From NCBI GenBank assembly GCA_963668625.2, contig CAXXKA010000005.1, positions 1-64,000 of the forward strand: DNA of 64,000 nt, read 5' to 3'. A model generated the notes under the pieces. The model worked only from the letters and a program-made list of their open reading frames with translations, was not told where the DNA came from and searched no databases. This stretch comes from an uncultured candidate division Zixibacteria bacterium. Its GTDB lineage: Bacteria > Zixibacteria > MSB-5A5 > UBA10806 > 4484-95. A program made the translations under genes and the position numbers. Position 1 is the first letter of the stretch. Each line of letters opens with the position of its first letter. Shown here piece by piece: positions 1-64,000 of this stretch.

Positions 1-3000
1 CAGGTTGAAACCAAACAGTTCGATCTGCCCGGCCTGCATCTGCCTTTAGGTGGCGGGTTAAACTATTTTGTCAGGGAAATAGGCGGAGAGCTTCTCTCTG
101 TGGATAATACGCAAAATATCAATATCACTTTCCGTGGTGATATACAGATGCCGGAACAGTTCTGGTGCGAGGGTGATAGCGGCCGCTCGAATGTAATGTC
201 AACGGCATTCACGATCAACTCGGGCGGGCAGCTATCGGGAGAGTTGGCTAATTTCATTCCCAACTGCCCGTTCGATATAGGTATCGGAAAGCTCACTATC
301 AACAATTCCAACGTTAACCTGTATGTCGATTCGGGCGATCAAAATGCGGTGATGGCGTTGTCCGGTAGTTTATCTATACCCGGAACTACGGAGGGCGATT
401 CCATCCAGGCCACCGGTGATATTACTTTCGATTTGATTCATGCCAGAATTATCGATGGCAGCATTGGTATAAACACGCCGTTTACCTGGAATATACCGAG
501 TGAAAATCCGGTGCTAACTTTCACCATCAACCAGGCTTTGCTCAATTCCGATGGCCTCCTGATAAACGGCTCGAATAATTTGAATCTTGCCGAAGGCGCC
601 TCGGTCGGCGTGCAGTTCGATAATCTCGTTGTGGATATAAACACATTCGAGGTAACCTCCGGCAACGCCATATTCTCGAGTCAATTCGCGCTAAAATTCG
701 TATCCGAGGTCGGCGGGCTCAACTGGAGTGCGGTCGATATCGGTTCCGGTATCGAGGAGGCAACCGGAGTAAGGTTGACTCTTCCCGAAAATGTCTCACT
801 ACGACCGGGCGGACTGGCAATGAGCGGCTCCGCTAATATATTTATACGTTTCGATAATGAGGATTACCCCAATGTCTCGGCGCAATTTTCCGAATCGTTC
901 AATATCGATTTCTCGCCGTTTGGAGTATCGCGCGGGCGGGCCGATTTCTATATCGAGCAGGATATGGTTGCTTTCGTCGATAGCATGGGTTTTCATCCCG
1001 GCAATTTTTTCGGCCTGTTGCCTTTACCCGAGAAACTACCGGTACCCGATACCTCGGTTGCCTACATAGTGCTTAAGCAGGGAGACCAGGTACTGGTCGA
1101 ATCGGAGGCGGTAGACGACGGTTTACGGATTTCTACACGAGACAATCAACCCGTGCAATTGGTTATCCCGGCACTTCAATACGAATCACCGGAGCCGCCG
1201 TCATTTGGTATTAATTTCAGTGTAGTCGTAAATATCACTACTTTCGAGCTTGTCGATGGTACGGTTTCGATTACCCCGCCGGAAGGGGAGCAATCGCTTT
1301 TATCATTGGCTCAGTCCGGTATACCTCTCGATCTCACGCAACTTATCTATGCGAATATCCAGAACACTCCGACATTCATGGCCAGCGCTAAAATAGCTTT
1401 GCCCGAGGCGCTGGGCGGAGTTAATGTCAGTCTCGATTCGCTGGTAATATCGGCCGATGGATTTTCCGGGCAGGTTACGCTGGGGCAATTTACCGACCAC
1501 TACCAGCCCGGCGCGGAGTATGTAGCAGATGTGCCTATTGGCGAGATGTTCAATTTCAAAGTCGGCGGCGTGCAGGCCAATTTCTCCATGCAGGAATTCG
1601 ATTTCAGATTTTGCGGTGATATTCAAACTCAGCTATTTTCAAACGAGGGGGATACGGCCGCAATACATTATGTAGCCGCATATCAAAACAATGATTTCGG
1701 TTTCAGTTTCGATATATCTCATCTCCCCGATGCCAAACTGCCGTTGTTCATAGCCTCGTTCCGTCCCGAATCGATAGGCGAAAGCCCGGCGTTCGATCTG
1801 AATTTCCCGGAGGGTGGTTTTGCCCTGACTCTTTCGGGAACGCTGGAGTTGGAGGATTTCGGCGATGGCTTCTCCGTATCATTCGCCGGCTTGAAAATAT
1901 CGCAGGATGGTGTAACCGTTCCTGATGTTAATATCACGACACCGGATGATTTTCTCAATTTCACCCTGTTCAGCGCGCAGTTCGAAATCAAGGATATCGA
2001 GAATCACCCCGGCTTATCGTTCGACTATGATAACGATGTATTCTATATATCACTAAGCGGCGCGATTACTTTCCTCGACAACACAAGCACGTTTAACGGT
2101 TTTAAAATCGGTACCAACGGTTCGGTGAGTATCGAAGGCGTGAGCCTCTTGAGCCAGGAGCTTTATATCGTAGATGATTACCTGGCGTTGACTCAACTGG
2201 GGATTCAATCGAACAACATGATAGTCGAGGGATTCGCGAAACTCCCCGATCCCTGCGATACTTCTCGTCAGGTGTTCAACCTCTCGATCAGTCCGAATGG
2301 AACCATAGACGGCGGGGCGAATATTGTTATCTTTAACGAACAGCCCGGCCTGGGTAATAACGATGATACCGAGCTGCCGCTATGGGTTGCCACTTTCGAC
2401 CCTACATATGCCGCTATCGACTTCGATTTCGGCGATCTCGATCAAAGTTCGCTGCAACTTTGCGCGGATATGTATTTCATGAACGATGCCAACAGATGGG
2501 TTCATCTGGGCACGAGATCCGGGGGCGTGGTCAATCCCGGATTCGAGGTACGTTTCGACGGCCATGTGCGCTGGGGAAATCTGGAATCCTCGCCGCAACT
2601 GTTTAACTGTGACTGGGAGGCGTTAAAACTGGATTCGCTACGATTCGCCTCATTCGATACCGAACAAGCCGATTTCGGTTTATCGATATCCGGCAAGCTC
2701 AACGTTAACATATCGGGTGTCGGCGGTGGCTTGCAATTCGAGGATTTGCGCGTCACCTCCTCGGGTGATGTCGATAACCTGGCGGGCTCGATTGTCGGCG
2801 GCGATATCACGATTACGGATATGGTTACGATCTCCATCGCGAATATAGGCTGGAGCTCATCGCCAACCGATATCGAGGTCTCCGGTGGCGCCTCATGCAA
2901 CAATATAGGCGGCGCGCCGGAAACCCAAAACAATACCGTACATGTTCAGAGCTATTTCCGTTTCGGCGCCTCGATCGATATAGCCGATGTTGGCGGAGGC

Positions 3001-6000
3001 GGCATTCGAGATTTCTTAGCATATAAAACCGAGAACTCCACGCATATCATAATAGATAGCGCCTATGTGAATATCCCTGAGGTAGTGGTTTTCACACTGG
3101 ATTTTACTTACGAATCAGTTCAGGGCGAGGGTTTCGCTCTGTTGATGGGGGGACAGGGATTATTCGTAAATACTTACGGTATCGCTGTCGTGGGCAAGAT
3201 AGCCAATCTCGGCGGCGAGACAAGTTTCGGGTTATTCGTCGCGGTTGATGTCACGATAACGATACCGCCTTGCCTCGTGATAACCGGTTTGGGAGGAGGA
3301 TTTTTCTACAATCCCACTGAATGTGATCTCGCCTTAGTCCGCGAAATGGCAGGCTTTGGCGATGCTAACCCCGCCGGCGATGAAATGAACGCCGATCCCG
3401 GACGATTCGCCGTGCTGCTCTATGGGCAGTTGGCTGTCGTTAATGATTACCTGGTTTACGGCCGGGTGTTGATAACGATCACCGAAGGATATTTCCGTCT
3501 GGATGGCCGGGTCGTACTGCTAAATCAGGATGCTTATTTAAAAGGCTCTATTTATCTGATGGTCGGTTTCCGCAATGGTTTCGCCGAGGGTAATATCGAG
3601 ATCGAGGTATTGGTCGGCGAGTTCATTAAAGGTAATGCCGGACTGAGTTTCTTCGTATACGGAGCGGATGCCTGGGGTATTCGCGGCTGGGTGGATATGG
3701 AGATCATGAGTCTTCTGGATGCCGAAGCGAATCTCTTCATAGGCAATCCCGGTTTCCTGGTTAGTATGAGGATGACCTACGGATTCAACATCTGGATTCT
3801 CGAAATTAATGCAGGTTTCGAGGCGATGGCCTGGTATCAGGTTAATGTCTCATGGGGGTTATACGCCAAAGTTTGGATAGAGGCCGAGGCATTCTGGGGA
3901 GTGGTTACCGCCAAAGGCTGGTTGGAGGCGGCCCTGATCAAGAAACAGGACTGGTATATATTCGGCCTGGCGGGTGTTCGCGGATGTGTGCTTGGTGTTT
4001 GCAAGTCGGCCAGTGTCTGGGTGAAAATCCATGATGGTGATATAGATGGTGGTACGGGAAGAAATTCCGAGATGGATGATATGATTGATGAGGCGAAGAA
4101 TATCGGCAACGATATGGAAGAAGAAGCCGCGGCGGCGCAGGATGCTATTAATGATGCTATAGTTGAACAGTTCTTGCTGACCGACCAGCAGCTCATAGAT
4201 GCTTTCACGAATCTTTATAAATACTCGCAACTCCTGCGGAACGACAATTTAATCGCCCGGATATTCGGGGCGCTATTCTTAACCTATGTCGGCGATATAC
4301 AGGAGATGGAGTTCAGTCGAGGTCAGGCGCCGGTAAATCCCAATAACCAGTATTGCTCCGATAGAAATTACTATGATCCCAGTTTGTGTAGCTCTATGTG
4401 GAGTATGCATCGTATGGCAAATGCACAGGAAAGAATATACTTACCGCAAATTTACGATAACTACTTCCTCAATCAAAGCGCTCCCAACCCCGATAGCCGC
4501 GATTCGCTGTTTAACGCTCGTGATAGGATCGACCAGTTAATCGACCAATTCGATAGCGACCGTAATCAGCTATCGGCGCGTTTGAGCCAAATTGCCTCCG
4601 ATATGTCTGGCATCCCCGAACTCGAATTCGCTTTCGGCAACCCGGTAAGCTCCGCCAGCTTCGATTTCGAGGCCGAGGAATATCAACAGGGTGATTCGAC
4701 ATTCAAACGCGCGGTCTCTATGCCTGATTTTTCGCTGGATGAGGCTCTGGCTACCGGCAATGAGCAACAGATGGAGCAGGCTGAGGAGGAATTCCAGGCC
4801 TACGAACAAGCCATTGTCGATAGAATCGGAATGCTTGAATCGGGGCTACAATCGATTACCGAGGCTCTCCAGAGCGAGGGCGATATCAATATCGAACGAT
4901 TCGGCGACAGCTATGCCGATCTGGTGTTCGAGATAGGCATGTTTTTCACCGCCAACCAGCAGTATAACGATCAGGAACGAGGCTACGCCGCCGACATGGC
5001 CTCTCAGATTGGCACGATGGCGGGGCAGATTAATTCCATCATGAACATGAAATCGATGGGTATGCTCCCCGATGAGCTTCGAGATTTAGCCTGGGAAAGA
5101 AAAAAAGCAGTGTTGAAATTCGGACTCGACTGGGATTTAAGCGATGATAGCCTGACATTTTTCACGGCCTGGGAGGCTATAAACAATCAACCCAATGCCG
5201 CTTCGATAAAACGTCAGGTTTGCACAGATGCCGGTGTTGAACTATGGTTCCAGATGTGTCACAAAGGATTCCAGTACCTCGACTCAATGACTACCGTAAG
5301 GATACAATCGGGTATTCCGACCCAATACGAGGATGAGCTTGCCAATATCGCGCTTTCGCAAACCGCTTACACCCAATCGCTCGATCCGCTCTATGACGCC
5401 CGGGTAGCGCTTTCGGAGAAACTCTTCGATATCGTTTCGCTCTATGGCGAGTGGCAGGAGCAACAACCGGATTCGGTAGAGTGGATACTTCCCGTGGCGC
5501 AGGTGCAATCAAAGAAGTCCGCTTTGATGCAGCAGTTGCAGGCGCCGGTGATAAATACAGTCAATGTTTCTACGATGAATAACAATTACTGGAATTACGG
5601 CGCGATGAACTGGTCGGCCTCGCATCCGCGCGGGATTTTCGACTACGCAGTGAATATCCAGAAACAGGGGCAACCGCAGGAGGGAGTCGGATTCCAGAGT
5701 GTTGGAGATCGAATGAGCATGATAAGATATTTCCTCCAGCATGATAATATTACCGCCGAAAATTGGACATTGACACTACGAGCGAGAGGCGGCGCAGGCT
5801 ACATGAATCAACGTCAAACTAATTTCACCACTTATTTCTCTGCCTTGGGCGGCGGTGGAATCGGTGACTATGAGCAGTTCTATATCGATGCCGACTACAC
5901 ACCGCCCTCGAGTCCGGTGATTTCATTCCCTGAATATCCGATGAGAATGGTTTCGACTTACTTTCCTCAGATGGGTTATTATATCGATATACCGTACTAT

Positions 6001-7332
6001 TATTCGTCCTCCGCCAACCAGATCTATGCCGAGTGGTCGGCTTACGATGACGAGTCCGGCGTGGTTGAGTATGAATACTCGGTTGGCACCTCACAGCTTG
6101 GCACAAACATAGTCAACTGGACATCGGTGGGAGGCCAGGATGATCTGAATATCTACGGCGTGAATCTTCAGAATGGACAGACATACTATGTAAATGCTAA
6201 AGCCCGGAATGGTGGAAATCTGTGGAGTTCCGCGGCGTATTCACCGAGATTGAAAATCGATACGACTCCACCGACAGCGCCGACTATTAGATACGTATAT
6301 CAATTCGGGGGTCCATACGGAGGTCCGTTCGGTGGACCGATTAATCCGCCGCCAATTATACCGCCCGTACCCTTACCGGAGGCATTGATTCCGCCGATTG
6401 ATCCACCCGGTCAGGTATTTATTCCATATTTCCCCGGAGCCGAACCGACACTATCAGCCCTGTGGAACGCCAGCATCGACAATGAATCCGGCGTTTATGG
6501 CTATCAATACCGCTTGATCTCCGCCACGGATACGGTTGAGCGTTCCGAGGATTGGGTTTTCGTTGATGATGTTTTAGGCGTTACTATCGAGGATGATTTC
6601 ATTACCTACTCCGATTCATTCTATATCGATATCGAGGCGCTTAACTATGCCGGAATTACCGGCCCTGCTTTGCGAGTCGGCCCCCATACTCCGCGAGATC
6701 CCAGCCCGCCCTCGCGACCAATGGCGGGATTAACCTACGGCCTCCCCGGCGGTACGAATTATATTATCTTCAGTATCCGTTCAGCCGACTACGAAACCGG
6801 TGTCGATCATTATGAACTGGCTATCGGTTCGCTGCCCGGCTCGACGAACATTATCGATTGGGGATATCCGTTCTCACCGAATGATATCGGTACAGCCTCC
6901 AGCTACCTACTGCCAGATTTCGGATTAGCTCCCGGCGGTTCTTACTACATTAATTTAAGAGCAGTCAACGGGCAGGGGATGGCGAGCGAAATCTGCGCTA
7001 CCGGACCTTACGAGATCGATAATACTCCGCCTGTAACTCCCCGTGTTACGCCATCGATCGTCGAAAGCGGAAGAATGCGTTTGCTGAACCTGGCATTCTC
7101 GAATATCAGCGATCCCGAGACCGGCGTTGAATATATCGAATATGCGGTAGGTACGGCTAACGGCAGAACGGATATATCCGGTTGGACTCCGATAGACCTT
7201 GTAGATGAAACCTGGATCAACTATATATTGTTGCATTGGGCCAGGCCTCAAACATATTATATCGGAGTGCGAACGACAAACGGTGTTAATTTGAAATCAC
7301 AAGAGTTCTGGACGAATATTTATGTATATTAG
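1..7332 (+). CDS. Giant (>2440 aa) protein, 5'-truncated by the window edge: repetitive beta-rich N-region, long helical/coiled middle, Pro-rich linker and C-terminal FN3-like repeats
   Basis: Frame is open from base 1 (QVETKQFDLPG...) through the GTG at 100 to TAG at 7330-7332. FN3-like motifs (W-S-A-x-D-x-ESG...Y-x-Y, 'DTTPP') recur in the last ~550 aa. No T9SS CTD. Confidence 0.85.
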   Translation, partial: QVETKQFDLPGLHLPLGGGLNYFVREIGGELLSVDNTQNINITFRGDIQMPEQFWCEGDSGRSNVMSTAFTINSGGQLSGELANFIPNCPFDIGIGKLTINNSNVNLYVDSGDQNAVMALSGSLSIPGTTEGDSIQATGDITFDLIHARIIDGSIGINTPFTWNIPSENPVLTFTINQALLNSDGLLINGSNNLNLAEGASVGVQFDNLVVDINTFEVTSGNAIFSSQFALKFVSEVGGLNWSAVDIGSGIEEATGVRLTLPENVSLRPGGLAMSGSANIFIRFDNEDYPNVSAQFSESFNIDFSPFGVSRGRADFYIEQDMVAFVDSMGFHPGNFFGLLPLPEKLPVPDTSVAYIVLKQGDQVLVESEAVDDGLRISTRDNQPVQLVIPALQYESPEPPSFGINFSVVVNITTFELVDGTVSITPPEGEQSLLSLAQSGIPLDLTQLIYANIQNTPTFMASAKIALPEALGGVNVSLDSLVISADGFSGQVTLGQFTDHYQPGAEYVADVPIGEMFNFKVGGVQANFSMQEFDFRFCGDIQTQLFSNEGDTAAIHYVAAYQNNDFGFSFDISHLPDAKLPLFIASFRPESIGESPAFDLNFPEGGFALTLSGTLELEDFGDGFSVSFAGLKISQDGVTVPDVNITTPDDFLNFTLFSAQFEIKDIENHPGLSFDYDNDVFYISLSGAITFLDNTSTFNGFKIGTNGSVSIEGVSLLSQELYIVDDYLALTQLGIQSNNMIVEGFAKLPDPCDTSRQVFNLSISPNGTIDGGANIVIFNEQPGLGNNDDTELPLWVATFDPTYAAIDFDFGDLDQSSLQLCADMYFMNDANRWVHLGTRSGGVVNPGFEVRFDGHVRWGNLESSPQLFNCDWEALKLDSLRFASFDTEQADFGLSISGKLNVNISGVGGGLQFEDLRVTSSGDVDNLAGSIVGGDITITDMVTISIANIGWSSSPTDIEVSGGASCNNIGGAPETQNNTVHVQSYFRFGASIDIADVGGGGIRDFLAYKTENSTHIIIDSAYVNIPEVVVFTLDFTYESVQGEGFALLMGGQGLFVNTYGIAVVGKIANLGGETSFGLFVAVDVTITIPPCLVITGLGGGFFYNPTECDLALVREMAGFGDANPAGDEMNADPGRFAVLLYGQLAVVNDYLVYGRVLITITEGYFRLDGRVVLLNQDAYLKGSIYLMVGFRNGFAEGNIEIEVLVGEFIKGNAGLSFFVYGADAWGIRGWVDMEIMSLLDAEANLFIGNPGFLVSMRMTYGFNIWILEINAGFEAMAWYQVNVSWGLYAKVWIEAEAFWGVVTAKGWLEAALIKKQDWYIFGLAGVRGCVLGVCKSASVWVKIHDGDIDGGTGRNSEMDDMIDEAKNIGNDMEEEAAAAQDAINDAIVEQFLLTDQQLIDAFTNLYKYSQLLRNDNLIARIFGALFLTYVGDIQEMEFSRGQAPVNPNNQYCSDRNYYDPSLCSSMWSMHRMANAQERIYLPQIYDNYFLNQSAPNPDSRDSLFNARDRIDQLIDQFDSDRNQLSARLSQIASDMSGIPELEFAFGNPVSSASFDFEAEEYQQGDSTFKRAVSMPDFSLDEALATGNEQQMEQAEEEFQAYEQAIVDRIGMLESGLQSITEALQSEGDINIERFGDSYADLVFEIGMFFTANQQYNDQERGYAADMASQIGTMAGQINSIMNMKSMGMLPDELRDLAWERKKAVLKFGLDWDLSDDSLTFFTAWEAINNQPNAASIKRQVCTDAGVELWFQMCHKGFQYLDSMTTVRIQSGIPTQYEDELANIALSQTAYTQSLDPLYDARVALSEKLFDIVSLYGEWQEQQPDSVEWILPVAQVQSKKSALMQQLQAPVINTVNVSTMNNNYWNYGAMNWSASHPRGIFDYAVNIQKQGQPQEGVGFQSVGDRMSMIRYFLQHDNITAENWTLTLRARGGAGYMNQRQTNFTTYFSALGGGGIGDYEQFYIDADYTPPSSPVISFPEYPMRMVSTYFPQMGYYIDIPYYYSSSANQIYAEWSAYDDESGVVEYEYSVGTSQLGTNIVNWTSVGGQDDLNIYGVNLQNGQTYYVNAKARNGGNLWSSAAYSPRLKIDTTPPTAPTIRYVYQFGGPYGGPFGGPINPPPIIPPVPLPEALIPPIDPPGQVFIPYFPGAEPTLSALWNASIDNESGVYGYQYRLISATDTVERSEDWVFVDDVLGVTIEDDFITYSDSFYIDIEALNYAGITGPALRVGPHTPRDPSPPSRPMAGLTYGLPGGTNYIIFSIRSADYETGVDHYELAIGSLPGSTNIIDWGYPFSPNDIGTASSYLLPDFGLAPGGSYYINLRAVNGQGMASEICATGPYEIDNTPPVTPRVTPSIVESGRMRLLNLAFSNISDPETGVEYIEYAVGTANGRTDISGWTPIDLVDETWINYILLHWARPQTYYIGVRTTNGVNLKSQEFWTNIYVY

Positions 7333-7341
7333 GAGTAGAAC

Positions 7342-9305
7342 ATGAAGAAGCTCGTTATAATAGCGGCCGTACTTTGTATGCTGGGGCAGATAGCGCAGGC
7401 GCAAATTCGGCAGGAGATAATTCCCATAGCCTCGGGCGATTCGGTTGCCTTGATACTAACCATTCCGCCAAGCTCGACCGAAAGCTTCCATGTCTACCGC
7501 CAAGGGCCGTTACCCGATAGCAAGGAGTATATCTGGTTAACCTCAGGCAGCCCTGTCAAACCTTTCGTGGATGCCTCACGGGTCAAAGCAGTTGTTGGTA
7601 ATGATTGGCGCATGCTGACAAGCGCGTTCGGTACCGAGGAGCCGTTCGAGATATTGCGCAAGCTTCGTGGGGATGATTTTATCGGTATGGTACATTCACT
7701 TCTGAGCCCGCAAATTGCCCGGCTTACCGGCAGATGGTATCTCGATACCCGGTGGAGAAAGGCGGTAAATACAATTACAAAATCGTGATAGTGAGTTCCA
7801 GCGGCAAGGAGCGGAAAACTCTTGAATGTGCGGTAACGGTTAACGATATTTTGCCGCAAGCGCCTACAAATCTAAAAGCTGAAATAAGCGATGGTAAAGT
7901 CGAGCTGACCTGGCAGTATCCCGAATGGAGTGGCAGCTATGATGATTTAGCTATGCAGTATTACGTGCATCGCAAGAAAGCCGGCGGGGAGTACAGCAAG
8001 CTGGATCATTTCCCGATAATCCGGGATGCTTTAACAGCGCCCTCGTACATAGACCGCTGGCTTGAAAACGGCATGGAGTACACTTATTTCATTACCGCCG
8101 TCGATCCCCTCGGCCGCCAGAGCGCAGGATCAGCCGAACTTGTCGTTATCCCGAAAGATAATCAGCCACCATCCCAGGCAGATGGGCTAACCGCAAATCC
8201 TGCCGATGGAGTGATTACTCTGTCATGGAATATGAGCCTCGAACTTGATGTCGAGGGCTACAATATCTATCGTTCCGAGGGACTACGCGAGGATTATATC
8301 AAACTGAATGGATCCCTGATTGATCTGGAAAAGCCGTCTTATTATGATTCATCCATTGCTAACGGAGTGCAGTATTTCTACACCGTAACTGCGATGGACA
8401 TTTCAGGTAACGAGAGCAGACAAAGTAATGCTATCACCGCTTTAGGTGAGGATAGAACCCCACCCGATCCACCGATGAATCTAACCTATGAAATAAACGA
8501 TCGAGTCCTCACTCTTACATGGTCGGCCTCAAAAGCGAAAGATCTTTCAGGCTATTATGTCTATCGCGGGATGAGCGAGGATATACAACCGAAAATCATT
8601 CACGAGCCGTTTACCGATACGGTATATGCCGATAGCGGTTATCAGGCCGAGGGTATGACGCCGGGTAAATCATTCTGGGTTAGCCTGAGCGCCGTCGATA
8701 AATCGAGAAACGAAAGTGAAAAGATTTCTATGATAATCGAAATCCCCGATGATGTCCCACCGATATCACCGCAGGGATTTTATGCCGAAAACGTTAGCGG
8801 GCGATATGTCAATATCTCATGCTCGGCCAGCCCCTCTCTGGATGTTGCCAGCTATGGAATATTACGCAATGCCGAGGAAATCGCGAGGGTATACTCCGCG
8901 CCGATCTCTTACCGGGATTCCTCGGTAACTAAAGGCAATAGATATATCTATACATGCGTGGCGATTGATTCGGCGGGCAATCGAAGTTTGCCCGGCAAAG
9001 CCGATACCGTATTCGTTAAGGATACCTCGCCGCCACCATCGCCGCGAAACATCAAAGCCATCCGAACCGAACAGGGCATTCGATTGAAATGGGAGCGCGT
9101 GATTGATTTCGATCTTGTCGGGTACAATATCTATCGCTCAAACATACCCTCGGGAGTGTACGAAAAATTAAACGATAACCCATTGCCACCCGATAAATAC
9201 GATTTCCTCGACAACGGGGGAGAGATCACGCATTACTATAAGGTAAAAGCAGTTGACTCATCGGGAAACGAAAGTAAAAGGAGCAAAGCCGTTCATGCCG
9301 GTTAA
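7342..9305 (+). pseudogene. Secreted multi-fibronectin type III repeat protein split by a single -1 frameshift near 7748-7750 (real pseudogene or sequencing error)
   Basis: ORF 7342..7788 has an RBS (AGGAG) and a signal peptide. ORF 7734..9305 holds ~5-6 FN3 repeats. Adding one base in GATACCCGGTG restores the typical FN3 junction YLDT-P-VEKGGKYNYKI. Confidence 0.8.
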
Positions 9306-11337
9306 GAGGTTCATCCTCGTTATAACTATATTGTTATTGATATGCCTTCCGGGTAGATCCATTGGGCAAACTTTACTGGAACAGGGCATCCTGGCGTTTA
9401 ATATGGATGATTTCGTCGGCGCCGCCGATTATATAAGCCGCTATATCGATACCAACCCTTATTCGCAACAGGCTTACGAATACCTGGTTAACGCATACCT
9501 CGCCCTCGGTCAATCCAGGGATGCCTTAAGAACGCTCGAGACGGCCGTCAGATATTTCCCCGATATAGCGGAATTTTATAAATTGATGGGAAGGCTTTAC
9601 ACCCAGCAGGAGGATTACGAGAAAGCCCGCGAATCGTTGGAGAAATACCTCAAGCTTTCTCCCGGCGATATCGAGGCCGAAAGCCTGCTCAGTACCATAT
9701 GTTTCAACTGCGGTGTAATCTCTGCCCAGAGAAGCGACTATTTCCCGGCAATCGAGTATTTCGATCGAGCTATCGAGCTTGACTCCTCATACATGGAGGC
9801 TTATCAGAATAAAACCGCTTTGCTGATAGAGGTTAAGGATTTCCAGCAAGCCCAACACGATTTGGAGAAAGCAAGAAAGCGATTTCCCTATAACGATATT
9901 TTCGATAAAGCGTATTTCGATATTCTGGTGAGGCAGGAGAAATATCGCGAGGCTCTGCCGATCATGGAATCGATATCGGAGCGCGAGCCTGAGAATATCG
10001 ATCTCGCCCTGCAATTGGGGATACTTTATAGGTATCTGAACGAAATCGAAAAAGCGATGAGCCTCTACGATAATTTGATAAAGAAACATCCCCGTGAAAG
10101 AAAAATATACGAGGCCGTAATCGAATACTGGAGCAATTTCAATCGTCAGGATAAAATAAGACAAACCTACGAATTGATGCTCGAGGCTTTCCCCGATGAT
10201 ATCGAGATCGAAAAGGAAATAGCCGGTACTTACGAGCGAGATAACAAATGGTCTGAGGCTCGCGATCAATATGATAAATTGATTGAAACTCATCCGCGAA
10301 GACCCGAGTTTTATTTGCTTAAAGCCAATACGTATAGAAAGCAGGACAGCTTGCCCGAGGCAATAGTGACGCTCGAACAGGTATTGCGATTCGATAATAA
10401 AAACTATGCTGCTCTTAAAAAACTCGGATCCATATACGAAAGCGAGAATAATATATCCAGGACGCTCGAGATATACAGGAAAATGTACGACTATTATTCC
10501 GAAGATTATCATAGCGCTTATCATTTCGGGTTGGCTTACCTCAATAGCGATATGCTCGATTCAGCGGAGGTATATCTTACCGAGGCAAAAAACATATCAT
10601 CCTCCGAGGCTTCGCCGTATTTCGCTTTAGGACAGGTTGCCGTAAAACGAGGTAACAGCAGTGATGCCGCCGCCATGTTCAAAGAGGCCCTGAGCAGGGC
10701 TATCAAGCGAATGTCGCATCTACAGGAGGAGGCAAGATCGAGCTTATCCTCCGAGGACACCAAGCTCAGGCTTGACCAGCTCAGCAAGTACGAGTCGATG
10801 CAAAACAGGATCGAGTTGAACGAATATATTATCGAAAGCAGTCTGGACTATCTTAAAGAAAACTATAGTCATCGTAAATACGGTGATTTGTTGACCGGCT
10901 ACCTGAGGTTATATCCCTCGAGCATATTTCTTCACCTTTACCAGGCGCAATGGTTTAATAAAGATAATAAACCCGGCATGGTTAAAGAATCATATAAGAA
11001 AGTAATCTCCCTCAATCCTGAAGTAACGGAGGCTCATCTCGGGCTGGCAAAATGTTATGAGAACGAGAATGATTATGACAAAGCTATCAAATCGTACAAC
11101 CGCGCTTTAACGATCGAGGATGATAACATTACGGCCTACGATAGTATAATCCGTATTTATACGGAGCAAAACAGGCTGGATGAACTGGCCGATAAATGGC
11201 TGGCTAATTATCGAATGAAACCCGAAAACGAATTTCTCAGAGAGAGGCTGCTTGAGGTATTGCATAAAACCGGTCGTACCGATGAAGCTAAGCGATTAAT
11301 AGAATCAGTTAAAGATAAAGCGAGTGAAAATGAATAA
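9295..11337 (+). CDS. Secreted tetratricopeptide repeat protein
   Basis: Many TPR motifs. ATG at 9295 follows AAGGAG and precedes a hydrophobic signal peptide. Overlaps both neighbouring genes. Confidence 0.9.
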   Translation: MPVKRFILVITILLLICLPGRSIGQTLLEQGILAFNMDDFVGAADYISRYIDTNPYSQQAYEYLVNAYLALGQSRDALRTLETAVRYFPDIAEFYKLMGRLYTQQEDYEKARESLEKYLKLSPGDIEAESLLSTICFNCGVISAQRSDYFPAIEYFDRAIELDSSYMEAYQNKTALLIEVKDFQQAQHDLEKARKRFPYNDIFDKAYFDILVRQEKYREALPIMESISEREPENIDLALQLGILYRYLNEIEKAMSLYDNLIKKHPRERKIYEAVIEYWSNFNRQDKIRQTYELMLEAFPDDIEIEKEIAGTYERDNKWSEARDQYDKLIETHPRRPEFYLLKANTYRKQDSLPEAIVTLEQVLRFDNKNYAALKKLGSIYESENNISRTLEIYRKMYDYYSEDYHSAYHFGLAYLNSDMLDSAEVYLTEAKNISSSEASPYFALGQVAVKRGNSSDAAAMFKEALSRAIKRMSHLQEEARSSLSSEDTKLRLDQLSKYESMQNRIELNEYIIESSLDYLKENYSHRKYGDLLTGYLRLYPSSIFLHLYQAQWFNKDNKPGMVKESYKKVISLNPEVTEAHLGLAKCYENENDYDKAIKSYNRALTIEDDNITAYDSIIRIYTEQNRLDELADKWLANYRMKPENEFLRERLLEVLHKTGRTDEAKRLIESVKDKASENE

Positions 11338-13138
11338 AATCATAGTAACCTTAATATGTCTGGTCGTATTCGCCTCGACTGTGTTGGCCCAGACAGAGGA
11401 CAGTGTCCGGGTGGAACTCCCTGATTCTGCTGATATCAATCGCGGAGCGGATCGAGCCCCACGACCACCGGCGAGAACGAACAGGCCGCCGGCCAGGATT
11501 ACCGGCGATTTCGGTATAAGCGGCGAATACTACTCCGTTTCGGGTCGCGAGGCTAGACGGCCCGAGAGTTCCGCCAGGGTGTACCTCCGACCGACGTTGA
11601 TTTTATTCGGTACTTTCCGTACCTCACTCGATATCATCTACTCGACCGAAGGCAGCTCCGCCCGTCAGAGTATAGGCCAATTTGCCATCCACCCGAGTTG
11701 GAGTTGGGGGACGGCGCATATCGGGGATTTCAGCCATAAATTCTCGGAATATACACTGAGCAATATAACTATACGTGGAGGGGGAGTTGAAATCAATCCG
11801 GGATTGTTCAGGTTCCAGGCGGTCGGAGGGCAGACGAAACGTAAGGTCGAAAGCTCACCGGACAACTCGGTATTCGCTCAGTACGCTTACGGTGTTAAAT
11901 TGGGAGTAGGAAAAGAGGATGAATCTTATTTCGATCTCAACTTCATTAAAGTAAAGGATGACAAAGGCTCGCTCCCTCTATCCCTGTTTCAGGCAGATTC
12001 GGCAAGCGCCGACACGGTTCCCCAAGTCGGTGTCACGCCTCAGGAGAATCTAGTGGCCGGGGCTAACACGATTCTACGCCTTTTTACGAAACGTCTGGTT
12101 ATCAAAGGTGAATTCGCCGGCGCGGCTTATACTCGCAATCTCTATAGCTCGGAGGAACTGGGCGAGGAGTTACCCTCTATTGTCACCAATTTATTCAAGC
12201 CCCGTATATCCTCCAATTTCGACTACGCGTATCGTTCCGAGGCCACTTTCAGGCATAGCGTTTTCAATCTTAAGGGAGGATACTCGTATATCGGCCCGGG
12301 ATATACCTCACTGGGTTTAAGCTCCAACCTTAATGATAAGCGTACCATAGATGCCGGCCTGGGATTACGTCTATTGAAGGGGCGGTTATCCCTTCAGAAC
12401 AGCTTACAAATCCAGAACGATAACGTGGCCGATCAGAAACTCAACACCACCACCCGTACCACGTATTCTATCACCGCCAATGCTCGGCCCACAAACAAGC
12501 TGTCCGTAATGTTGAATGTCATGAATAATGTCATGAAAAACGATAACGCCGACTCGACCTGGATCGTTCGCGATACGATTGTTTATGAGGATCCAGATAC
12601 GGTGATAGTCGAATCGGATAGTACCTTATATCTCGGCGAAATTAACAACGTGAATTCCAGCTACTCGGCCAATATTATGTATATGTTTCTGATCTCGAAT
12701 CTCAGTCAGAATGTAAATATCAATTACTCCATGCAGATTTCCGAGGATAAAAACCCAACCCGTTCGGGCAACGATTCGCGTACTCATAATTTCATGTTCT
12801 CGGCAATGTCCATGTTAAACGAAATCTGGACAATAAGCCCGAGCGTGAATTATAATATCATTGATATCGAAAGCCGGGATAAAACTAACAGGACAACGCT
12901 TGGATTGCAAATTTCAAACCGATTATTCAGGGGTAAACTATCAAGCTCAATCGGCGGTAATTATGCTATTTCTGATGAAGCGGATGTTATGGGATTAAAT
13001 CTCTCATCCACATATTCGATAACGCGTAAGGATGCCATAAGATTTACGCTGAAATCATCGTTATACAGGGCAAGTGAAACAACAACAGAGGATTACGATG
13101 AGCTGATGGCCAGGCTAGGGTATACTCATAAATTTTAA
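11330..13138 (+). CDS. Putative outer-membrane beta-barrel protein
   Basis: Signal peptide, alternating amphipathic beta-strands and a C-terminal BAM-type signature (RLGYTHKF). Confidence 0.75.
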   Translation: MNKIIVTLICLVVFASTVLAQTEDSVRVELPDSADINRGADRAPRPPARTNRPPARITGDFGISGEYYSVSGREARRPESSARVYLRPTLILFGTFRTSLDIIYSTEGSSARQSIGQFAIHPSWSWGTAHIGDFSHKFSEYTLSNITIRGGGVEINPGLFRFQAVGGQTKRKVESSPDNSVFAQYAYGVKLGVGKEDESYFDLNFIKVKDDKGSLPLSLFQADSASADTVPQVGVTPQENLVAGANTILRLFTKRLVIKGEFAGAAYTRNLYSSEELGEELPSIVTNLFKPRISSNFDYAYRSEATFRHSVFNLKGGYSYIGPGYTSLGLSSNLNDKRTIDAGLGLRLLKGRLSLQNSLQIQNDNVADQKLNTTTRTTYSITANARPTNKLSVMLNVMNNVMKNDNADSTWIVRDTIVYEDPDTVIVESDSTLYLGEINNVNSSYSANIMYMFLISNLSQNVNINYSMQISEDKNPTRSGNDSRTHNFMFSAMSMLNEIWTISPSVNYNIIDIESRDKTNRTTLGLQISNRLFRGKLSSSIGGNYAISDEADVMGLNLSSTYSITRKDAIRFTLKSSLYRASETTTEDYDELMARLGYTHKF

Positions 13139-13232
13139 GATACAAAAATCACTTTGAAAATAAGTGGAATTAATTATATTTATAGCGCATTAAGCTTTAC
13201 ATATTAGATTAGATTTTAACAGGAGGAATACA

Positions 13233-14684
13233 GTGAAGACCTATTTTTCGATAACAGCATTTTTGTTGCTTGTGTTATTCTCAACTTGTCTTTTCGCTCA
13301 AATGCCGGGCATTGAATGGGTGACCATATATGAAGAGCCTGATGTGAGTCAACCCTGTCACAGGATATATCAAACATCTGAAGGCGGTTATCTTGCCGGC
13401 AGCGCCACCCAACGAGAAGGACTACCTGATTTTCTCATGGTTAAGTTAAACTCTCACGGTGATACTTTATGGACAAGAGCAATCGGTGATCCGGCACGGA
13501 ATGAAAGCATAAATGACTTCATTATATTGCCAGAAAACCGTTGCCTTGCTGTCGGCGCTGTAAGCGCGGGCAGCGATGTTGATGCCTGTGTCATGTTAAT
13601 TAACTCAGATGGAACTGTTGATACCTCAGGGTACTATGATGATGGCTACTATTCCGCCAGTGTTACGGAAGTATTGATGGATAACGATTCATCATTTGTC
13701 TTGTGTGGAGTGGTTAGCGAAAGTTCAGGTGGACCTGATCCTTACCTTATGGGACTTGATTTATCTCTGAACCAAACATGGGGCGAGAGACATGAGATGC
13801 CGCATTGGCAAAGTTTATACAGTTTTGAACAGAAAATTGACTCAGGCTTTATAGCGGTAGGTTACGCGCAGGATACAATCGATTATCGCAACGAAGGGCT
13901 GCTGTATGTAGCTAATGATGATGGTACTTACGATACTCTAATAGTCTATGGCAGCGATGGCGCAGTAGAGTTTAACGATGTTAAAATACTATCTGACAAT
14001 AGTTGTATAATTGTTGGGTACATTTCATATGAACCTTCCGGGGCTCGTGATGTACTGGTGAAGAAATTCAATCCCGATTATAGCACAGCCTGGACTAAAA
14101 CATATGGCGGAGCCGATTATGAAGAGGGAGAATGCGTGCAACTTCATCCTGATGGCGGTTTTATTGTTGGCGGATATTGCCAGGGTGACGACGCAGATAT
14201 GTGGGTACTTCGCCTCGATGCCAATGGCGATACTCTCTGGACTAAAACATTCGGGACACCAAGAAACGATTTTGTAGGCGCAATAGACTTAACTGATGAT
14301 GGTGGATACATTATTGGCGGAAGCACCCAGGAGGTAGATAACGTTTACAGATCGGATTTATATATAGCGAAATTGTACCCTGATGGCGTTGGGATTGATG
14401 ATGAAGAATATAACCTGCCGAAGCATCACGCGCTTTTGGGCAACTATCCCAATCCGTTCAACGCTAAAACAACGTTAAAATTCCAACTAGATAAACCATC
14501 TGATATTACTCTCACGCTATACGATATCTTGGGGCGTGAATTACAAACACTGGCCGCCGGCGAATATCAGGCGGGCAAGCATTCTGTCACGTTTGATGCC
14601 TCGAATCTGGCAAGCGGTACATATCTATATAAATTGCGTACTGAAAGTTTCACTGATATCGATAAAATGACATTAATAAAATAG
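13233..14684 (+). CDS. Beta-propeller-like repeat protein with T9SS type A C-terminal sorting domain (paralog 1)
   Basis: AGGAGG RBS and signal peptide; repeats of type 'DGGYIIGG...W(V/L)LRLDANGDTLWTK'; C-terminal NYPNPFNAKT...KMTLIK. Confidence 0.88.
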   Translation: MKTYFSITAFLLLVLFSTCLFAQMPGIEWVTIYEEPDVSQPCHRIYQTSEGGYLAGSATQREGLPDFLMVKLNSHGDTLWTRAIGDPARNESINDFIILPENRCLAVGAVSAGSDVDACVMLINSDGTVDTSGYYDDGYYSASVTEVLMDNDSSFVLCGVVSESSGGPDPYLMGLDLSLNQTWGERHEMPHWQSLYSFEQKIDSGFIAVGYAQDTIDYRNEGLLYVANDDGTYDTLIVYGSDGAVEFNDVKILSDNSCIIVGYISYEPSGARDVLVKKFNPDYSTAWTKTYGGADYEEGECVQLHPDGGFIVGGYCQGDDADMWVLRLDANGDTLWTKTFGTPRNDFVGAIDLTDDGGYIIGGSTQEVDNVYRSDLYIAKLYPDGVGIDDEEYNLPKHHALLGNYPNPFNAKTTLKFQLDKPSDITLTLYDILGRELQTLAAGEYQAGKHSVTFDASNLASGTYLYKLRTESFTDIDKMTLIK

Positions 14685-14706
14685 ATACACATAAGGGGAT
14701 GAGACG

Positions 14707-16173
14707 ATGTTCGATTTAAGGAAAATAGCAGTTATTTGGGTATTACTAACAATACCAATGATCTGTTACGCGCAGGCTCCTGATATCGAATGGGAGTTTA
14801 TCATAGGAGATCCCGCTACAGGCGATTACGGCCGAGGCGCGTTCCAAACCGATGACGGCGGCTACGTCGTTGGAGGAAACTATCAAACTTGGGCCGGAGG
14901 CTATTTCGGCAACGTGATCTTTAAATTGGATGCAGATGGTGATACAGTATGGAGCCACCTCTATGGAATGACTGAAGAGCGGGAAAGCGCCAGTATGTTT
15001 CGGTTGTGTCCCGATGGTTCATACATGTTTGGCGGTAGTACTGATATGAATGAAAACGGCTCACTGGGTTATTTATATAAGATAAATCCTGATGGCTCGT
15101 ATGATTGGGGCTGTGTTTTGGGTGATCCCTTTATAGGGGAATATGTTAGCTGTTTCGCTCCGCTCGGTAGCGATCAAGCTGTCGCCATGACAGGTTTCTG
15201 GTATGATAGTGATTACGGTTACGACACCAAACTTCACTTTATAGCACCGGGAGGTGATCCGGCCTGGGATATTCATTATTTTACGCATAGAATAGCAGAT
15301 TACGCAAATTGTATACAACTGGTTTCGGATGGCGGTTATATCATTGCCGGTAGCACCCAGGATACTGCGACCTTCGATATTCAGATGCTGTTGATGAAAA
15401 CCAGCCCGTTAGGAAATATAGAACATTGGGGCACAATTGGAGGCTCATTCGTAGAAGAGCGTGCTTATTGGGTAATCCAGACCGAGGATGGTGGTTATCT
15501 GTTAACCGGCTTTCAGAAAAACGATGACAACTATACCAAAGACGTATTCATAGTTAAAACAAACAGTGCCTATCAATCTGAATGGTGGAAAACATACGGT
15601 ATGGGATATATGGAAGAGGGAAGATACTGCGCTCAAACCGAGGATGGCGGTTATGTAGTTGGCGCGAACTGCAGTTATAACGGCACGTTTAATTTCTGGC
15701 TTTTACGCCTCGATGCCAACGGCGATACGCTCTGGACGAAAGTTGTTGATAAAACCGGTACCGATGAATCGATATACTCTGTTGATATCTGCGATGATGG
15801 CGGCTATATACTCTGCGGCAATATCCACGAACCGGGAGAAAATTGCGATATATACGCCGTAAAACTAGGACCGGAAACCTCCGTTGATGGTTATAGACCT
15901 AATCTCCCGGCAACTACAGCTTTATCGCAAAACTACCCTAATCCATTCAACGCTAAAACCACTATAAGTTTCACTCTTGATAAACCTCAGCATGCATCAC
16001 TGAAAATTTACGATTTGCTGGGGCGAGAGATCGAAACGTTAATTGATGATAATCTTGATGCCGGAGAGCATTCAGTCATCTTTGATGCCAAAGGTTTAGC
16101 ATCAGGCACTTACCTCTACAATTTAACAACGGACAGTTTCACCGAACATAAGAGAATGCTTCTGATTAAATAG
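14707..16173 (+). CDS. Beta-propeller-like repeat protein with T9SS CTD (paralog 2)
   Basis: Same repeat motif (LLRLDANGDTLWTK) and NYPNPFNAKT...RMLLIK tail. Confidence 0.88.
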   Translation: MFDLRKIAVIWVLLTIPMICYAQAPDIEWEFIIGDPATGDYGRGAFQTDDGGYVVGGNYQTWAGGYFGNVIFKLDADGDTVWSHLYGMTEERESASMFRLCPDGSYMFGGSTDMNENGSLGYLYKINPDGSYDWGCVLGDPFIGEYVSCFAPLGSDQAVAMTGFWYDSDYGYDTKLHFIAPGGDPAWDIHYFTHRIADYANCIQLVSDGGYIIAGSTQDTATFDIQMLLMKTSPLGNIEHWGTIGGSFVEERAYWVIQTEDGGYLLTGFQKNDDNYTKDVFIVKTNSAYQSEWWKTYGMGYMEEGRYCAQTEDGGYVVGANCSYNGTFNFWLLRLDANGDTLWTKVVDKTGTDESIYSVDICDDGGYILCGNIHEPGENCDIYAVKLGPETSVDGYRPNLPATTALSQNYPNPFNAKTTISFTLDKPQHASLKIYDLLGREIETLIDDNLDAGEHSVIFDAKGLASGTYLYNLTTDSFTEHKRMLLIK

Positions 16174-16327
16174 CCTCATATAATGAGGAGGAGCTATGCT
16201 AAACTATATTCATATTTATGTTATGGGTATAGTTGCGCTTTCGATGAACCAGAGCTTATATGATTCGTTTGCGTGATTACTTTAGAAATAACTATATCCA
16301 AAAATAACTCATAAAAGGGGAAGATAA

Positions 16328-17776
16328 ATGATCAAGCTAAAAGCATTAATGATTTTGCTGATAATACTTGTGATATCAGCACTCAGCTTAGCCCAGGCGC
16401 CTGACACCTCGTGGACAAGATCCTTCGGCAGAGGCAGCGAGGATTACGCTTACACTGTCATTCAAAAAGCGGATGATCATTATATTGTAGGTGGCACATC
16501 ATGGAGCGGCGGCGAATATCAATATGACGCTTATCTGCTGGAACTCGACGAGTTTGGTGACACTATTTGGACAAATTCATGGGGTGGGGCAACCAGCGAA
16601 ATTATATACGGCATGGTTGAGGCCTCCGATGGCGGATACGTTGTTGCTGGAATGGTCGGTTCGGAAACCAGTACCAGAAGAGCTTACATCGTGAAAGTCG
16701 ATGAATTGGGTGATACGGTTTGGAGCACCACATACCCTGACTCACGTAACGCCATCGCGTATTACATAAGCAACACCTCGGATGATGGTTATATTATCAC
16801 CGGATACTATTTCGTGCCGGGTAATTCAGCGGATGTATTCATCTTAAAACTGGCTCAGGATGGCTCGATAACCTGGTCGGAAACATTCGGCGGCAGCAAT
16901 AATGATGAGGGTTATTGTATCAAACAAACAACGGATGGCGGCTATATAGTTTGCGGTCGAACCAATTCGATAGGGGAGGGTTCTACTGATCTTTATGTTA
17001 TCAAAACTGATGCTGCCGGAACCGAACAATGGCATCGAACTTACGGCGGCGAGCTTTCCGATGAGGCTCACGCGGTAGTTCAAGCGCCTGATAGCAATTA
17101 TTTGATAGCCGGAGAGATTGATAATCCAAATCATGGATATTACGTTGTGAAAATCAATGAAAGCGGCGAAACGCTATGGACGAGAATTTACACTCACGAA
17201 TCAGATATCGATGTTTGCACTACTATGGATCTTACCTCGGATGGTGGTTTTATTCTCGGCGGCTACACTCATGTCCCGGGTCAACATCACGATTTCTATT
17301 TCGTCAGGGCAAATGCCGATGGTGATTCGCTGTGGGCTAAAACCATAGGCTATTATGATAACGATCGCGGCCGCTGTATAAAGCAAACCTCTGATGGCGG
17401 CTACATCCTCGTAGGTTCTGCTGTAGATCCCCCTGATAACGGTACCGACTACTTCATTGTAAAACTGGAGGATGACCAGGTTGGAATTGAGGCTGAATTG
17501 ATATCATTGCCGAAGAATAATTCACTAGTGCAAAACTACCCCAACCCGTTCAATACCTCAACGGTCATCAGTTTTAGTGTCGAATCACAGCAAAGCGTCC
17601 TTATAAAATTGTACGATACCCTGGGGCGTGAGATCAAAACGATTTACAATGAAAACTGCGAACCGGGCTATCACAAATTCACTTACGATGCCTCTGATAT
17701 GAAAACCGGTGTATATTTCTATACGATCTATTTGGATGATACAGCCGAAACCGGCAAAATGGTTTTGATTAAATAA
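16328..17776 (+). CDS. Beta-propeller-like repeat protein with T9SS CTD (paralog 3)
   Basis: QAPDTSW N-terminus, 'QTSDGGYI' repeats and NYPNPFNTST...KMVLIK tail. Confidence 0.88.
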   Translation: MIKLKALMILLIILVISALSLAQAPDTSWTRSFGRGSEDYAYTVIQKADDHYIVGGTSWSGGEYQYDAYLLELDEFGDTIWTNSWGGATSEIIYGMVEASDGGYVVAGMVGSETSTRRAYIVKVDELGDTVWSTTYPDSRNAIAYYISNTSDDGYIITGYYFVPGNSADVFILKLAQDGSITWSETFGGSNNDEGYCIKQTTDGGYIVCGRTNSIGEGSTDLYVIKTDAAGTEQWHRTYGGELSDEAHAVVQAPDSNYLIAGEIDNPNHGYYVVKINESGETLWTRIYTHESDIDVCTTMDLTSDGGFILGGYTHVPGQHHDFYFVRANADGDSLWAKTIGYYDNDRGRCIKQTSDGGYILVGSAVDPPDNGTDYFIVKLEDDQVGIEAELISLPKNNSLVQNYPNPFNTSTVISFSVESQQSVLIKLYDTLGREIKTIYNENCEPGYHKFTYDASDMKTGVYFYTIYLDDTAETGKMVLIK

Positions 17777-17790
17777 CGAACGACTTGTAA

Positions 17791-17819
17791 GTAGGGGGCA
17801 CGGCGTGCCGTGCCTCTAT
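17791..17819 (+). repeat. GTAG-type REP-like palindrome (may also act as terminator)
   Basis: GTAG GGGGCACGGC GT GCCGTGCCTC TAT: a GTAG tetranucleotide followed by a 10-bp stem. Confidence 0.6.
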
Positions 17820-17831
17820 TAAATAATCCCG

Positions 17832-17861
17832 TTGACCTGCTATCCTGAATTTATTTATAAT
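17832..17861 (+). promoter_or_regulatory. sigma70-type promoter for the OPT gene (likely leaderless transcript)
   Basis: TTGACC-18 nt-TATAAT ending 5 nt before ATG 17867; no Shine-Dalgarno. Confidence 0.55.
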
Positions 17862-17866
17862 ACCAT

Positions 17867-19765
17867 ATGGCCGATAAATTCAAACCGTACATCTCTCCGA
17901 CCCAATCACTGGCTGAGTTTACCATAAAAGCAGTTGTAATGGGCGTGATCTTTGGCGCGCTATTCGGCGCCGCCAACGCTTACTTAGGATTAACCTCCGG
18001 CCTGACAGTCTCGACCTCGATACCAATAGCCGTAATGGCTGCCGGTTTTTTCAGATTGCTGAAAGCTTTCGGGGGCAGAGGTACCATCTTAGAGGCCAAC
18101 ATCTCGCAAACCGTTGGCTCGGCCTCATCCTCGCTGGTTTCAGGCGTAATATTCACTATCCCGGCATTGTTCCTGTGGCATCTCGATCCAACTTACCTTG
18201 AGATGGTGATGCTGGCGTTTTTAGGCGGTGTGCTGGGAATCCTGTTTATGATACCTTTGCGGCGATTCCTGATAGTTCGCGAACACGAAAACCTGCCATA
18301 CCCGGAAGGCACGGCCTGCGCCGATGTTCTCATTGTCTCCGATAAAGGCGGCAAGCAGGCGAAATTCGTTTTTGGGGGACTTCTAATCGGCCTGGTTTAT
18401 AAATTCTTCGCCAATTTCCTTGCCTTATGGAAAGAGAAAATAGAATACGTACTGACCGTTCCAAACAAGGCCAGTATCGGCCTTAAAGCCGCGCCCGCGC
18501 TTTTGGGAGTCGGCTACATACTCGGCTATCGCATCTCGGCGGTGATGGTTGCCGGTTCGCTTATTTCCTGGGTAATCGTTATTCCTTTAATAGCTCATTT
18601 CGGCGATCACCTGACAGTCTCGATTTTCCCGGAGCAAGCGAAACTTATTTCCGAGATGTCCCCCGATTTGATCTGGACACGATACATACGTTATCTCGGC
18701 GCCGGGGCCGTTGCGGTTAGCGGTATAATTACAATAGCTAAATCATTGCCGATAATGCTTGATTCTGTTAAAGTTGGTTTCTCCCGCCTGACAAACTCAT
18801 CGAATGTAACAACCGGTGTTAGAACACAGCGCGATTTATCCTTCCGCTATATCGGGTTTGGCTTGATAGCTGTTGTCTTGATGATAGCTTTCGTGCCCGG
18901 TATTATTACTACCACGGGCAACGTATCCATTCGATTGATAGCGGCAGTGGCCGTAGTCATATTTGCGTTCCTGTTCGTGACTGTATCATCCCGAATTGTA
19001 GGTTTCGTCGGCGTAAGCTCCAATCCAACTTCCGGCATGACAATCGTGACCCTGCTTGGCACCTCGCTGGTGTTTGTTTCGCTCGGTTTTACAGGCGATA
19101 TCGGCAAAATAGCCGTGCTATCCGTCGGTACTATAGTATGCATCGCCGCCTCGATGGCCGGGGATATCTCTCAGGATTTGAAAACAGGCTATCTTCTGGG
19201 CGCAACTCCGCAACGCCAGCAACTGGGTGAGTTGATAGGCGTTGTCACCTCGGTATGGGCGGTATGCTTTTCGGTTATCGTTCTTCATAAAGGAATGGGG
19301 TTCGGCTCGATCGAGCTACCCGCGCCACAGGCCACTTTGATGAAAACCGTAATCGAGGGCGTACTCTCGGCAAACCTGCCCTGGGATCTTGTAATTACCG
19401 GTGGAGTGTTCGCAGTAGTAATTGAACTATTGGAATTACCTTCGTTGCCGTTCGCTGTTGGTCTCTATCTGCCATTGGCCACCATGTCGCCGATTTTCAT
19501 CGGCGGCGTTATCAGGCACTATATCGATAAGCGTAAAGGTAACGGCAAGCTTGCCGATCTGGATAGTGGCATATTATTTTGCTCCGGATTAATTGCCGGC
19601 GAGGGCTTGATGGGCGTCGGTAAATCGGCGTACGTTTATTTCTTTGGCCAATATACGGGTATCGGCTCGGCTTGGGCGGGACCGTTCGCAAAACCTCTGG
19701 CGCTGATTTTATTCGCCGGGCTGATTGTGATTCTCATCAAGCAGGCTAAAGCTAAACCCGAATAA
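17867..19765 (+). CDS. Oligopeptide transporter, OPT family
   Basis: Many TM helices; motifs ANAYLGL, SIPIAV, LPYPEGTACA, SQDLKTG. Confidence 0.93.
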   Translation: MADKFKPYISPTQSLAEFTIKAVVMGVIFGALFGAANAYLGLTSGLTVSTSIPIAVMAAGFFRLLKAFGGRGTILEANISQTVGSASSSLVSGVIFTIPALFLWHLDPTYLEMVMLAFLGGVLGILFMIPLRRFLIVREHENLPYPEGTACADVLIVSDKGGKQAKFVFGGLLIGLVYKFFANFLALWKEKIEYVLTVPNKASIGLKAAPALLGVGYILGYRISAVMVAGSLISWVIVIPLIAHFGDHLTVSIFPEQAKLISEMSPDLIWTRYIRYLGAGAVAVSGIITIAKSLPIMLDSVKVGFSRLTNSSNVTTGVRTQRDLSFRYIGFGLIAVVLMIAFVPGIITTTGNVSIRLIAAVAVVIFAFLFVTVSSRIVGFVGVSSNPTSGMTIVTLLGTSLVFVSLGFTGDIGKIAVLSVGTIVCIAASMAGDISQDLKTGYLLGATPQRQQLGELIGVVTSVWAVCFSVIVLHKGMGFGSIELPAPQATLMKTVIEGVLSANLPWDLVITGGVFAVVIELLELPSLPFAVGLYLPLATMSPIFIGGVIRHYIDKRKGNGKLADLDSGILFCSGLIAGEGLMGVGKSAYVYFFGQYTGIGSAWAGPFAKPLALILFAGLIVILIKQAKAKPE

Positions 19766-19842
19766 GTCAAAACCCCTGTAGTTTTAACGAATTTGCCTTA
19801 CGTCGGCAGGATATAATTTATAAAAATCATAACTATAATATA

Positions 19843-21561
19843 TTACTTAAGCAGTATCATCCTGTTAGTCATCTCCTGATCACCGGCGACTAGTTTATAG
19901 AAATATATCCCCGAGGGCAACTCTGAGGCATCGAACATTGCAATGTGACTACCGGCCACAAGCTTGCCTTCAACCAGTGTACTAACTTTACGCCCGAGTA
20001 AATTATAAATGGATAAATTAACTTGCCTTTGTTTTTCCAGTGTGAATGATATAGTAGTTTTAGCATTGAACGGATTCGGATAATTAACCATAAGCTCAGT
20101 AGATACCGGCAATTCGATCTGCTCATCCACACCCGTGCCTATATCGCCGCCCCATCTCGATAATCCCCATTGATCATGCTTATACATCGGCCAATCGGTA
20201 CGCTCGGCATTAAATGTCCCGGACCAATCGACATAATATATTCGCCCCGAGGGCGTGGCGAAAATCATGTCCGCGTCACCATCGCCGTCCATATCATCGA
20301 TTGCCGGGGAGGGGGTATGCGTTCCGCTGGAGTTATCATCATTGATAGCATATGGGAAACCGGTCATATACGAGCCATCAGCATTGAGCCCGAATATATT
20401 GTTGTAAGTTCGCACGAATATCTCCGGGCTGTCGGACTCATCATCAACCTCCGCCACGATCGGCGAGGAGTTGATATTACCGGCTCCGCCATCATGATTT
20501 AATGGTATCGGCCAGTTATCCAACTGACTACCCTCGTGATCGAATCCGTAAATCATCTCGACGAAGCCACCTGAGGTGACCAGTCCGCCGATAAATATCT
20601 CCAGCGTGCCGTTATTATCGATATCTGCCAGTGCGGGGGAGGAAAGCCGTACGTAATCAGCTCTGATTGGCCAGCCGGGCAATGCGTTACCCTGATAATC
20701 CACACAATAAATATAATCAAGATTAGAGGTGTGATAAGCAGCAACCACGATCTCGAGGTAACCGTCGTTGTTAACATCTCCTAGAGCCGGTGTCGATTTA
20801 ACAACGCCCGATGTCGCTATTGGAAATCCGGTTATGACCGAGCCGTCAGTCTCCCAGGCGTATATCTCATACGGATCGGGGCCGACTCCGCCTGCTAACG
20901 TTCCCGACACTATCTCAAGCTGTCCGTCATTATCGATATCACCAATTGCGGGTGAGCCGATATTATCTGGCGCGGAAACCGGGAAACCTTCGAAATAGCT
21001 GCCATCATGATTTCTAATATACAATATATTATTCGAGGGATAGATAATCTCAAGATCACCGTTGCCGTCCAGATCAGCCATTGTTGGTGCACAGTTAATA
21101 CCATTGTACTGCGGCCAGCCGGGGTAGCTCGTACCATCATGATTAAACAGGTACATCAGCGACCAATCTCCGGCGGCAATCTCCATATCGCCGTCGTTGT
21201 CAACATCTCCGACAACCGCTGAGGTAGAAAACGGTTCGCTGGTATTATACGGCCAGCCGTCAAGCTCCACGCCATCAAGGCTAACGATATGTATAGCTCC
21301 AGCCTGATATGGATTTGGCTGCGGCCCGTAAGTAGTGGCGACTATCTCCTTGATACCATCCCCGTCGACATCTGCCAGGCAAATCGAGGAGGTCATAGGA
21401 GTTTCGAACGCTATATCCCAATCGGCTATATCTTTAATGTCAGATATAACCTCCGGTAAATCTTTCTCGACGTAAACAGTGCCATCATTAGCATAGCTAA
21501 AAACTCCAATAGCAAGAATAACAAAGCTTGTACTTAACAACATAACGATTGATTTACTCAT
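19843..21561 (-). CDS. FG-GAP/VCBS-like repeat protein with T9SS CTD
   Basis: Repeated 'SPA(L/I)GD(I/V)DNDGxLEI' Ca-binding motifs and GWP turns; NYPNPFNAKT tail. Confidence 0.88.
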   Translation of the reverse strand: MSKSIVMLLSTSFVILAIGVFSYANDGTVYVEKDLPEVISDIKDIADWDIAFETPMTSSICLADVDGDGIKEIVATTYGPQPNPYQAGAIHIVSLDGVELDGWPYNTSEPFSTSAVVGDVDNDGDMEIAAGDWSLMYLFNHDGTSYPGWPQYNGINCAPTMADLDGNGDLEIIYPSNNILYIRNHDGSYFEGFPVSAPDNIGSPAIGDIDNDGQLEIVSGTLAGGVGPDPYEIYAWETDGSVITGFPIATSGVVKSTPALGDVNNDGYLEIVVAAYHTSNLDYIYCVDYQGNALPGWPIRADYVRLSSPALADIDNNGTLEIFIGGLVTSGGFVEMIYGFDHEGSQLDNWPIPLNHDGGAGNINSSPIVAEVDDESDSPEIFVRTYNNIFGLNADGSYMTGFPYAINDDNSSGTHTPSPAIDDMDGDGDADMIFATPSGRIYYVDWSGTFNAERTDWPMYKHDQWGLSRWGGDIGTGVDEQIELPVSTELMVNYPNPFNAKTTISFTLEKQRQVNLSIYNLLGRKVSTLVEGKLVAGSHIAMFDASELPSGIYFYKLVAGDQEMTNRMILLK

Positions 21562-21665
21562 AATCCCACCTTTGTGATGTTATACATATACTGCTATCTG
21601 CCTATATAATAATCAGATATCGATATTAGTCAAGAGATATAGTCATAGTTCCAGGAACCCTGTTT

Positions 21666-21707
21666 AACCTTATTAAGGTTGACATATATACTTTGTTTTG
21701 CTAATAT
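21666..21707 (+). promoter_or_regulatory. sigma70 promoter with overlapping palindromic operator upstream of the SDR gene
   Basis: TTGACA-17-TAATAT with extended TG (21679-21707); perfect palindrome AACCTTA-T-TAAGGTT at 21666-21680. Confidence 0.55.
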
Positions 21708-21742
21708 TGGCGTTTTCAGATAATAGGAGGTACTGAAGTAAG

Positions 21743-22492
21743 ATGAAAGAATTAGATGGAAAAGTCGCGCTGGTAACAGGCGGTACGAAAGGTATAGGCA
21801 AACAAATTGCCTTGAAACTTGCTGAACTTGGGGCGGATGTCTGTGTTAATTATCTCAGAAGCCGCAATGCCGCTGATGAGACCATGGCCGAACTGAAAGC
21901 TCTAGGTTCGGATGCTCATGCTGTGCGAGCCAATATTGGCCGTCACGATAAAATGCCGAAAATTTTTGATGAGATAAAAGAGAAATACGGAAAATTAGAC
22001 ATCCTCATTTCAAACGCCGCCCTGGGATTATATTCCTCGGCAATGGAGATCACCGACAAAGCCTGGCATCTATCAATGGATACCAATGCCGAGGCATTTC
22101 TGCACTGTGTTCGCCTCGGTGAAAACATGATGGGACATGGCAGCAAGATCGTCGCGCTCTCCTCACTGGGCACCTCACGCTATATCGATGGCTACGCGGC
22201 CATCGGCGCCTCGAAAGCTGCGATCGAGACCCTGACACGCTATTTCGCCTGGGAAATGGCTTCCCGGCATATTAATGTCAACACGGTCTCCGGTGGTTTT
22301 ATCGATACCGATGCGTTGAAAGTGTTTCCCACATACGATAAGATGGTGGATGAGGTAGTGCGCCGGACGCCATTCGGACGGGTCGGTACTGCCGAAGAGG
22401 TTGCAGATGTAGTCGTGTTCCTCTGCACCGACAAAGCCAAGTGGATAACCGGCCAGGTGCTCGTTGTGGATGGCGGCTATTCGCTGGCGTAG
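21743..22492 (+). CDS. fabL: SDR oxidoreductase, enoyl-ACP reductase FabL-like
   Basis: TGGTKGIG Rossmann motif; 'LISNAA'; YAAIGASK catalytic motif; IDTDALK(V)FP typical of FabL. Confidence 0.7.
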   Translation: MKELDGKVALVTGGTKGIGKQIALKLAELGADVCVNYLRSRNAADETMAELKALGSDAHAVRANIGRHDKMPKIFDEIKEKYGKLDILISNAALGLYSSAMEITDKAWHLSMDTNAEAFLHCVRLGENMMGHGSKIVALSSLGTSRYIDGYAAIGASKAAIETLTRYFAWEMASRHINVNTVSGGFIDTDALKVFPTYDKMVDEVVRRTPFGRVGTAEEVADVVVFLCTDKAKWITGQVLVVDGGYSLA

Positions 22493-22547
22493 AACATTAA
22501 TGCCATTATTGCACAAATCAGATATTTGAGTAACAGTGTAAAGGATA

Positions 22548-22585
22548 AGTTTTCCATCCCCGTTTATAACGGGGATGGGGAAACT
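22548..22585. terminator. Long hairpin downstream of the SDR gene
   Basis: AGTTTTCCATCCCCGTT-TAT-AACGGGGATGGGGAAACT inverted repeat. Confidence 0.6.
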
Positions 22586-22784
22586 CTCGCTGCCAGGTCA
22601 TATAAATCATTTTTGTAATCATTTAATTTGGTTAGTCATGACCCGGGTAGGCGCGGCTTACGCGGTTGGTTGCGTACTTGTTCAATAAGACAATAAGCCA
22701 TACACGATTTCGATTCCATCCTTGACATTCACATATCAACACCGATATACTTCCTTAAGGGAAACCTGACAAAAAGGAGGATAT

Positions 22785-24005
22785 ATGTTTAGATTGAGAT
22801 ATTTGATAACGATAGTTATTACTCTTTTAGCTTTTCAGGCAATCATTTTTGAAAAAATCGACGCGGCATCATCAGTTGAAATTATCGTGCCACGGATAAC
22901 TTCATTTAACGACTCGGGCTGGACTATACTCTACGAAGAGAATTTCGATAGCGATTACGTGGCCGTTGATGGCCAAACTTTCGGTACCGATGACTGGCTT
23001 GTTTACCAGCTTCTAAATGATGGCGCAATTACGGTCGCCAACGGTTATGCCCAGCTTAACGCGCCTGATTTCTGGAACGCGGCCTTAATCAGAAGTGTCG
23101 ATATCATGCCCGAGGAGTACAAGGTCAGAACCAAAATCGGCTATATCAATTACGATTTGACCAACTACGAGCAGGAGGATTACGATGACCCCGATTTCAA
23201 TAACCATCAGGGGCATTACGAGAACGGCATGTATTTCCTGACAGTTACCGATCGTGTCTGTGTGGGAGATGAATGCGCCGAAAACTGGTGGCATTACCAT
23301 CGTAAAATGGTGATCGATGTTGACAACCATATCAACTGGGATGATCCCGGCGAGACATTTCATCCGGTTTACATGGTATATATGGCTCCGGAGGAGAACT
23401 CCGGTGGCAACCTGCTCAGAACCTGGGACGGCGAGCAGTGGGATACCTCCCCCTGGAACTGGAATACAGCTTACACTTATGAATACGATACCTGGTATTA
23501 TGCCGAGTTGGAGATATTAGATGATAGTCTTACTTTAAGGCTATACGATGGTGACCAGAATATCCTCGAGGAGACGACGCCGGTTGATCTTTCGCTGGTT
23601 AATGCTATGGATGATACACTGGAGTATCTATACCTGGGCGAGCCGCACACCGATGATTATGAGGGGGATGTTCGAATCGATGAGATCACGTTGCTTATAC
23701 CCGGCACGGGGCAGGCTATCGATGATGACGCCTCGATGCCTAAAAGATATACAATATCGCAAAACTACCCCAACCCATTTAACGCCTCGACTATTATCAA
23801 ATACGAGTTACCTCAACAGTCACGGGTCACGATCGATATATACGATATACTCGGTAAACTTGTAACAAGGCTTGTTGATGACGATCTGGATGCAGGATAT
23901 CATCAGGCAATATGGCGTGCGGAGGATGTTAATTCCGGGGTGTATTTCTATAAGATTCAAGCCGGGGATAATATCGATACCGGGCGGATGATGCTGGTTA
24001 AATAA
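22785..24005 (+). CDS. Secreted protein of unknown function (beta-sandwich-like) with T9SS CTD
   Basis: AGGAGG RBS, signal peptide and QNYPNPFNAST...RMMLVK tail; upstream TTGACA-18-TATACT at 22722-22751. Confidence 0.85.
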   Translation: MFRLRYLITIVITLLAFQAIIFEKIDAASSVEIIVPRITSFNDSGWTILYEENFDSDYVAVDGQTFGTDDWLVYQLLNDGAITVANGYAQLNAPDFWNAALIRSVDIMPEEYKVRTKIGYINYDLTNYEQEDYDDPDFNNHQGHYENGMYFLTVTDRVCVGDECAENWWHYHRKMVIDVDNHINWDDPGETFHPVYMVYMAPEENSGGNLLRTWDGEQWDTSPWNWNTAYTYEYDTWYYAELEILDDSLTLRLYDGDQNILEETTPVDLSLVNAMDDTLEYLYLGEPHTDDYEGDVRIDEITLLIPGTGQAIDDDASMPKRYTISQNYPNPFNASTIIKYELPQQSRVTIDIYDILGKLVTRLVDDDLDAGYHQAIWRAEDVNSGVYFYKIQAGDNIDTGRMMLVK

Positions 24006-24042
24006 GCGGTAGATGAGTAGAGACTGTCTTAAAAGTATGGTT

Positions 24043-24140
24043 CCTGTGGCTGGCTGGCGTCCTCGTCCACATGCTTTTGTTAGCAGTCGGGACCAGTTGG
24101 GGCACCACCGGGGCAAGCTAGGAGGTACCCCACGTGTCTT
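24043..24140 (+). repeat. Dispersed ~95-bp intergenic repeat, copy A
   Basis: Colinear blocks CCTGTGGCTGGC...GTCCTCGT...GTTAGCAG...CCACCGGGGCA...CGTGTCTT are shared with 35938-36027. Confidence 0.7.
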
Positions 24141-24289
24141 TTTGGACAGCTTCAGGACTTTGCCACCTACGACTAAACGCCGACCTATATAGTTTAATAG
24201 AAATATTCGATTTGAAATGTTATATATGAGTAGTGATTTATTTAAAAGACTCACTGAGCCGGAAGGAATCCTGCTATGTATCATGTCAA

Positions 24290-24560
24290 GTGATATTGTT
24301 CGGTTAGTATTGTTATATCGATTTCTCCTTTTCTTAATAAAACGCAGAATACCCATGTTTAAACTACAACATGCTGCCACTGTTAGACATTGCCGATAAT
24401 AGTCACCCTGCTATTCGTGGTCTGGCCCTCAAACACAGCCACAATTAATCAATCCGAGATTATTACCAGGGGAGATGACACCCTTTCCTGCGCGGTCTGT
24501 TGTTAAGCCACAAGGATTCCTTCGCCATTCTCCAAACTCAGATATTGTAAACTAATTATC
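24290..24560 (-). ncRNA. Candidate bridge/seek RNA region in the IS right end (boundaries approximate)
   Basis: Contains 8-11 nt segments matching the target flank and both element junctions (see findings). Confidence 0.55.
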
Positions 24561-24566
24561 TCTTTT

Positions 24567-25625
24567 TTATGCTGCGGTTTGGATTCGATAGCTCTGATGG
24601 TCAAGCATCAGACGCCGTACGATTAACAGTAGACGGCGGGCACTGGCCACAATGGCTCGTTTGGAACCACACCGCCACTTGAGCTGTTGATAACGCTGAG
24701 CCTGGGCCGGATCCTTCCTGATCAAAATCCAGGAGGCTTCGATCAGATTCGACCGTAACTGCGGTTTGCCGATCCTGGTGATTCGTCCTAGTCGAACCTT
24801 GTCACCGGAGGAATATTGGCTTGGAGTCAAGCCCACGTAGGCGGCCAATTGGCTTCCTCGACTAAATCGGCTGAAGTCCCCTAACTCCAATAATAGTTCC
24901 ATCGCCGTTAACAAGCCGATGCCCGGAACACTACGTAGACGCTCAACCGCTTCCCGATAACGATCCAGTTTTGACAATTCTTTCAATAACCGTGTCTGTT
25001 GAGTAATCAATTCACTCACCAGCCGATACTGTGTCAGTAACCTCTGAAAACTCTCTGTCTGCCAGCGATCACTAAAACGCAACTGCCATAAATGCTGTTC
25101 GAATGTCTCCGTCCACTTGCCGCTAATTGTCGGCAGAGATAGACCGAAACAGGCTAACTCACTCTTGATACGGCATTGAATACGGACCCGGTCGCTGACC
25201 AACTGGCGACGGCGACGCAATACCTGGCGATGACCACGCGCTTCGACATCAGGTACCCATACTGCCTTGAGCATACTACGGGAAAGTAGTAAAGCAAGCT
25301 TGGCACTGTCGAGGCGATCAGTTTTGACCCGATTGCCGTATTCAGAAGGAATCAAACTCGGCGGAGTCACTATACATGACGCTCCCCAGGCTACCAGTTT
25401 GTCATATAACCAGAAACCACTAAAACCGGCTTCGTAAACTACCGAAATGTCACAATCGGAATAACGCCCCAATACTTTTTTCAATACTTCCCAATCAGCT
25501 GCAATACTGCCTTTCCATAACTCTTGCTCAGTTGTTCGCATTGTTACATGCCAACTCCGCTTATGAACGTCAATACCAACGTAAATAGTGTTGGCTTCAC
25601 GCTCGATTTTGTTGTAACATGGCAT
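24567..25625 (-). CDS. IS110 family transposase/recombinase (DEDD RuvC-like plus Tnp domain)
   Basis: VGIDVHK, YEAG, KTDRLDS, SVPGIG and GLTPSQYSSG motifs; ATG 25625 is preceded by CAGGAGG. Confidence 0.95.
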   Translation of the reverse strand: MPCYNKIEREANTIYVGIDVHKRSWHVTMRTTEQELWKGSIAADWEVLKKVLGRYSDCDISVVYEAGFSGFWLYDKLVAWGASCIVTPPSLIPSEYGNRVKTDRLDSAKLALLLSRSMLKAVWVPDVEARGHRQVLRRRRQLVSDRVRIQCRIKSELACFGLSLPTISGKWTETFEQHLWQLRFSDRWQTESFQRLLTQYRLVSELITQQTRLLKELSKLDRYREAVERLRSVPGIGLLTAMELLLELGDFSRFSRGSQLAAYVGLTPSQYSSGDKVRLGRITRIGKPQLRSNLIEASWILIRKDPAQAQRYQQLKWRCGSKRAIVASARRLLLIVRRLMLDHQSYRIQTAA

Positions 25626-25998
25626 TTGAGCCTCCTGTTTGTTCGTGTTGATTGTTGAATGTTTGTCAAAATAACAATACAATCCGAATGACTGAGGCTC
25701 AAGCTTTTGATAACATAGTTACTTTCCTGCCGGCTGTTTTCGCGCAAAATATCGCCGGAAATTGATTCCTAGCGATGCGTAGAGCAGACTTTATCAAAAA
25801 AGCTGTCGGCAGAGATACAGTAATGCTTTTTATTGGATCGTACTGCTAATCCAATCAATTCATTTCGTGATTATTAGCGTTGGTCTGTCACGCCCCTGGT
25901 AGATGTAACCCATGAAATTCGACTACAGCTAATATTAACTGGGGCGTTCATTAACCCCCCCGTGTAGTGGCATAGGGTATTATTTTTAAAAGAGTAAG

Positions 25999-26706
25999 TT
26001 AAGCGGTAGCGCCGAGTTTTATATCGCCCTCTATCGAACCATCCTTGATCTTCACGATACGATTCCATCGCCTGGCAATGCTCATATCGTGAGTGATAGT
26101 CACAACCGAGGTGCCGCGCTCGTTTAGAGACTCGAAAAGGTTGATAATCTCACTACCAGATTTCGAATCAAGGTTACCGGTAGGTTCATCGGCCAGGATT
26201 ATATCAGGTTCGTTGGCCAGGGCCCTGGCAATTGCCACTCGCTGCATTTCGCCACCCGAAAGCTCAGTCGGTTTGTGCCCGGCTCGGTCGGCTAAACCAA
26301 CCAGTCCGAGGTTTTCCATCACTTTTTCTTTACGCAATGTTGATGGTTTGCCGGCAAAAATCAGGGGTAGCTCGACATTCTCGTAAGCGGTGGCGTAGGG
26401 GAGAAGGTTAAAATTCTGGAATATGAATCCGATCTTCTTATTACGTATATGCGAAAGCTGATGAACCCCCAACTGCGCCACGGATTCACCATCAAGATAA
26501 TACTTGCCTCCGGTGGGTTGATCGAGACAGCCCATGATATTCATCAGGGTGGATTTGCCCGAACCGGACGGCCCGATTACCGCAACCAACTCGCCGCGTT
26601 TTATCTCCAGGCTGACTCCGCCAAGCGCGGTTACCGGTATCTTCCCGGTGGTGTAAATTTTCTCTATATTTTGCAGTGAGATCAGTGTTCCGTTTTGATT
26701 CATCAT
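25999..26706 (-). CDS. ABC transporter ATP-binding protein (MacB/LolD-like)
   Basis: GPSGSGKST Walker A, LSGGE signature, [11 protein letters not shown]. Confidence 0.95.
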
Positions 26707-27956
26707 TCATACCTCAAAGCTTCAACCGGGTTAACGGAGGCGGCTTTACGAGCGGGGAACAAACCCGCCAGAAAACCGATTAACGATAATGTTCCGACAG
26801 TGATGAGAGCAACGGGCCAGTTTACCTCGGGACGATTCAGTAGCTCCATCGCGTCTTCCATGGGGATCATCTGGAATATTTTGCATACGATTACACTAAA
26901 TAGTATTCCTATCATGCCTCCCATAAATGCAATAGCCAACGCCTCAATCATGAACTGGAATATGATATGGCTTTTGCGTGCTCCCAACGCTATTTTCGTA
27001 CCTATTTCACGAGTTCGCTCTCTCACGGCTACGTACATGATATTAGCCACGCCGACACCGGCTATCAGTAATGTCATACCGCCGATAAACCACATGAAAA
27101 TCTTAATACCCATAAACACTTTCTTCTCTACCTCGGCTTGCTCGCCGATATCCCAGAACCAGAGCGTGTGGCTGTCGGTTGGATCGAAACGATACTTGCC
27201 TCCGAACAGGTGGAAAAGCTGTGTCTCAACATCTTTTGAGTCGACACCATCCTTGACATTGTAAACGATATTATCGAGATAAGGATCACCGAACATCATA
27301 ACGAACGTGGTCGCCGGTATAACTATATAGTTGTCATCCGGGCCGTGATAGTTTGAACTCTGCATTTTATCGACCATTACTCCGATGACCGTGAATGGAT
27401 TGTTGTTAAGATATATGACCTCCCCGACAGGATCGACCCCTTCGTCAAAAAGTTCCCTGGCTACTCGAACACCGAGGAATGCTACCCGCTTTTTATCCTG
27501 GTAATCTATCTTGTTGATAAATCGCCCACCCATCTTAGCGTAATGCGATCTTAGCACCTTAAATTCCGGAGAAACGCCACTGACCAACTTATTGATCTGA
27601 TTACGGCCATGTTCAACCGTTACGCCCCAGCGAAGGTATTCACCGGATATCAAATCTATATCCGTAACCATATTCTTCAAGAGATCAACATCCTCAGGCC
27701 TAAAATGAAGGTTTCTACCGGGAGGCAATCCCTCAAAAATCTTTGTGGTCTGTCCTGCCCATAGTATTACGATACCTTTACCGAGACCGGCAGTCGATTT
27801 CATCATCTGGTTTTGCAGCCCGACACTGAACGCCATCAACAGGGTAATAGAAATAGTTCCCCAGGTGATTGCCAGAATCGTTAATCCCATACGAAGTTTC
27901 TGAGCTTTAAATTCTCGTAAAATCAGTTTGAGGAATAGCATTAATTTGTAGAACAT
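26703..27956 (-). CDS. ABC transporter permease, MacB/FtsX family
   Basis: One N-terminal TM, a periplasmic domain, ERTREIG motif and three C-terminal TMs ending PVEALRYE. Confidence 0.93.
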   Translation of the reverse strand: MFYKLMLFLKLILREFKAQKLRMGLTILAITWGTISITLLMAFSVGLQNQMMKSTAGLGKGIVILWAGQTTKIFEGLPPGRNLHFRPEDVDLLKNMVTDIDLISGEYLRWGVTVEHGRNQINKLVSGVSPEFKVLRSHYAKMGGRFINKIDYQDKKRVAFLGVRVARELFDEGVDPVGEVIYLNNNPFTVIGVMVDKMQSSNYHGPDDNYIVIPATTFVMMFGDPYLDNIVYNVKDGVDSKDVETQLFHLFGGKYRFDPTDSHTLWFWDIGEQAEVEKKVFMGIKIFMWFIGGMTLLIAGVGVANIMYVAVRERTREIGTKIALGARKSHIIFQFMIEALAIAFMGGMIGILFSVIVCKIFQMIPMEDAMELLNRPEVNWPVALITVGTLSLIGFLAGLFPARKAASVNPVEALRYE

Positions 27957-27957
27957 A

Positions 27958-29190
27958 TTATAACCTCAATGCCTCGACAGGATTTAACTTAGTCGCTTTT
28001 CGTGCCGGAAAAAATCCCGCTAAAAATCCAATTGAACCTATTACTACTACTGTGACCATTACATGGGTACCCGATATTACCGGATTGCCAATATAATCTC
28101 CAAAATTCATCAATGGAATTAAGCTTTCCAGTAGCTTGGCAAAAAGAAACCCGATAAATCCGCCAATACCGGTCATCAATAAAGATTCCACAATAATCTG
28201 ACTCATAATATGAAAACCGGTCGCTCCTAAAGCCATTTTAATGCCAATTTCCTTAGTGCGCTCTTTTACCACAACATACATGATATTGGCGGTTCCTATA
28301 CCGCCCACAATTAAGGTGAAGAAACCGATGATGCCGAGAAAGATTTTGAAGCCATCGAAAAATGGTTTGAAGCTTCTTACCGTTTCGTTGGTATCCCACA
28401 CAAACAGCGCTTGATCATCATTGGGATCGAATTTGTATTTCTGGCCTAGATAAGCAAATACCTTTTTCTCAATCGATTTCGAATTGTCCGGATTCTCTAC
28501 CTGGTATATCATATTATTCGGGTATTGACGGCTAAATATGGTTTTGAATGTACTCGAGGGAATAAATACATTTCTGACATCACGGCCACGGTAAGATGAG
28601 TTTTGGATTTTGTGTTTTAACACACCAATAATTAAAAACGGCGCGCCTCTTATAATGACATGTTTTCCAACAGGATTTACTCCCTCGCCGAAAAGATCAT
28701 TTCTCACATTAGTGCCCAGGAAACACACACGTTTGCGGTAATCCCAATCGACATCGTTAATGAATCTGCCTCCTCGTTCGGGAATTAGATTTCGTACCAC
28801 GCCGAAGTCAGGATAAATGCCAATGACACTTTGCGATACGGTTTTGCGGCCGTAAGTCAATTTCGTATAACTCGAGTATTCTGGTGATGATCTGATAATA
28901 CCGGGGATATCTGTCTTTAAGTTATCGATATCCTCATCAACGAACCTTATATTGCGCTTTTTCGGTAGTCCCTGGTAAACTATGGAGGTTTCTCCTGCCC
29001 ACATGATAACTAATCCCTCGCCAAGACCCAGGAAAGTTTTCATTTGATGTCTGTACAGTCCCTCGCCGAACGCCAGCAGGGTGATAATCGCGGTCGTTCC
29101 CCAGATAATACCAAACGTAGTCAGGAACGTGCGCAACTTCTGACGGCGTATATCCTGAAAGAACTGTTTGAATATTATAAAGCCTTTCAA
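27958..29190 (-). CDS. ABC transporter permease, MacB/FtsX family
   Basis: Same topology; ERTKEIG motif; ends PVEALRL. Confidence 0.93.
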   Translation of the reverse strand: MKGFIIFKQFFQDIRRQKLRTFLTTFGIIWGTTAIITLLAFGEGLYRHQMKTFLGLGEGLVIMWAGETSIVYQGLPKKRNIRFVDEDIDNLKTDIPGIIRSSPEYSSYTKLTYGRKTVSQSVIGIYPDFGVVRNLIPERGGRFINDVDWDYRKRVCFLGTNVRNDLFGEGVNPVGKHVIIRGAPFLIIGVLKHKIQNSSYRGRDVRNVFIPSSTFKTIFSRQYPNNMIYQVENPDNSKSIEKKVFAYLGQKYKFDPNDDQALFVWDTNETVRSFKPFFDGFKIFLGIIGFFTLIVGGIGTANIMYVVVKERTKEIGIKMALGATGFHIMSQIIVESLLMTGIGGFIGFLFAKLLESLIPLMNFGDYIGNPVISGTHVMVTVVVIGSIGFLAGFFPARKATKLNPVEALRL

Positions 29191-30270
29191 TTACTCGATC
29201 TCCTTTGGCGGACGTTCGATGATCTTATCGCCAAGCGCCAATCCCTCCATGATCTCGATATTCAATCCATCGGAGAGACCAACCTGTATTTGTACGGTAT
29301 CGATTATACCGGCGGAATCCTGACGCTCTACGGTACAGGTGTCGCCTTTAAATGTCAACAGTCTTTCGGGCAAAACGAGTATACTGTCTTTCTGATTTAT
29401 GATAACATCGGCATTGGCAGAGTAACCCGCACGCAGCATGGCGCTGTCGGATTCTTCGACTTCGATCTCGATATCAAAAAGCGTAGTATTGTCCTCCTTG
29501 CGAGCTTTTGGGGAGATTTTAGAAAGCTCACCGCTCAGCTTGGTATCGGGTAGCGCGCCTACTTTTATATTGGCGATCATTCCCTCATAGAGCTTGCCAA
29601 CATCTATCTCATCGACCGTGCCTTTGAATACCAGTTCCTCCAGAGGAGCAAGGGAAAGAAGGGCAGTGCCCGCTTGATATGATGTTAATGGAACTACCGG
29701 ATCACCCTCGTTTACCAATTTCTCGAGTACCGTGCCGTCAATCGGCGACCTGATAATATTCTCGTTATCTTTACCATCGGAGGAGCCTTCCTGTAGTAGT
29801 TCGAATTTCTCCTGTGCCAGTTCCAACCTCAAACGCGATTCCTGAAACTCCGACTCGCTAATTTCATATTCTTCTTTGCTGATTAAATTCTTCTCATACA
29901 TACCCTTCACGCGTTCGAATATAAGATTGGCATTGTCATAATCAATCTGAGCTAACTCTAGATTTCTTTTCGATTCCGTGAATTCGAGCGGGGTAGGATT
30001 AGGCGAAACGGTTATTAATCTATCGCCGGCTTTAACATAATCGCCAACCTCTACATGAAGTGATTTTACTATGCCGGATATTTTTGATTTTACCTGAATT
30101 TCCCGACGCGGTTCGAGTTGACCGACTGCCAGGGCTTTATCGACAATAGTCCCGGTTTCGACCTCCACGAGTTTCAAATCGGCGTTTTCATCGCCGGAGG
30201 GTTTAAGGATGAAGTAACCTGCAGCAGCAACCGCAATCACAACGATAGCAATGATAATTACTTTCTTCAT
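29191..30270 (-). CDS. Periplasmic adaptor (membrane fusion protein, MacA-like)
   Basis: N-terminal anchor; lipoyl half motifs VKSKISG / IRSPIDG; helical hairpin. Confidence 0.92.
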   Translation of the reverse strand: MKKVIIIAIVVIAVAAAGYFILKPSGDENADLKLVEVETGTIVDKALAVGQLEPRREIQVKSKISGIVKSLHVEVGDYVKAGDRLITVSPNPTPLEFTESKRNLELAQIDYDNANLIFERVKGMYEKNLISKEEYEISESEFQESRLRLELAQEKFELLQEGSSDGKDNENIIRSPIDGTVLEKLVNEGDPVVPLTSYQAGTALLSLAPLEELVFKGTVDEIDVGKLYEGMIANIKVGALPDTKLSGELSKISPKARKEDNTTLFDIEIEVEESDSAMLRAGYSANADVIINQKDSILVLPERLLTFKGDTCTVERQDSAGIIDTVQIQVGLSDGLNIEIMEGLALGDKIIERPPKEIE

Positions 30271-30618
30271 TTATCACGCTCCCTTAGATTAATAAAGATC
30301 AACAGTGTACTTAAAATTACGACAAGAGATCGCATTAAGTTTCGCTATTTAATTATGCTATATCTACGAAAAGTTTCTGAGAAAGTTTTAACATTTTTAA
30401 CTTTTATGACAATAGCCCGATGAACTATTGTGTTTCCCACTAATATACCCAGGTTGACGATCTCTGATTTCTAAGGGCTTTCTGGTAATATTCTTATTCT
30501 CTCTGAATTTATCATTGCCGTATAATTCCTGAAATGATATTCGGTTAAATACGAAAAATATGTCAAATACTCTGCAATCGTGTATGGGCCTTGGCTCGAA
30601 TTATTATTCGGATGACAT

Positions 30619-30646
30619 AAAAAAAGCCGCCCGATTGAAGGCGGCT
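30619..30646 (-). terminator. Rho-independent terminator of the C25 gene
   Basis: Minus strand AGCCGCC-TTCAATC-GGGCGGCT followed by T7. Confidence 0.8.
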
Positions 30647-30679
30647 ATAATTGTCAAAGACAAGTACTGTAACTCGATA

Positions 30680-33600
30680 TTAACGGCCGGTACCTTTTAA
30701 GCTTTTGTTAATCTCATCGATTAACGCTGCCGGTGGAGGGGTTTGAGCGCAATAGCCGGGTGCGGGTCTCTGGTCGCGGAAAAACTTGACCAGATACGAT
30801 ATATCAGATCCCAGGAACGCGCAGTTACCGTTAACATCACCGGCGGCATAAAGCCAGGTATTCGTCGAATCGTTCCAGCAGCTATCAGGCGGAACGCTGC
30901 CGGTGGCTTTAATGTAAGATACCCCAAAAGTGACATCGGCAATATTAACGGAGCCATCGCCATTGATATCACCGGGAATATAATCGCAATCGGGAGCATC
31001 GAATACCTCGAAATGTACCGGTATATCAACGGACGGATAATCCGAGTCGTTGGTGAACATGTGAAGTGTTCCCTCGTACTGACCAATCTCCAAATCGGCA
31101 GCATCGCAGACTACTGCCACTGTAGCATTAGTGTGCGGAGAAAGCGTACTGCTGGCCGGCTCGACAGACAACCAGCTCGTGAAGGCGCTTATTTGTACCG
31201 CCATCGGTGGTTCTATATAAGCGGAGTTGTAACAAACCTGCAAAGCGTCACTGCCTGAGGCATTCTCGATGCCTACCGTAGCCTGGTTAACATCCGGGCC
31301 GGTAGCCTCTTTATACTGGTAGACTATTTTACCGGATCTCAGCAAAATGATTTGATAGGTGAACGAACCTTCATCGCTGTAATGAGGCACCTCGATATAT
31401 GATATGACACAGCTATCCGAACCATTGTTGTAATAGTAAGCCTCGCCGCGCGTATCGAAATTCATATCATCCCAGTAAACCGCCAGCATGTTGTTCGGAG
31501 CATCCGAGTTAGGAATCTCGGTGTTATTATATTCGACAGTTTGATCGCCGAACGTGCAATAACCGTTCGAGCAAACCCGGAAATTGCTATAGGTATTGCC
31601 GTAGAAATTAAAATCGAAACCGATTGGGTACGGGCCGAGACTTTCCTCATCATCGATCCCTGTTACGCGAGTGCCTACCTCCGTGATATCTATCCAGTTG
31701 TATACAGGTCCGCCCGGTTCGTTCGAATCGATCCAGGTATAACCGAAATTATCAGGGCCGCCGGAATCCAAAATAACGGGCGGATTCACGGGGCCGTTCA
31801 TGGTCTCGGTCTTGGATTCACTCGCCACGACCTCTATATCTTGATTAACCTTGAGCGGCGCGCTTATCGGCTGTTTGGCGGTCGTGACAAGGTACTCTTC
31901 GGTTTCTACGGAGATGGAATAGAACAGGTAACCATCACCGTTGTTATCTATATGGATATATCCCTCGGCCTGATCGCCCGGTTCAGAGGCCATATCGAAC
32001 TCATTCGGGCTGTAAGCCATATCAGGGGGAGCCGCCAATCCGGTTGCAGTAGTAATCTTAAGCGCTAAACCATCGGCTAATTGAGCGGCGCCGGGATGAT
32101 ACACATTGTCGTACTGGTACTCGAGACCATCATTCTGATCGTAGTTTTCGAAACCAACCGAGGAGTAAGCCTCGGGATAATAAGGATCACTGCTGGAGTC
32201 ATCATTGTTTATTACCATGTATTGGAATACTATCTCACAGTCACCGGTCGGCGTTGGACGGGAATCCGTATCGTAGAAAATCATTTGGAAAGTCTCGGTT
32301 GAATTAGTACGCGCGTGCCTGCATCCGCTCCATTCGATTATGAATAGCCCATTTGTTTGATCATGATATGTATATATACCGTTCGTGCTGCCGGTATATT
32401 CGAGATCATCCCAGAACGGCGATATCTGCGCCCGGGCATTGCCGTAATCGGGTATCGGCCAGTTATCCCAGTTATGCCAGTAATTACCGCCGACATCGTA
32501 AGGTATTGTATCGAAAGCCACGAAACCGTTGGTTGAGATTATCATATAATCGTAAACTTCGCCATAGTATGTAATATCAAACGGGGGATCGAATTCAACC
32601 GAGGCGTCATCCGTGGCAATACTCAGACGAGTACCACTGCCGCCCAGATTCGGGTTGATCTCTATCCAGTCGTAAATCGGGGCGTGAAGGTAACCCATAT
32701 CGGTGTTATCGTAGATATAGTAACCATAGTTGTCCGGCCCGATCGGATCGAACGTGTTTATGGTACCGATAACGATCGAGAACGTTTTACTGAAACTGAC
32801 GGCCTCGAGGCCGGGATTCGTAGTCGTAAAATTGATAGTGAAATTGACATTACGTCCGTTGTAAGCTTCATTATCAACCGAGATCGTCAGCGGGCTGCCG
32901 GAGTTATCGCCGGTAGCGCCGGCGGCTATATTACCCCAGTTGCCTAAATCGTGAGATATCGATACGTATTCGTCCTCACAGCTCAATGTACCCGTGATTC
33001 CAATGCCGTCCAAACCACCGGCATTCATGAATTCGATTACCATATCAGCGGTTTGTCCGGGGTTGATAACATCACCGGAAATATCAGGAAAGCTGACCTC
33101 GAGCTGGGTCGGCTTAACCGATACGGCTTCGACCGCGATTATCGACTGCCAGCTGCCCTGGTTGGAGCTAACATCCACGTACAATAAAACCCTATCGCCA
33201 TGCGGTATATCACCGTCGAGCTCTATCACGAACTCATTGCCGGCATCGGCATCGTTGCCGTATGCTATATCGGGGTAGCTTAAACTACCGGTGATAATAT
33301 TGACTCTCTCGTCATTGGTAGTCAATGTGGCCTGCACGCCGGTTGCATTCTGAGAATTGCCGTAGTTGTGAAGTCTGACTGCCAGACCGAGTTCCTCGCC
33401 GGAATTGGTTTCACCGTCATTGTTACCCGAGGCGTCACTGTAGAGTACGGTATCGATTCCCACCGATACGGCCTGCTGGTTAACCTGGCATTCGGCCATA
33501 TGAGGAATATAATCACGAGCGGTGACGGTCACATGTATAACATCAGTGCCGGAATTATTAAAATCGAAAATAGCCTGACCGGCGGCGTCGGTGTAAGCGC

Positions 33601-35506
33601 CCATGTAGATAGTCTCATCGCCCATATCACCCTGTACCAGGTTAACAAAGGCGTTCTCGAGTGGCGAACCGCCTTCACCATTAACAGTAATTGTCATATG
33701 GTTCGTGCCGTATTCTATACTGGAGGGGTGGCTGACTGCCATGCTTTTCGGTATCTCGGTTCTTATCGGAAGTTCGGGGTCACCGAGAGAGTTATAGGTA
33801 TTATAATATCTGTTAACCGAATTTCCCGGCGCGGTAAGTGAGGGGTAAGCCTCATATATTCTCAATTTACCCATGAACATATTCTGGCTGAAATTGTAAA
33901 TTCCCTGTTCGAACAAACTCCAGAAAAATCCGACCATATTGGGATTGTTGTAAGCGGTATGGGTGCTATGATCCGTACAGCCATAGTAATTAGGCCCGCC
34001 CTTGGGTGAGGTGACTGAACCGTAGCGTATCCAGGCCTCGCCGAAACAAACATTCGATCCGTAATCGCCGGTACCGCAAACGATCGATACCATGATACCG
34101 ATTTTCCACCCGTTGGTCAAACTGCTGATATCGGATACCGTATATGACGGGTTATACCAGCCAGAGGAGCCGGCCCAGCCACGATACGATACATACGATA
34201 CGCCGTTATTGATAGCGCCCGGTATCGTGCTCCAGTTCGGCGCGCCGCTGCCCCAGTCGAATACCGTATCAACCTGGGTGTAACCATGTTCCATGGCGAT
34301 ATCGCGCACCCAGAGATTGGTTATACGAGGCGAGGTGGCATAGATATTACCTGCCACGCCCAGTCCGCGTTTCCAATAGCCGGGGTCATCCATGTACGGA
34401 TCCTGTTCGTATCTCAGCACTTTGTACATGGCCGTGCGAAGTTCATTCATATTGTCAACCGACATCCTGGCCAGGAATATATCGGATATATAATCGCTGC
34501 CGTCTACCGTGCTGTACTGATGGTCGGAGGTGTAACTGCTGTACGGGTAATCGGGAATGCGCTGGTCCTCGTCACCGACTAACAGCACGTAATCGGGTGG
34601 TATATCCCAGGTCTCGTAAGCGTTCTCGATATAAGCGTACACCTGGGAAGAGGTCGGTGTACCCGAGGGAGTGATCTCATCGGATTCGACCACGGTGGTG
34701 TAATAACCCTTCTTATGTTTCCAGTCGGCCAGCACCCCGATAGTATCGCCGAAACTATAATTGTTCGGCGCAATGATCAGGTAGCCGCCCTTGCGCGGTT
34801 CGTAATCGGATAAAACATCCTCGGCGTTATCGAACACGGTTCTGTATATATTCAGGAACGAATCGGAGATATAATTGTCTCGCCGCGTTTTTGCGTTAGT
34901 CATATCGGCGCCCTGGTAAACCAGTTCGTAGTTTATACTGGTGTATACGCGAAGCTCTTTGGTTACCGGGTTATACTGTACCGGCTGAATGCCCACTTGC
35001 ACGAAACGAAAATCGCGCATGATCGCCGGCTCGCCGATACTGACCAAGTTCTCCGGATAGAACCTGTTTTCGGAGTAGACCTCCCGGTTCATCGCGAACT
35101 CATCCGACTGCTCGCCCGATTCCGATTCCAATTTCAATGGCTGCACCGGGGCTATATCGATATCCTCGTAAACCTCGAAAGAGTAGGAGTTGATATTAAC
35201 CTGTACACCCGATTGATCGGGTATGATGATCATCGAGGAGTAAACCGGTACCTCCGGCGAGCCTACCTCGATTGTCGATCCCCAGTCCGTCATCTCATCG
35301 ATTAGCGGAAGAGTTTTGATATACTCGCGTCCGTCAAGTTCCACGGTCTCGGTAGTTAGTCCTGACATACTGAACTCGCATGAGGTTTTAAACTCATCCG
35401 AGGCTGTCACTACCGCGTCTGACTTGACATTCTCGTTGTAGATCAAATTCGTACCCGCTAAACACAGCGATGGCAGCAGAATCAGAACGGCGATTAATCT
35501 TTTCAT
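30680..35506 (-). CDS. C25 (gingipain-like) cysteine peptidase with propeptide, Ig-like/adhesin domains and C-terminal dockerin-like module
   Basis: Propeptide_C25-like motifs (PEVPV, EPAIMRD, PVQYNP); 'YVLLVGD', 'DIFLARMS', 'SIVCGTG', 'YNSLGDP'; GDINGDG/GDVNGNC EF-hand-like pair at the C-terminus. Confidence 0.88.
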   Translation of the reverse strand: MKRLIAVLILLPSLCLAGTNLIYNENVKSDAVVTASDEFKTSCEFSMSGLTTETVELDGREYIKTLPLIDEMTDWGSTIEVGSPEVPVYSSMIIIPDQSGVQVNINSYSFEVYEDIDIAPVQPLKLESESGEQSDEFAMNREVYSENRFYPENLVSIGEPAIMRDFRFVQVGIQPVQYNPVTKELRVYTSINYELVYQGADMTNAKTRRDNYISDSFLNIYRTVFDNAEDVLSDYEPRKGGYLIIAPNNYSFGDTIGVLADWKHKKGYYTTVVESDEITPSGTPTSSQVYAYIENAYETWDIPPDYVLLVGDEDQRIPDYPYSSYTSDHQYSTVDGSDYISDIFLARMSVDNMNELRTAMYKVLRYEQDPYMDDPGYWKRGLGVAGNIYATSPRITNLWVRDIAMEHGYTQVDTVFDWGSGAPNWSTIPGAINNGVSYVSYRGWAGSSGWYNPSYTVSDISSLTNGWKIGIMVSIVCGTGDYGSNVCFGEAWIRYGSVTSPKGGPNYYGCTDHSTHTAYNNPNMVGFFWSLFEQGIYNFSQNMFMGKLRIYEAYPSLTAPGNSVNRYYNTYNSLGDPELPIRTEIPKSMAVSHPSSIEYGTNHMTITVNGEGGSPLENAFVNLVQGDMGDETIYMGAYTDAAGQAIFDFNNSGTDVIHVTVTARDYIPHMAECQVNQQAVSVGIDTVLYSDASGNNDGETNSGEELGLAVRLHNYGNSQNATGVQATLTTNDERVNIITGSLSYPDIAYGNDADAGNEFVIELDGDIPHGDRVLLYVDVSSNQGSWQSIIAVEAVSVKPTQLEVSFPDISGDVINPGQTADMVIEFMNAGGLDGIGITGTLSCEDEYVSISHDLGNWGNIAAGATGDNSGSPLTISVDNEAYNGRNVNFTINFTTTNPGLEAVSFSKTFSIVIGTINTFDPIGPDNYGYYIYDNTDMGYLHAPIYDWIEINPNLGGSGTRLSIATDDASVEFDPPFDITYYGEVYDYMIISTNGFVAFDTIPYDVGGNYWHNWDNWPIPDYGNARAQISPFWDDLEYTGSTNGIYTYHDQTNGLFIIEWSGCRHARTNSTETFQMIFYDTDSRPTPTGDCEIVFQYMVINNDDSSSDPYYPEAYSSVGFENYDQNDGLEYQYDNVYHPGAAQLADGLALKITTATGLAAPPDMAYSPNEFDMASEPGDQAEGYIHIDNNGDGYLFYSISVETEEYLVTTAKQPISAPLKVNQDIEVVASESKTETMNGPVNPPVILDSGGPDNFGYTWIDSNEPGGPVYNWIDITEVGTRVTGIDDEESLGPYPIGFDFNFYGNTYSNFRVCSNGYCTFGDQTVEYNNTEIPNSDAPNNMLAVYWDDMNFDTRGEAYYYNNGSDSCVISYIEVPHYSDEGSFTYQIILLRSGKIVYQYKEATGPDVNQATVGIENASGSDALQVCYNSAYIEPPMAVQISAFTSWLSVEPASSTLSPHTNATVAVVCDAADLEIGQYEGTLHMFTNDSDYPSVDIPVHFEVFDAPDCDYIPGDINGDGSVNIADVTFGVSYIKATGSVPPDSCWNDSTNTWLYAAGDVNGNCAFLGSDISYLVKFFRDQRPAPGYCAQTPPPAALIDEINKSLKGTGR

Positions 35507-35937
35507 GATCTTATCTCCTTAACGGCTTAAGCAATTTCCATTTAACTGGATGCCATAAATAAATTTCAATAACATGGTAGCACTTATACAGTTGTCAATA
35601 AAAAATTTCTCTTCCCTCAGCTACATTGGGATAGGGTCTTTCAGATTGAGTCGTTATGGCGGCAGGGTAGGGGCCATTGGCTTTCAAGTAAGTTACTTCT
35701 CTCCCGTTGAATAAAAATACCTGAATATTACTAACCGCAATCCACAACAACCCTGATAATCTAGTGATTCTCCGACAACATGTCAATAACATAATACCTC
35801 ATCCCACACTTATAAACAATGTCGACCAATCTGTTAATTCCCTGAGTCAAACGGGCTTATTTCCTGCTAAAATATGCTGTAATTCATCGATCCCGTATCA
35901 AAGTGAAGAGGCCGGGGAGGCAGCACACCGATGCTGT

Positions 35938-36027
35938 CCTGTGGCTGGCGGATGTCCTCGTTCGCCGGCTTTCGTTAGCAGGCAGGTCAGTCGAGGCGCC
36001 ACCGGGGCAGCCCAAACCGCGTGTCTT
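35938..36027 (+). repeat. Dispersed ~90-bp intergenic repeat, copy B
   Basis: Homologous to 24043-24140; begins with hairpin GCTGGCGGA-TGTCCTCG-TTCGCCGGC. Confidence 0.7.
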
Positions 36028-36042
36028 ATGGTACATCCCCAT

Positions 36043-36119
36043 TGTCATCCCGGACTCGATCCGGGATCCAGGGTTGGGGTGATGAATGTTGTCATCCCAA
36101 ACTCGATCCATAACCCAGG
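36043..36119 (+). repeat. Two tandem GTCATCCC-type palindromic (REP/RPE-like) units
   Basis: TGTCATCCCGGACTCGATCCGGGATCCAGG followed by the degenerate TGTCATCCCAAACTCGATCCATAACCCAGG. Confidence 0.65.
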
Positions 36120-36235
36120 GGAAGGGTACAGCTAGCGGTATTTCCCAAAAAACACTTGCCCAAAACATACCGCATAAGCTATTATACAAAATAACCAAAG
36201 GGCGCAGTATAACAACAATAGATTGGGGATTCCTC

Positions 36236-38518
36236 ATGAGTGATTTGGATATTATAAAAGAGCTGGAAGATGAGCTGGGGTTTGAAATACCGCAGGCGGA
36301 TGAAATAAAAATCTTCTCGCCAGGCTATACAATAACTAATAATATAGTATTAGGCCTTTCAGTATATGATGGAAATCTTAAAAATTTCCCCGAATCTATT
36401 ACGAAATTGAATAGCCTGCAGAGATTATCTTTAAGTTATAATCAGCTAAGCACACTGCCCGAATCTATTACGAAATTGAATAACCTGCAGGAATTAGATT
36501 TAGACAACAATCAGCTAAGCACACTGCCCGAATCTATTACGAAATTGAATAACCTGCAGAGATTAGATTTAGGCAACAATCAACTAAGCACTCTGCCCGA
36601 ATCTATTACGAAATTGAATAACCTGCAGGAATTAAATTTAAGCGATAATCAGCTAAGCACACTGCCCGAATCTATTACGAAATTGAATAACCTGCAGAGA
36701 TTAGATTTACACAATAATCAGCTAATTACACTGCCCGAATCTATTACGAAATTGAATAACCTGCAGGAATTATATTTACACAATAATCAGCTAAGCACAC
36801 TGCCCGAATCTATTACGAAATTGTATAACCTGCAGAGATTAGATTTAGGTGGTAATCCTCTTAAAACCCCGCCGATGGAGATTGCTGAAAAAGGCATCGG
36901 GGCTATACGTGAGTATTTCAAATCACTTGAGGGTGAGGAACAGCTACCATTAAACGAGGTTAAAGTGCTGTTCGTAGGGGATGGCGAAGCAGGAAAAACA
37001 TCATTAATTAAGCAATTGACAGGATTAGAATTCGATCCGCATGAAGAGCAGACTTACGGCGTAAATATCAATAAATGGCCGATCTCTATAAACGGCACCG
37101 ATGTCAAACTTCATCTCTGGGATTTTGGCGGCCAGGTTATCATGCACAGTACCCATCAGTTTTTTCTGTCTAAGCGGAGTTTCTATGTGCTGGTTCTTGA
37201 TGGCCGCAAAGAGGAAAACCCGGAATACTGGTTAAAGCTTATTGAAAGCTATGGCGGCGACTCACCCATAATGATAGTAATAAACAAGATCGATCAAAAT
37301 CCCGGCTATGATGTTAACAAGGAATTTCTAAAAGATAAATACAAAGGCATAAAGGGATTTTCAAAACTGTCTTGTTGGACAGGCGATGGTGTTGGGGAGT
37401 TCACGGATGAATTATATAGCGAAATAGCTAAAATGGATTCGATCAGCACCACCTGGGGTAAAAGCTGGTTTGATATAAAAACGAAATTAGAGGATATGAA
37501 GGATAACTATATCACTCTCGAGGATTTTAATGAAATTTGTGCGGATGTTAAACTGCTCGGAAAAAAGAATCAGGATACTTTAGTTGAATTCCTTCATGAC
37601 CTGGGAATAGCCTTGCACTATAAAGAACTGACACTGCTGGGAACACATATACTAAATCCCAAATGGGCAACTCAAGCGGTTTATAAAATTATCACCTATT
37701 CAAAACTTGCCAGATGTAAAGGTGTACTTGCTGTTGATAGTTTCAATGAGATACTGAAAAAGAAAAAGGAAGGGGACTATGAATACCCACCGAGCAAATT
37801 TGAGTATATCGTAAATTTGATGAAGAAATTCGAGCTTTGTTATAAAATTGATGAAAAGACTATACTAATCCCCGATCTCTTGGATATTCAAGAACCTAAG
37901 TTTGAATTCAACTATATAAACGCACTGAATTTCATTCTTGATTTTGACTATCTGCCAAAATCAATAATACCAAGATTTATCGTTAAAATGAACAAAGACA
38001 TTAAAAACAACTACCAGTGGAGAACCGGTGTTGTCCTAGAGGATGAGAACTATAAATCAACTGCTGTTATAAAGGCAGATATTGAATCGGAAAGAATTTA
38101 TATATATGTAGAAGGATCGCAAAGACGGGATTATTTTACGATTATACTTTTCACTTTTAGGGAAATTATAAACACATTTAAGAAATTGAATTACAAAGAG
38201 CAAATACCAATGCCGGATAATCCCGAAATAAAAGTGTCATATAAACACTTGGTGTATTTAGAGGAACGCGGTATTGAAATCTACATTCCTGATGGTGCCG
38301 AAAAAGAATATAACGTTAAAAAGTTGCTTGGAAACATTAAGCCAGATAGAATAAGCGAACAAGAGCTTGCAACATTATTAAAAAGCTTAAAGAAGCGTTT
38401 CGATTCCGAAGAGGATTTCACATCTACAATATTTGGTGTTCTAAAATTTAAACCAAAAATCTTTGGTATAGAGGTAGATATAATAAAATTAATTAAGAAA
38501 TTATTTAAACCGACTTAA
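36236..38518 (+). CDS. Roco-type protein: LRR + Roc GTPase + COR domain
   Basis: Seven 23-aa LRRs; 'NPLKTPP' PLR linker; GDGEAGKTS P-loop, WDFGGQ, NKID; COR motifs (FLHDLG, ILNPKW, WRTGV). ATG 36236 is preferred over 36086. Confidence 0.92.
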   Translation: MSDLDIIKELEDELGFEIPQADEIKIFSPGYTITNNIVLGLSVYDGNLKNFPESITKLNSLQRLSLSYNQLSTLPESITKLNNLQELDLDNNQLSTLPESITKLNNLQRLDLGNNQLSTLPESITKLNNLQELNLSDNQLSTLPESITKLNNLQRLDLHNNQLITLPESITKLNNLQELYLHNNQLSTLPESITKLYNLQRLDLGGNPLKTPPMEIAEKGIGAIREYFKSLEGEEQLPLNEVKVLFVGDGEAGKTSLIKQLTGLEFDPHEEQTYGVNINKWPISINGTDVKLHLWDFGGQVIMHSTHQFFLSKRSFYVLVLDGRKEENPEYWLKLIESYGGDSPIMIVINKIDQNPGYDVNKEFLKDKYKGIKGFSKLSCWTGDGVGEFTDELYSEIAKMDSISTTWGKSWFDIKTKLEDMKDNYITLEDFNEICADVKLLGKKNQDTLVEFLHDLGIALHYKELTLLGTHILNPKWATQAVYKIITYSKLARCKGVLAVDSFNEILKKKKEGDYEYPPSKFEYIVNLMKKFELCYKIDEKTILIPDLLDIQEPKFEFNYINALNFILDFDYLPKSIIPRFIVKMNKDIKNNYQWRTGVVLEDENYKSTAVIKADIESERIYIYVEGSQRRDYFTIILFTFREIINTFKKLNYKEQIPMPDNPEIKVSYKHLVYLEERGIEIYIPDGAEKEYNVKKLLGNIKPDRISEQELATLLKSLKKRFDSEEDFTSTIFGVLKFKPKIFGIEVDIIKLIKKLFKPT
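36389..36871 (+). repeat. Seven tandem 69-bp near-identical repeats encoding LRRs
   Basis: CCCGAATCTATTACGAAATTG starts at 36389, 36458, 36527, 36596, 36665, 36734 and 36803. Confidence 0.95.
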
Positions 38519-38529
38519 ATTAAATAAAA

Positions 38530-38615
38530 TGCCGGAGGTCGGAATCGAACCGACACGGGGTTTTGGCCCCGCCGGATTTTGAGTCCGGTGCGTCTACCAA
38601 TTTCACCACTCCGGC
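38530..38615 (-). tRNA. tRNA-Leu (CAA), CCA not encoded
   Basis: GCCGGAG acceptor stem, D-loop GGTAGA, anticodon loop CT-CAA-AA, long variable arm and GGTTCGATTCC T-loop. Confidence 0.96.
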
Positions 38616-38631
38616 ATACACGCAAAAACCA

Positions 38632-38660
38632 ATAGTAAACTAATTTGTCCCCACAGTCAA
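38632..38660 (-). promoter_or_regulatory. sigma70 promoter of tRNA-Leu
   Basis: Minus strand TTGACT-17 nt-TACTAT. Confidence 0.7.
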
Positions 38661-38719
38661 GAATTTTGTAATACGAAATTTCAAATTACCATATCACACT
38701 TAAAACAGGGAAGAGGCCG

Positions 38720-38781
38720 CCATTGCGAGGGGCTGCCACATATCGACGATCGCTTCGCCCGGTTCGCTCCCTCGCAATGAC
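38720..38781. repeat. CATTGCGAG...CTCGCAATGAC palindromic intergenic element
   Basis: Inverted CATTGCGAGGG / CCCTCGCAATG with an internal GATCGCTTCG, a familiar REP-like architecture. Confidence 0.6.
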
Positions 38782-38790
38782 AGGTAATGT

Positions 38791-40230
38791 CTACATCCTC
38801 ATCATGGCGTCATCGCGTACCATCGCATATACCATATTGTTGCGATTCCAGTGCGCTACTTTCTTGAACAGCGACCGCGCCTCCTCGTTTCTATCGGCTT
38901 TCTCCAGCGCCATCGCATGGTAGTATTGCTGATACATATTCTGCGGGTTAGCCATAGCAAAATGCTCAAGCGCTTTATCGATATCGCCGCCGGCCAGGTA
39001 GGTTAACCCCGCCAGGCCGTGATAGTTAAGCATATTAACCTCATTACCCGAGGCCTCAGCCGACAGGCGGAATTTCTCCAGACGCTCCACCGCTTCATCC
39101 ATTTTACCCTGGCTGGCATAAACACGCGCCTCGACAGCATCCACGGCGCGTATTAAACCCTCGCTGGCCGCTTTTTGAAGTTTCGGATTTTTGGCCAGTT
39201 CCCGTTCGACAGCCGCCTCAGCCAGCGCTTTCTTATAATCGCCGCGCTGTATATATATCAATGCCAGTTGTTGATGAACCCCGCCGGCGTTGGCTATCTG
39301 GTCGCGCGCCATAGCGAATTCGATCTGCTCTCGCAGTGTCTTGATAGCTTTATCCAGCTTGTCCTGGTGAACATAAGCCGTGGCAGACCAGAAAAAATAT
39401 ACGTTGGTATCGGCCACGCTCCTGGCATTCGTCAGGAAAGCGCGATAATTCTCGAGAGCCTTGTCGAATTTCTTGGTGAAACAATAGTTATGCCCCAGTC
39501 CGGCATGAGAGGCGTTGAAATTGGGGTCTTTCTCGAGCGAGGTTTCGTAAGCTTTTATCGAGTTCTCGTAATTGCCGCTGTGGAGGTATATCTCGCCCAT
39601 GGAATCGTACGGATTGGGATCATCCGGGCGCAGCGAGGCGTAGGTTTTCAGGGCATCGATTGCCTCGGGATATTTCATCTGGTTGGAATAAGCATATGCC
39701 AGCATATTGTAAACCGGCGCGAATTTCGGATCGAGCTCGGTTATTTTGAAAAACTCCCTCTCGGCGTTAGCCCATTCCTGCTGCCCGAAATAAAATATGC
39801 CCATCAGGTAATGCGCACGGCGGCTTTCCGGCAGAAGCTGCACCAGTTTTTCCAGATAAATCCGGGCCTCGGCTGTGTTATCCTCGCTGTTGGCCTGCAT
39901 CTGCATGATCGCAAGCTGTTCCGGCTCGGTTGCGCCATCCTTATACTGCATTGCCAGCGCCAGATGGTTGCGGAAATCATCCCCGGTGGTTGCTGTCTGG
40001 GCGCGATAAAAATGCGCCATCGCGAATTTCGGATCTGCCTCCAGCGCCTGATCCAGTAATGTTCGGGCGTTGTTCAATTGAAGCATATCCAGTTCTGCCA
40101 ATCCCCGCGTGAAATGATCTAAAGCCTGCGCCGAATCGGTAGTATAAACGAAATCTTTCGGTTGCTGGCTGCAGGATACGATCAATAAAAACATCAATAC
40201 ACATGCAAAGCCCAGTTTAAATAGCCTCAT
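38791..40230 (-). CDS. TPR-repeat lipoprotein
   Basis: ATG 40230 follows AGGAGGAG; lipobox LIVS-C; multiple TPRs. Confidence 0.85.
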   Translation of the reverse strand: MRLFKLGFACVLMFLLIVSCSQQPKDFVYTTDSAQALDHFTRGLAELDMLQLNNARTLLDQALEADPKFAMAHFYRAQTATTGDDFRNHLALAMQYKDGATEPEQLAIMQMQANSEDNTAEARIYLEKLVQLLPESRRAHYLMGIFYFGQQEWANAEREFFKITELDPKFAPVYNMLAYAYSNQMKYPEAIDALKTYASLRPDDPNPYDSMGEIYLHSGNYENSIKAYETSLEKDPNFNASHAGLGHNYCFTKKFDKALENYRAFLTNARSVADTNVYFFWSATAYVHQDKLDKAIKTLREQIEFAMARDQIANAGGVHQQLALIYIQRGDYKKALAEAAVERELAKNPKLQKAASEGLIRAVDAVEARVYASQGKMDEAVERLEKFRLSAEASGNEVNMLNYHGLAGLTYLAGGDIDKALEHFAMANPQNMYQQYYHAMALEKADRNEEARSLFKKVAHWNRNNMVYAMVRDDAMMRM

Positions 40231-40537
40231 GTTTCTCCTCCTTAGTAATTTAAATTTATGTTGAACATATATTGCTAATGCACAGCCCTGAGAGTTCATA
40301 GCTTAGATTAAATATATACATATATCAAGTAAAAATATTCTCCCGCAATTGAATGGCATGTTATATGTATCATTTACTAAGTCAAATCGTTGCCCCTATC
40401 AATAGCTGAGTTTTCAGGAATACTTTCCTGACTATACCGGCCCGTGACTCGAAAATCTCCTATGCTATGGTGTAAGGAATCCTTTCTTGACACCTCATTA
40501 CATGCGATCTACGATTCTGAAAAATCCTAAATGAATC

Positions 40538-41524
40538 TTACCGGAAATCTCTCACGGCCGCGACGATATTATCTAGTTTGGCCTTGCTCTCCTCGATCGT
40601 ACGTGTCTTCAAACCGCAATCGGGATCGATCCATAACTGCTCTTTCGGAATAAACTCGAGTGCCTGCTTAATCCGATCCTTGATCACGCTTACACCCTCC
40701 AATTCATGCGTATGGACATCCACGACCCCGAAAGAGATATCCTTGGTAAAAGGGTACTGTTTGAATTTCTCCAGCATTGCCAGGTCGGAATTGGATAGCT
40801 CCAGATCGATATTATCAACCGGGATTTCCAGCATTTTCGGGTAAATTTTCTCGAATGTACCATAACAGATATGTGTGACAAAATAGGCATTCTGGCCATC
40901 GGTAACATGATGCATTGCCTCGATTGCCAGATCGAGTTCATCGGTTCTGACCGATATTGCCGGTTCATCTATCTGGATGATCTTACAGCCGACCTCGATC
41001 AGCGAGGCGACCTCCAGACGTATACATTCGGCCAGGGCCATAGCGGCGGCTTTGCGATCCTCGTAATACTCGTTAAAAGACCAATCCATGATAGTGTAAG
41101 GCCCGGTGAGCATGCCTTTAACGGGCCGGGAGATTTTCGACTGGGAGTAGCTCCACCACTCGGAGGTCATAGAATATGGCCATTTAACTTCGCCCACTAT
41201 GATCGGTTTGTAGTAGAATCGATTGCCATACGAACGCACCAGCCCGCCTTTATCGAATCCCGGCATATGCTCGGCAAAAAACGCAACCATATCACCGCGA
41301 TACATCTCGCCATCGACCAGTACATCGATACCGGCTTTATCCTGGTAATCCAGCCACTCATCCGTTGCCTGACATTCCAACCGTTTGAGTTGCTCCTTGC
41401 TGATCCGGTTTTTGGAAAACTCGAATCTGGCTTTAGTCAGGTACCTCGGTTTGGGGAATGAACCGACACTGGTAATTGGTAGGAAGGGAAGCTCTATGCC
41501 CAATTTTCTCAGCTTCTCATTCAT
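40538..41524 (-). CDS. metE: Cobalamin-independent methionine synthase, catalytic C-terminal half (split MetE)
   Basis: VGSFP, DGEMYRGDMV, KGMLTGPYT, IQIDEP; Zn ligands THIC...E...PDCG. Confidence 0.85.
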   Translation of the reverse strand: MNEKLRKLGIELPFLPITSVGSFPKPRYLTKARFEFSKNRISKEQLKRLECQATDEWLDYQDKAGIDVLVDGEMYRGDMVAFFAEHMPGFDKGGLVRSYGNRFYYKPIIVGEVKWPYSMTSEWWSYSQSKISRPVKGMLTGPYTIMDWSFNEYYEDRKAAAMALAECIRLEVASLIEVGCKIIQIDEPAISVRTDELDLAIEAMHHVTDGQNAYFVTHICYGTFEKIYPKMLEIPVDNIDLELSNSDLAMLEKFKQYPFTKDISFGVVDVHTHELEGVSVIKDRIKQALEFIPKEQLWIDPDCGLKTRTIEESKAKLDNIVAAVRDFR

Positions 41525-42492
41525 TATTCGCCTCCCTTAATAAATGCTACTGTCGTCGCCGCCAGTTTCAGTTTATCGTAAGCCCTGCCGCGCGGTAAGA
41601 ACTCCAGCCCACAGCTTGTACTTAAATAAGCCCTGTCGGAGTTGACTTTCTCTAATATCGATTCGGCTATGATTGCCATTCTTTCAGGTTTTTCAAGTTT
41701 CGTGTTTCGGCCATCGATTATGCCCAACCCGATATTCTTATCGAATCCCTTAAGGCTATCCGATAAACCGGGGGAGTAGGTGAAATCAAGCATCAGGCTA
41801 TCGACATTCAGCTCGGCTAGCTTTTCTATATGAGGCGTGATATTACCGAAATAAAAAGCCAACATAAGCTCGGGGATTTCGTCATGACCGGAAATCGTGT
41901 CATATAATGATTTAAACAAATCGAAATCCTCAGGCTGAGCGAGAATTGCCGGCTCATCAAGCTGGACTAAACAGGCGCCCTCGGCTTTTAGCGCCACTAG
42001 TTCGACCATGTAGATATTTATCAACTCCTCCAACCGTGTCTCGAAATCCATATCGATATTTGACAGCCTGAGCAAACTATATGGCCCGAACATCACCGCT
42101 GAAGCTTTTTCCTCAGCTAACCTGGCGCTGAACTTGTAATCCTCCACGATCAGGCTCTTATCGGCAGTAAATGCCCCCGTGACTTTCGGTTGACGGTATA
42201 AGTAATTAGTATCGAAAAACCTGAGCAAGCCGGTAATCTCGAAACCATCTATTTTGCCGGCCAGATAGGAGAGAGGATCGTAAGTTCTCACCATGCCATC
42301 GGTAATAATATCGCAACCGGAATTTACCTGCTCGGTTACTATTTTGGCCACCGTATCATCAAGTATACGAGCCACCTCCGTCGCTGTCATCCGGCCTTTA
42401 TCGAGGCTGTTATATGCTTTTCTCAGACATTGTAGCTCCGGCGTATCGCCCACCCGGGGATAAGATGAATGGTTTTTAGAAAATATCTGCAT
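41524..42492 (-). CDS. MetE N-terminal-half-like protein (partner of split MetE)
   Basis: YPRVG, RFFDTNYLYRQP, VQLDEP, AFYFG, GIIDGRN, STSCGL; lacks the HxC Zn motif; coupled to the downstream half by a stop/start overlap. Confidence 0.8.
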   Translation of the reverse strand: MQIFSKNHSSYPRVGDTPELQCLRKAYNSLDKGRMTATEVARILDDTVAKIVTEQVNSGCDIITDGMVRTYDPLSYLAGKIDGFEITGLLRFFDTNYLYRQPKVTGAFTADKSLIVEDYKFSARLAEEKASAVMFGPYSLLRLSNIDMDFETRLEELINIYMVELVALKAEGACLVQLDEPAILAQPEDFDLFKSLYDTISGHDEIPELMLAFYFGNITPHIEKLAELNVDSLMLDFTYSPGLSDSLKGFDKNIGLGIIDGRNTKLEKPERMAIIAESILEKVNSDRAYLSTSCGLEFLPRGRAYDKLKLAATTVAFIKGGE

Positions 42493-42609
42493 TTAATCTC
42501 CACTACTGCTTTAAAACATATATATCATTTTAATCGATATTTATCGAAATATCACCGAGTAAATATAATTCACTCGATAATTACAAATCTATAAACAATA
42601 ATATATTAT

Positions 42610-42863
42610 CACTAGTGTCCGGTGTTTTTCGGTAAATTTAAAATTTCTCCTTGGAATTGTCAGTGAAAGATATTTTCCGATATAATCATATATTCAGCGC
42701 ATCATGCATCCTTACATTTCCTGCTGATGTTAGGCTTAGTTCCCTGGTTTCCAAGCGCTGCCTGGAAACCTTCTTGAGTCATGTAGAATGCGCATTCTGC
42801 CGTCAAACAAGCCACGTTGCCAAGCAGCGTTTCGCAGCGAGATGGAAAGGCCGGACAGTGGTG
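42610..42863 (+). mobile_element. MITE copy 1 (254 bp)
   Basis: TIRs CACTAGTGTCCGG / CCGGACAGTGGTG; 9-bp target duplication ATATATTAT at 42601-42609 and 42864-42872. Confidence 0.9.
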
Positions 42864-42897
42864 ATATATTATAAAAGGTTCATCCGCAAAACGGTTT

Positions 42898-43785
42898 TTA
42901 CCATTCGGATTTTTCGATATCCGGCCAATAATCACTTTTCTTGAAATTAACCAGGAATTGAACATAGAACAAATCTTTACCCGGTATTTCATCCGGCCAG
43001 TATTGCATTAATATGGTTTCGGCCTTATCTTTTTTGTTAGCGTAAATATAGTCAAGCATCAAACCCCATAACCGAGCAGGCGGGTATTTATAGTATTCGT
43101 GATCGGGATCGTATTCCTTTTCCACGCGGCGCTTGATCGCTTTTTCCAAATCCTTGATCGCGTTTTTATCGATTTGTTTCAAGAGGTAGTCGCTGAACTT
43201 GAAATTGGCTCCCCGGTATTTGCCGTTATCCCATTTATAGATAACCGTAGGACGGGGAGACTCCGAAAACGGGGCATTCCATTTCAGATAATGAGGATCC
43301 TGAAAGATCAGTTCAGGGATGGAGTCATTGTCGATATCTTTCAACTCGAACTCATCGAATTCCTGAAGATCGAACGTGCCTAAATCCTGAATAGCGGCTT
43401 TGCCAAGCGTGTGAAAAGCTATATGATTACAGCAACCACCCAGACCTGTATGGCCCTGGATTATAATCTCCTCCAGTCCATCACCGTTGATATCTCTGGC
43501 GTAATCGGGTTTTGAGGCTTTTTCACCACCATTGAAATCGTATAGTTCGAGATTTTTACTGGCGGTGTACATCGTTGGGGCGCCATCCAGGTAAAATATC
43601 AATTGCTGGGCTTTATTGCCCCTGGCTATTCCTTTCATTCCGGTGAGTTCATACTTGCCGACAGAGTAATGGTCATCGATAACCAGTGAGTCGATTATCT
43701 CTTTCGCGATCTGGTCCTGGGCGTGAACCATACCCATAGTCAGGCTTAAAACCATCAGTATGGTAATGACTAATGCTTTTCTCAT
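42898..43785 (-). CDS. Secreted hypothetical protein
   Basis: Signal peptide; DINGDG/DIDND loops; GGCC motif; GAGGAAGAG upstream. Confidence 0.75.
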   Translation of the reverse strand: MRKALVITILMVLSLTMGMVHAQDQIAKEIIDSLVIDDHYSVGKYELTGMKGIARGNKAQQLIFYLDGAPTMYTASKNLELYDFNGGEKASKPDYARDINGDGLEEIIIQGHTGLGGCCNHIAFHTLGKAAIQDLGTFDLQEFDEFELKDIDNDSIPELIFQDPHYLKWNAPFSESPRPTVIYKWDNGKYRGANFKFSDYLLKQIDKNAIKDLEKAIKRRVEKEYDPDHEYYKYPPARLWGLMLDYIYANKKDKAETILMQYWPDEIPGKDLFYVQFLVNFKKSDYWPDIEKSEW

Positions 43786-43812
43786 CTCTTCCTCACTCCT
43801 GTACTTTTGAAA

Positions 43813-44907
43813 TTAGAATTCACTTATCGGTATCGGTATAAAACAAAGGATGAAAATAGCTATCGTGATAAAGCCAATTATCATCCGCTTATTATCCAGT
43901 GGTATCTCGTCCATTACTGTCGGTGGATGTTTCGGTTTCACTATTATAACCGAAAGCAGCGCCCAGATAAGCCATCCAAGCCAAAAATAAGACAGGATTA
44001 GCAATCCGGCAATCATCACATATGCTATTTTCACCTGAAATTTACCAAACATCGCATACACGATATGCCCGCCATCGAGCTGGCCTATGGGTAGAAGGTT
44101 TAACATGGTGATCAGGAACCCTACCCTGGCCGCAAACGCCATAGGAGTAATTACCGCCATATAGCCATCCGGTGGGGAGGGCTGCACCAGGTGAGTTATC
44201 AAGCTGTAAAGTAGCGAATCGCCCAGGTTTATCAGGCCGGGTGTGTTTAACACCTCCGGTATATAGATGGGATTACTCAAACCCCAGATAGCCAGAGGAA
44301 TGGCCACGACCATGCCCGAGATTGGCCCGGCCGCGCCAACATCGAAAAGTTGCTTGCGGGTGACAAACGGCGATTTAATCCTGATGACCGCTCCCATAGT
44401 CCCTACGAAATTGGGGAAGGGAATAAAGTAAGGCAGGGTGACATTTGCCCCGTGAATACGCGAGGCTATATAATGCCCGAACTCATGGAATAGCAGTATA
44501 GCGATCAGCGAAAACGCGAACGAGCCGCCGGCGCTGATAATTCGTAGAGGTTCCTGCCAGATTATCTCAGGATGGCTGATAAAATCCACGCCTACCGAGC
44601 CGGCGCCAACCAGCAGAGTAGAGATAAGGGTCAGCACGAACAGAACTATATTCAACCAGGGTATCTTTATATTTGAAATCTTGCCGGGTAGCTTAAGCTT
44701 TATCACCACGTTCGGCTCCATCATAACAATTTCCGAATTACCCGGAAGATTCGATATCCGGTTTAATATATCCATCTCGGAAAGCAGCATGAGATCGTTT
44801 GGAGTGCCCCGCATCAGTATTTCCGAACGACTACCGTATACGACATCAATATTGATAACAGGCTCTAATGAGGCTATGTATTGACTTACTATCTCATTAT
44901 TGTTCAT
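43813..44907 (-). CDS. Site-2 protease (M50 family)
   Basis: HEFGH, AAGP and NLLPIGQLDGG motifs; multiple TMs. Confidence 0.93.
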   Translation of the reverse strand: MNNNEIVSQYIASLEPVINIDVVYGSRSEILMRGTPNDLMLLSEMDILNRISNLPGNSEIVMMEPNVVIKLKLPGKISNIKIPWLNIVLFVLTLISTLLVGAGSVGVDFISHPEIIWQEPLRIISAGGSFAFSLIAILLFHEFGHYIASRIHGANVTLPYFIPFPNFVGTMGAVIRIKSPFVTRKQLFDVGAAGPISGMVVAIPLAIWGLSNPIYIPEVLNTPGLINLGDSLLYSLITHLVQPSPPDGYMAVITPMAFAARVGFLITMLNLLPIGQLDGGHIVYAMFGKFQVKIAYVMIAGLLILSYFWLGWLIWALLSVIIVKPKHPPTVMDEIPLDNKRMIIGFITIAIFILCFIPIPISEF

Positions 44908-44911
44908 TATA

Positions 44912-46068
44912 TTACTTTAACCACTTCATTCTATAGTTTATATCTTCAGAGGTTGCCTCAAGGCCGAAATCAAGCATAAATATCTCATATGACTCGACGC
45001 CGTCCCGTACTATCATATATGAATAAGCGATCTTTGTTCCATCAGGTGATATCGCCAAATAATATTTTAAACCGCTATCGAATGTCAAAGTATAGTCCTG
45101 ATCATTTTTCATATAATGTATATTTGAGTTCCTATTATCACCTGAGATGAAGGCAAACTCCTTACTTTTTACAGTCGCCGGATAATACGAACCCTCGGAC
45201 ATGAAAGTTTTACGCACGTTTGTCAATATCTCCACTTTTTCGCCATCGACTGGAATACTGTACACGTTTTTCGTAAACTTGCCGTTTGAAAAACCGGCCT
45301 CGAACATTATAACGCCCGCGTTTGCAGAGATATTTTGAATAAGAGGCAGGGGTCGTTTAAAGCTTAACAGGCTTTCGTTATCGAAAATAACTGTCTCGAT
45401 ATGATTCCGCCAATCCTTGTACACCAGAACTCCCTTAGCTGTATTGTAGGTAATCACACCATCCAAAAGCGGGCAATAAGAGCCTCCGGATAATTCACAA
45501 CATTCGGTGATCGTCCCGAGTTCCATATCATATAAGTACAGCTTCTTCAAGCTGCCAGGTGATTGCCCGGCGCTCTGGTTTACAAGAAAGTAGAAACTAT
45601 TGTCACCGTTGAAGCGCGGTTTATATGGATTATCAATATCCATCTCAGGCAGGATTTCTACTTTCGTTTCCAGGTCATATATCACGATCCTCGATGATAA
45701 TTTCTCATAATCGTTAAAAAAGCCGTCATCCAGGCTGATAGCTGAGGTGTCACGCGCTAATATCAATCGGTTTCCGGAGGGCGAAAATCCGCCGACCCGA
45801 TCGGCAAACACATTATCTGTGATCCTGACCAGGCTGTAATTTCCTCCCAGCATCGTTGCCGCAGGGGCCAGAAGCGTAGAATCTTTCTCGAGCTGCCTCG
45901 ATATCTCAACTGCCGCATAGCCGAAATTACCCTCATCAATATGTTTTTGCGCGAACATCAGTTTCTCCGGCGGTGATTGCACCAGTAGTCGCTCATCGGG
46001 GATACCCTGCGCGTTAACGATAGAGAAAGCGAATAATATCAGGATAAGGGCTTTCACTGGACTTATCA
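44912..46068 (-). CDS. Secreted TolB/PD40-like beta-propeller protein
   Basis: Signal peptide; FSPSGN and ISPDGTKIAY motifs. Start is uncertain (46096 alternative). Confidence 0.6.
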
Positions 46069-46362
46069 TATCAGTATACCTGAACATCCAACTCAAACAT
46101 ATCTTAATATTAATAAATAACTTATCAGAATTCTACCGGAATTTTGATTTTCCTATCTCAAACACCTATTTTGTATCAACAGAGAATTGGTTTACTCCTT
46201 ATCAGCATTGAACTTATACAATACTTTCATTGACAATCCGTTACTTATTGTTTATTATATTGTATACGCTTCAAGAGGAAAGTTGTTGAACTACGGATTT
46301 TTTAATAATGCGAGACGTCCTTACTAATCGATTAATTATTTAAATATTAAAGATAGGGTGTT

Positions 46363-48531
46363 ATGATGAAAAATGTATTGATTGCCGCCGCCTGTTTATT
46401 ATTGATTTCAACTTCGTTATTCGCTCGAACATCATTTGATGAATTCGAATATTTCCATCCCCGGAATAACGCAACATTAGTATCCAGAGCCACCAATATC
46501 GTGATCCGGCAGGGAGCGCTTTTGGAACGAAATTCGGAATTCTCCAACATCGCTAAAATAACCGGCTCCGAAAGCGGAGAACATACTTATACTGCTGTTA
46601 TCTCGGATGATGACAAATCGCTGGTAATCATGCCCGAACACGAATTTATACCCGGTGAGGTCGTTAACGTGACCTTACATTCCGGATTGAAAGCACAGGA
46701 TAAAAGCGAGCTTTCGAGCTTGAACTGGAGTTTCACAATTTCTCCCCGGACCGAGCATATATCAGCACAGAGCATCTTATATGAACTGGAAGATTTGCCG
46801 GAAACATTTGATAATGGTGATGAAGGTAATGAGGGTAATGATGGGGGGACTGATCCCGCCTCGTTTACCAGGCAGAAACCGCCTAAACAGGGGGACAAAG
46901 TCACCCGCAATGGCGTTTCGTTACCCTCCGATTTCCCCGATATAACGGTGACAACCTCTGATGACCCTGATTCGGGTTATATTTTTCTTTCTAATTTCTA
47001 CGGCTCGGATGTTCAATACAATATGATTTTGGATAACAACGGCGACCCGGTTTATTATCATCGCGTACCCGAGAACACTTTCGATTTTAAAAAACAACCA
47101 AATGGTTTACTTACCTATTATACTTATTGGACATACCAGTTCTACGCTATGGATTCGACCTACACCGTGGTCGACTCGTTCCAATGCGGCAACGGTTACG
47201 AGATGGATACCGATCCGCATGATTGCCAGATATGGGATAACGGTCATGTTATGGTTATCGCGTATGATGGCCAAACTATCGATATGCGAGAGTATGAGGG
47301 CTGCGGTATGCCTAATGCCCTGGTCTTCGGCTTGATAATTCAAGAACTCGATACCGAGAAAAACGTAGTCTGGGAATGGCGCTCATGGGATCATTTCGAG
47401 ATCACCGATGCCACCTGGGATATCAATCTCTGCAACACCCGTATCGACTATGTTCATGGCAATGCGGTTGAATTGGATTACGATGGCAACCTGCTGTTAT
47501 CGAGCCGCAACCTGGATGAGGTAACGAAGATAGATCGGACCACCGGCGATATCATCTGGCGCTGGGGGGGCGAGAACAACATGTTTACTACGATTAACGA
47601 TACCCGTCCTTTCTCTCATCAGCATGATATCCGTCGCCTGCCAAATGGACATGTAACGCTATACGATAACGGCAATCTCAATGATCCTTTCTATTCACGA
47701 GCGCTCGAATACGAACTGGATGAGGTTAACCTCACCGCCACCCTGATCTGGGAGTACCGTCAAACCCCCGATGTTGCAGCCGGCGTAATGGGCAACACTC
47801 AGCGTCTGGCCAGTGGGCACACGGTCATAGGCTGGGGCTCGGCGCATCCGAATGTGACCGAACTAAACGAACTGGGCGAGAAGGAATTCGAGATGAGTTT
47901 CAATCCCAGCGTCATTAGCTATCGTGCCTTCAGATTCCCCTGGCACGGCGTAGCGGCCCGGCCTTACCTGATAGCGGAGGAAATCGATACCGGCAGACAT
48001 TTGGTGTTTAATAAATTCGGTGATGATTCAGTCGATCGCTACTATATTTTTGCCGATAGTCTGCCCGAACCCACAACTATTTACGATTCTACCGAAAACT
48101 CCTGGTATGATATGGTCAATATGTTAAGTGGTCATTATTACGTTCGCGTGGCAGCTGTAGATTCTTTAGGTAATGTCGGCGAATATTCCAACGAGGTCGA
48201 TTTCGACCATATAGTCGCATTAATGTATCTGCCGGGAGATGCGAACATGGCGCTTGGAGAATGGCCGCCTGTGGTAACCTCCGCGGATGTTTCCTACCTG
48301 GTGAATTATTTCCGGGGACGGCCAATTAACGCCCCATGTAACATGTACGGCCTTTTCGTTTCGGCGGATGTCAACGGTGATTGTCGGACTATAGGAGCTG
48401 ATATAACCTGCATGGTAAATTATTTTCGAGGACGGTATAGCCTGATATTTTGCCCCGATTTGAACACCTTATGGCCGACAAGAGATTATCTACCGTATGG
48501 CAGGCCTCATGATTGGCCCAATTGTGAATAA
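46363..48531 (+). CDS. Arylsulfotransferase (ASST)-like protein with N-terminal Ig-like domain, FN3 and dockerin-like tail
   Basis: DPHD, DYVHGNAV, SSRN and FSHQHD motifs; PGDANM / ADVNGDC repeats; promoter TTGACA-17-TATTAT at 46230-46258. Confidence 0.85.
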   Translation: MMKNVLIAAACLLLISTSLFARTSFDEFEYFHPRNNATLVSRATNIVIRQGALLERNSEFSNIAKITGSESGEHTYTAVISDDDKSLVIMPEHEFIPGEVVNVTLHSGLKAQDKSELSSLNWSFTISPRTEHISAQSILYELEDLPETFDNGDEGNEGNDGGTDPASFTRQKPPKQGDKVTRNGVSLPSDFPDITVTTSDDPDSGYIFLSNFYGSDVQYNMILDNNGDPVYYHRVPENTFDFKKQPNGLLTYYTYWTYQFYAMDSTYTVVDSFQCGNGYEMDTDPHDCQIWDNGHVMVIAYDGQTIDMREYEGCGMPNALVFGLIIQELDTEKNVVWEWRSWDHFEITDATWDINLCNTRIDYVHGNAVELDYDGNLLLSSRNLDEVTKIDRTTGDIIWRWGGENNMFTTINDTRPFSHQHDIRRLPNGHVTLYDNGNLNDPFYSRALEYELDEVNLTATLIWEYRQTPDVAAGVMGNTQRLASGHTVIGWGSAHPNVTELNELGEKEFEMSFNPSVISYRAFRFPWHGVAARPYLIAEEIDTGRHLVFNKFGDDSVDRYYIFADSLPEPTTIYDSTENSWYDMVNMLSGHYYVRVAAVDSLGNVGEYSNEVDFDHIVALMYLPGDANMALGEWPPVVTSADVSYLVNYFRGRPINAPCNMYGLFVSADVNGDCRTIGADITCMVNYFRGRYSLIFCPDLNTLWPTRDYLPYGRPHDWPNCE

Positions 48532-48562
48532 ATGAGTGGTTGTCATCGTTAAGCTTCAATAA

Positions 48563-48817
48563 CACTACTGTCCGGCTTTTCCATCTCGTTGCGAAGCGCT
48601 GCTTCTCAACGTGGCTTGTTTGCCGGCAGAATGCGCATTCTACATGACTCAAGAAGGTTTCCAAGCAGCGCTTGGAAACCAGGAAACTAAGCCTAACATC
48701 AGCAGGACATGTCAGGGTGCATGATAAGCTGAATATAATAATTATATCGGAAAATATTTTTCACTAACAATTCCAAGGAGAAATATAAAAATTAGCGAAA
48801 AACACCGGACACTAGTG
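48563..48817 (-). mobile_element. MITE copy 2 (255 bp), inverted relative to copy 1
   Basis: Same TIRs and interior; 9-bp target duplication CTTCAATAA at 48554-48562 and 48818-48826. Confidence 0.9.
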
Positions 48818-48938
48818 CTTCAATAATTAATCTATAATATTGTTGACAAAGTTTTTCAATTAGATAAATTACTTTTACAAAACTGTTGAATCTACAGTAT
48901 AAAATCAATACAATAGTGCCAAAAAACGAGAGGTGTTC

Positions 48939-51900
48939 ATGCGGAAATACATCATTTTGATATTACTTGTTATAATCTCAACTACGGTTTCTGCTGCTGA
49001 TATCTACAAACAGGTGCGAGTAACGGATTTCGATAGACAGGCTATTGAGAAACTCGCTGTTTATGATATTGTCTTCGTAAAACCCGGCGAGTATATCGAT
49101 ATCGTATTGAATGAGATGGAATTCGAGGAGTTTGATCGCCTGGCCGTTAACTATGAGATAATCCATGATGATCTTACCTCTTTCTATATGAACCGTATTC
49201 CTATGGGTACCACTATGGGCGGATTTCATACATACACCGAAACAATGGCGGCTTTAGATTCGCTATCTACCGCATATCCAGCCCTGGTTACAGTTAAATC
49301 TTCCATTGGCAGTACCCATGACGGCAATCAGCTCTGGGTGGTCAAGGTATCTGATAATCCCTACGTAGATGAGGACGAACCCGAGATATTCATAAACGGG
49401 CTGCATCATGCCCGCGAGCCTATCACCGTCGAGGTCTGTATCGAGTATATAAGAACATTGGCGAAAAACTACGGTACCGATAGCGAGATAACCGATCTGG
49501 TCAATAACAACGAGTTTTTTATCATGCCGATAGCCAATCCTGATGGCTACGAGTATAACCGTCAAACCAACCCCTCTGGCGGGGGAATGTGGCGGAAGAA
49601 CCGCAAAAATAATGGTGATGGCTACTATGGAGTCGATCTCAATCGCAATTATCCTTATCACTGGGGGTACGATAACTCCGGCTCATCCGGATCGACTTAC
49701 AGTGATACCTATCGCGGCGACAGCCCCGGTTCGGAACCGGAAACTCAGGCTTTGATGGATTTCATTATCGATCACGATTTCGCCTGGATAATGAATTTCC
49801 ATTCATATGCCAGCATTACCATCTGGTCGTGGAATTACTATTACGGCTTATGCGAGGATGATGATATGTATTGGGAGTTGTTCGGGAATTATGCCGAGGA
49901 TACGCTTGGCTATGATGCCGGTACCGCCTGGCAGCTTTTATATACAACCAACGGTGATGCCAACGATTGGGCATATGGCGAACGCATAGAAAAGCCGAAA
50001 ACTTTCGCTATAACCACAGAGATCGGCAACAGCGCGGATGGTTTCTGGCCCGAGCAGGCTCGCATCCCGGTACTTGTCGCGGAAAACATCGAGGCTCTCA
50101 AAAATTTCTCGCATAAAGCATACGAAATATATAAGCTGCGTCAACCATCGATACCCGAAATAATCTCACCTGATTACGCCCCAACGGGTCAGCAGTTCTA
50201 TATTCACTGGCATACCGATGAAATCGATACGTTTAACACAGCGATAGATTACCAGGTGATAGAACGCACGGGTTACAGGCGAAACACCAACGACTGCGAG
50301 TCCATTGGCGATTTCACGCTGGATAATTTCATGCTTAACTCATCACGACAATACAGCGGCAGCTACTCGTTATTCTCCGGCTCGGGGGATGAGTATCGTG
50401 CGACAGGGACGATGCTCAACAGGATTCTGGTCGAACCGGGTGATACGCTGACTTTCCGCACCTGGTACGATATCGAAACCGATTGGGACTATGCCTACGT
50501 AGAGGCCTCGAATGACGGCGGCGCCACATGGTACCCGCTCGATGGTAACCTGTCGACCTCGACAAACCCAAACAACCATAATGAGGGACACGGCATAACC
50601 GGCAGTTCCTCGGGCTGGGTTTTGGCTAAGTACTATATTGATGATTATATCGGGCAAGAGATCACTATCAGGTTCCGTTACTGGACCGACCATAATACTA
50701 CGAATGAGGGATTTTATGTCGATGAGATTTATCCTAATGATGAATACGAAAACACGAATATCCTCACCACCAGCGTAACCGCCGAAAGCCTGCTGGTTGG
50801 GCCATACTCGGAGGATACGCGTTATTTTCAGGTTGCCGGCAGGGATGACAGGGGAGACCTGTCTTATTTGTCGAATAGATTCGTTGTCGTAATCGAAAGT
50901 GGCACGATTTATCTTTCCGGTAGTGTTAGTCTTTCGGATAGCCCGGCCGATCTATCCGGTTCGATCGTATCAATAGCGCCAGCCGGCAAAGCCGACACGG
51001 CCGATGTTGGAGGGAATTATATCATTTACGATATTCCCGAGGGTACTTATGATATCACAGCCTCGCATCCCGGTTACTATGATTCGACCGTAACCGGTTT
51101 GTATATCGATGCCGCAACCACGCTAAATTTCGAACTGGAGAGGGAACCTCTGGCTGCCCCCGAGTTGATAGCGCCCGTAAATGATGATAAGCTGACAAAC
51201 TCAAGCGTATATTTCAACTGGTCTGATATCACATACGCCACCGGTTATATTATCGAAATAGCCGAGGACCCGGATTTCGTAAGTGTTATAGAATTCGATT
51301 CCAGCTTATCGGTCTCGGAATACACCGCCGCTTATTTGCCTAACAATCGGTATTACTGGAGAGTTTCGGCATTCGATCTATCTCAGTTTTCACTTAATTC
51401 GAGTATTCAAACATTTTCCGTACAGGTTGCCTGGTCTGCCTCACCGCCTCTGTTGGATCAACCGGAAAACGGCTATACTACTACGGCTACGACAATGAAT
51501 TTTATCTGGTATGAGGTTACCTCAGCAGTAAATTATCTTATAGAGATCGCTGCTGATGATATATTTAACTCAATCGTTAATTACGATTCGACTATAACCG
51601 GTGGAATATATAGCGCAGATTTCAGCGTCGGTAATACCTACTGGTGGCGGGTAAAAGCCTCCAATTCAGGCAATGCCTGGACTGATTACTCCGAAATCAG
51701 GAGTTTCACTATTGATGGTGATCCTCAATTTTTGCCGGGTGATGCCAACGGTGATGGCAGAGTAATTGGTGCGGATGTCACCTATCTGGTTGGCTATTTC
51801 CGTGCGATTAATCCCGCTCCGGAACCGTTTCTTGCCGGTGATGCCAATGGCGATTGCGCTGTAATAGGCTCTGACATTACATATCTGGTAAATTATTTCC

Positions 51901-51992
51901 GTGGTATCGGTTCGGCTCCTTTTAGAGGTGATTGCGAGCCTTTGATTAATTTTATAGGTAGTCCTGCCGAAGATTTAATTAATGGTAAATAG
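48939..51992 (+). CDS. M14 zinc carboxypeptidase (carboxypeptidase T-like) with InhA-like beta domain, Ig/FN3 domains and dockerin-like tail
   Basis: HARE, NPDG, WRKNR, GVDLNRN, HSY and TTE motifs; WYDIETDWDYAYVE; GDANGDG...GDANGDC. Confidence 0.92.
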   Translation: MRKYIILILLVIISTTVSAADIYKQVRVTDFDRQAIEKLAVYDIVFVKPGEYIDIVLNEMEFEEFDRLAVNYEIIHDDLTSFYMNRIPMGTTMGGFHTYTETMAALDSLSTAYPALVTVKSSIGSTHDGNQLWVVKVSDNPYVDEDEPEIFINGLHHAREPITVEVCIEYIRTLAKNYGTDSEITDLVNNNEFFIMPIANPDGYEYNRQTNPSGGGMWRKNRKNNGDGYYGVDLNRNYPYHWGYDNSGSSGSTYSDTYRGDSPGSEPETQALMDFIIDHDFAWIMNFHSYASITIWSWNYYYGLCEDDDMYWELFGNYAEDTLGYDAGTAWQLLYTTNGDANDWAYGERIEKPKTFAITTEIGNSADGFWPEQARIPVLVAENIEALKNFSHKAYEIYKLRQPSIPEIISPDYAPTGQQFYIHWHTDEIDTFNTAIDYQVIERTGYRRNTNDCESIGDFTLDNFMLNSSRQYSGSYSLFSGSGDEYRATGTMLNRILVEPGDTLTFRTWYDIETDWDYAYVEASNDGGATWYPLDGNLSTSTNPNNHNEGHGITGSSSGWVLAKYYIDDYIGQEITIRFRYWTDHNTTNEGFYVDEIYPNDEYENTNILTTSVTAESLLVGPYSEDTRYFQVAGRDDRGDLSYLSNRFVVVIESGTIYLSGSVSLSDSPADLSGSIVSIAPAGKADTADVGGNYIIYDIPEGTYDITASHPGYYDSTVTGLYIDAATTLNFELEREPLAAPELIAPVNDDKLTNSSVYFNWSDITYATGYIIEIAEDPDFVSVIEFDSSLSVSEYTAAYLPNNRYYWRVSAFDLSQFSLNSSIQTFSVQVAWSASPPLLDQPENGYTTTATTMNFIWYEVTSAVNYLIEIAADDIFNSIVNYDSTITGGIYSADFSVGNTYWWRVKASNSGNAWTDYSEIRSFTIDGDPQFLPGDANGDGRVIGADVTYLVGYFRAINPAPEPFLAGDANGDCAVIGSDITYLVNYFRGIGSAPFRGDCEPLINFIGSPAEDLINGK

Positions 51993-53349
51993 CGATTTAT
52001 TGACACCCTTCCCGGGAGATGACGACGATCGAATCGTAGGCGAAAGCGACCTGGCGAGCGAATTAAGCCGTTTAAGTGATGCTAACAAACGCCTCAGGAG
52101 AAAAATATTCGATCACTATACCGTTTTTGAGATATCCCGCCATCTATCCTCGATGCTCGATACCGAATCGCTTATCGATGCTATTCTGCTAACCTGTTTG
52201 GGGCAGATGGGCGTGGAAAGCGCTGTGATTTTCCTTACCGACAACGATATGCAATACCTGAAAAATCCCCATATGAAAGGAATTGAAAACGATAATCTGA
52301 ATCGTATTAGAATCAATTATAGCAGCTCTCTGATAAAGCATCTACAGCAGTCCGGCAAACCAATGACAACGATCGAACTGACAGGGCATTTCAAGGATGA
52401 TATCGGTTTGATGGAGCTGATCAAGTATCTCGATATCAAATTAGCAGCGCCGCTTTTGATGAAGGACAGGCTTTTAGGTATCCTGTTTTTACCCCGCAAG
52501 ATGTCGAATGCCAACTATTACGAGAATGATCTCGAGTTTCTATCACTTCTAATGAATCAACTCTCGGTCGCCCTGGAAAACGCCCAGCTTTACGAGCGCG
52601 AACGCGATATAAACGAACAACTTCAGCAAACACAAAAACTCCTGGTTGAAACCGAGAAGATGGCCGCTCTGGGTAAACTCTCGGCCTCGATTGCGCACGA
52701 GGTTAATAATCCGTTGGGGATTATCAGTAACTATCTCCAAATACTCTCCATGCGCAAAGTCCCCGAGGATTTATACGATAACTACATCAAAATCCTCAAA
52801 GAGGAGGTAAACCGCATTGCCGGTATCGTTCGCCAATTGCTGGCGTTCTACAGACCTCATCAACAGCAAATGGCAATAATTGATATAAACAAGGTAATCG
52901 CCGAATCCCTGACATTGCTGTCGAACCAGCTTTCTAACGCCAATATCAATGTCATGCTCGATACCAAACAAGATTTGCCTAAAATACTGGGCTCATCCGA
53001 AAAATTAAAACAGGTATTACTGAATTTAATAATGAACGCTAAAGATTTTATGCAAAAAGGCGGCGATATCTCTATCGTTGCCAGGAAAACAGCCGAGGAT
53101 ATAGTTATAGATGTTAAAGACACCGGAACGGGTATCGCCGAAAGTAATTTTAGCGTGCTTTTCGAGCCGTTTTTTACCACTAAACAAAAAGAGGGTACAG
53201 GCCTGGGGCTGGCCGTGTGTTATGGCATAATCAAATCGCACAAGGGAACAATTACCGCCTCAAATAACGAAAAAGGCGGTGCGACATTCACCATTAAACT
53301 ACCAATAGTAAATGAAGATGATGCAACCAACGAAAATTTTATTAATTGA
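51982..53349 (+). CDS. GAF-domain sensor histidine kinase
   Basis: EKMAALG...AHEVNNPL H-box; N, G1, F and G2 boxes. Confidence 0.92.
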   Translation: MVNSDLLTPFPGDDDDRIVGESDLASELSRLSDANKRLRRKIFDHYTVFEISRHLSSMLDTESLIDAILLTCLGQMGVESAVIFLTDNDMQYLKNPHMKGIENDNLNRIRINYSSSLIKHLQQSGKPMTTIELTGHFKDDIGLMELIKYLDIKLAAPLLMKDRLLGILFLPRKMSNANYYENDLEFLSLLMNQLSVALENAQLYERERDINEQLQQTQKLLVETEKMAALGKLSASIAHEVNNPLGIISNYLQILSMRKVPEDLYDNYIKILKEEVNRIAGIVRQLLAFYRPHQQQMAIIDINKVIAESLTLLSNQLSNANINVMLDTKQDLPKILGSSEKLKQVLLNLIMNAKDFMQKGGDISIVARKTAEDIVIDVKDTGTGIAESNFSVLFEPFFTTKQKEGTGLGLAVCYGIIKSHKGTITASNNEKGGATFTIKLPIVNEDDATNENFIN

Positions 53350-55402
53350 TGACGAAGAACGCATGTGCGAAAGCCTCAAAACCCTTCTGGAGATGGAGGG
53401 CTACGAGGTTCAATCGTTTACCGATTCGGTAGAAGCGATTAAATCTTTTCCCGGCAGTAAGTTCGATCTGGTTATAAGCGATATAAAAATGCCCGGCGTG
53501 GATGGCCTGGAGATACTGAAAAAAGCCCATGAGCATGATCCTTATCTGGAGGTCATTCTTATGACCGGCTACGCCTCGCTTCAATCGGCAAAAGACGCTG
53601 TCGATAAAGGCGCTTTTAGCTATCTCACCAAACCGCTGGAGTTCGAGGAACTCAAAATTTCGGTAACCCGCTCTTTGGAAAAACGCCAGATAGCGCTCGA
53701 AAAAGACCGCCTGCTTTCGGAACTGAAAAAAGCTAATATTCTCTTAGAGCAAAAATTAGCCGAAATCGATGCTCTTTACAGCGCCGGTACGATTTTAGCC
53801 AGCACTATCGATCTAACCGAGACATTAAGCCAGATATTATCACTGGCAATCGATGTCATAGGTGCGAAAATCGGTTCGGTGATGATTCTCGATCACGAGA
53901 AAAACGAGCTTTATATCGGCGCCGCCTGTGGTCTCTCCGAGGAGATAGTCCTCAATACGAGAATGAAACTCGGCAGTTCGATTGCCGGACATGTCGCTAA
54001 ATCCGGTGAACCTCTGGTAGTGGAGAATATAGAAAAGGATTCTCGATTCTCCCGCATAAACCGTCAACATTATGAATCTAAATCCTTGATCTCAGTGCCA
54101 TTGAAATATAAGGGACAGATTCACGGCGTGATAAATCTCAACAATAAATTGTCAGGCACGAATTTCACCGAGCATGATTTGAAAGTACTGACAACTTTCG
54201 CCTCGCAAGCCGCAATTGCGGTGGATCGAGCCACGGTGTTTCACGACCGCGGTGAAAAAATAAACGAGTTAACAATCTTACTTGACATAGCACGGGATAT
54301 ATCTTTGGTGGATAAACCCTCAAAAATAGGGGATATCATCCTTAAACAATTGCGCAAACTCATTCACATTGAGGCGATTACATGGTATTCCTACTCCGAT
54401 AGAGCAAAACTTTTCAGATTGGAATTTGCTAATAGCACTCCAGGTAACGAATATAATTATGGTTCACTGGGCGAACTGGAAATAAATAAAGAGGTTATAG
54501 GTTCGCTTAAGTCGGACGATATAGATTTTATAAGAGATAAAATAATGAAAGCGTTTGCAGAGAATCACCCCGAACGCAAGGTTGCAATTGAAGTAATACC
54601 AGTACAAATGCATGGGGCGATTAGCAATCTTATGGTCATTATTTCTGAACAGGAAATTGACTCGGCCGCTAAAAACCTGGCAACTCTGGTAGCCAATCAG
54701 GCTGCCGCTGTTTATGAACGCCAGAAAGCGGTAAGCAGCGGAATGAAACTGGTAACAATGGGTAAGATGATCTCGGAAATTTGCCACGACTTGAAAAAGC
54801 CCCTGACTAATTTAAAGGGCAATGTTCAGGTATATCGCAATAAAATAAAAGGCAAAGAGGCTGATGAGTTCTTCGATAGCTCGAATAAAGAGATCAATCG
54901 ATTGAACGATCTGGTTATGGAGATGGTCGATTTCGCTAATCCCAACAAGTACAGCACTCAGAAAGAGGATATCGAACTGTTGGTTGAGAAAGCGGTTAAA
55001 CTTCTCGAACGAGATATCGATCGGAAAAATATCAAACTGAGCATCTCGAAAGAAAAAGATACCCCAAAAGTCATAATAAACAATAAAGAGATATTCGAGG
55101 TATTGATCAATATCATGCTTAACGGTATCGAGGCGATGGATCCCGGAGGCAGCCTGGGTATTTCTATCGGCAGGCATCCCGAATCGGAGCCTTATGTCAG
55201 GCTCGCGATCTCGGATACCGGTTGTGGTATTCCCGAGGAGGATTGGGCTCGCGTATTCGATAGATACTATACCACTAAAGAAACAGGTACCGGTCTGGGC
55301 CTGGCGATTGTCGAAAGAGTAGTGGATGCCCATAGTGGTAAGATGTCGGTAAACAGTGAAATGGGAAAAGGTACAACATTCAATATAGATTTACCCGTGT
55401 AA
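53312..55402 (+). CDS. Hybrid REC-GAF-histidine kinase
   Basis: LLIDD...SDIKMP...KP receiver; GAF; CHDLKKPL H-box; GTGLGL. Confidence 0.92.
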   Translation: MKMMQPTKILLIDDEERMCESLKTLLEMEGYEVQSFTDSVEAIKSFPGSKFDLVISDIKMPGVDGLEILKKAHEHDPYLEVILMTGYASLQSAKDAVDKGAFSYLTKPLEFEELKISVTRSLEKRQIALEKDRLLSELKKANILLEQKLAEIDALYSAGTILASTIDLTETLSQILSLAIDVIGAKIGSVMILDHEKNELYIGAACGLSEEIVLNTRMKLGSSIAGHVAKSGEPLVVENIEKDSRFSRINRQHYESKSLISVPLKYKGQIHGVINLNNKLSGTNFTEHDLKVLTTFASQAAIAVDRATVFHDRGEKINELTILLDIARDISLVDKPSKIGDIILKQLRKLIHIEAITWYSYSDRAKLFRLEFANSTPGNEYNYGSLGELEINKEVIGSLKSDDIDFIRDKIMKAFAENHPERKVAIEVIPVQMHGAISNLMVIISEQEIDSAAKNLATLVANQAAAVYERQKAVSSGMKLVTMGKMISEICHDLKKPLTNLKGNVQVYRNKIKGKEADEFFDSSNKEINRLNDLVMEMVDFANPNKYSTQKEDIELLVEKAVKLLERDIDRKNIKLSISKEKDTPKVIINNKEIFEVLINIMLNGIEAMDPGGSLGISIGRHPESEPYVRLAISDTGCGIPEEDWARVFDRYYTTKETGTGLGLAIVERVVDAHSGKMSVNSEMGKGTTFNIDLPV

Positions 55403-55406
55403 TATT

Positions 55407-56804
55407 ATGAGTGATAAAAATGTAAAAATACTGATCATCGATGATGATCCAAAGGTGCCCTGGATTATAACCGAGGGACTGGGTGATGAATACGAGATAA
55501 ACTCCGCCCGTGATGGACAGGAAGCTTTGTCGATTCTATCCCAGAAAGATAATGCGAATAAGCCCGATTTGATCCTCCTGGATATCAAGATGCCGGGACA
55601 ATCGGGGCTGGAAGTGCTGGAAAAAATCAAGAAGGTCGACTCGAATCTGGATGTCATGATGCTTTCGGGCCATGGTGATACCCAGAATATCGTCGACTCG
55701 ATTAAAAAAGGCGCCGCAGAATTTATACCCAAGCCTTTCGATGTGAAAGAGCTGGAAATTCATATTCGTACCGTGCTGGAAAAAAAGAGGCTCAAACTAG
55801 AGATCACCGATCTCAAAAAGAAAATCCGTGAAAGCCAGCATGAGATGTTAGTCGGCGATACCGAACCGATGCTTAAAGTTAAAAGCATCGTCGAGCAAAT
55901 CTCACCGAGTGATTTGACCGTGCTGATTCGAGGTGAGTCGGGTACCGGTAAGGAAATTATCGCCCGCATGATTCACAATATGTCGCCGCGAAAGAATGAA
56001 CCGTTCGTTAAGGTCAATTGCGCCGCTATTCCCCGCGAACTTCTAGAGGCCGAGCTTTTCGGTTATGAGAGAGGTGCGTTTACCGGCGCTAACAAAACCA
56101 AACCGGGACGGTTCGAGGTTGCCAACAAAGGCACAATGTTCCTGGATGAGATAGGCGACATGCAAATCGAACTGCAAACAAAACTGCTGCAGGTTCTTGA
56201 ACAGCACGAATTCGTCCGGGTCGGTGGTATTAGCAATATCCATGTAGATGTTAGAATCGTCTGCGCTACCAACAAAAATCTCGAGGAGGCCATGGAAACC
56301 AAAGAGATGCGCAACGATCTCTATTACCGTCTGAACGAAATTACGGTAAATCTGCCGCCTCTGCGCGACCGCCGCGATGATATACCGTTGCTGGCCGAGC
56401 ATTTCCTCCAGAAATACTCTCTTCTGTATGATAAAGAACAAAAAAGCGTGCGCTCGGAAACCATGAAACATATGGTGAATTTCCAGTGGCCCGGCAATGT
56501 CCGCCAATTGGAGAACCTGATTAAGCAAATCGTGGTCAGGGGGGATGAGAATATCATCTATGAGACGCTAAAAGGGCCTATCCCGACTCCTGACAAGCAG
56601 GAAAACGCCTTCCCTATAAGCTATGAGGATGGCGATTATACGTTGAAAGATAAAGTCAGCAAAGTGGTTACCGAGGTGGAGAAAAACCTGATAAGTCGCG
56701 TTCTGGTGAAAACCAATTGGAATAGGCGCAAGGCCGCCAAGCTCTTAGATATAAGTTACAGATCGCTGTTGTACAAAATAAAAGACTATAAGATCATTGA
56801 TTAA
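55407..56804 (+). CDS. sigma54-dependent response regulator (NtrC/AtoC family)
   Basis: REC domain; GESGTGKE; GAFTGA; FLDEIG; WPGNVRQL; Fis-type HTH. Confidence 0.95.
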   Translation: MSDKNVKILIIDDDPKVPWIITEGLGDEYEINSARDGQEALSILSQKDNANKPDLILLDIKMPGQSGLEVLEKIKKVDSNLDVMMLSGHGDTQNIVDSIKKGAAEFIPKPFDVKELEIHIRTVLEKKRLKLEITDLKKKIRESQHEMLVGDTEPMLKVKSIVEQISPSDLTVLIRGESGTGKEIIARMIHNMSPRKNEPFVKVNCAAIPRELLEAELFGYERGAFTGANKTKPGRFEVANKGTMFLDEIGDMQIELQTKLLQVLEQHEFVRVGGISNIHVDVRIVCATNKNLEEAMETKEMRNDLYYRLNEITVNLPPLRDRRDDIPLLAEHFLQKYSLLYDKEQKSVRSETMKHMVNFQWPGNVRQLENLIKQIVVRGDENIIYETLKGPIPTPDKQENAFPISYEDGDYTLKDKVSKVVTEVEKNLISRVLVKTNWNRRKAAKLLDISYRSLLYKIKDYKIID

Positions 56805-56807
56805 TAG

Positions 56808-56836
56808 TGTGCAATATTTGTGCAATAGCCTGCAAT
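56808..56836 (+). promoter_or_regulatory. Candidate enhancer (UAS) for the sigma54 activator
   Basis: Three TGCAAT repeats, including TGCA-N7-TGCA, ~130-160 bp upstream of a -24/-12 promoter. Confidence 0.45.
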
Positions 56837-56964
56837 GAATGTCGATGATACTTTGGTAGAAATGATTTTAAGGACAATCTGAAGGGATAAGGTAAGTCTT
56901 TAGTAACTAACAAGTAATGCCTAAGTTGATAATCCTGTAGAAATTCTTATTACGGGAACATAAG

Positions 56965-56980
56965 TGGCATTATATTTGCA
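56965..56980 (+). promoter_or_regulatory. sigma54 (-24/-12) promoter
   Basis: TGGCATTATATTTGCA with exact GG-N10-GC spacing. Confidence 0.8.
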
Positions 56981-57009
56981 ATTAAAAAAGGCAATAAGTT
57001 AATTAAAAG

Positions 57010-57498
57010 ATGTTAAACGAAGTGGTTCCCATCATGGATAAAGAAACAAGACTGATTGATCGTATTTACAGCGCACCGGAAAATTTCTTGAGCAGAGTTA
57101 GCCAGGAACTAAAACGAGCCCAACGTTACCTGAGCTTTGTCTCATACCTGAATATCGACACCAAACATCTGGGGGTAAACGAAGATTCATCGAACGGTGG
57201 CATATCGCTGGAGGTTTACGATAAAATCCGGCAACACATAAGAAACTCGATCAGGCAAACCGATATAGTCTCGGGTTTCCAGGATGGCAGAGTCAGCGTT
57301 CTTCTGGTTGAAACAAACAAGCCGGGTGCTGAAATCGTTCGCAACAGGCTGCAGCAAAGTATCAAATATTACCTTCACGAAATAGTCGAATCCCCGATGA
57401 ATTGGAAAGTCAATATAAAAACCGGCAGTTTCCCGGATGACGAGCACACTCCCAATTCATTTTATCAAAAAATTAACTCGACTCTCTCAGAAGAATAG
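57010..57498 (+). CDS. Degenerate stand-alone GGDEF-like domain protein
   Basis: 'ELKRAQRY', 'IRQTDIV', 'LLVET...GAEIVRNRL', 'FPDD'; the GGDEF motif is replaced by QDGRV. Confidence 0.7.
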   Translation: MLNEVVPIMDKETRLIDRIYSAPENFLSRVSQELKRAQRYLSFVSYLNIDTKHLGVNEDSSNGGISLEVYDKIRQHIRNSIRQTDIVSGFQDGRVSVLLVETNKPGAEIVRNRLQQSIKYYLHEIVESPMNWKVNIKTGSFPDDEHTPNSFYQKINSTLSEE

Positions 57499-57532
57499 TT
57501 TACTATTACTTAATCAAGTATATAGGATTTAT

Positions 57533-57556
57533 TCAGGCTGTTTAAGCCTGATTTTT
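57533..57556 (+). terminator. Rho-independent terminator
   Basis: TCAGGCT-GTTTA-AGCCTGA followed by TTTTT. Confidence 0.65.
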
Positions 57557-57574
57557 GTAATTTTATGGGTGATT

Positions 57575-59410
57575 ATGACACAAACTTTCAATGACAGACT
57601 TAAAGCCGGTATCATCATTTGTGATGGCGGCATGGGCACCTATTTAAATCAGATGGGAATTTCATACGACCATTGTTTCGATGAGTTAAACCTGTCGCGC
57701 CCGGAGTTAATCGGTGATGTTCATGGCCGGTATATCAATGCCGGCGCAGAGATAATCGAGACCAATACTTTCGGGGGCAATGCCATCAGGTTGGCCTCCC
57801 ACGCATTGGAAAAGAAAGTACGCGAGATCAATATCAAGGCCGCAAAAATCGCTCGCGAATCACGCGATATTTCCGGTCAGGATATCCTGATTGCCGGCTC
57901 GATCGGACCGCTGGGAAAACATCTGGAGCCATTCGGTAAGATAAGCCATCAAGAGGCAGCCGAAATTTACACCGAGCAAATAGAGGCATTACTCGAGGGC
58001 GGAGTAGACCTGTTTATTGTCGAAACCCTATCGAATCTCGAGGAGATGGAGATAGTCATAAAGGCGATAAAAAATATCAGCGAACTGCCTATCATTGCCC
58101 AGATGACATACACTGCCGAGGGTAAAACCTTATTAGGAAATACTCCAGAGGAATCAGTCGCTCGCCTGGCGCCGCTGGGGGTGGATGTTATCGGTGCGAA
58201 CTGCTCCGTAGGGCCGCAGAAAATGCTGGAGGTTATCCAGCAACTGGCAGAGCTCGGCACGGCTTATATATCCGCTCAACCCAACGCCGGATTACCGAGA
58301 TTGTATAGCGGGCGGTTCGTATATTTCTCATCCCCCGACTATTTCGGCGAGTATGCCCTGAGATTCGTCGAGGCGGGCGCTACCGTATTAGGCGGATGCT
58401 GTGGCACCACGCCTGAGCATATCAAGGCGGTATCGGAGGCCTTGAAGGATGTTCACCCGATACGCAAGGAGCAAACATCCGCTGTTACCTCGATTAAAGT
58501 AAAGACTGTTCAGCCTGCCAAACCCATCGAGAAAGTCTCGCCGTTTCTTGAGAAATTCAAACGTAAGTTCGTTATCTCGGTGGAGATCGATCCGCCTAAA
58601 GGTACGACACCCGATAAACTCATACGCGTGGCCGGTGAACTGAAAGAGGCCGGTTCGGATGCCGTCAACATAGCCGATTCGCCTATGGCGCGTGTGCGCA
58701 TGTCCTGCCTGGCATTAGCTTACCTCATAAAACAACATGTTGATATCGATATAGTTCTGCATTTCACCACCCGCGATCGCAACCTGATGGGACTGCAATC
58801 GGATCTTCTGGGGGCGAACGCCATCGGTATACGCGATATCCTGGCCCTTACCGGAGACCCGCCGCATGTCGGTGACTACCCGCACGCCACGGCTGTCTAT
58901 GATGTCGACTCTATCGGTCTGGTGAGTATCATCACCAAGTTAAACTCGGGGTTCGATTTCGCCGGTAACTCTATAGGCAAACCCACCCAGCTATCCATAG
59001 GCGTGGCCGCGAATCCGACCTCGCCCGATATCGAGCTGGAAATGGCCCGCTTAGAACGCAAGATCGCCGCCGGAGCGCAATATATATTCACTCAACCGAT
59101 GTATGATATCGATACGATTAACGGCTTCCTCGAAAAGATATCGCAGTTCTCATTGCCGATAATGCTGGGAATACTCCCGCTTGTCAGCTACAAGCATGCC
59201 GAGTTCATGCATCACGAGGTGCCAGGTATACTAATCCCCGATAATATTCGCCAGAGAATGAATAAAGCCGGGGAGAGATCAGCCGAGGAAGGCGCGGTTA
59301 TCTCATTGGAGATTATCGAAAAGATTAAACAGTCGGTGGCCGGATTATACCTGATGCCCTCATTCGGAAAATACGACACCTGCCGGGATATTATTAAAGA
59401 GATAGTTTAG
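57575..59410 (+). CDS. yitJ: Bifunctional homocysteine S-methyltransferase / methylenetetrahydrofolate reductase
   Basis: DGGMGT, ETNTFG, GANC and GGCCGT (HMT domain) fused to VEIDPPKG, RDRN, LTGDPP and TQP (MTHFR domain). ATG 57575 preferred. Confidence 0.9.
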   Translation: MTQTFNDRLKAGIIICDGGMGTYLNQMGISYDHCFDELNLSRPELIGDVHGRYINAGAEIIETNTFGGNAIRLASHALEKKVREINIKAAKIARESRDISGQDILIAGSIGPLGKHLEPFGKISHQEAAEIYTEQIEALLEGGVDLFIVETLSNLEEMEIVIKAIKNISELPIIAQMTYTAEGKTLLGNTPEESVARLAPLGVDVIGANCSVGPQKMLEVIQQLAELGTAYISAQPNAGLPRLYSGRFVYFSSPDYFGEYALRFVEAGATVLGGCCGTTPEHIKAVSEALKDVHPIRKEQTSAVTSIKVKTVQPAKPIEKVSPFLEKFKRKFVISVEIDPPKGTTPDKLIRVAGELKEAGSDAVNIADSPMARVRMSCLALAYLIKQHVDIDIVLHFTTRDRNLMGLQSDLLGANAIGIRDILALTGDPPHVGDYPHATAVYDVDSIGLVSIITKLNSGFDFAGNSIGKPTQLSIGVAANPTSPDIELEMARLERKIAAGAQYIFTQPMYDIDTINGFLEKISQFSLPIMLGILPLVSYKHAEFMHHEVPGILIPDNIRQRMNKAGERSAEEGAVISLEIIEKIKQSVAGLYLMPSFGKYDTCRDIIKEIV

Positions 59411-59466
59411 TTATTTATTCTAACCATATTGCCCCAGAGTCATTATCAATAGTTGTATAAATTTTT

Positions 59467-59493
59467 CTCGTTACGAAGCGCTGCTTCGTAACG
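59467..59493. repeat. Solo REP-like palindrome related to the MITE interior
   Basis: CTCGTTACGAAGCGCTGCTTCGTAACG versus CTCGTTGCGAAGCGCTGCTTCTCAACG in MITE copy 2. Confidence 0.65.
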
Positions 59494-59917
59494 CTGCTGA
59501 ATACCAGTAGTAAAATTATCAGTTGTAGACCGCTAATCAAATGAGGTTCTAAAGCATTGGAAAGTGTAACGGATGTCATGAGACAATGTTTAACATATCT
59601 ATTACCAAAGAGCGGGCAAGCTTTACCCCTACAAAATAGCATACAATTGCTGAAAGCATGCAGGGCTAAAGTTCACTTTTGCCTTTAAAGAACAGCTTTC
59701 TAACTGCGCAATTACCCCTTAAATCATTCCCCAAAGCGCCATGCCAAAATTATTGCCTTATAAAAATATATACTTCTTAAAAATAATTTTCCAACATCAA
59801 TATACTATTAGCATATATATCTCTTAGTTTGTATTAATCTTATAAAAAGACCCTCGATTTAGCAATCATTCTCGCTTGTGCCACTTTTCACAAGCCTTTA
59901 TTTTTTAAGCATTTAGC

Positions 59918-59946
59918 TTGACTTATATAAGGCAATATTTTAGCTT
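59918..59946 (+). promoter_or_regulatory. sigma70-type promoter
   Basis: TTGACT-17-TAGCTT ~100 bp upstream of 60046. Confidence 0.45.
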
Positions 59947-60045
59947 AGTAAGTCTTTTGAAAATATAATAAGAACAACGCGTAATCAGATCAGTAAAACA
60001 GTTTGTGTTTAAATCAATCAATAAAGACAAAGGGTATCGAGCCAA

Positions 60046-61029
60046 TTGAAACATAAGGAAAGGCTTGCCGGATTACTGAGGGGCGATAAGATAGACCGCA
60101 CCCCGGTATCCGCCTGGAATCATTTCTACGATCAGGAAACCAACGCCGAGAATCTCGCTAAAGCGATGCTTTCATTTCAGCAGAGATATGATTGGGATTT
60201 CATGAAAATAAATCCCCGCGCCACGTATTATGTGGAGGACTGGGGCGTTAAAATGAAATTCCTCGGCCGTGAAAACGGGAAACATCTCAGACTGGAAAGC
60301 CCGGTTAAAAGTTCGGATGATTGGCTAAATATCAAGACGCTCGATATCAAAGCGGGGGCATACGGTGAACAACTTAAAGCTGTCAACCTCATTAAAGATG
60401 GCCTGAGGGGGAATCTTCACTTTTTCCAGACCGTCTTCTCACCACTATCGGTAGCCGCCGACTTATGCGAATCAGATGAGGCTTTCATCACCCTGATGAA
60501 CGACAGCACAAACCTTGAATCCGCGCTTGAACAGATTACTATATCGCTTGAAAATTATGTCGAGAAACTGATGAATATCGGCGTGACCGGAATATATTTC
60601 GCCACCACCGAATGGGCCAGCCGTAACAATATCAGCGAGGAACAATACGCGCTATACGGCGAACCCTTCGATCTTCGCGTGCTGGCCAGGGCTAAATCGG
60701 CCGAGATAAATATCCTTCACGTGTGCATGGAATATAACATGCTGCCATTATTCAAAAACTATCCGTTCGATATACTAAGTTGGAATAAATTCGAGCCGGG
60801 CAATATGGATTTTAGCCAGGCCGATAAGATTTTCACCCAACCGTTTCTAGGCGGATTGGATCACCTCGGTACGCTTCTTACCGGTACGCCGAATGATGTC
60901 ATTACCCAGGCGCGCGAGTCTATCGCGGAGGCAGGGCGACATCCGTTTATGCTGGCGCCGGGATGTACCATGAAATTGGGCACCTCACCGGAGAACGTCG
61001 AGGCGATAGGTCAAGCTGTTAGAGGATAA
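60046..61029 (+). CDS. Uroporphyrinogen decarboxylase / MtaA-CmuA superfamily protein
   Basis: DRTPV..W.HF, QTVFSP, ILHVC, GGLD and LAPGC motifs; lacks the HemE RQAGR motif. Confidence 0.8.
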   Translation: MKHKERLAGLLRGDKIDRTPVSAWNHFYDQETNAENLAKAMLSFQQRYDWDFMKINPRATYYVEDWGVKMKFLGRENGKHLRLESPVKSSDDWLNIKTLDIKAGAYGEQLKAVNLIKDGLRGNLHFFQTVFSPLSVAADLCESDEAFITLMNDSTNLESALEQITISLENYVEKLMNIGVTGIYFATTEWASRNNISEEQYALYGEPFDLRVLARAKSAEINILHVCMEYNMLPLFKNYPFDILSWNKFEPGNMDFSQADKIFTQPFLGGLDHLGTLLTGTPNDVITQARESIAEAGRHPFMLAPGCTMKLGTSPENVEAIGQAVRG

Positions 61030-61042
61030 AAGGAGATACCAT

Positions 61043-61510
61043 ATGGATACATTCATGCCAGTCGTTAACGAACATCGCTTGTTATGCATGGTTAGCGATT
61101 TTATTCAAACCGCCCGTTCCCAGTATTCGGCGCTGGAGGCGGTTGTCAGGTTATTGGCCTCCAACTACAAACATTTCAACTGGACCGGTATATACCTGCT
61201 TCAGGATGGCTTACTCAGGCTCGGGCCGTACCAGGGCGATCCGTCTCCTCACGATGTTATCCCCATCGAGCGCGGTATATGCGGCGCGGCGGTACGCGAG
61301 GGCAAGACTATCGTCGTCCCCGATGTCAACTCCGATGATCGCTACCTGGCCTGCTCGGTCAACACCCGCTCCGAGATCGTGGTACCGATCTGCAAGAACG
61401 GCCAGATTATCGGCGAGATCGATATCGACTCGGACAATCCCGATGCTTTCGGTGAGTACGACCGCAAGGTATTGGAGCAGGTAGCCGAGAGGCTCGCCGA
61501 GCTATTCTAA
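61043..61510 (+). CDS. msrC: GAF-domain protein, free methionine-(R)-sulfoxide reductase-like
   Basis: NWTGIY, LGPYQG, GICG, YLAC..SEIVVP and EIDIDS motifs. Confidence 0.75.
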   Translation: MDTFMPVVNEHRLLCMVSDFIQTARSQYSALEAVVRLLASNYKHFNWTGIYLLQDGLLRLGPYQGDPSPHDVIPIERGICGAAVREGKTIVVPDVNSDDRYLACSVNTRSEIVVPICKNGQIIGEIDIDSDNPDAFGEYDRKVLEQVAERLAELF

Positions 61511-61722
61511 AAGACTCATTCGGAACTTTCCGGCCTACCCACAATACTAATAAGTAAGGCAGTTCCGGTTTTATGCTTTCGTTTTGGATTTGCGGTTTTC
61601 AGGCATCCCCGCCTCTATCTTGGTGGTCTTGAATTTGAGATGTATAGGGTAGAATAAGATTTATAAGATTTATGGTCGGCTAAATACTTTACTTAATAAA
61701 ATATGAATTGGATGATAGTGTT

Positions 61723-63345
61723 ATGGACTATAAGAATGGCAGAAGGGCATTAATTGCAGATAATGAGATTAGAAAGTTAGGTAAAAAGGCTGAAGGAACT
61801 GTTACCGAAACAGAATTGAAAGAAGTATTGCGAAAGTATAACCTTCGTGATGGATTAATTTGTTTGGGGCAAATGTCAGTACAAGTTTTTAATGACCAAA
61901 GTATAAACAGAATTGGAAATGGAGCACTAAGTGATCCAGCAACAGGTATTATTATAACACAGTTTGCACTCGCTTACTTAGCAAATATTATGATTATTTC
62001 CGGTGCTAATGATTTTAAGGCAAAACTTATTAGCAATAAAGATAATTTGTTGGCATTGTTAAATATCTATAGTAATGGTTTAGAATTTCTTGAAACAAAT
62101 AATTATAATAAAACACCAACTGCAGAAAAAGAAATTATTTCTATTTTTGTGAGAATGAGTGGCGAACAATTAGAATATCAGTTTAATTATGTGCACCTAA
62201 TTTCAAGAACACTTATAGTATTTAATGAAATCGTTAAAGAGGTTGTTCCAGATAAATTTGATAAGCTGGAAAATATTTTTAAAACTGAAACTGGCTTAGC
62301 ATTAAATGAATATTTTACTTTAGCAATGGCTGTTTCGGCTGTATCACAAAAGACAGCTACTTTTCGCAAGGAATATTTAACAGAGGCAAATATCCCATCA
62401 ATACAGGAAATATTAAATAATTCAAAAGTAGATAGCTTTTTAAATATGCTGGCAATAGATTATAAAGGTTTTAGGGAGGACGATAAGAATAATAACGTTA
62501 ATCTTCATCCTATTTTTACAAAAACTAGATTTAATCCGCTCGTATTTTATCCAATAGTAAAAACAGATAAAAAAATGGAAGAACCATATGTGATACCAAG
62601 TACTATTACCTATTTAAAGAGGGCATATGGTGGATTGTACTGGTGGTTTCATCGTTATTTCGAGGCAAAAGGCATGCAACTAGATTTTCGAAACTACTAT
62701 GGTAAAGTATTTGAAAACTACGTAGGGCGTATTTTAAAAGGAATATATGGAAAAGAGAATGTCCATCCAGAAATAATATATCCAAAAGGTAAATTCATTG
62801 ATTGGTGGGTTGAGAATAATTCTACTATTTATCTTTTTGAGGCTAAGGCTTATCAATTTGCTCTTCCCACAAAGCAGACTGGTGATATTATGCTTATTGA
62901 AAATGAAGTAAAAACTAAGATGATTAAAGCTGTAAAGCAAGTTTATAAAAGAGTCTTGGATATTGAAAAGTACAAAGAATTGGCAGTTTTTAGAAATAAA
63001 AAGATAATACCTATAGTAGTGTTTTTTGAGATACCTTTAGTATCAGCTCATCTATATAAGGAGTTATTAGATGAAGAGTTGCAGAAACTTGAAGACGAGG
63101 GATTAGTAAATATTAAAAATCAAGAAATCTATTTTATTAATATAGAAGAATTAGAATTATATGCTGGAGCAGTTCATAAAGTATCAATTGAAGATGTATT
63201 TGCAAAATACGATAATAATATTAAGGAAGATTTTTTATCTATAATTAGTAAGGAATTAGGTAGGCTTCCTATAAATGAATACCTTGATAAAGTTTACAAT
63301 GATTTTCAGACAGAGATTACTGGAAAAACGCAGCAAGAATATTAA
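61723..63345 (+). CDS. AT-rich hypothetical protein with C-terminal PD-(D/E)XK nuclease-like motif
   Basis: GKVFENYV...E...IDWW...YLFEAK pattern; codon usage visibly more AT-rich than flanking genes. Confidence 0.6.
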   Translation: MDYKNGRRALIADNEIRKLGKKAEGTVTETELKEVLRKYNLRDGLICLGQMSVQVFNDQSINRIGNGALSDPATGIIITQFALAYLANIMIISGANDFKAKLISNKDNLLALLNIYSNGLEFLETNNYNKTPTAEKEIISIFVRMSGEQLEYQFNYVHLISRTLIVFNEIVKEVVPDKFDKLENIFKTETGLALNEYFTLAMAVSAVSQKTATFRKEYLTEANIPSIQEILNNSKVDSFLNMLAIDYKGFREDDKNNNVNLHPIFTKTRFNPLVFYPIVKTDKKMEEPYVIPSTITYLKRAYGGLYWWFHRYFEAKGMQLDFRNYYGKVFENYVGRILKGIYGKENVHPEIIYPKGKFIDWWVENNSTIYLFEAKAYQFALPTKQTGDIMLIENEVKTKMIKAVKQVYKRVLDIEKYKELAVFRNKKIIPIVVFFEIPLVSAHLYKELLDEELQKLEDEGLVNIKNQEIYFINIEELELYAGAVHKVSIEDVFAKYDNNIKEDFLSIISKELGRLPINEYLDKVYNDFQTEITGKTQQEY

Positions 63346-63490
63346 CTCATAAAGCGAATGACAGATGAGAACATCCGCCGCTTATATAAAAAAAGGCGTT
63401 CACCAGAACGCCTTCAAATCATCGTGGCTGGCAGAAGTTTCCGCCTGCTGCTTAGAGACAGCGAGGTTAAATGGCGTAGTAAAGGGGCAG

Positions 63491-64000
63491 ATGAGGTTAT
63501 TTACCATCTTAGAACAATAATTTTAATAATATTACATAATTGCTTGACAAAATAGAATACCCTAGCGCATATTACAGCATATTGGAGCAGGCAGTTTAGG
63601 AGCAGGTTACTTTTACTTCCCCGGAGAACAAATACTTGTATGTGAAGAACAGCCGGTACTCTCGGAAAATTGCTGGCTTGAGGATGTATTATCTTGGCCG
63701 CCAAGGATTTTAATAACGAATGTCGATGTAGTATGGCCTGATGGTCGAGAGTATGAACATACAAGTTTATACGGTTGCGGGTGTATAATAGGGGAAGACT
63801 ACCAGGATACTGTACGTAAAATAAACGGACTTGGTTATATAAGGTTTATAAATAGTGGCTTTCCATATTTCTGGCCTGTTTGTGAAGGTTATATTATTTA
63901 TGATACTTATGCATTTACCTGTATGAGAACCCCATGCCAGGGCGGTGGAGGTGCATTTGAGCCAAAACAATCGATAGCTTTTACTGATTCATTATATAAT
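63491..64000 (+). pseudogene. Possible degraded or frameshifted gene running off the window end
   Basis: Frame 63566-64000 has no stop (…GYFYFPGEQILVCEE…FTDSLYN). Upstream AAGGGG-ATG 63491 (MRLFTIL) stops early. Confidence 0.3.

Follow-up and report, generated by a model that had tools for sequence, protein, structure and literature searches.

An IS1111-type insertion sequence and its predicted two-loop guide RNA in an uncultured Zixibacteria bacterium

Described systems and the present element

Insertion sequences of the IS1111 type within the IS110 family are described as having sub-terminal inverted repeats of 7-17 bp (PMC11208160), usually of 11-13 bp (PMC11187229), and for 93% of IS1111 elements a bridge RNA has been predicted at the right end (PMC11208160). 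In the published account of IS1111-type seekRNAs, the RNA lies downstream and its complement to the top strand stands 5' of its complement to the bottom strand (PMC11187229). The same account reports that a short seekRNA of 82 nt alone supported movement of ISEc11, its authors leaving open how the ends are recognized, and it defines the G(L)-P----S/T-G motif of the IS110 family (PMC11187229). ISPpu9 and ISPpu10 are reported to form circles (PMC12288879).

The window analyzed here is a stretch of 64,000 nucleotides from an uncultured Zixibacteria bacterium, and its interval 24271-25723 (minus strand) is very probably an intact, recently active insertion sequence of the IS110 family, IS1111 type, with a two-loop guide RNA of its own. 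Two traits of the IS1111 type are present, namely sub-terminal inverted repeats and a longer non-coding region downstream of the transposase gene, with 294 nt from the stop codon to the right end vs 96 nt at the left end before the ATG. The element is a good new example and not a new system, because the mechanism was described in 2024, and it reveals no new mechanism. Its features are collected in Table 1.

Table 1. Features of the insertion sequence, its target and its RNA (window coordinates).
Feature	Position	Strand	Basis
Entire insertion sequence with both junction copies of the core dinucleotide	24271-25723	minus	Five genome copies and comparison with unoccupied units
Right-junction core dinucleotide	24271-24272	minus	Same three-way comparison of junctions and unoccupied units
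Left-junction core dinucleotide (AG in transposase orientation, CT on plus strand)	25722-25723	minus	Bases common to both junctions, and unoccupied units
Target, right half (GATTCCTTCCGGCTCAGTGAG...)	24248-24270	minus	Aligns with unoccupied units, including the CTCAGTGA tail
Target, left half of interrupted REP-like hairpin, ending ...GGCAGGAA before the core	25724-25745	minus	Base-for-base alignment with unoccupied units
Right sub-terminal inverted repeat (24274-24283), then outward TTGACA (24284-24289)	24274-24289	minus	Direct reading
Left sub-terminal inverted repeat, 3 nt off the core	25708-25718	minus	Direct reading; AACTATG conserved in relatives
TATGTT, candidate -10 box of a circle-junction promoter	25712-25717	minus	Inferred from spacing to TTGACA
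Gene for the transposase (recombinase), 352 aa; interval contains the stop codon	24567-25625	minus	PF01548, PF02371, NF033542
Leader hairpin, UUGAGCCUC pairing with GAGGCUCAA, covering the GGAGG ribosome-binding site	25626-25702	minus	Folding
Predicted bridge (long-seek) RNA, 155 nt, two stem, internal-loop and hairpin modules	24386-24540	minus	Covariance model R1, 109.8 bits
Helix P1 (24523-24533 with 24471-24480), enclosing loop 1 and the P2 hairpin	24471-24533	minus	Covariation
Helix P2 hairpin, within P1	24506-24512 with 24491-24498	minus	
Helix P4 (24459-24463 with 24396-24400), enclosing loop 2 and the P3 hairpin	24396-24463	minus	Covariation
Helix P3 hairpin, within P4	24436-24443 with 24416-24424	minus	
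Right-target guide, 5' side of loop 1	24512-24523	minus	Complementary to top strand A, core AG and GATTCCTTC
Left-target guide, 3' side of loop 1	24482-24491	minus	Same sense as target GCAGGAA, core AG and G
Right-IS-end donor guide, 3' side of loop 2	24407-24415	minus	AAUAGCAGG against right end ...CATAGC and AG
Candidate left-IS-end donor guide (weak), 5' side of loop 2	24444-24458	minus	About 4/5 positions fit core and TAA

Transposase, ends and target of the element

The transposase matches PF01548 (N-terminal DEDD/RuvC-like domain; E = 3.8e-16), PF02371 (C-terminal domain; E = 2.5e-27) and, with 238 bits where 140 is the cut-off, the NCBIfam model NF033542 “IS110 family RNA-guided transposase.” Together with the downstream non-coding end and the sub-terminal repeats, these matches uphold a preliminary description of the locus as an intact IS110-family element of IS1111 layout. 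The predicted catalytic residues D19, E65, D103 and D106 are invariant in a 10-sequence protein alignment (A1), in which a GLTPSQYSSG motif (residues 265-274), fitting GL-P----SG, is also conserved. When the PDB was searched with the transposase sequence, only the C-terminal domains of IS621 and ISCro4 aligned (E about 4e-9). More than 2,000 related proteins are present in public data, where the names give only “IS110 family transposase”; the closest named element, at 36% protein identity, belongs to the ISSso6 family, a name taken from RefSeq annotation. This ISSso6-family element we take to be close to ISEc11. The leader of the gene contains a hairpin with a minimum free energy of -25.5 kcal/mol and a z-score of -3.84 (1 of 200 shuffles was equally stable); it is without covariation because both arms are present in 13/13 aligned relatives.

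Comparison of the five sites that are occupied with 41 unoccupied units of the repeat placed the crossover. Counting one core, the element is 1451 bp long, and each of the five copies in the genome has exactly this length. Four are identical and the fifth has one substitution, C>T, which converts a G-C pair of helix P1 to G-U; all five keep the open frame, intact ends and intact loop-1 segments. The copies lie on five different contigs, each precisely at the same dinucleotide of a separate repeat unit and in a single orientation. Insertion is site- and orientation-specific and leaves no target duplication beyond the core, AG alone being common to both junctions. A CCTGC core, as preliminarily described, or a start of the insertion sequence at AAAGTAAC with the canonical extensions of 7 and 3, was rejected, because the reconstructed repeat unit would be four bases shorter than the 41 unoccupied units and because the -35 and -10 boxes would stand 21-22 nt apart. 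The crossover is the CT/AG dinucleotide, and with this core the circle junction predicted earlier proves four bases too long (an extra GAAA).

The sub-terminal repeats CTATGTTATCA (25708-25718) and TGATACATAG (24274-24283) match at 10 positions with one extra base. They stand 1 nt (right) and 3 nt (left) from the core, closer than the “~7 nt and a few nt” first estimated, and the extensions beyond them read TAA (left) and C (right; CAG if the core is assigned there). The published IS1111 extensions, 7 bp at the left and 3 bp at the right, were not seen at these ends, the left being unreadable as 7 and the right readable as 3. The outward TTGACA at the right end was correctly located in the preliminary description (24284-24289, minus strand), and in relatives TTGAC is conserved along with its fixed distance to the right end. 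In a circle, TTGACA and TATGTT would be spaced by 17 nt across the AG core; both hexamers are conserved in relatives. A promoter scan gave no promoter-like site upstream of the RNA on the minus strand, and one on the plus strand vs 3.1 expected.

The insertion target is the loop of a REP-like hairpin, of which the genome holds at least 41 unoccupied copies; the 41 unoccupied GAAAGGATTCC units compared are all in hairpin context. Occupied sites match unoccupied units base for base on either side of GAAAG|GATTCC, and at the site on contig C6 the left 28 nt and right 13 nt are identical to an empty unit on contig C3. In L059 and L048, two of the relatives, unoccupied CCCACAGCAAGCTGTGGGG units likewise adjoin sites split after ...GCAAG. 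The idea that the repeat is a 5' leader, with CAT in its conserved GCATGAAA part as the start codon, was rejected by an ORF test, in which none of the 41 repeat units began an ORF of at least 100 codons vs 9.7% of random controls. A solo right end of 69 bp is also present on contig C6.

Might these copies be a dead or domesticated set whose number grew through recombination between repeat units instead of transposition? Among public runs this DNA occurs in three, all of one sample, and none of the runs containing it is recorded as RNA. The contigs of the three, searched over 23900-26100, contained no circle junction and no empty-site joint, and the solo right end also fits such a history; these contigs show only a repeat-collapsed IS unitig with loose ends that represent the flanks of other copies, and are uninformative on activity. 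Against it, no copy departs from the others by more than one base, frames are open and ends intact throughout, and insertion was precise at the same dinucleotide in five repeat units on five contigs. We therefore regard amplification of a dead element as very improbable, and recent transposition as the better reading. The flank 25724-26500, compared with nine other genomes of the family, matched only within the ABC-transporter gene (72-75% identity); the intergenic insertion site is not conserved in these nine genomes, and thus no orthologous empty site is readable.

A covarying RNA and its guide segments

The preliminary description had placed a guide-bearing RNA in the right end, and comparison with relatives agrees with it, revealing a conserved structure whose loop segments match and covary with the target and the right IS end. 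In 14 sequences, 89.4% of cells are paired and 21 of 31 pairs are compensated by double changes, against 73.3% of cells paired in shuffles and 31-51% with the partner slid; in 47 distinct sequences, in an alignment fitted to the model, the values are 87.4% and 26 of 31. Helix P1 has 8/10 compensated pairs in alignment A3 and 9/10 in alignment A4. In helix P4, 6/7 pairs are compensated and 70% of cells are paired, the latter value being low because of alignment register, while helix P3 is 97% paired and its inner helix 86%. The covariance model found 58 places in the 69 sources searched, and gave a weak match at the same position in the ISSso6-family element (14.9 bits, E = 4e-4). An Rfam 15 scan of 23800-26200 with E up to 10 returned just three chance-level miRNA/snoRNA matches.

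Folding of the single sequence was no more stable than that of shuffles (z = -0.33 for 319 nt and -0.73 for 155 nt). In the minimum-energy fold of the 155 nt, the right-target guide is paired in its 3' part to a stretch of the left-target guide, which is expected because the target is palindromic, so that the target guides are not simply single-stranded. In the structure derived from covariation, the guides lie on the sides of the internal loops.

The sequence matches that first drew attention to this RNA are all present. The 11-mer AGGATTCCTTC (24513-24523) is the reverse complement of 24262-24272, and CTTTCCTGC occurs at 24483-24491 and 25722-25730. This 9-mer, first taken as a match to the left junction, is the left-target guide and lies wholly within the target. 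Its imperfect continuation, GCGGTCTGTT against CGGCTGTT, is peculiar to this copy, as the left flanks of the other four differ; inside the element the stretch is the 3' strand of helix P2. In the window copy the contiguous match is 12 nt for the right-target guide and 10 nt for the left-target guide. The guides had been called unusually long, a view that the comparison does not establish, since other copies of the same element occupy sites with a shorter guide match and the longest exact right-flank run in relatives is 7.4 nt on average. The complement of the top strand (24512-24523) stands 5' of the top-strand-sense segment (24482-24491), as it does in relatives, and judging from its sequence the left-target guide would pair with the target's bottom strand.

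To assess chance, the 277-nt non-coding region on the 3' side was dinucleotide-shuffled 2000 times and compared with the flanks and ends. An 11-mer to the right target was reached in 2 of the 2000 shuffles and a 9-mer to the left target in 24. Alignment of homologs, as proposed in the preliminary description, brought out guide-target covariation for both loop-1 segments, which vary in step with the flanks in about 30 relatives that have different targets. For the right-target guide (38 distinct guide/flank combinations, 30 distinct guides), the longest exact run averages 7.39 to the own flank vs 3.43 to foreign flanks, and in 33 of the 38 combinations at most 5% of foreign flanks are as good. 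For the left-target guide (33 combinations, 21 guides) the mean runs are 5.94 and 3.06, respectively, and 24 of the 33 combinations reach the same level; in both sets the rows are related elements and not independent events. Rows in which no end was detected by pattern were dropped, and 13 of 57 distinct rows lacked a right junction. Some relatives match poorly: L070 and L065 each have a right-flank run of 4, equalled by 24% and 41% of foreign flanks, respectively, the guide of L048 matches its flank only at a 3-nt offset, and the left-flank run of L086 is 2. In loop 1 of the window element the core pairs one base further 5' than in most relatives (CAAG vs CAG class).

These comparisons bear on whether the internal matches are mere relics devoid of guide function, for example a copy of the repeat-derived REP-like target that the element captured or that was once nested within it. 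The loop-1 segments are indeed the two halves of a palindromic repeat unit that is abundant in the genome. Yet where relatives have unrelated targets, the segments at these two loop positions are unrelated too, and each agrees with the flanks of its own element; a conserved, covarying hairpin separates the segments and a covarying helix encloses both; and they are intact in 5/5 copies. Such an origin is already contradicted by the family comparison and is scarcely credible, which leaves the guide function of loop 1 as the preferred reading.

How would the element read its own ends? As first described, CCTGCTAT occurs both within the RNA (24407-24414) and at the right junction (24270-24277). 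Taken alone, this right-end match is at chance level: 443 of the 2000 shuffles gave a match as long as the 7-mer inside the element, and the 8-mer ATAGCAGG occurs three times in the window vs 1.8 expected. It becomes credible only because of its position in the RNA and its covariation in the family. The segment follows P3 in the exact register in which the left-target guide follows P2, and positions 7-8 of each segment are the core AG. Its variable sixth base agrees with the right end in 8/8 distinct pairs (C, G, T), and the ISSso6-family element repeats the relation, with AAUAUCAG in the RNA and CATATCAG at the right end. The left-end donor segment is not above chance (1415 of 2000 shuffles); it fits L072, L088 and a delta-proteobacterial group, and does not fit L076, L049 and L051.

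It could be argued instead that module 1 (about 80 nt) alone guides, module 2 (with its AAUAGCAG segment) being a protein-binding scaffold or a processing signal, and that the protein reads the ends through the sub-terminal inverted repeats, the right-end match being a by-product of conservation. An 82-nt seekRNA sufficed for movement of ISEc11, according to its published account (PMC11187229), and here the right-end match alone is at chance level and the left-end segment is weak and without covariation in three relatives. Moreover, within the family the loop-2 segment and the right end hardly vary, which limits the evidence from covariation. Opposed to this are the position at which RNA and right end change in concert, in all eight pairs, with three bases and again in the ISSso6-family element, the register shared with the left-target guide, and the matching 5'-segment changes of L072 and L088, whose left ends have changed. 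On balance a guide role for module 1 alone appears unlikely, and a guide RNA with two functional loops is preferred. Limits, core, target family, RNA structure and covariation of three of the four guide segments can be considered demonstrated at the level of sequence comparison.

Proposed mechanism and relation to known systems

In the mechanism proposed for the two-loop RNA, a DEDD recombinase would be co-transcribed with the 155-nt RNA, which would start about 26 nt past the stop codon and fold into two modules. Loop 1 would read the target, made up of the AGGA loop and adjoining stem of the REP-like hairpin (...GGCAGGAA-AG-GATTCC...), and loop 2 would read the element's own joined ends, its 3' segment pairing with the right end plus core and its short, imperfect 5' segment perhaps with the core and the first bases of the left end. 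Recombination would take place at the shared AG (CT) dinucleotide via a circular intermediate, with no target duplication. The predicted circle junction consists of the right end ...CATAGC, AG once, and the left end TAACTATG..., and would join TTGACA of the right end to TATGTT of the left end at a distance of 17 nt, creating a promoter. Circle formation, production of the RNA and its binding by the protein, the order of strand exchange and promoter activity are expected by analogy with IS621, ISEc11 and related published systems.

The value of the locus is that of a cleanly delimited natural IS1111-type RNA-guided recombinase from a candidate phylum, for which the core is exactly placed, five insertion sites and a set of unoccupied targets are known, and the RNA structure is supported by covariation. 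It could serve as a further orthologue for bridge-recombinase engineering, and it is material for how IS1111-type elements recognize their own ends.

The element resembles ISEc11, ISKpn4, ISPst6 and ISPa11 as described by Siddiquee et al. (2024, PMC11187229) in its DEDD transposase (about 340-350 aa in that group), long downstream non-coding region, sub-terminal inverted repeats and order of seekRNA segments, and its RNA of 155 nt falls within the 145-170 nt given there for “long seekRNAs.” ISPa11 likewise targets REP sequences, and a junction promoter is expected here as in IS1111-type elements (PMC11187229). Unlike the IS1111-type seekRNA elements of that account, the extensions beyond AG are 3 and 1 nt and not 7 and 3 bp (PMC11187229), and unlike ISEc11-type elements, the host is an uncultured member of the candidate phylum Zixibacteria and the element is known from its sequence alone. 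ISPpu9 and ISPpu10 of Pseudomonas putida are also IS110-family elements that insert into REP sequences with recombination at an invariant AG; by their published description, on which this comparison is based, they belong to the IS110 group and have an upstream bridge RNA, extra small RNAs and modular circles (PMC12288879).

There is also a parallel in RNA architecture with IS621 (Durrant et al., 2024, PMC11208160), in which, as here, the first of two internal loops is assigned to the target and the second to the donor, either DNA strand has a segment of its own in each loop, and the dinucleotide core is part of every segment. IS621 also targets a REP hairpin, and its core corresponds to the CT of the plus strand here (PMC11208160). 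It differs in that the element described here has long sub-terminal repeats and a much weaker left-end donor segment, and in that the RNA lies downstream of the recombinase gene here vs upstream in IS621 (PMC11208160), and consequently the guide order is reversed relative to the gene. Reading the plus strand gives CT as the core. The longer 5' segment of loop 1 then agrees in sense with left target plus core, as it is arranged in IS621 (PMC11208160), and the shorter 3' segment is the antisense of core plus right target. As in IS621, it is the IS end adjoining the left target that contains the RNA gene. The IS621 bridge RNA is itself reportedly the subject of Hiraizumi et al. 2024 (PMC11208158).

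We tentatively suggest that the “reversed guide order” of IS1111 elements is the IS621 architecture seen from the other strand, and that the RNA is a full four-guide bridge RNA in this clade instead of a seekRNA for the target only, a proposal we hold to be possible rather than probable. The clade in question is large and mostly uncultured, and includes Zixibacteria, Ignavibacteria, Thermodesulfobacteriota, Calditrichia and others. If this is the case, the IS1111-type arrangement would differ from that of IS621 only in the direction in which the RNA and recombinase genes are transcribed relative to the crossover, which would be inverted.

The element, its recombinase and its target repeats

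The element is a genuine and intact RNA-guided insertion sequence of the IS1111 type and, judged from its sequence, is probably active. Its own genome holds five full copies on five contigs, and one 69-bp solo right end. All five measure exactly 1451 bp when excised between the conserved ends; four are identical, and that on contig C1 carries a single C>T that changes a G-C pair in RNA helix P1 to G-U. The recombinase contains both Pfam DEDD_Tnp_IS110 and Transposase_20, scores 238 bits (cut-off 140) with NCBIfam NF033542 “IS110 family RNA-guided transposase,” and, aligned with nine relatives, keeps D19, E65, D103, D106 and the GLTPSQYSSG motif. IS621 and ISCro4 were the only relatives of solved structure found by sequence search, with alignment confined to the C-terminal domain (E ~4e-9). 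In the leader hairpin of the transposase gene (folding z = -3.84), UUGAGCCUC is paired with GAGGCUCAA and the GGAGG ribosome-binding site is buried. Covariation is absent since both arms are invariant in 13/13 aligned relatives. The hairpin may act as a brake on translation of read-through or junction-promoter transcripts. The product of the gene upstream of the insertion presumably has a C-terminus resembling a type IX secretion sorting domain.

In transposase orientation, left junctions read ...GAA-AG then TAACTATG... and right junctions ...CATAGC-AG then GATTCC... (GATTTT in one copy). The string GAAAGGATTCC has 41 copies in the genome, of which almost every one falls in the upper stem and loop of a hairpin repeat, e.g., ggtgtcagGAAAGGATTCCtgacacc, and this REP-like repeat is the natural target. 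The core, previously described as CCTGC, is AG, read as CT on the plus strand; the decisive evidence for it comes from the unoccupied units. Occupied sites and unoccupied units align base for base on both sides of GAAAG|GATTCC; the C6 site, for instance, matches an empty unit on contig C3 at 28/28 bases on the left and at the first 13 on the right. Two relatives have unoccupied CCCACAGCAAGCTGTGGGG units within their flanks, and their occupied site is split after ...GCAAG. CCTGC looked like a core since CAGG, which resembles the right-end GCAG, by chance precedes GAAAG in three of the five targets; at the C1 and C4 copies this CAGG is absent.

With AG as core, the right-end TTGACA and left-end TATGTT would be 17 nt apart in a circle, a candidate junction promoter by analogy with published relatives (PMC11187229; PMC12288879). 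The circle junction proposed earlier was wrong and would space them by 21-22 nt. Contigs from three runs of a single sample showed no circle or empty-site joints, and comparison with related genomes gave no readable orthologous empty site.

The repeats, in 41 places of this genome, have an invariant centre (GGAAAGGATTCC) and variable arms forming at least three subfamilies (ggtgtcag.., gccgtcgg.. and agcaggaag..). Their outer parts are conserved, one side reading GCATGAAA.. and the opposite side ..CTCAGTGA. The CAT of the outer sequence was ruled out as a start codon, as 0/41 start an ORF of 100 codons or more. Some copies alternate in orientation with ~100-125-bp spacing, like BIME/REPIN clusters. 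One unoccupied unit (..GGCAGGAAAGGATTCCTTCC..), a perfect match to both target guides, lies ~170 bp from the C8 copy; perfect targets therefore stay empty beside an IS copy. The solo right end, 99% identical to the element, abuts the right flank of one repeat unit on its left and stops on its right at AG + GATTCCC of a second unit. It was left behind by a deletion or by recombination between copies, the full C6 copy being 2 kb away.

Coordinates of the element's features and of related sites (G000, own genome; C, contig; L, locus; others in the window)
Feature	Position	Strand	Remarks
Transposase/recombinase ORF	24567-25625	minus	352 aa; single long ORF of region; most plausible ATG taken as start
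Transposase leader hairpin	25626-25702	minus	
RNA	24386-24540	minus	109.8 bits with covariance model R1
Right-target guide, loop 1 5′ side	24512-24523	minus	complementary to target top strand A + AG + GATTCCTTC; 12 nt in window copy
Left-target guide, loop 1 3′ side	24482-24491	minus	repeats GCAGGAA + AG + G; 10 nt
Right-end donor guide, loop 2 3′ side	24407-24415	minus	AAUAGCAGG; repeats right end ATAGC + AG (+G)
Stretch from RNA to right inverted repeat	24290-24385	minus	
Right-end TTGACA	24284-24289		
Left-end TATGTT	25712-25717		
Gene upstream of insertion	22785-24005	plus	406 aa
REP-like repeat unit	~40486	minus	
REP-like repeat clusters	G000:C8:173341-177739; G000:C6:578588-578772		
Perfect unoccupied unit	G000:C8:130346		
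Solo right end (L006)	G000:C6:578611-578679		
Second, partial RNA in a relative	L055:2586-2891		with complete RNA and right end

Structure of the RNA

In 13 relatives with 52-77% protein identity, the 3′ non-coding ends show conserved blocks alternating with variable ones. From a 14-sequence alignment, RNAalifold and manual inspection gave the order P1, internal loop 1, hairpin P2, linker, P4, internal loop 2 and hairpin P3. Here 89.4% of cells are paired, vs. 73.3% in column shuffles and 31-51% with partners slid, and double changes occur in 21/31 pairs. The covariance model R1 found the RNA five times in its own genome and gave 58 matches in 69 sources, every one downstream of a recombinase gene. 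Among 47 distinct sequences, 87.4% of cells are paired and 26/31 pairs compensated, in an alignment fitted to R1 and so biased towards structure. No Rfam family matched the region, and a promoter scan gave no promoter-like site ahead of the RNA.

The target matches fall in an internal loop (loop 1) of the family structure. The window sequence alone folds no better than shuffles in two single-sequence tests (z = -0.33 and -0.73). In its minimum-energy fold, the 5′ and 3′ segments of loop 1 are partly paired to one another because the target is palindromic.

Between RNA and right inverted repeat, the window element and its two closest relatives (L039-L041) have ~80-100 extra bases, where other relatives have ~25; in the window, a GCAG...CUGC hairpin followed by GUUUUAUU may be a terminator. 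In a deltaproteobacterial relative (L055), directly after a complete RNA and right end (T variant, ..ATAGTAG) comes another RNA, of the C variant, that is partial and has only module 2; this resembles what a tandem or nested insertion of a related element would leave behind.

Target and donor guides

The three string matches of the preliminary description were each located where it placed them, and its central idea of an RNA-guided IS1111-type element was right. Across the sequences compared, covariation backs three of the four guide segments. Its 9-mer, given a left-junction role, belongs instead to the left-target guide. Dinucleotide shuffles of the non-coding region reached the 11-mer in 2/2000 cases and the 9-mer in 24/2000.

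At the loop-1 guide positions relatives carry quite different sequences, each fitting its own flanks. Counting related elements rather than independent events, and leaving out rows without a pattern-detected end (the right junction is missing in 13/57 distinct rows), the right-target guide gave 38 distinct guide/flank combinations (30 distinct guides), with a longest exact run averaging 7.39 on the own flank vs. 3.43 on flanks of other elements; in 33/38, the share of foreign flanks with an equally good run was 5% or less. For the left-target guide (33 combinations, 21 distinct guides) the runs are 5.94 and 3.06, and the same holds in 24/33. L070, L065 and L086 fit poorly, as does L048, which needs an offset of 3 nt. 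Family-wide, loop 1 pairs with the core in two registers: most relatives use CU overlapping the first base of P2, and pairing lies one base further 5′ in the window element, L072-L075, L077-L080 and L089.

The right-end donor guide follows P3 in the register in which the left-target guide follows P2. Its match alone is not above chance (443/2000 shuffles; the 8-mer has 3 occurrences, 1.8 expected). At its single variable position, the segment and the right end agree in 8/8 distinct pairs (C, G and T used), and a plasmid-borne ISSso6-family element (R1 14.9 bits, E = 4e-4) has AAUAUCAG in its RNA and CATATCAG at its end. The fourth guide, for core and left IS end on the 5′ side of loop 2, is unproven. 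About 4/5 positions fit in the window, and the fit is good in the delta-proteobacterial group and in two relatives with altered left ends, L072 and L088; an A>C change is not followed in L076, L049 and L051.

Relatives and comparison with known systems

RNA-carrying recombinase relatives occur in records labelled Ignavibacteria, Deltaproteobacteria/Syntrophobacterales, Desulfobacteraceae, Neomarinimicrobiota, Calditrichia, KSB1, Fibrobacteria and others, and >2,295 proteins among 8,000 candidates scored matched at E <= 1e-20. No database source searched gave the element a specific IS name; close relatives of its RNA may already be among the seekRNA folds or ISfinder-wide bridge-RNA predictions of the 2024 papers.

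The element adds an example of the guide-RNA kind already described for IS1111-type elements. As described for them in PMC11187229, it has a downstream RNA, sub-terminal repeats and the top-strand complement first, and its RNA layout agrees with the seekRNA long form of 145-170 nt; the terminal extensions past the core differ, at 3 and 1 nt against the 7 and 3 bp published there. For 93% of IS1111 elements, Durrant et al. (PMC11208160) predicted a bridge RNA in the right end. In IS621, as that paper describes it, two loops each have a bottom-strand guide 5′ and a top-strand guide 3′, all including the CT core. Read on the plus strand, the window element has the same CT core and arrangement, and we infer that the “reversed order” of IS1111-type RNA may reflect a transcription unit inverted relative to the crossover site.
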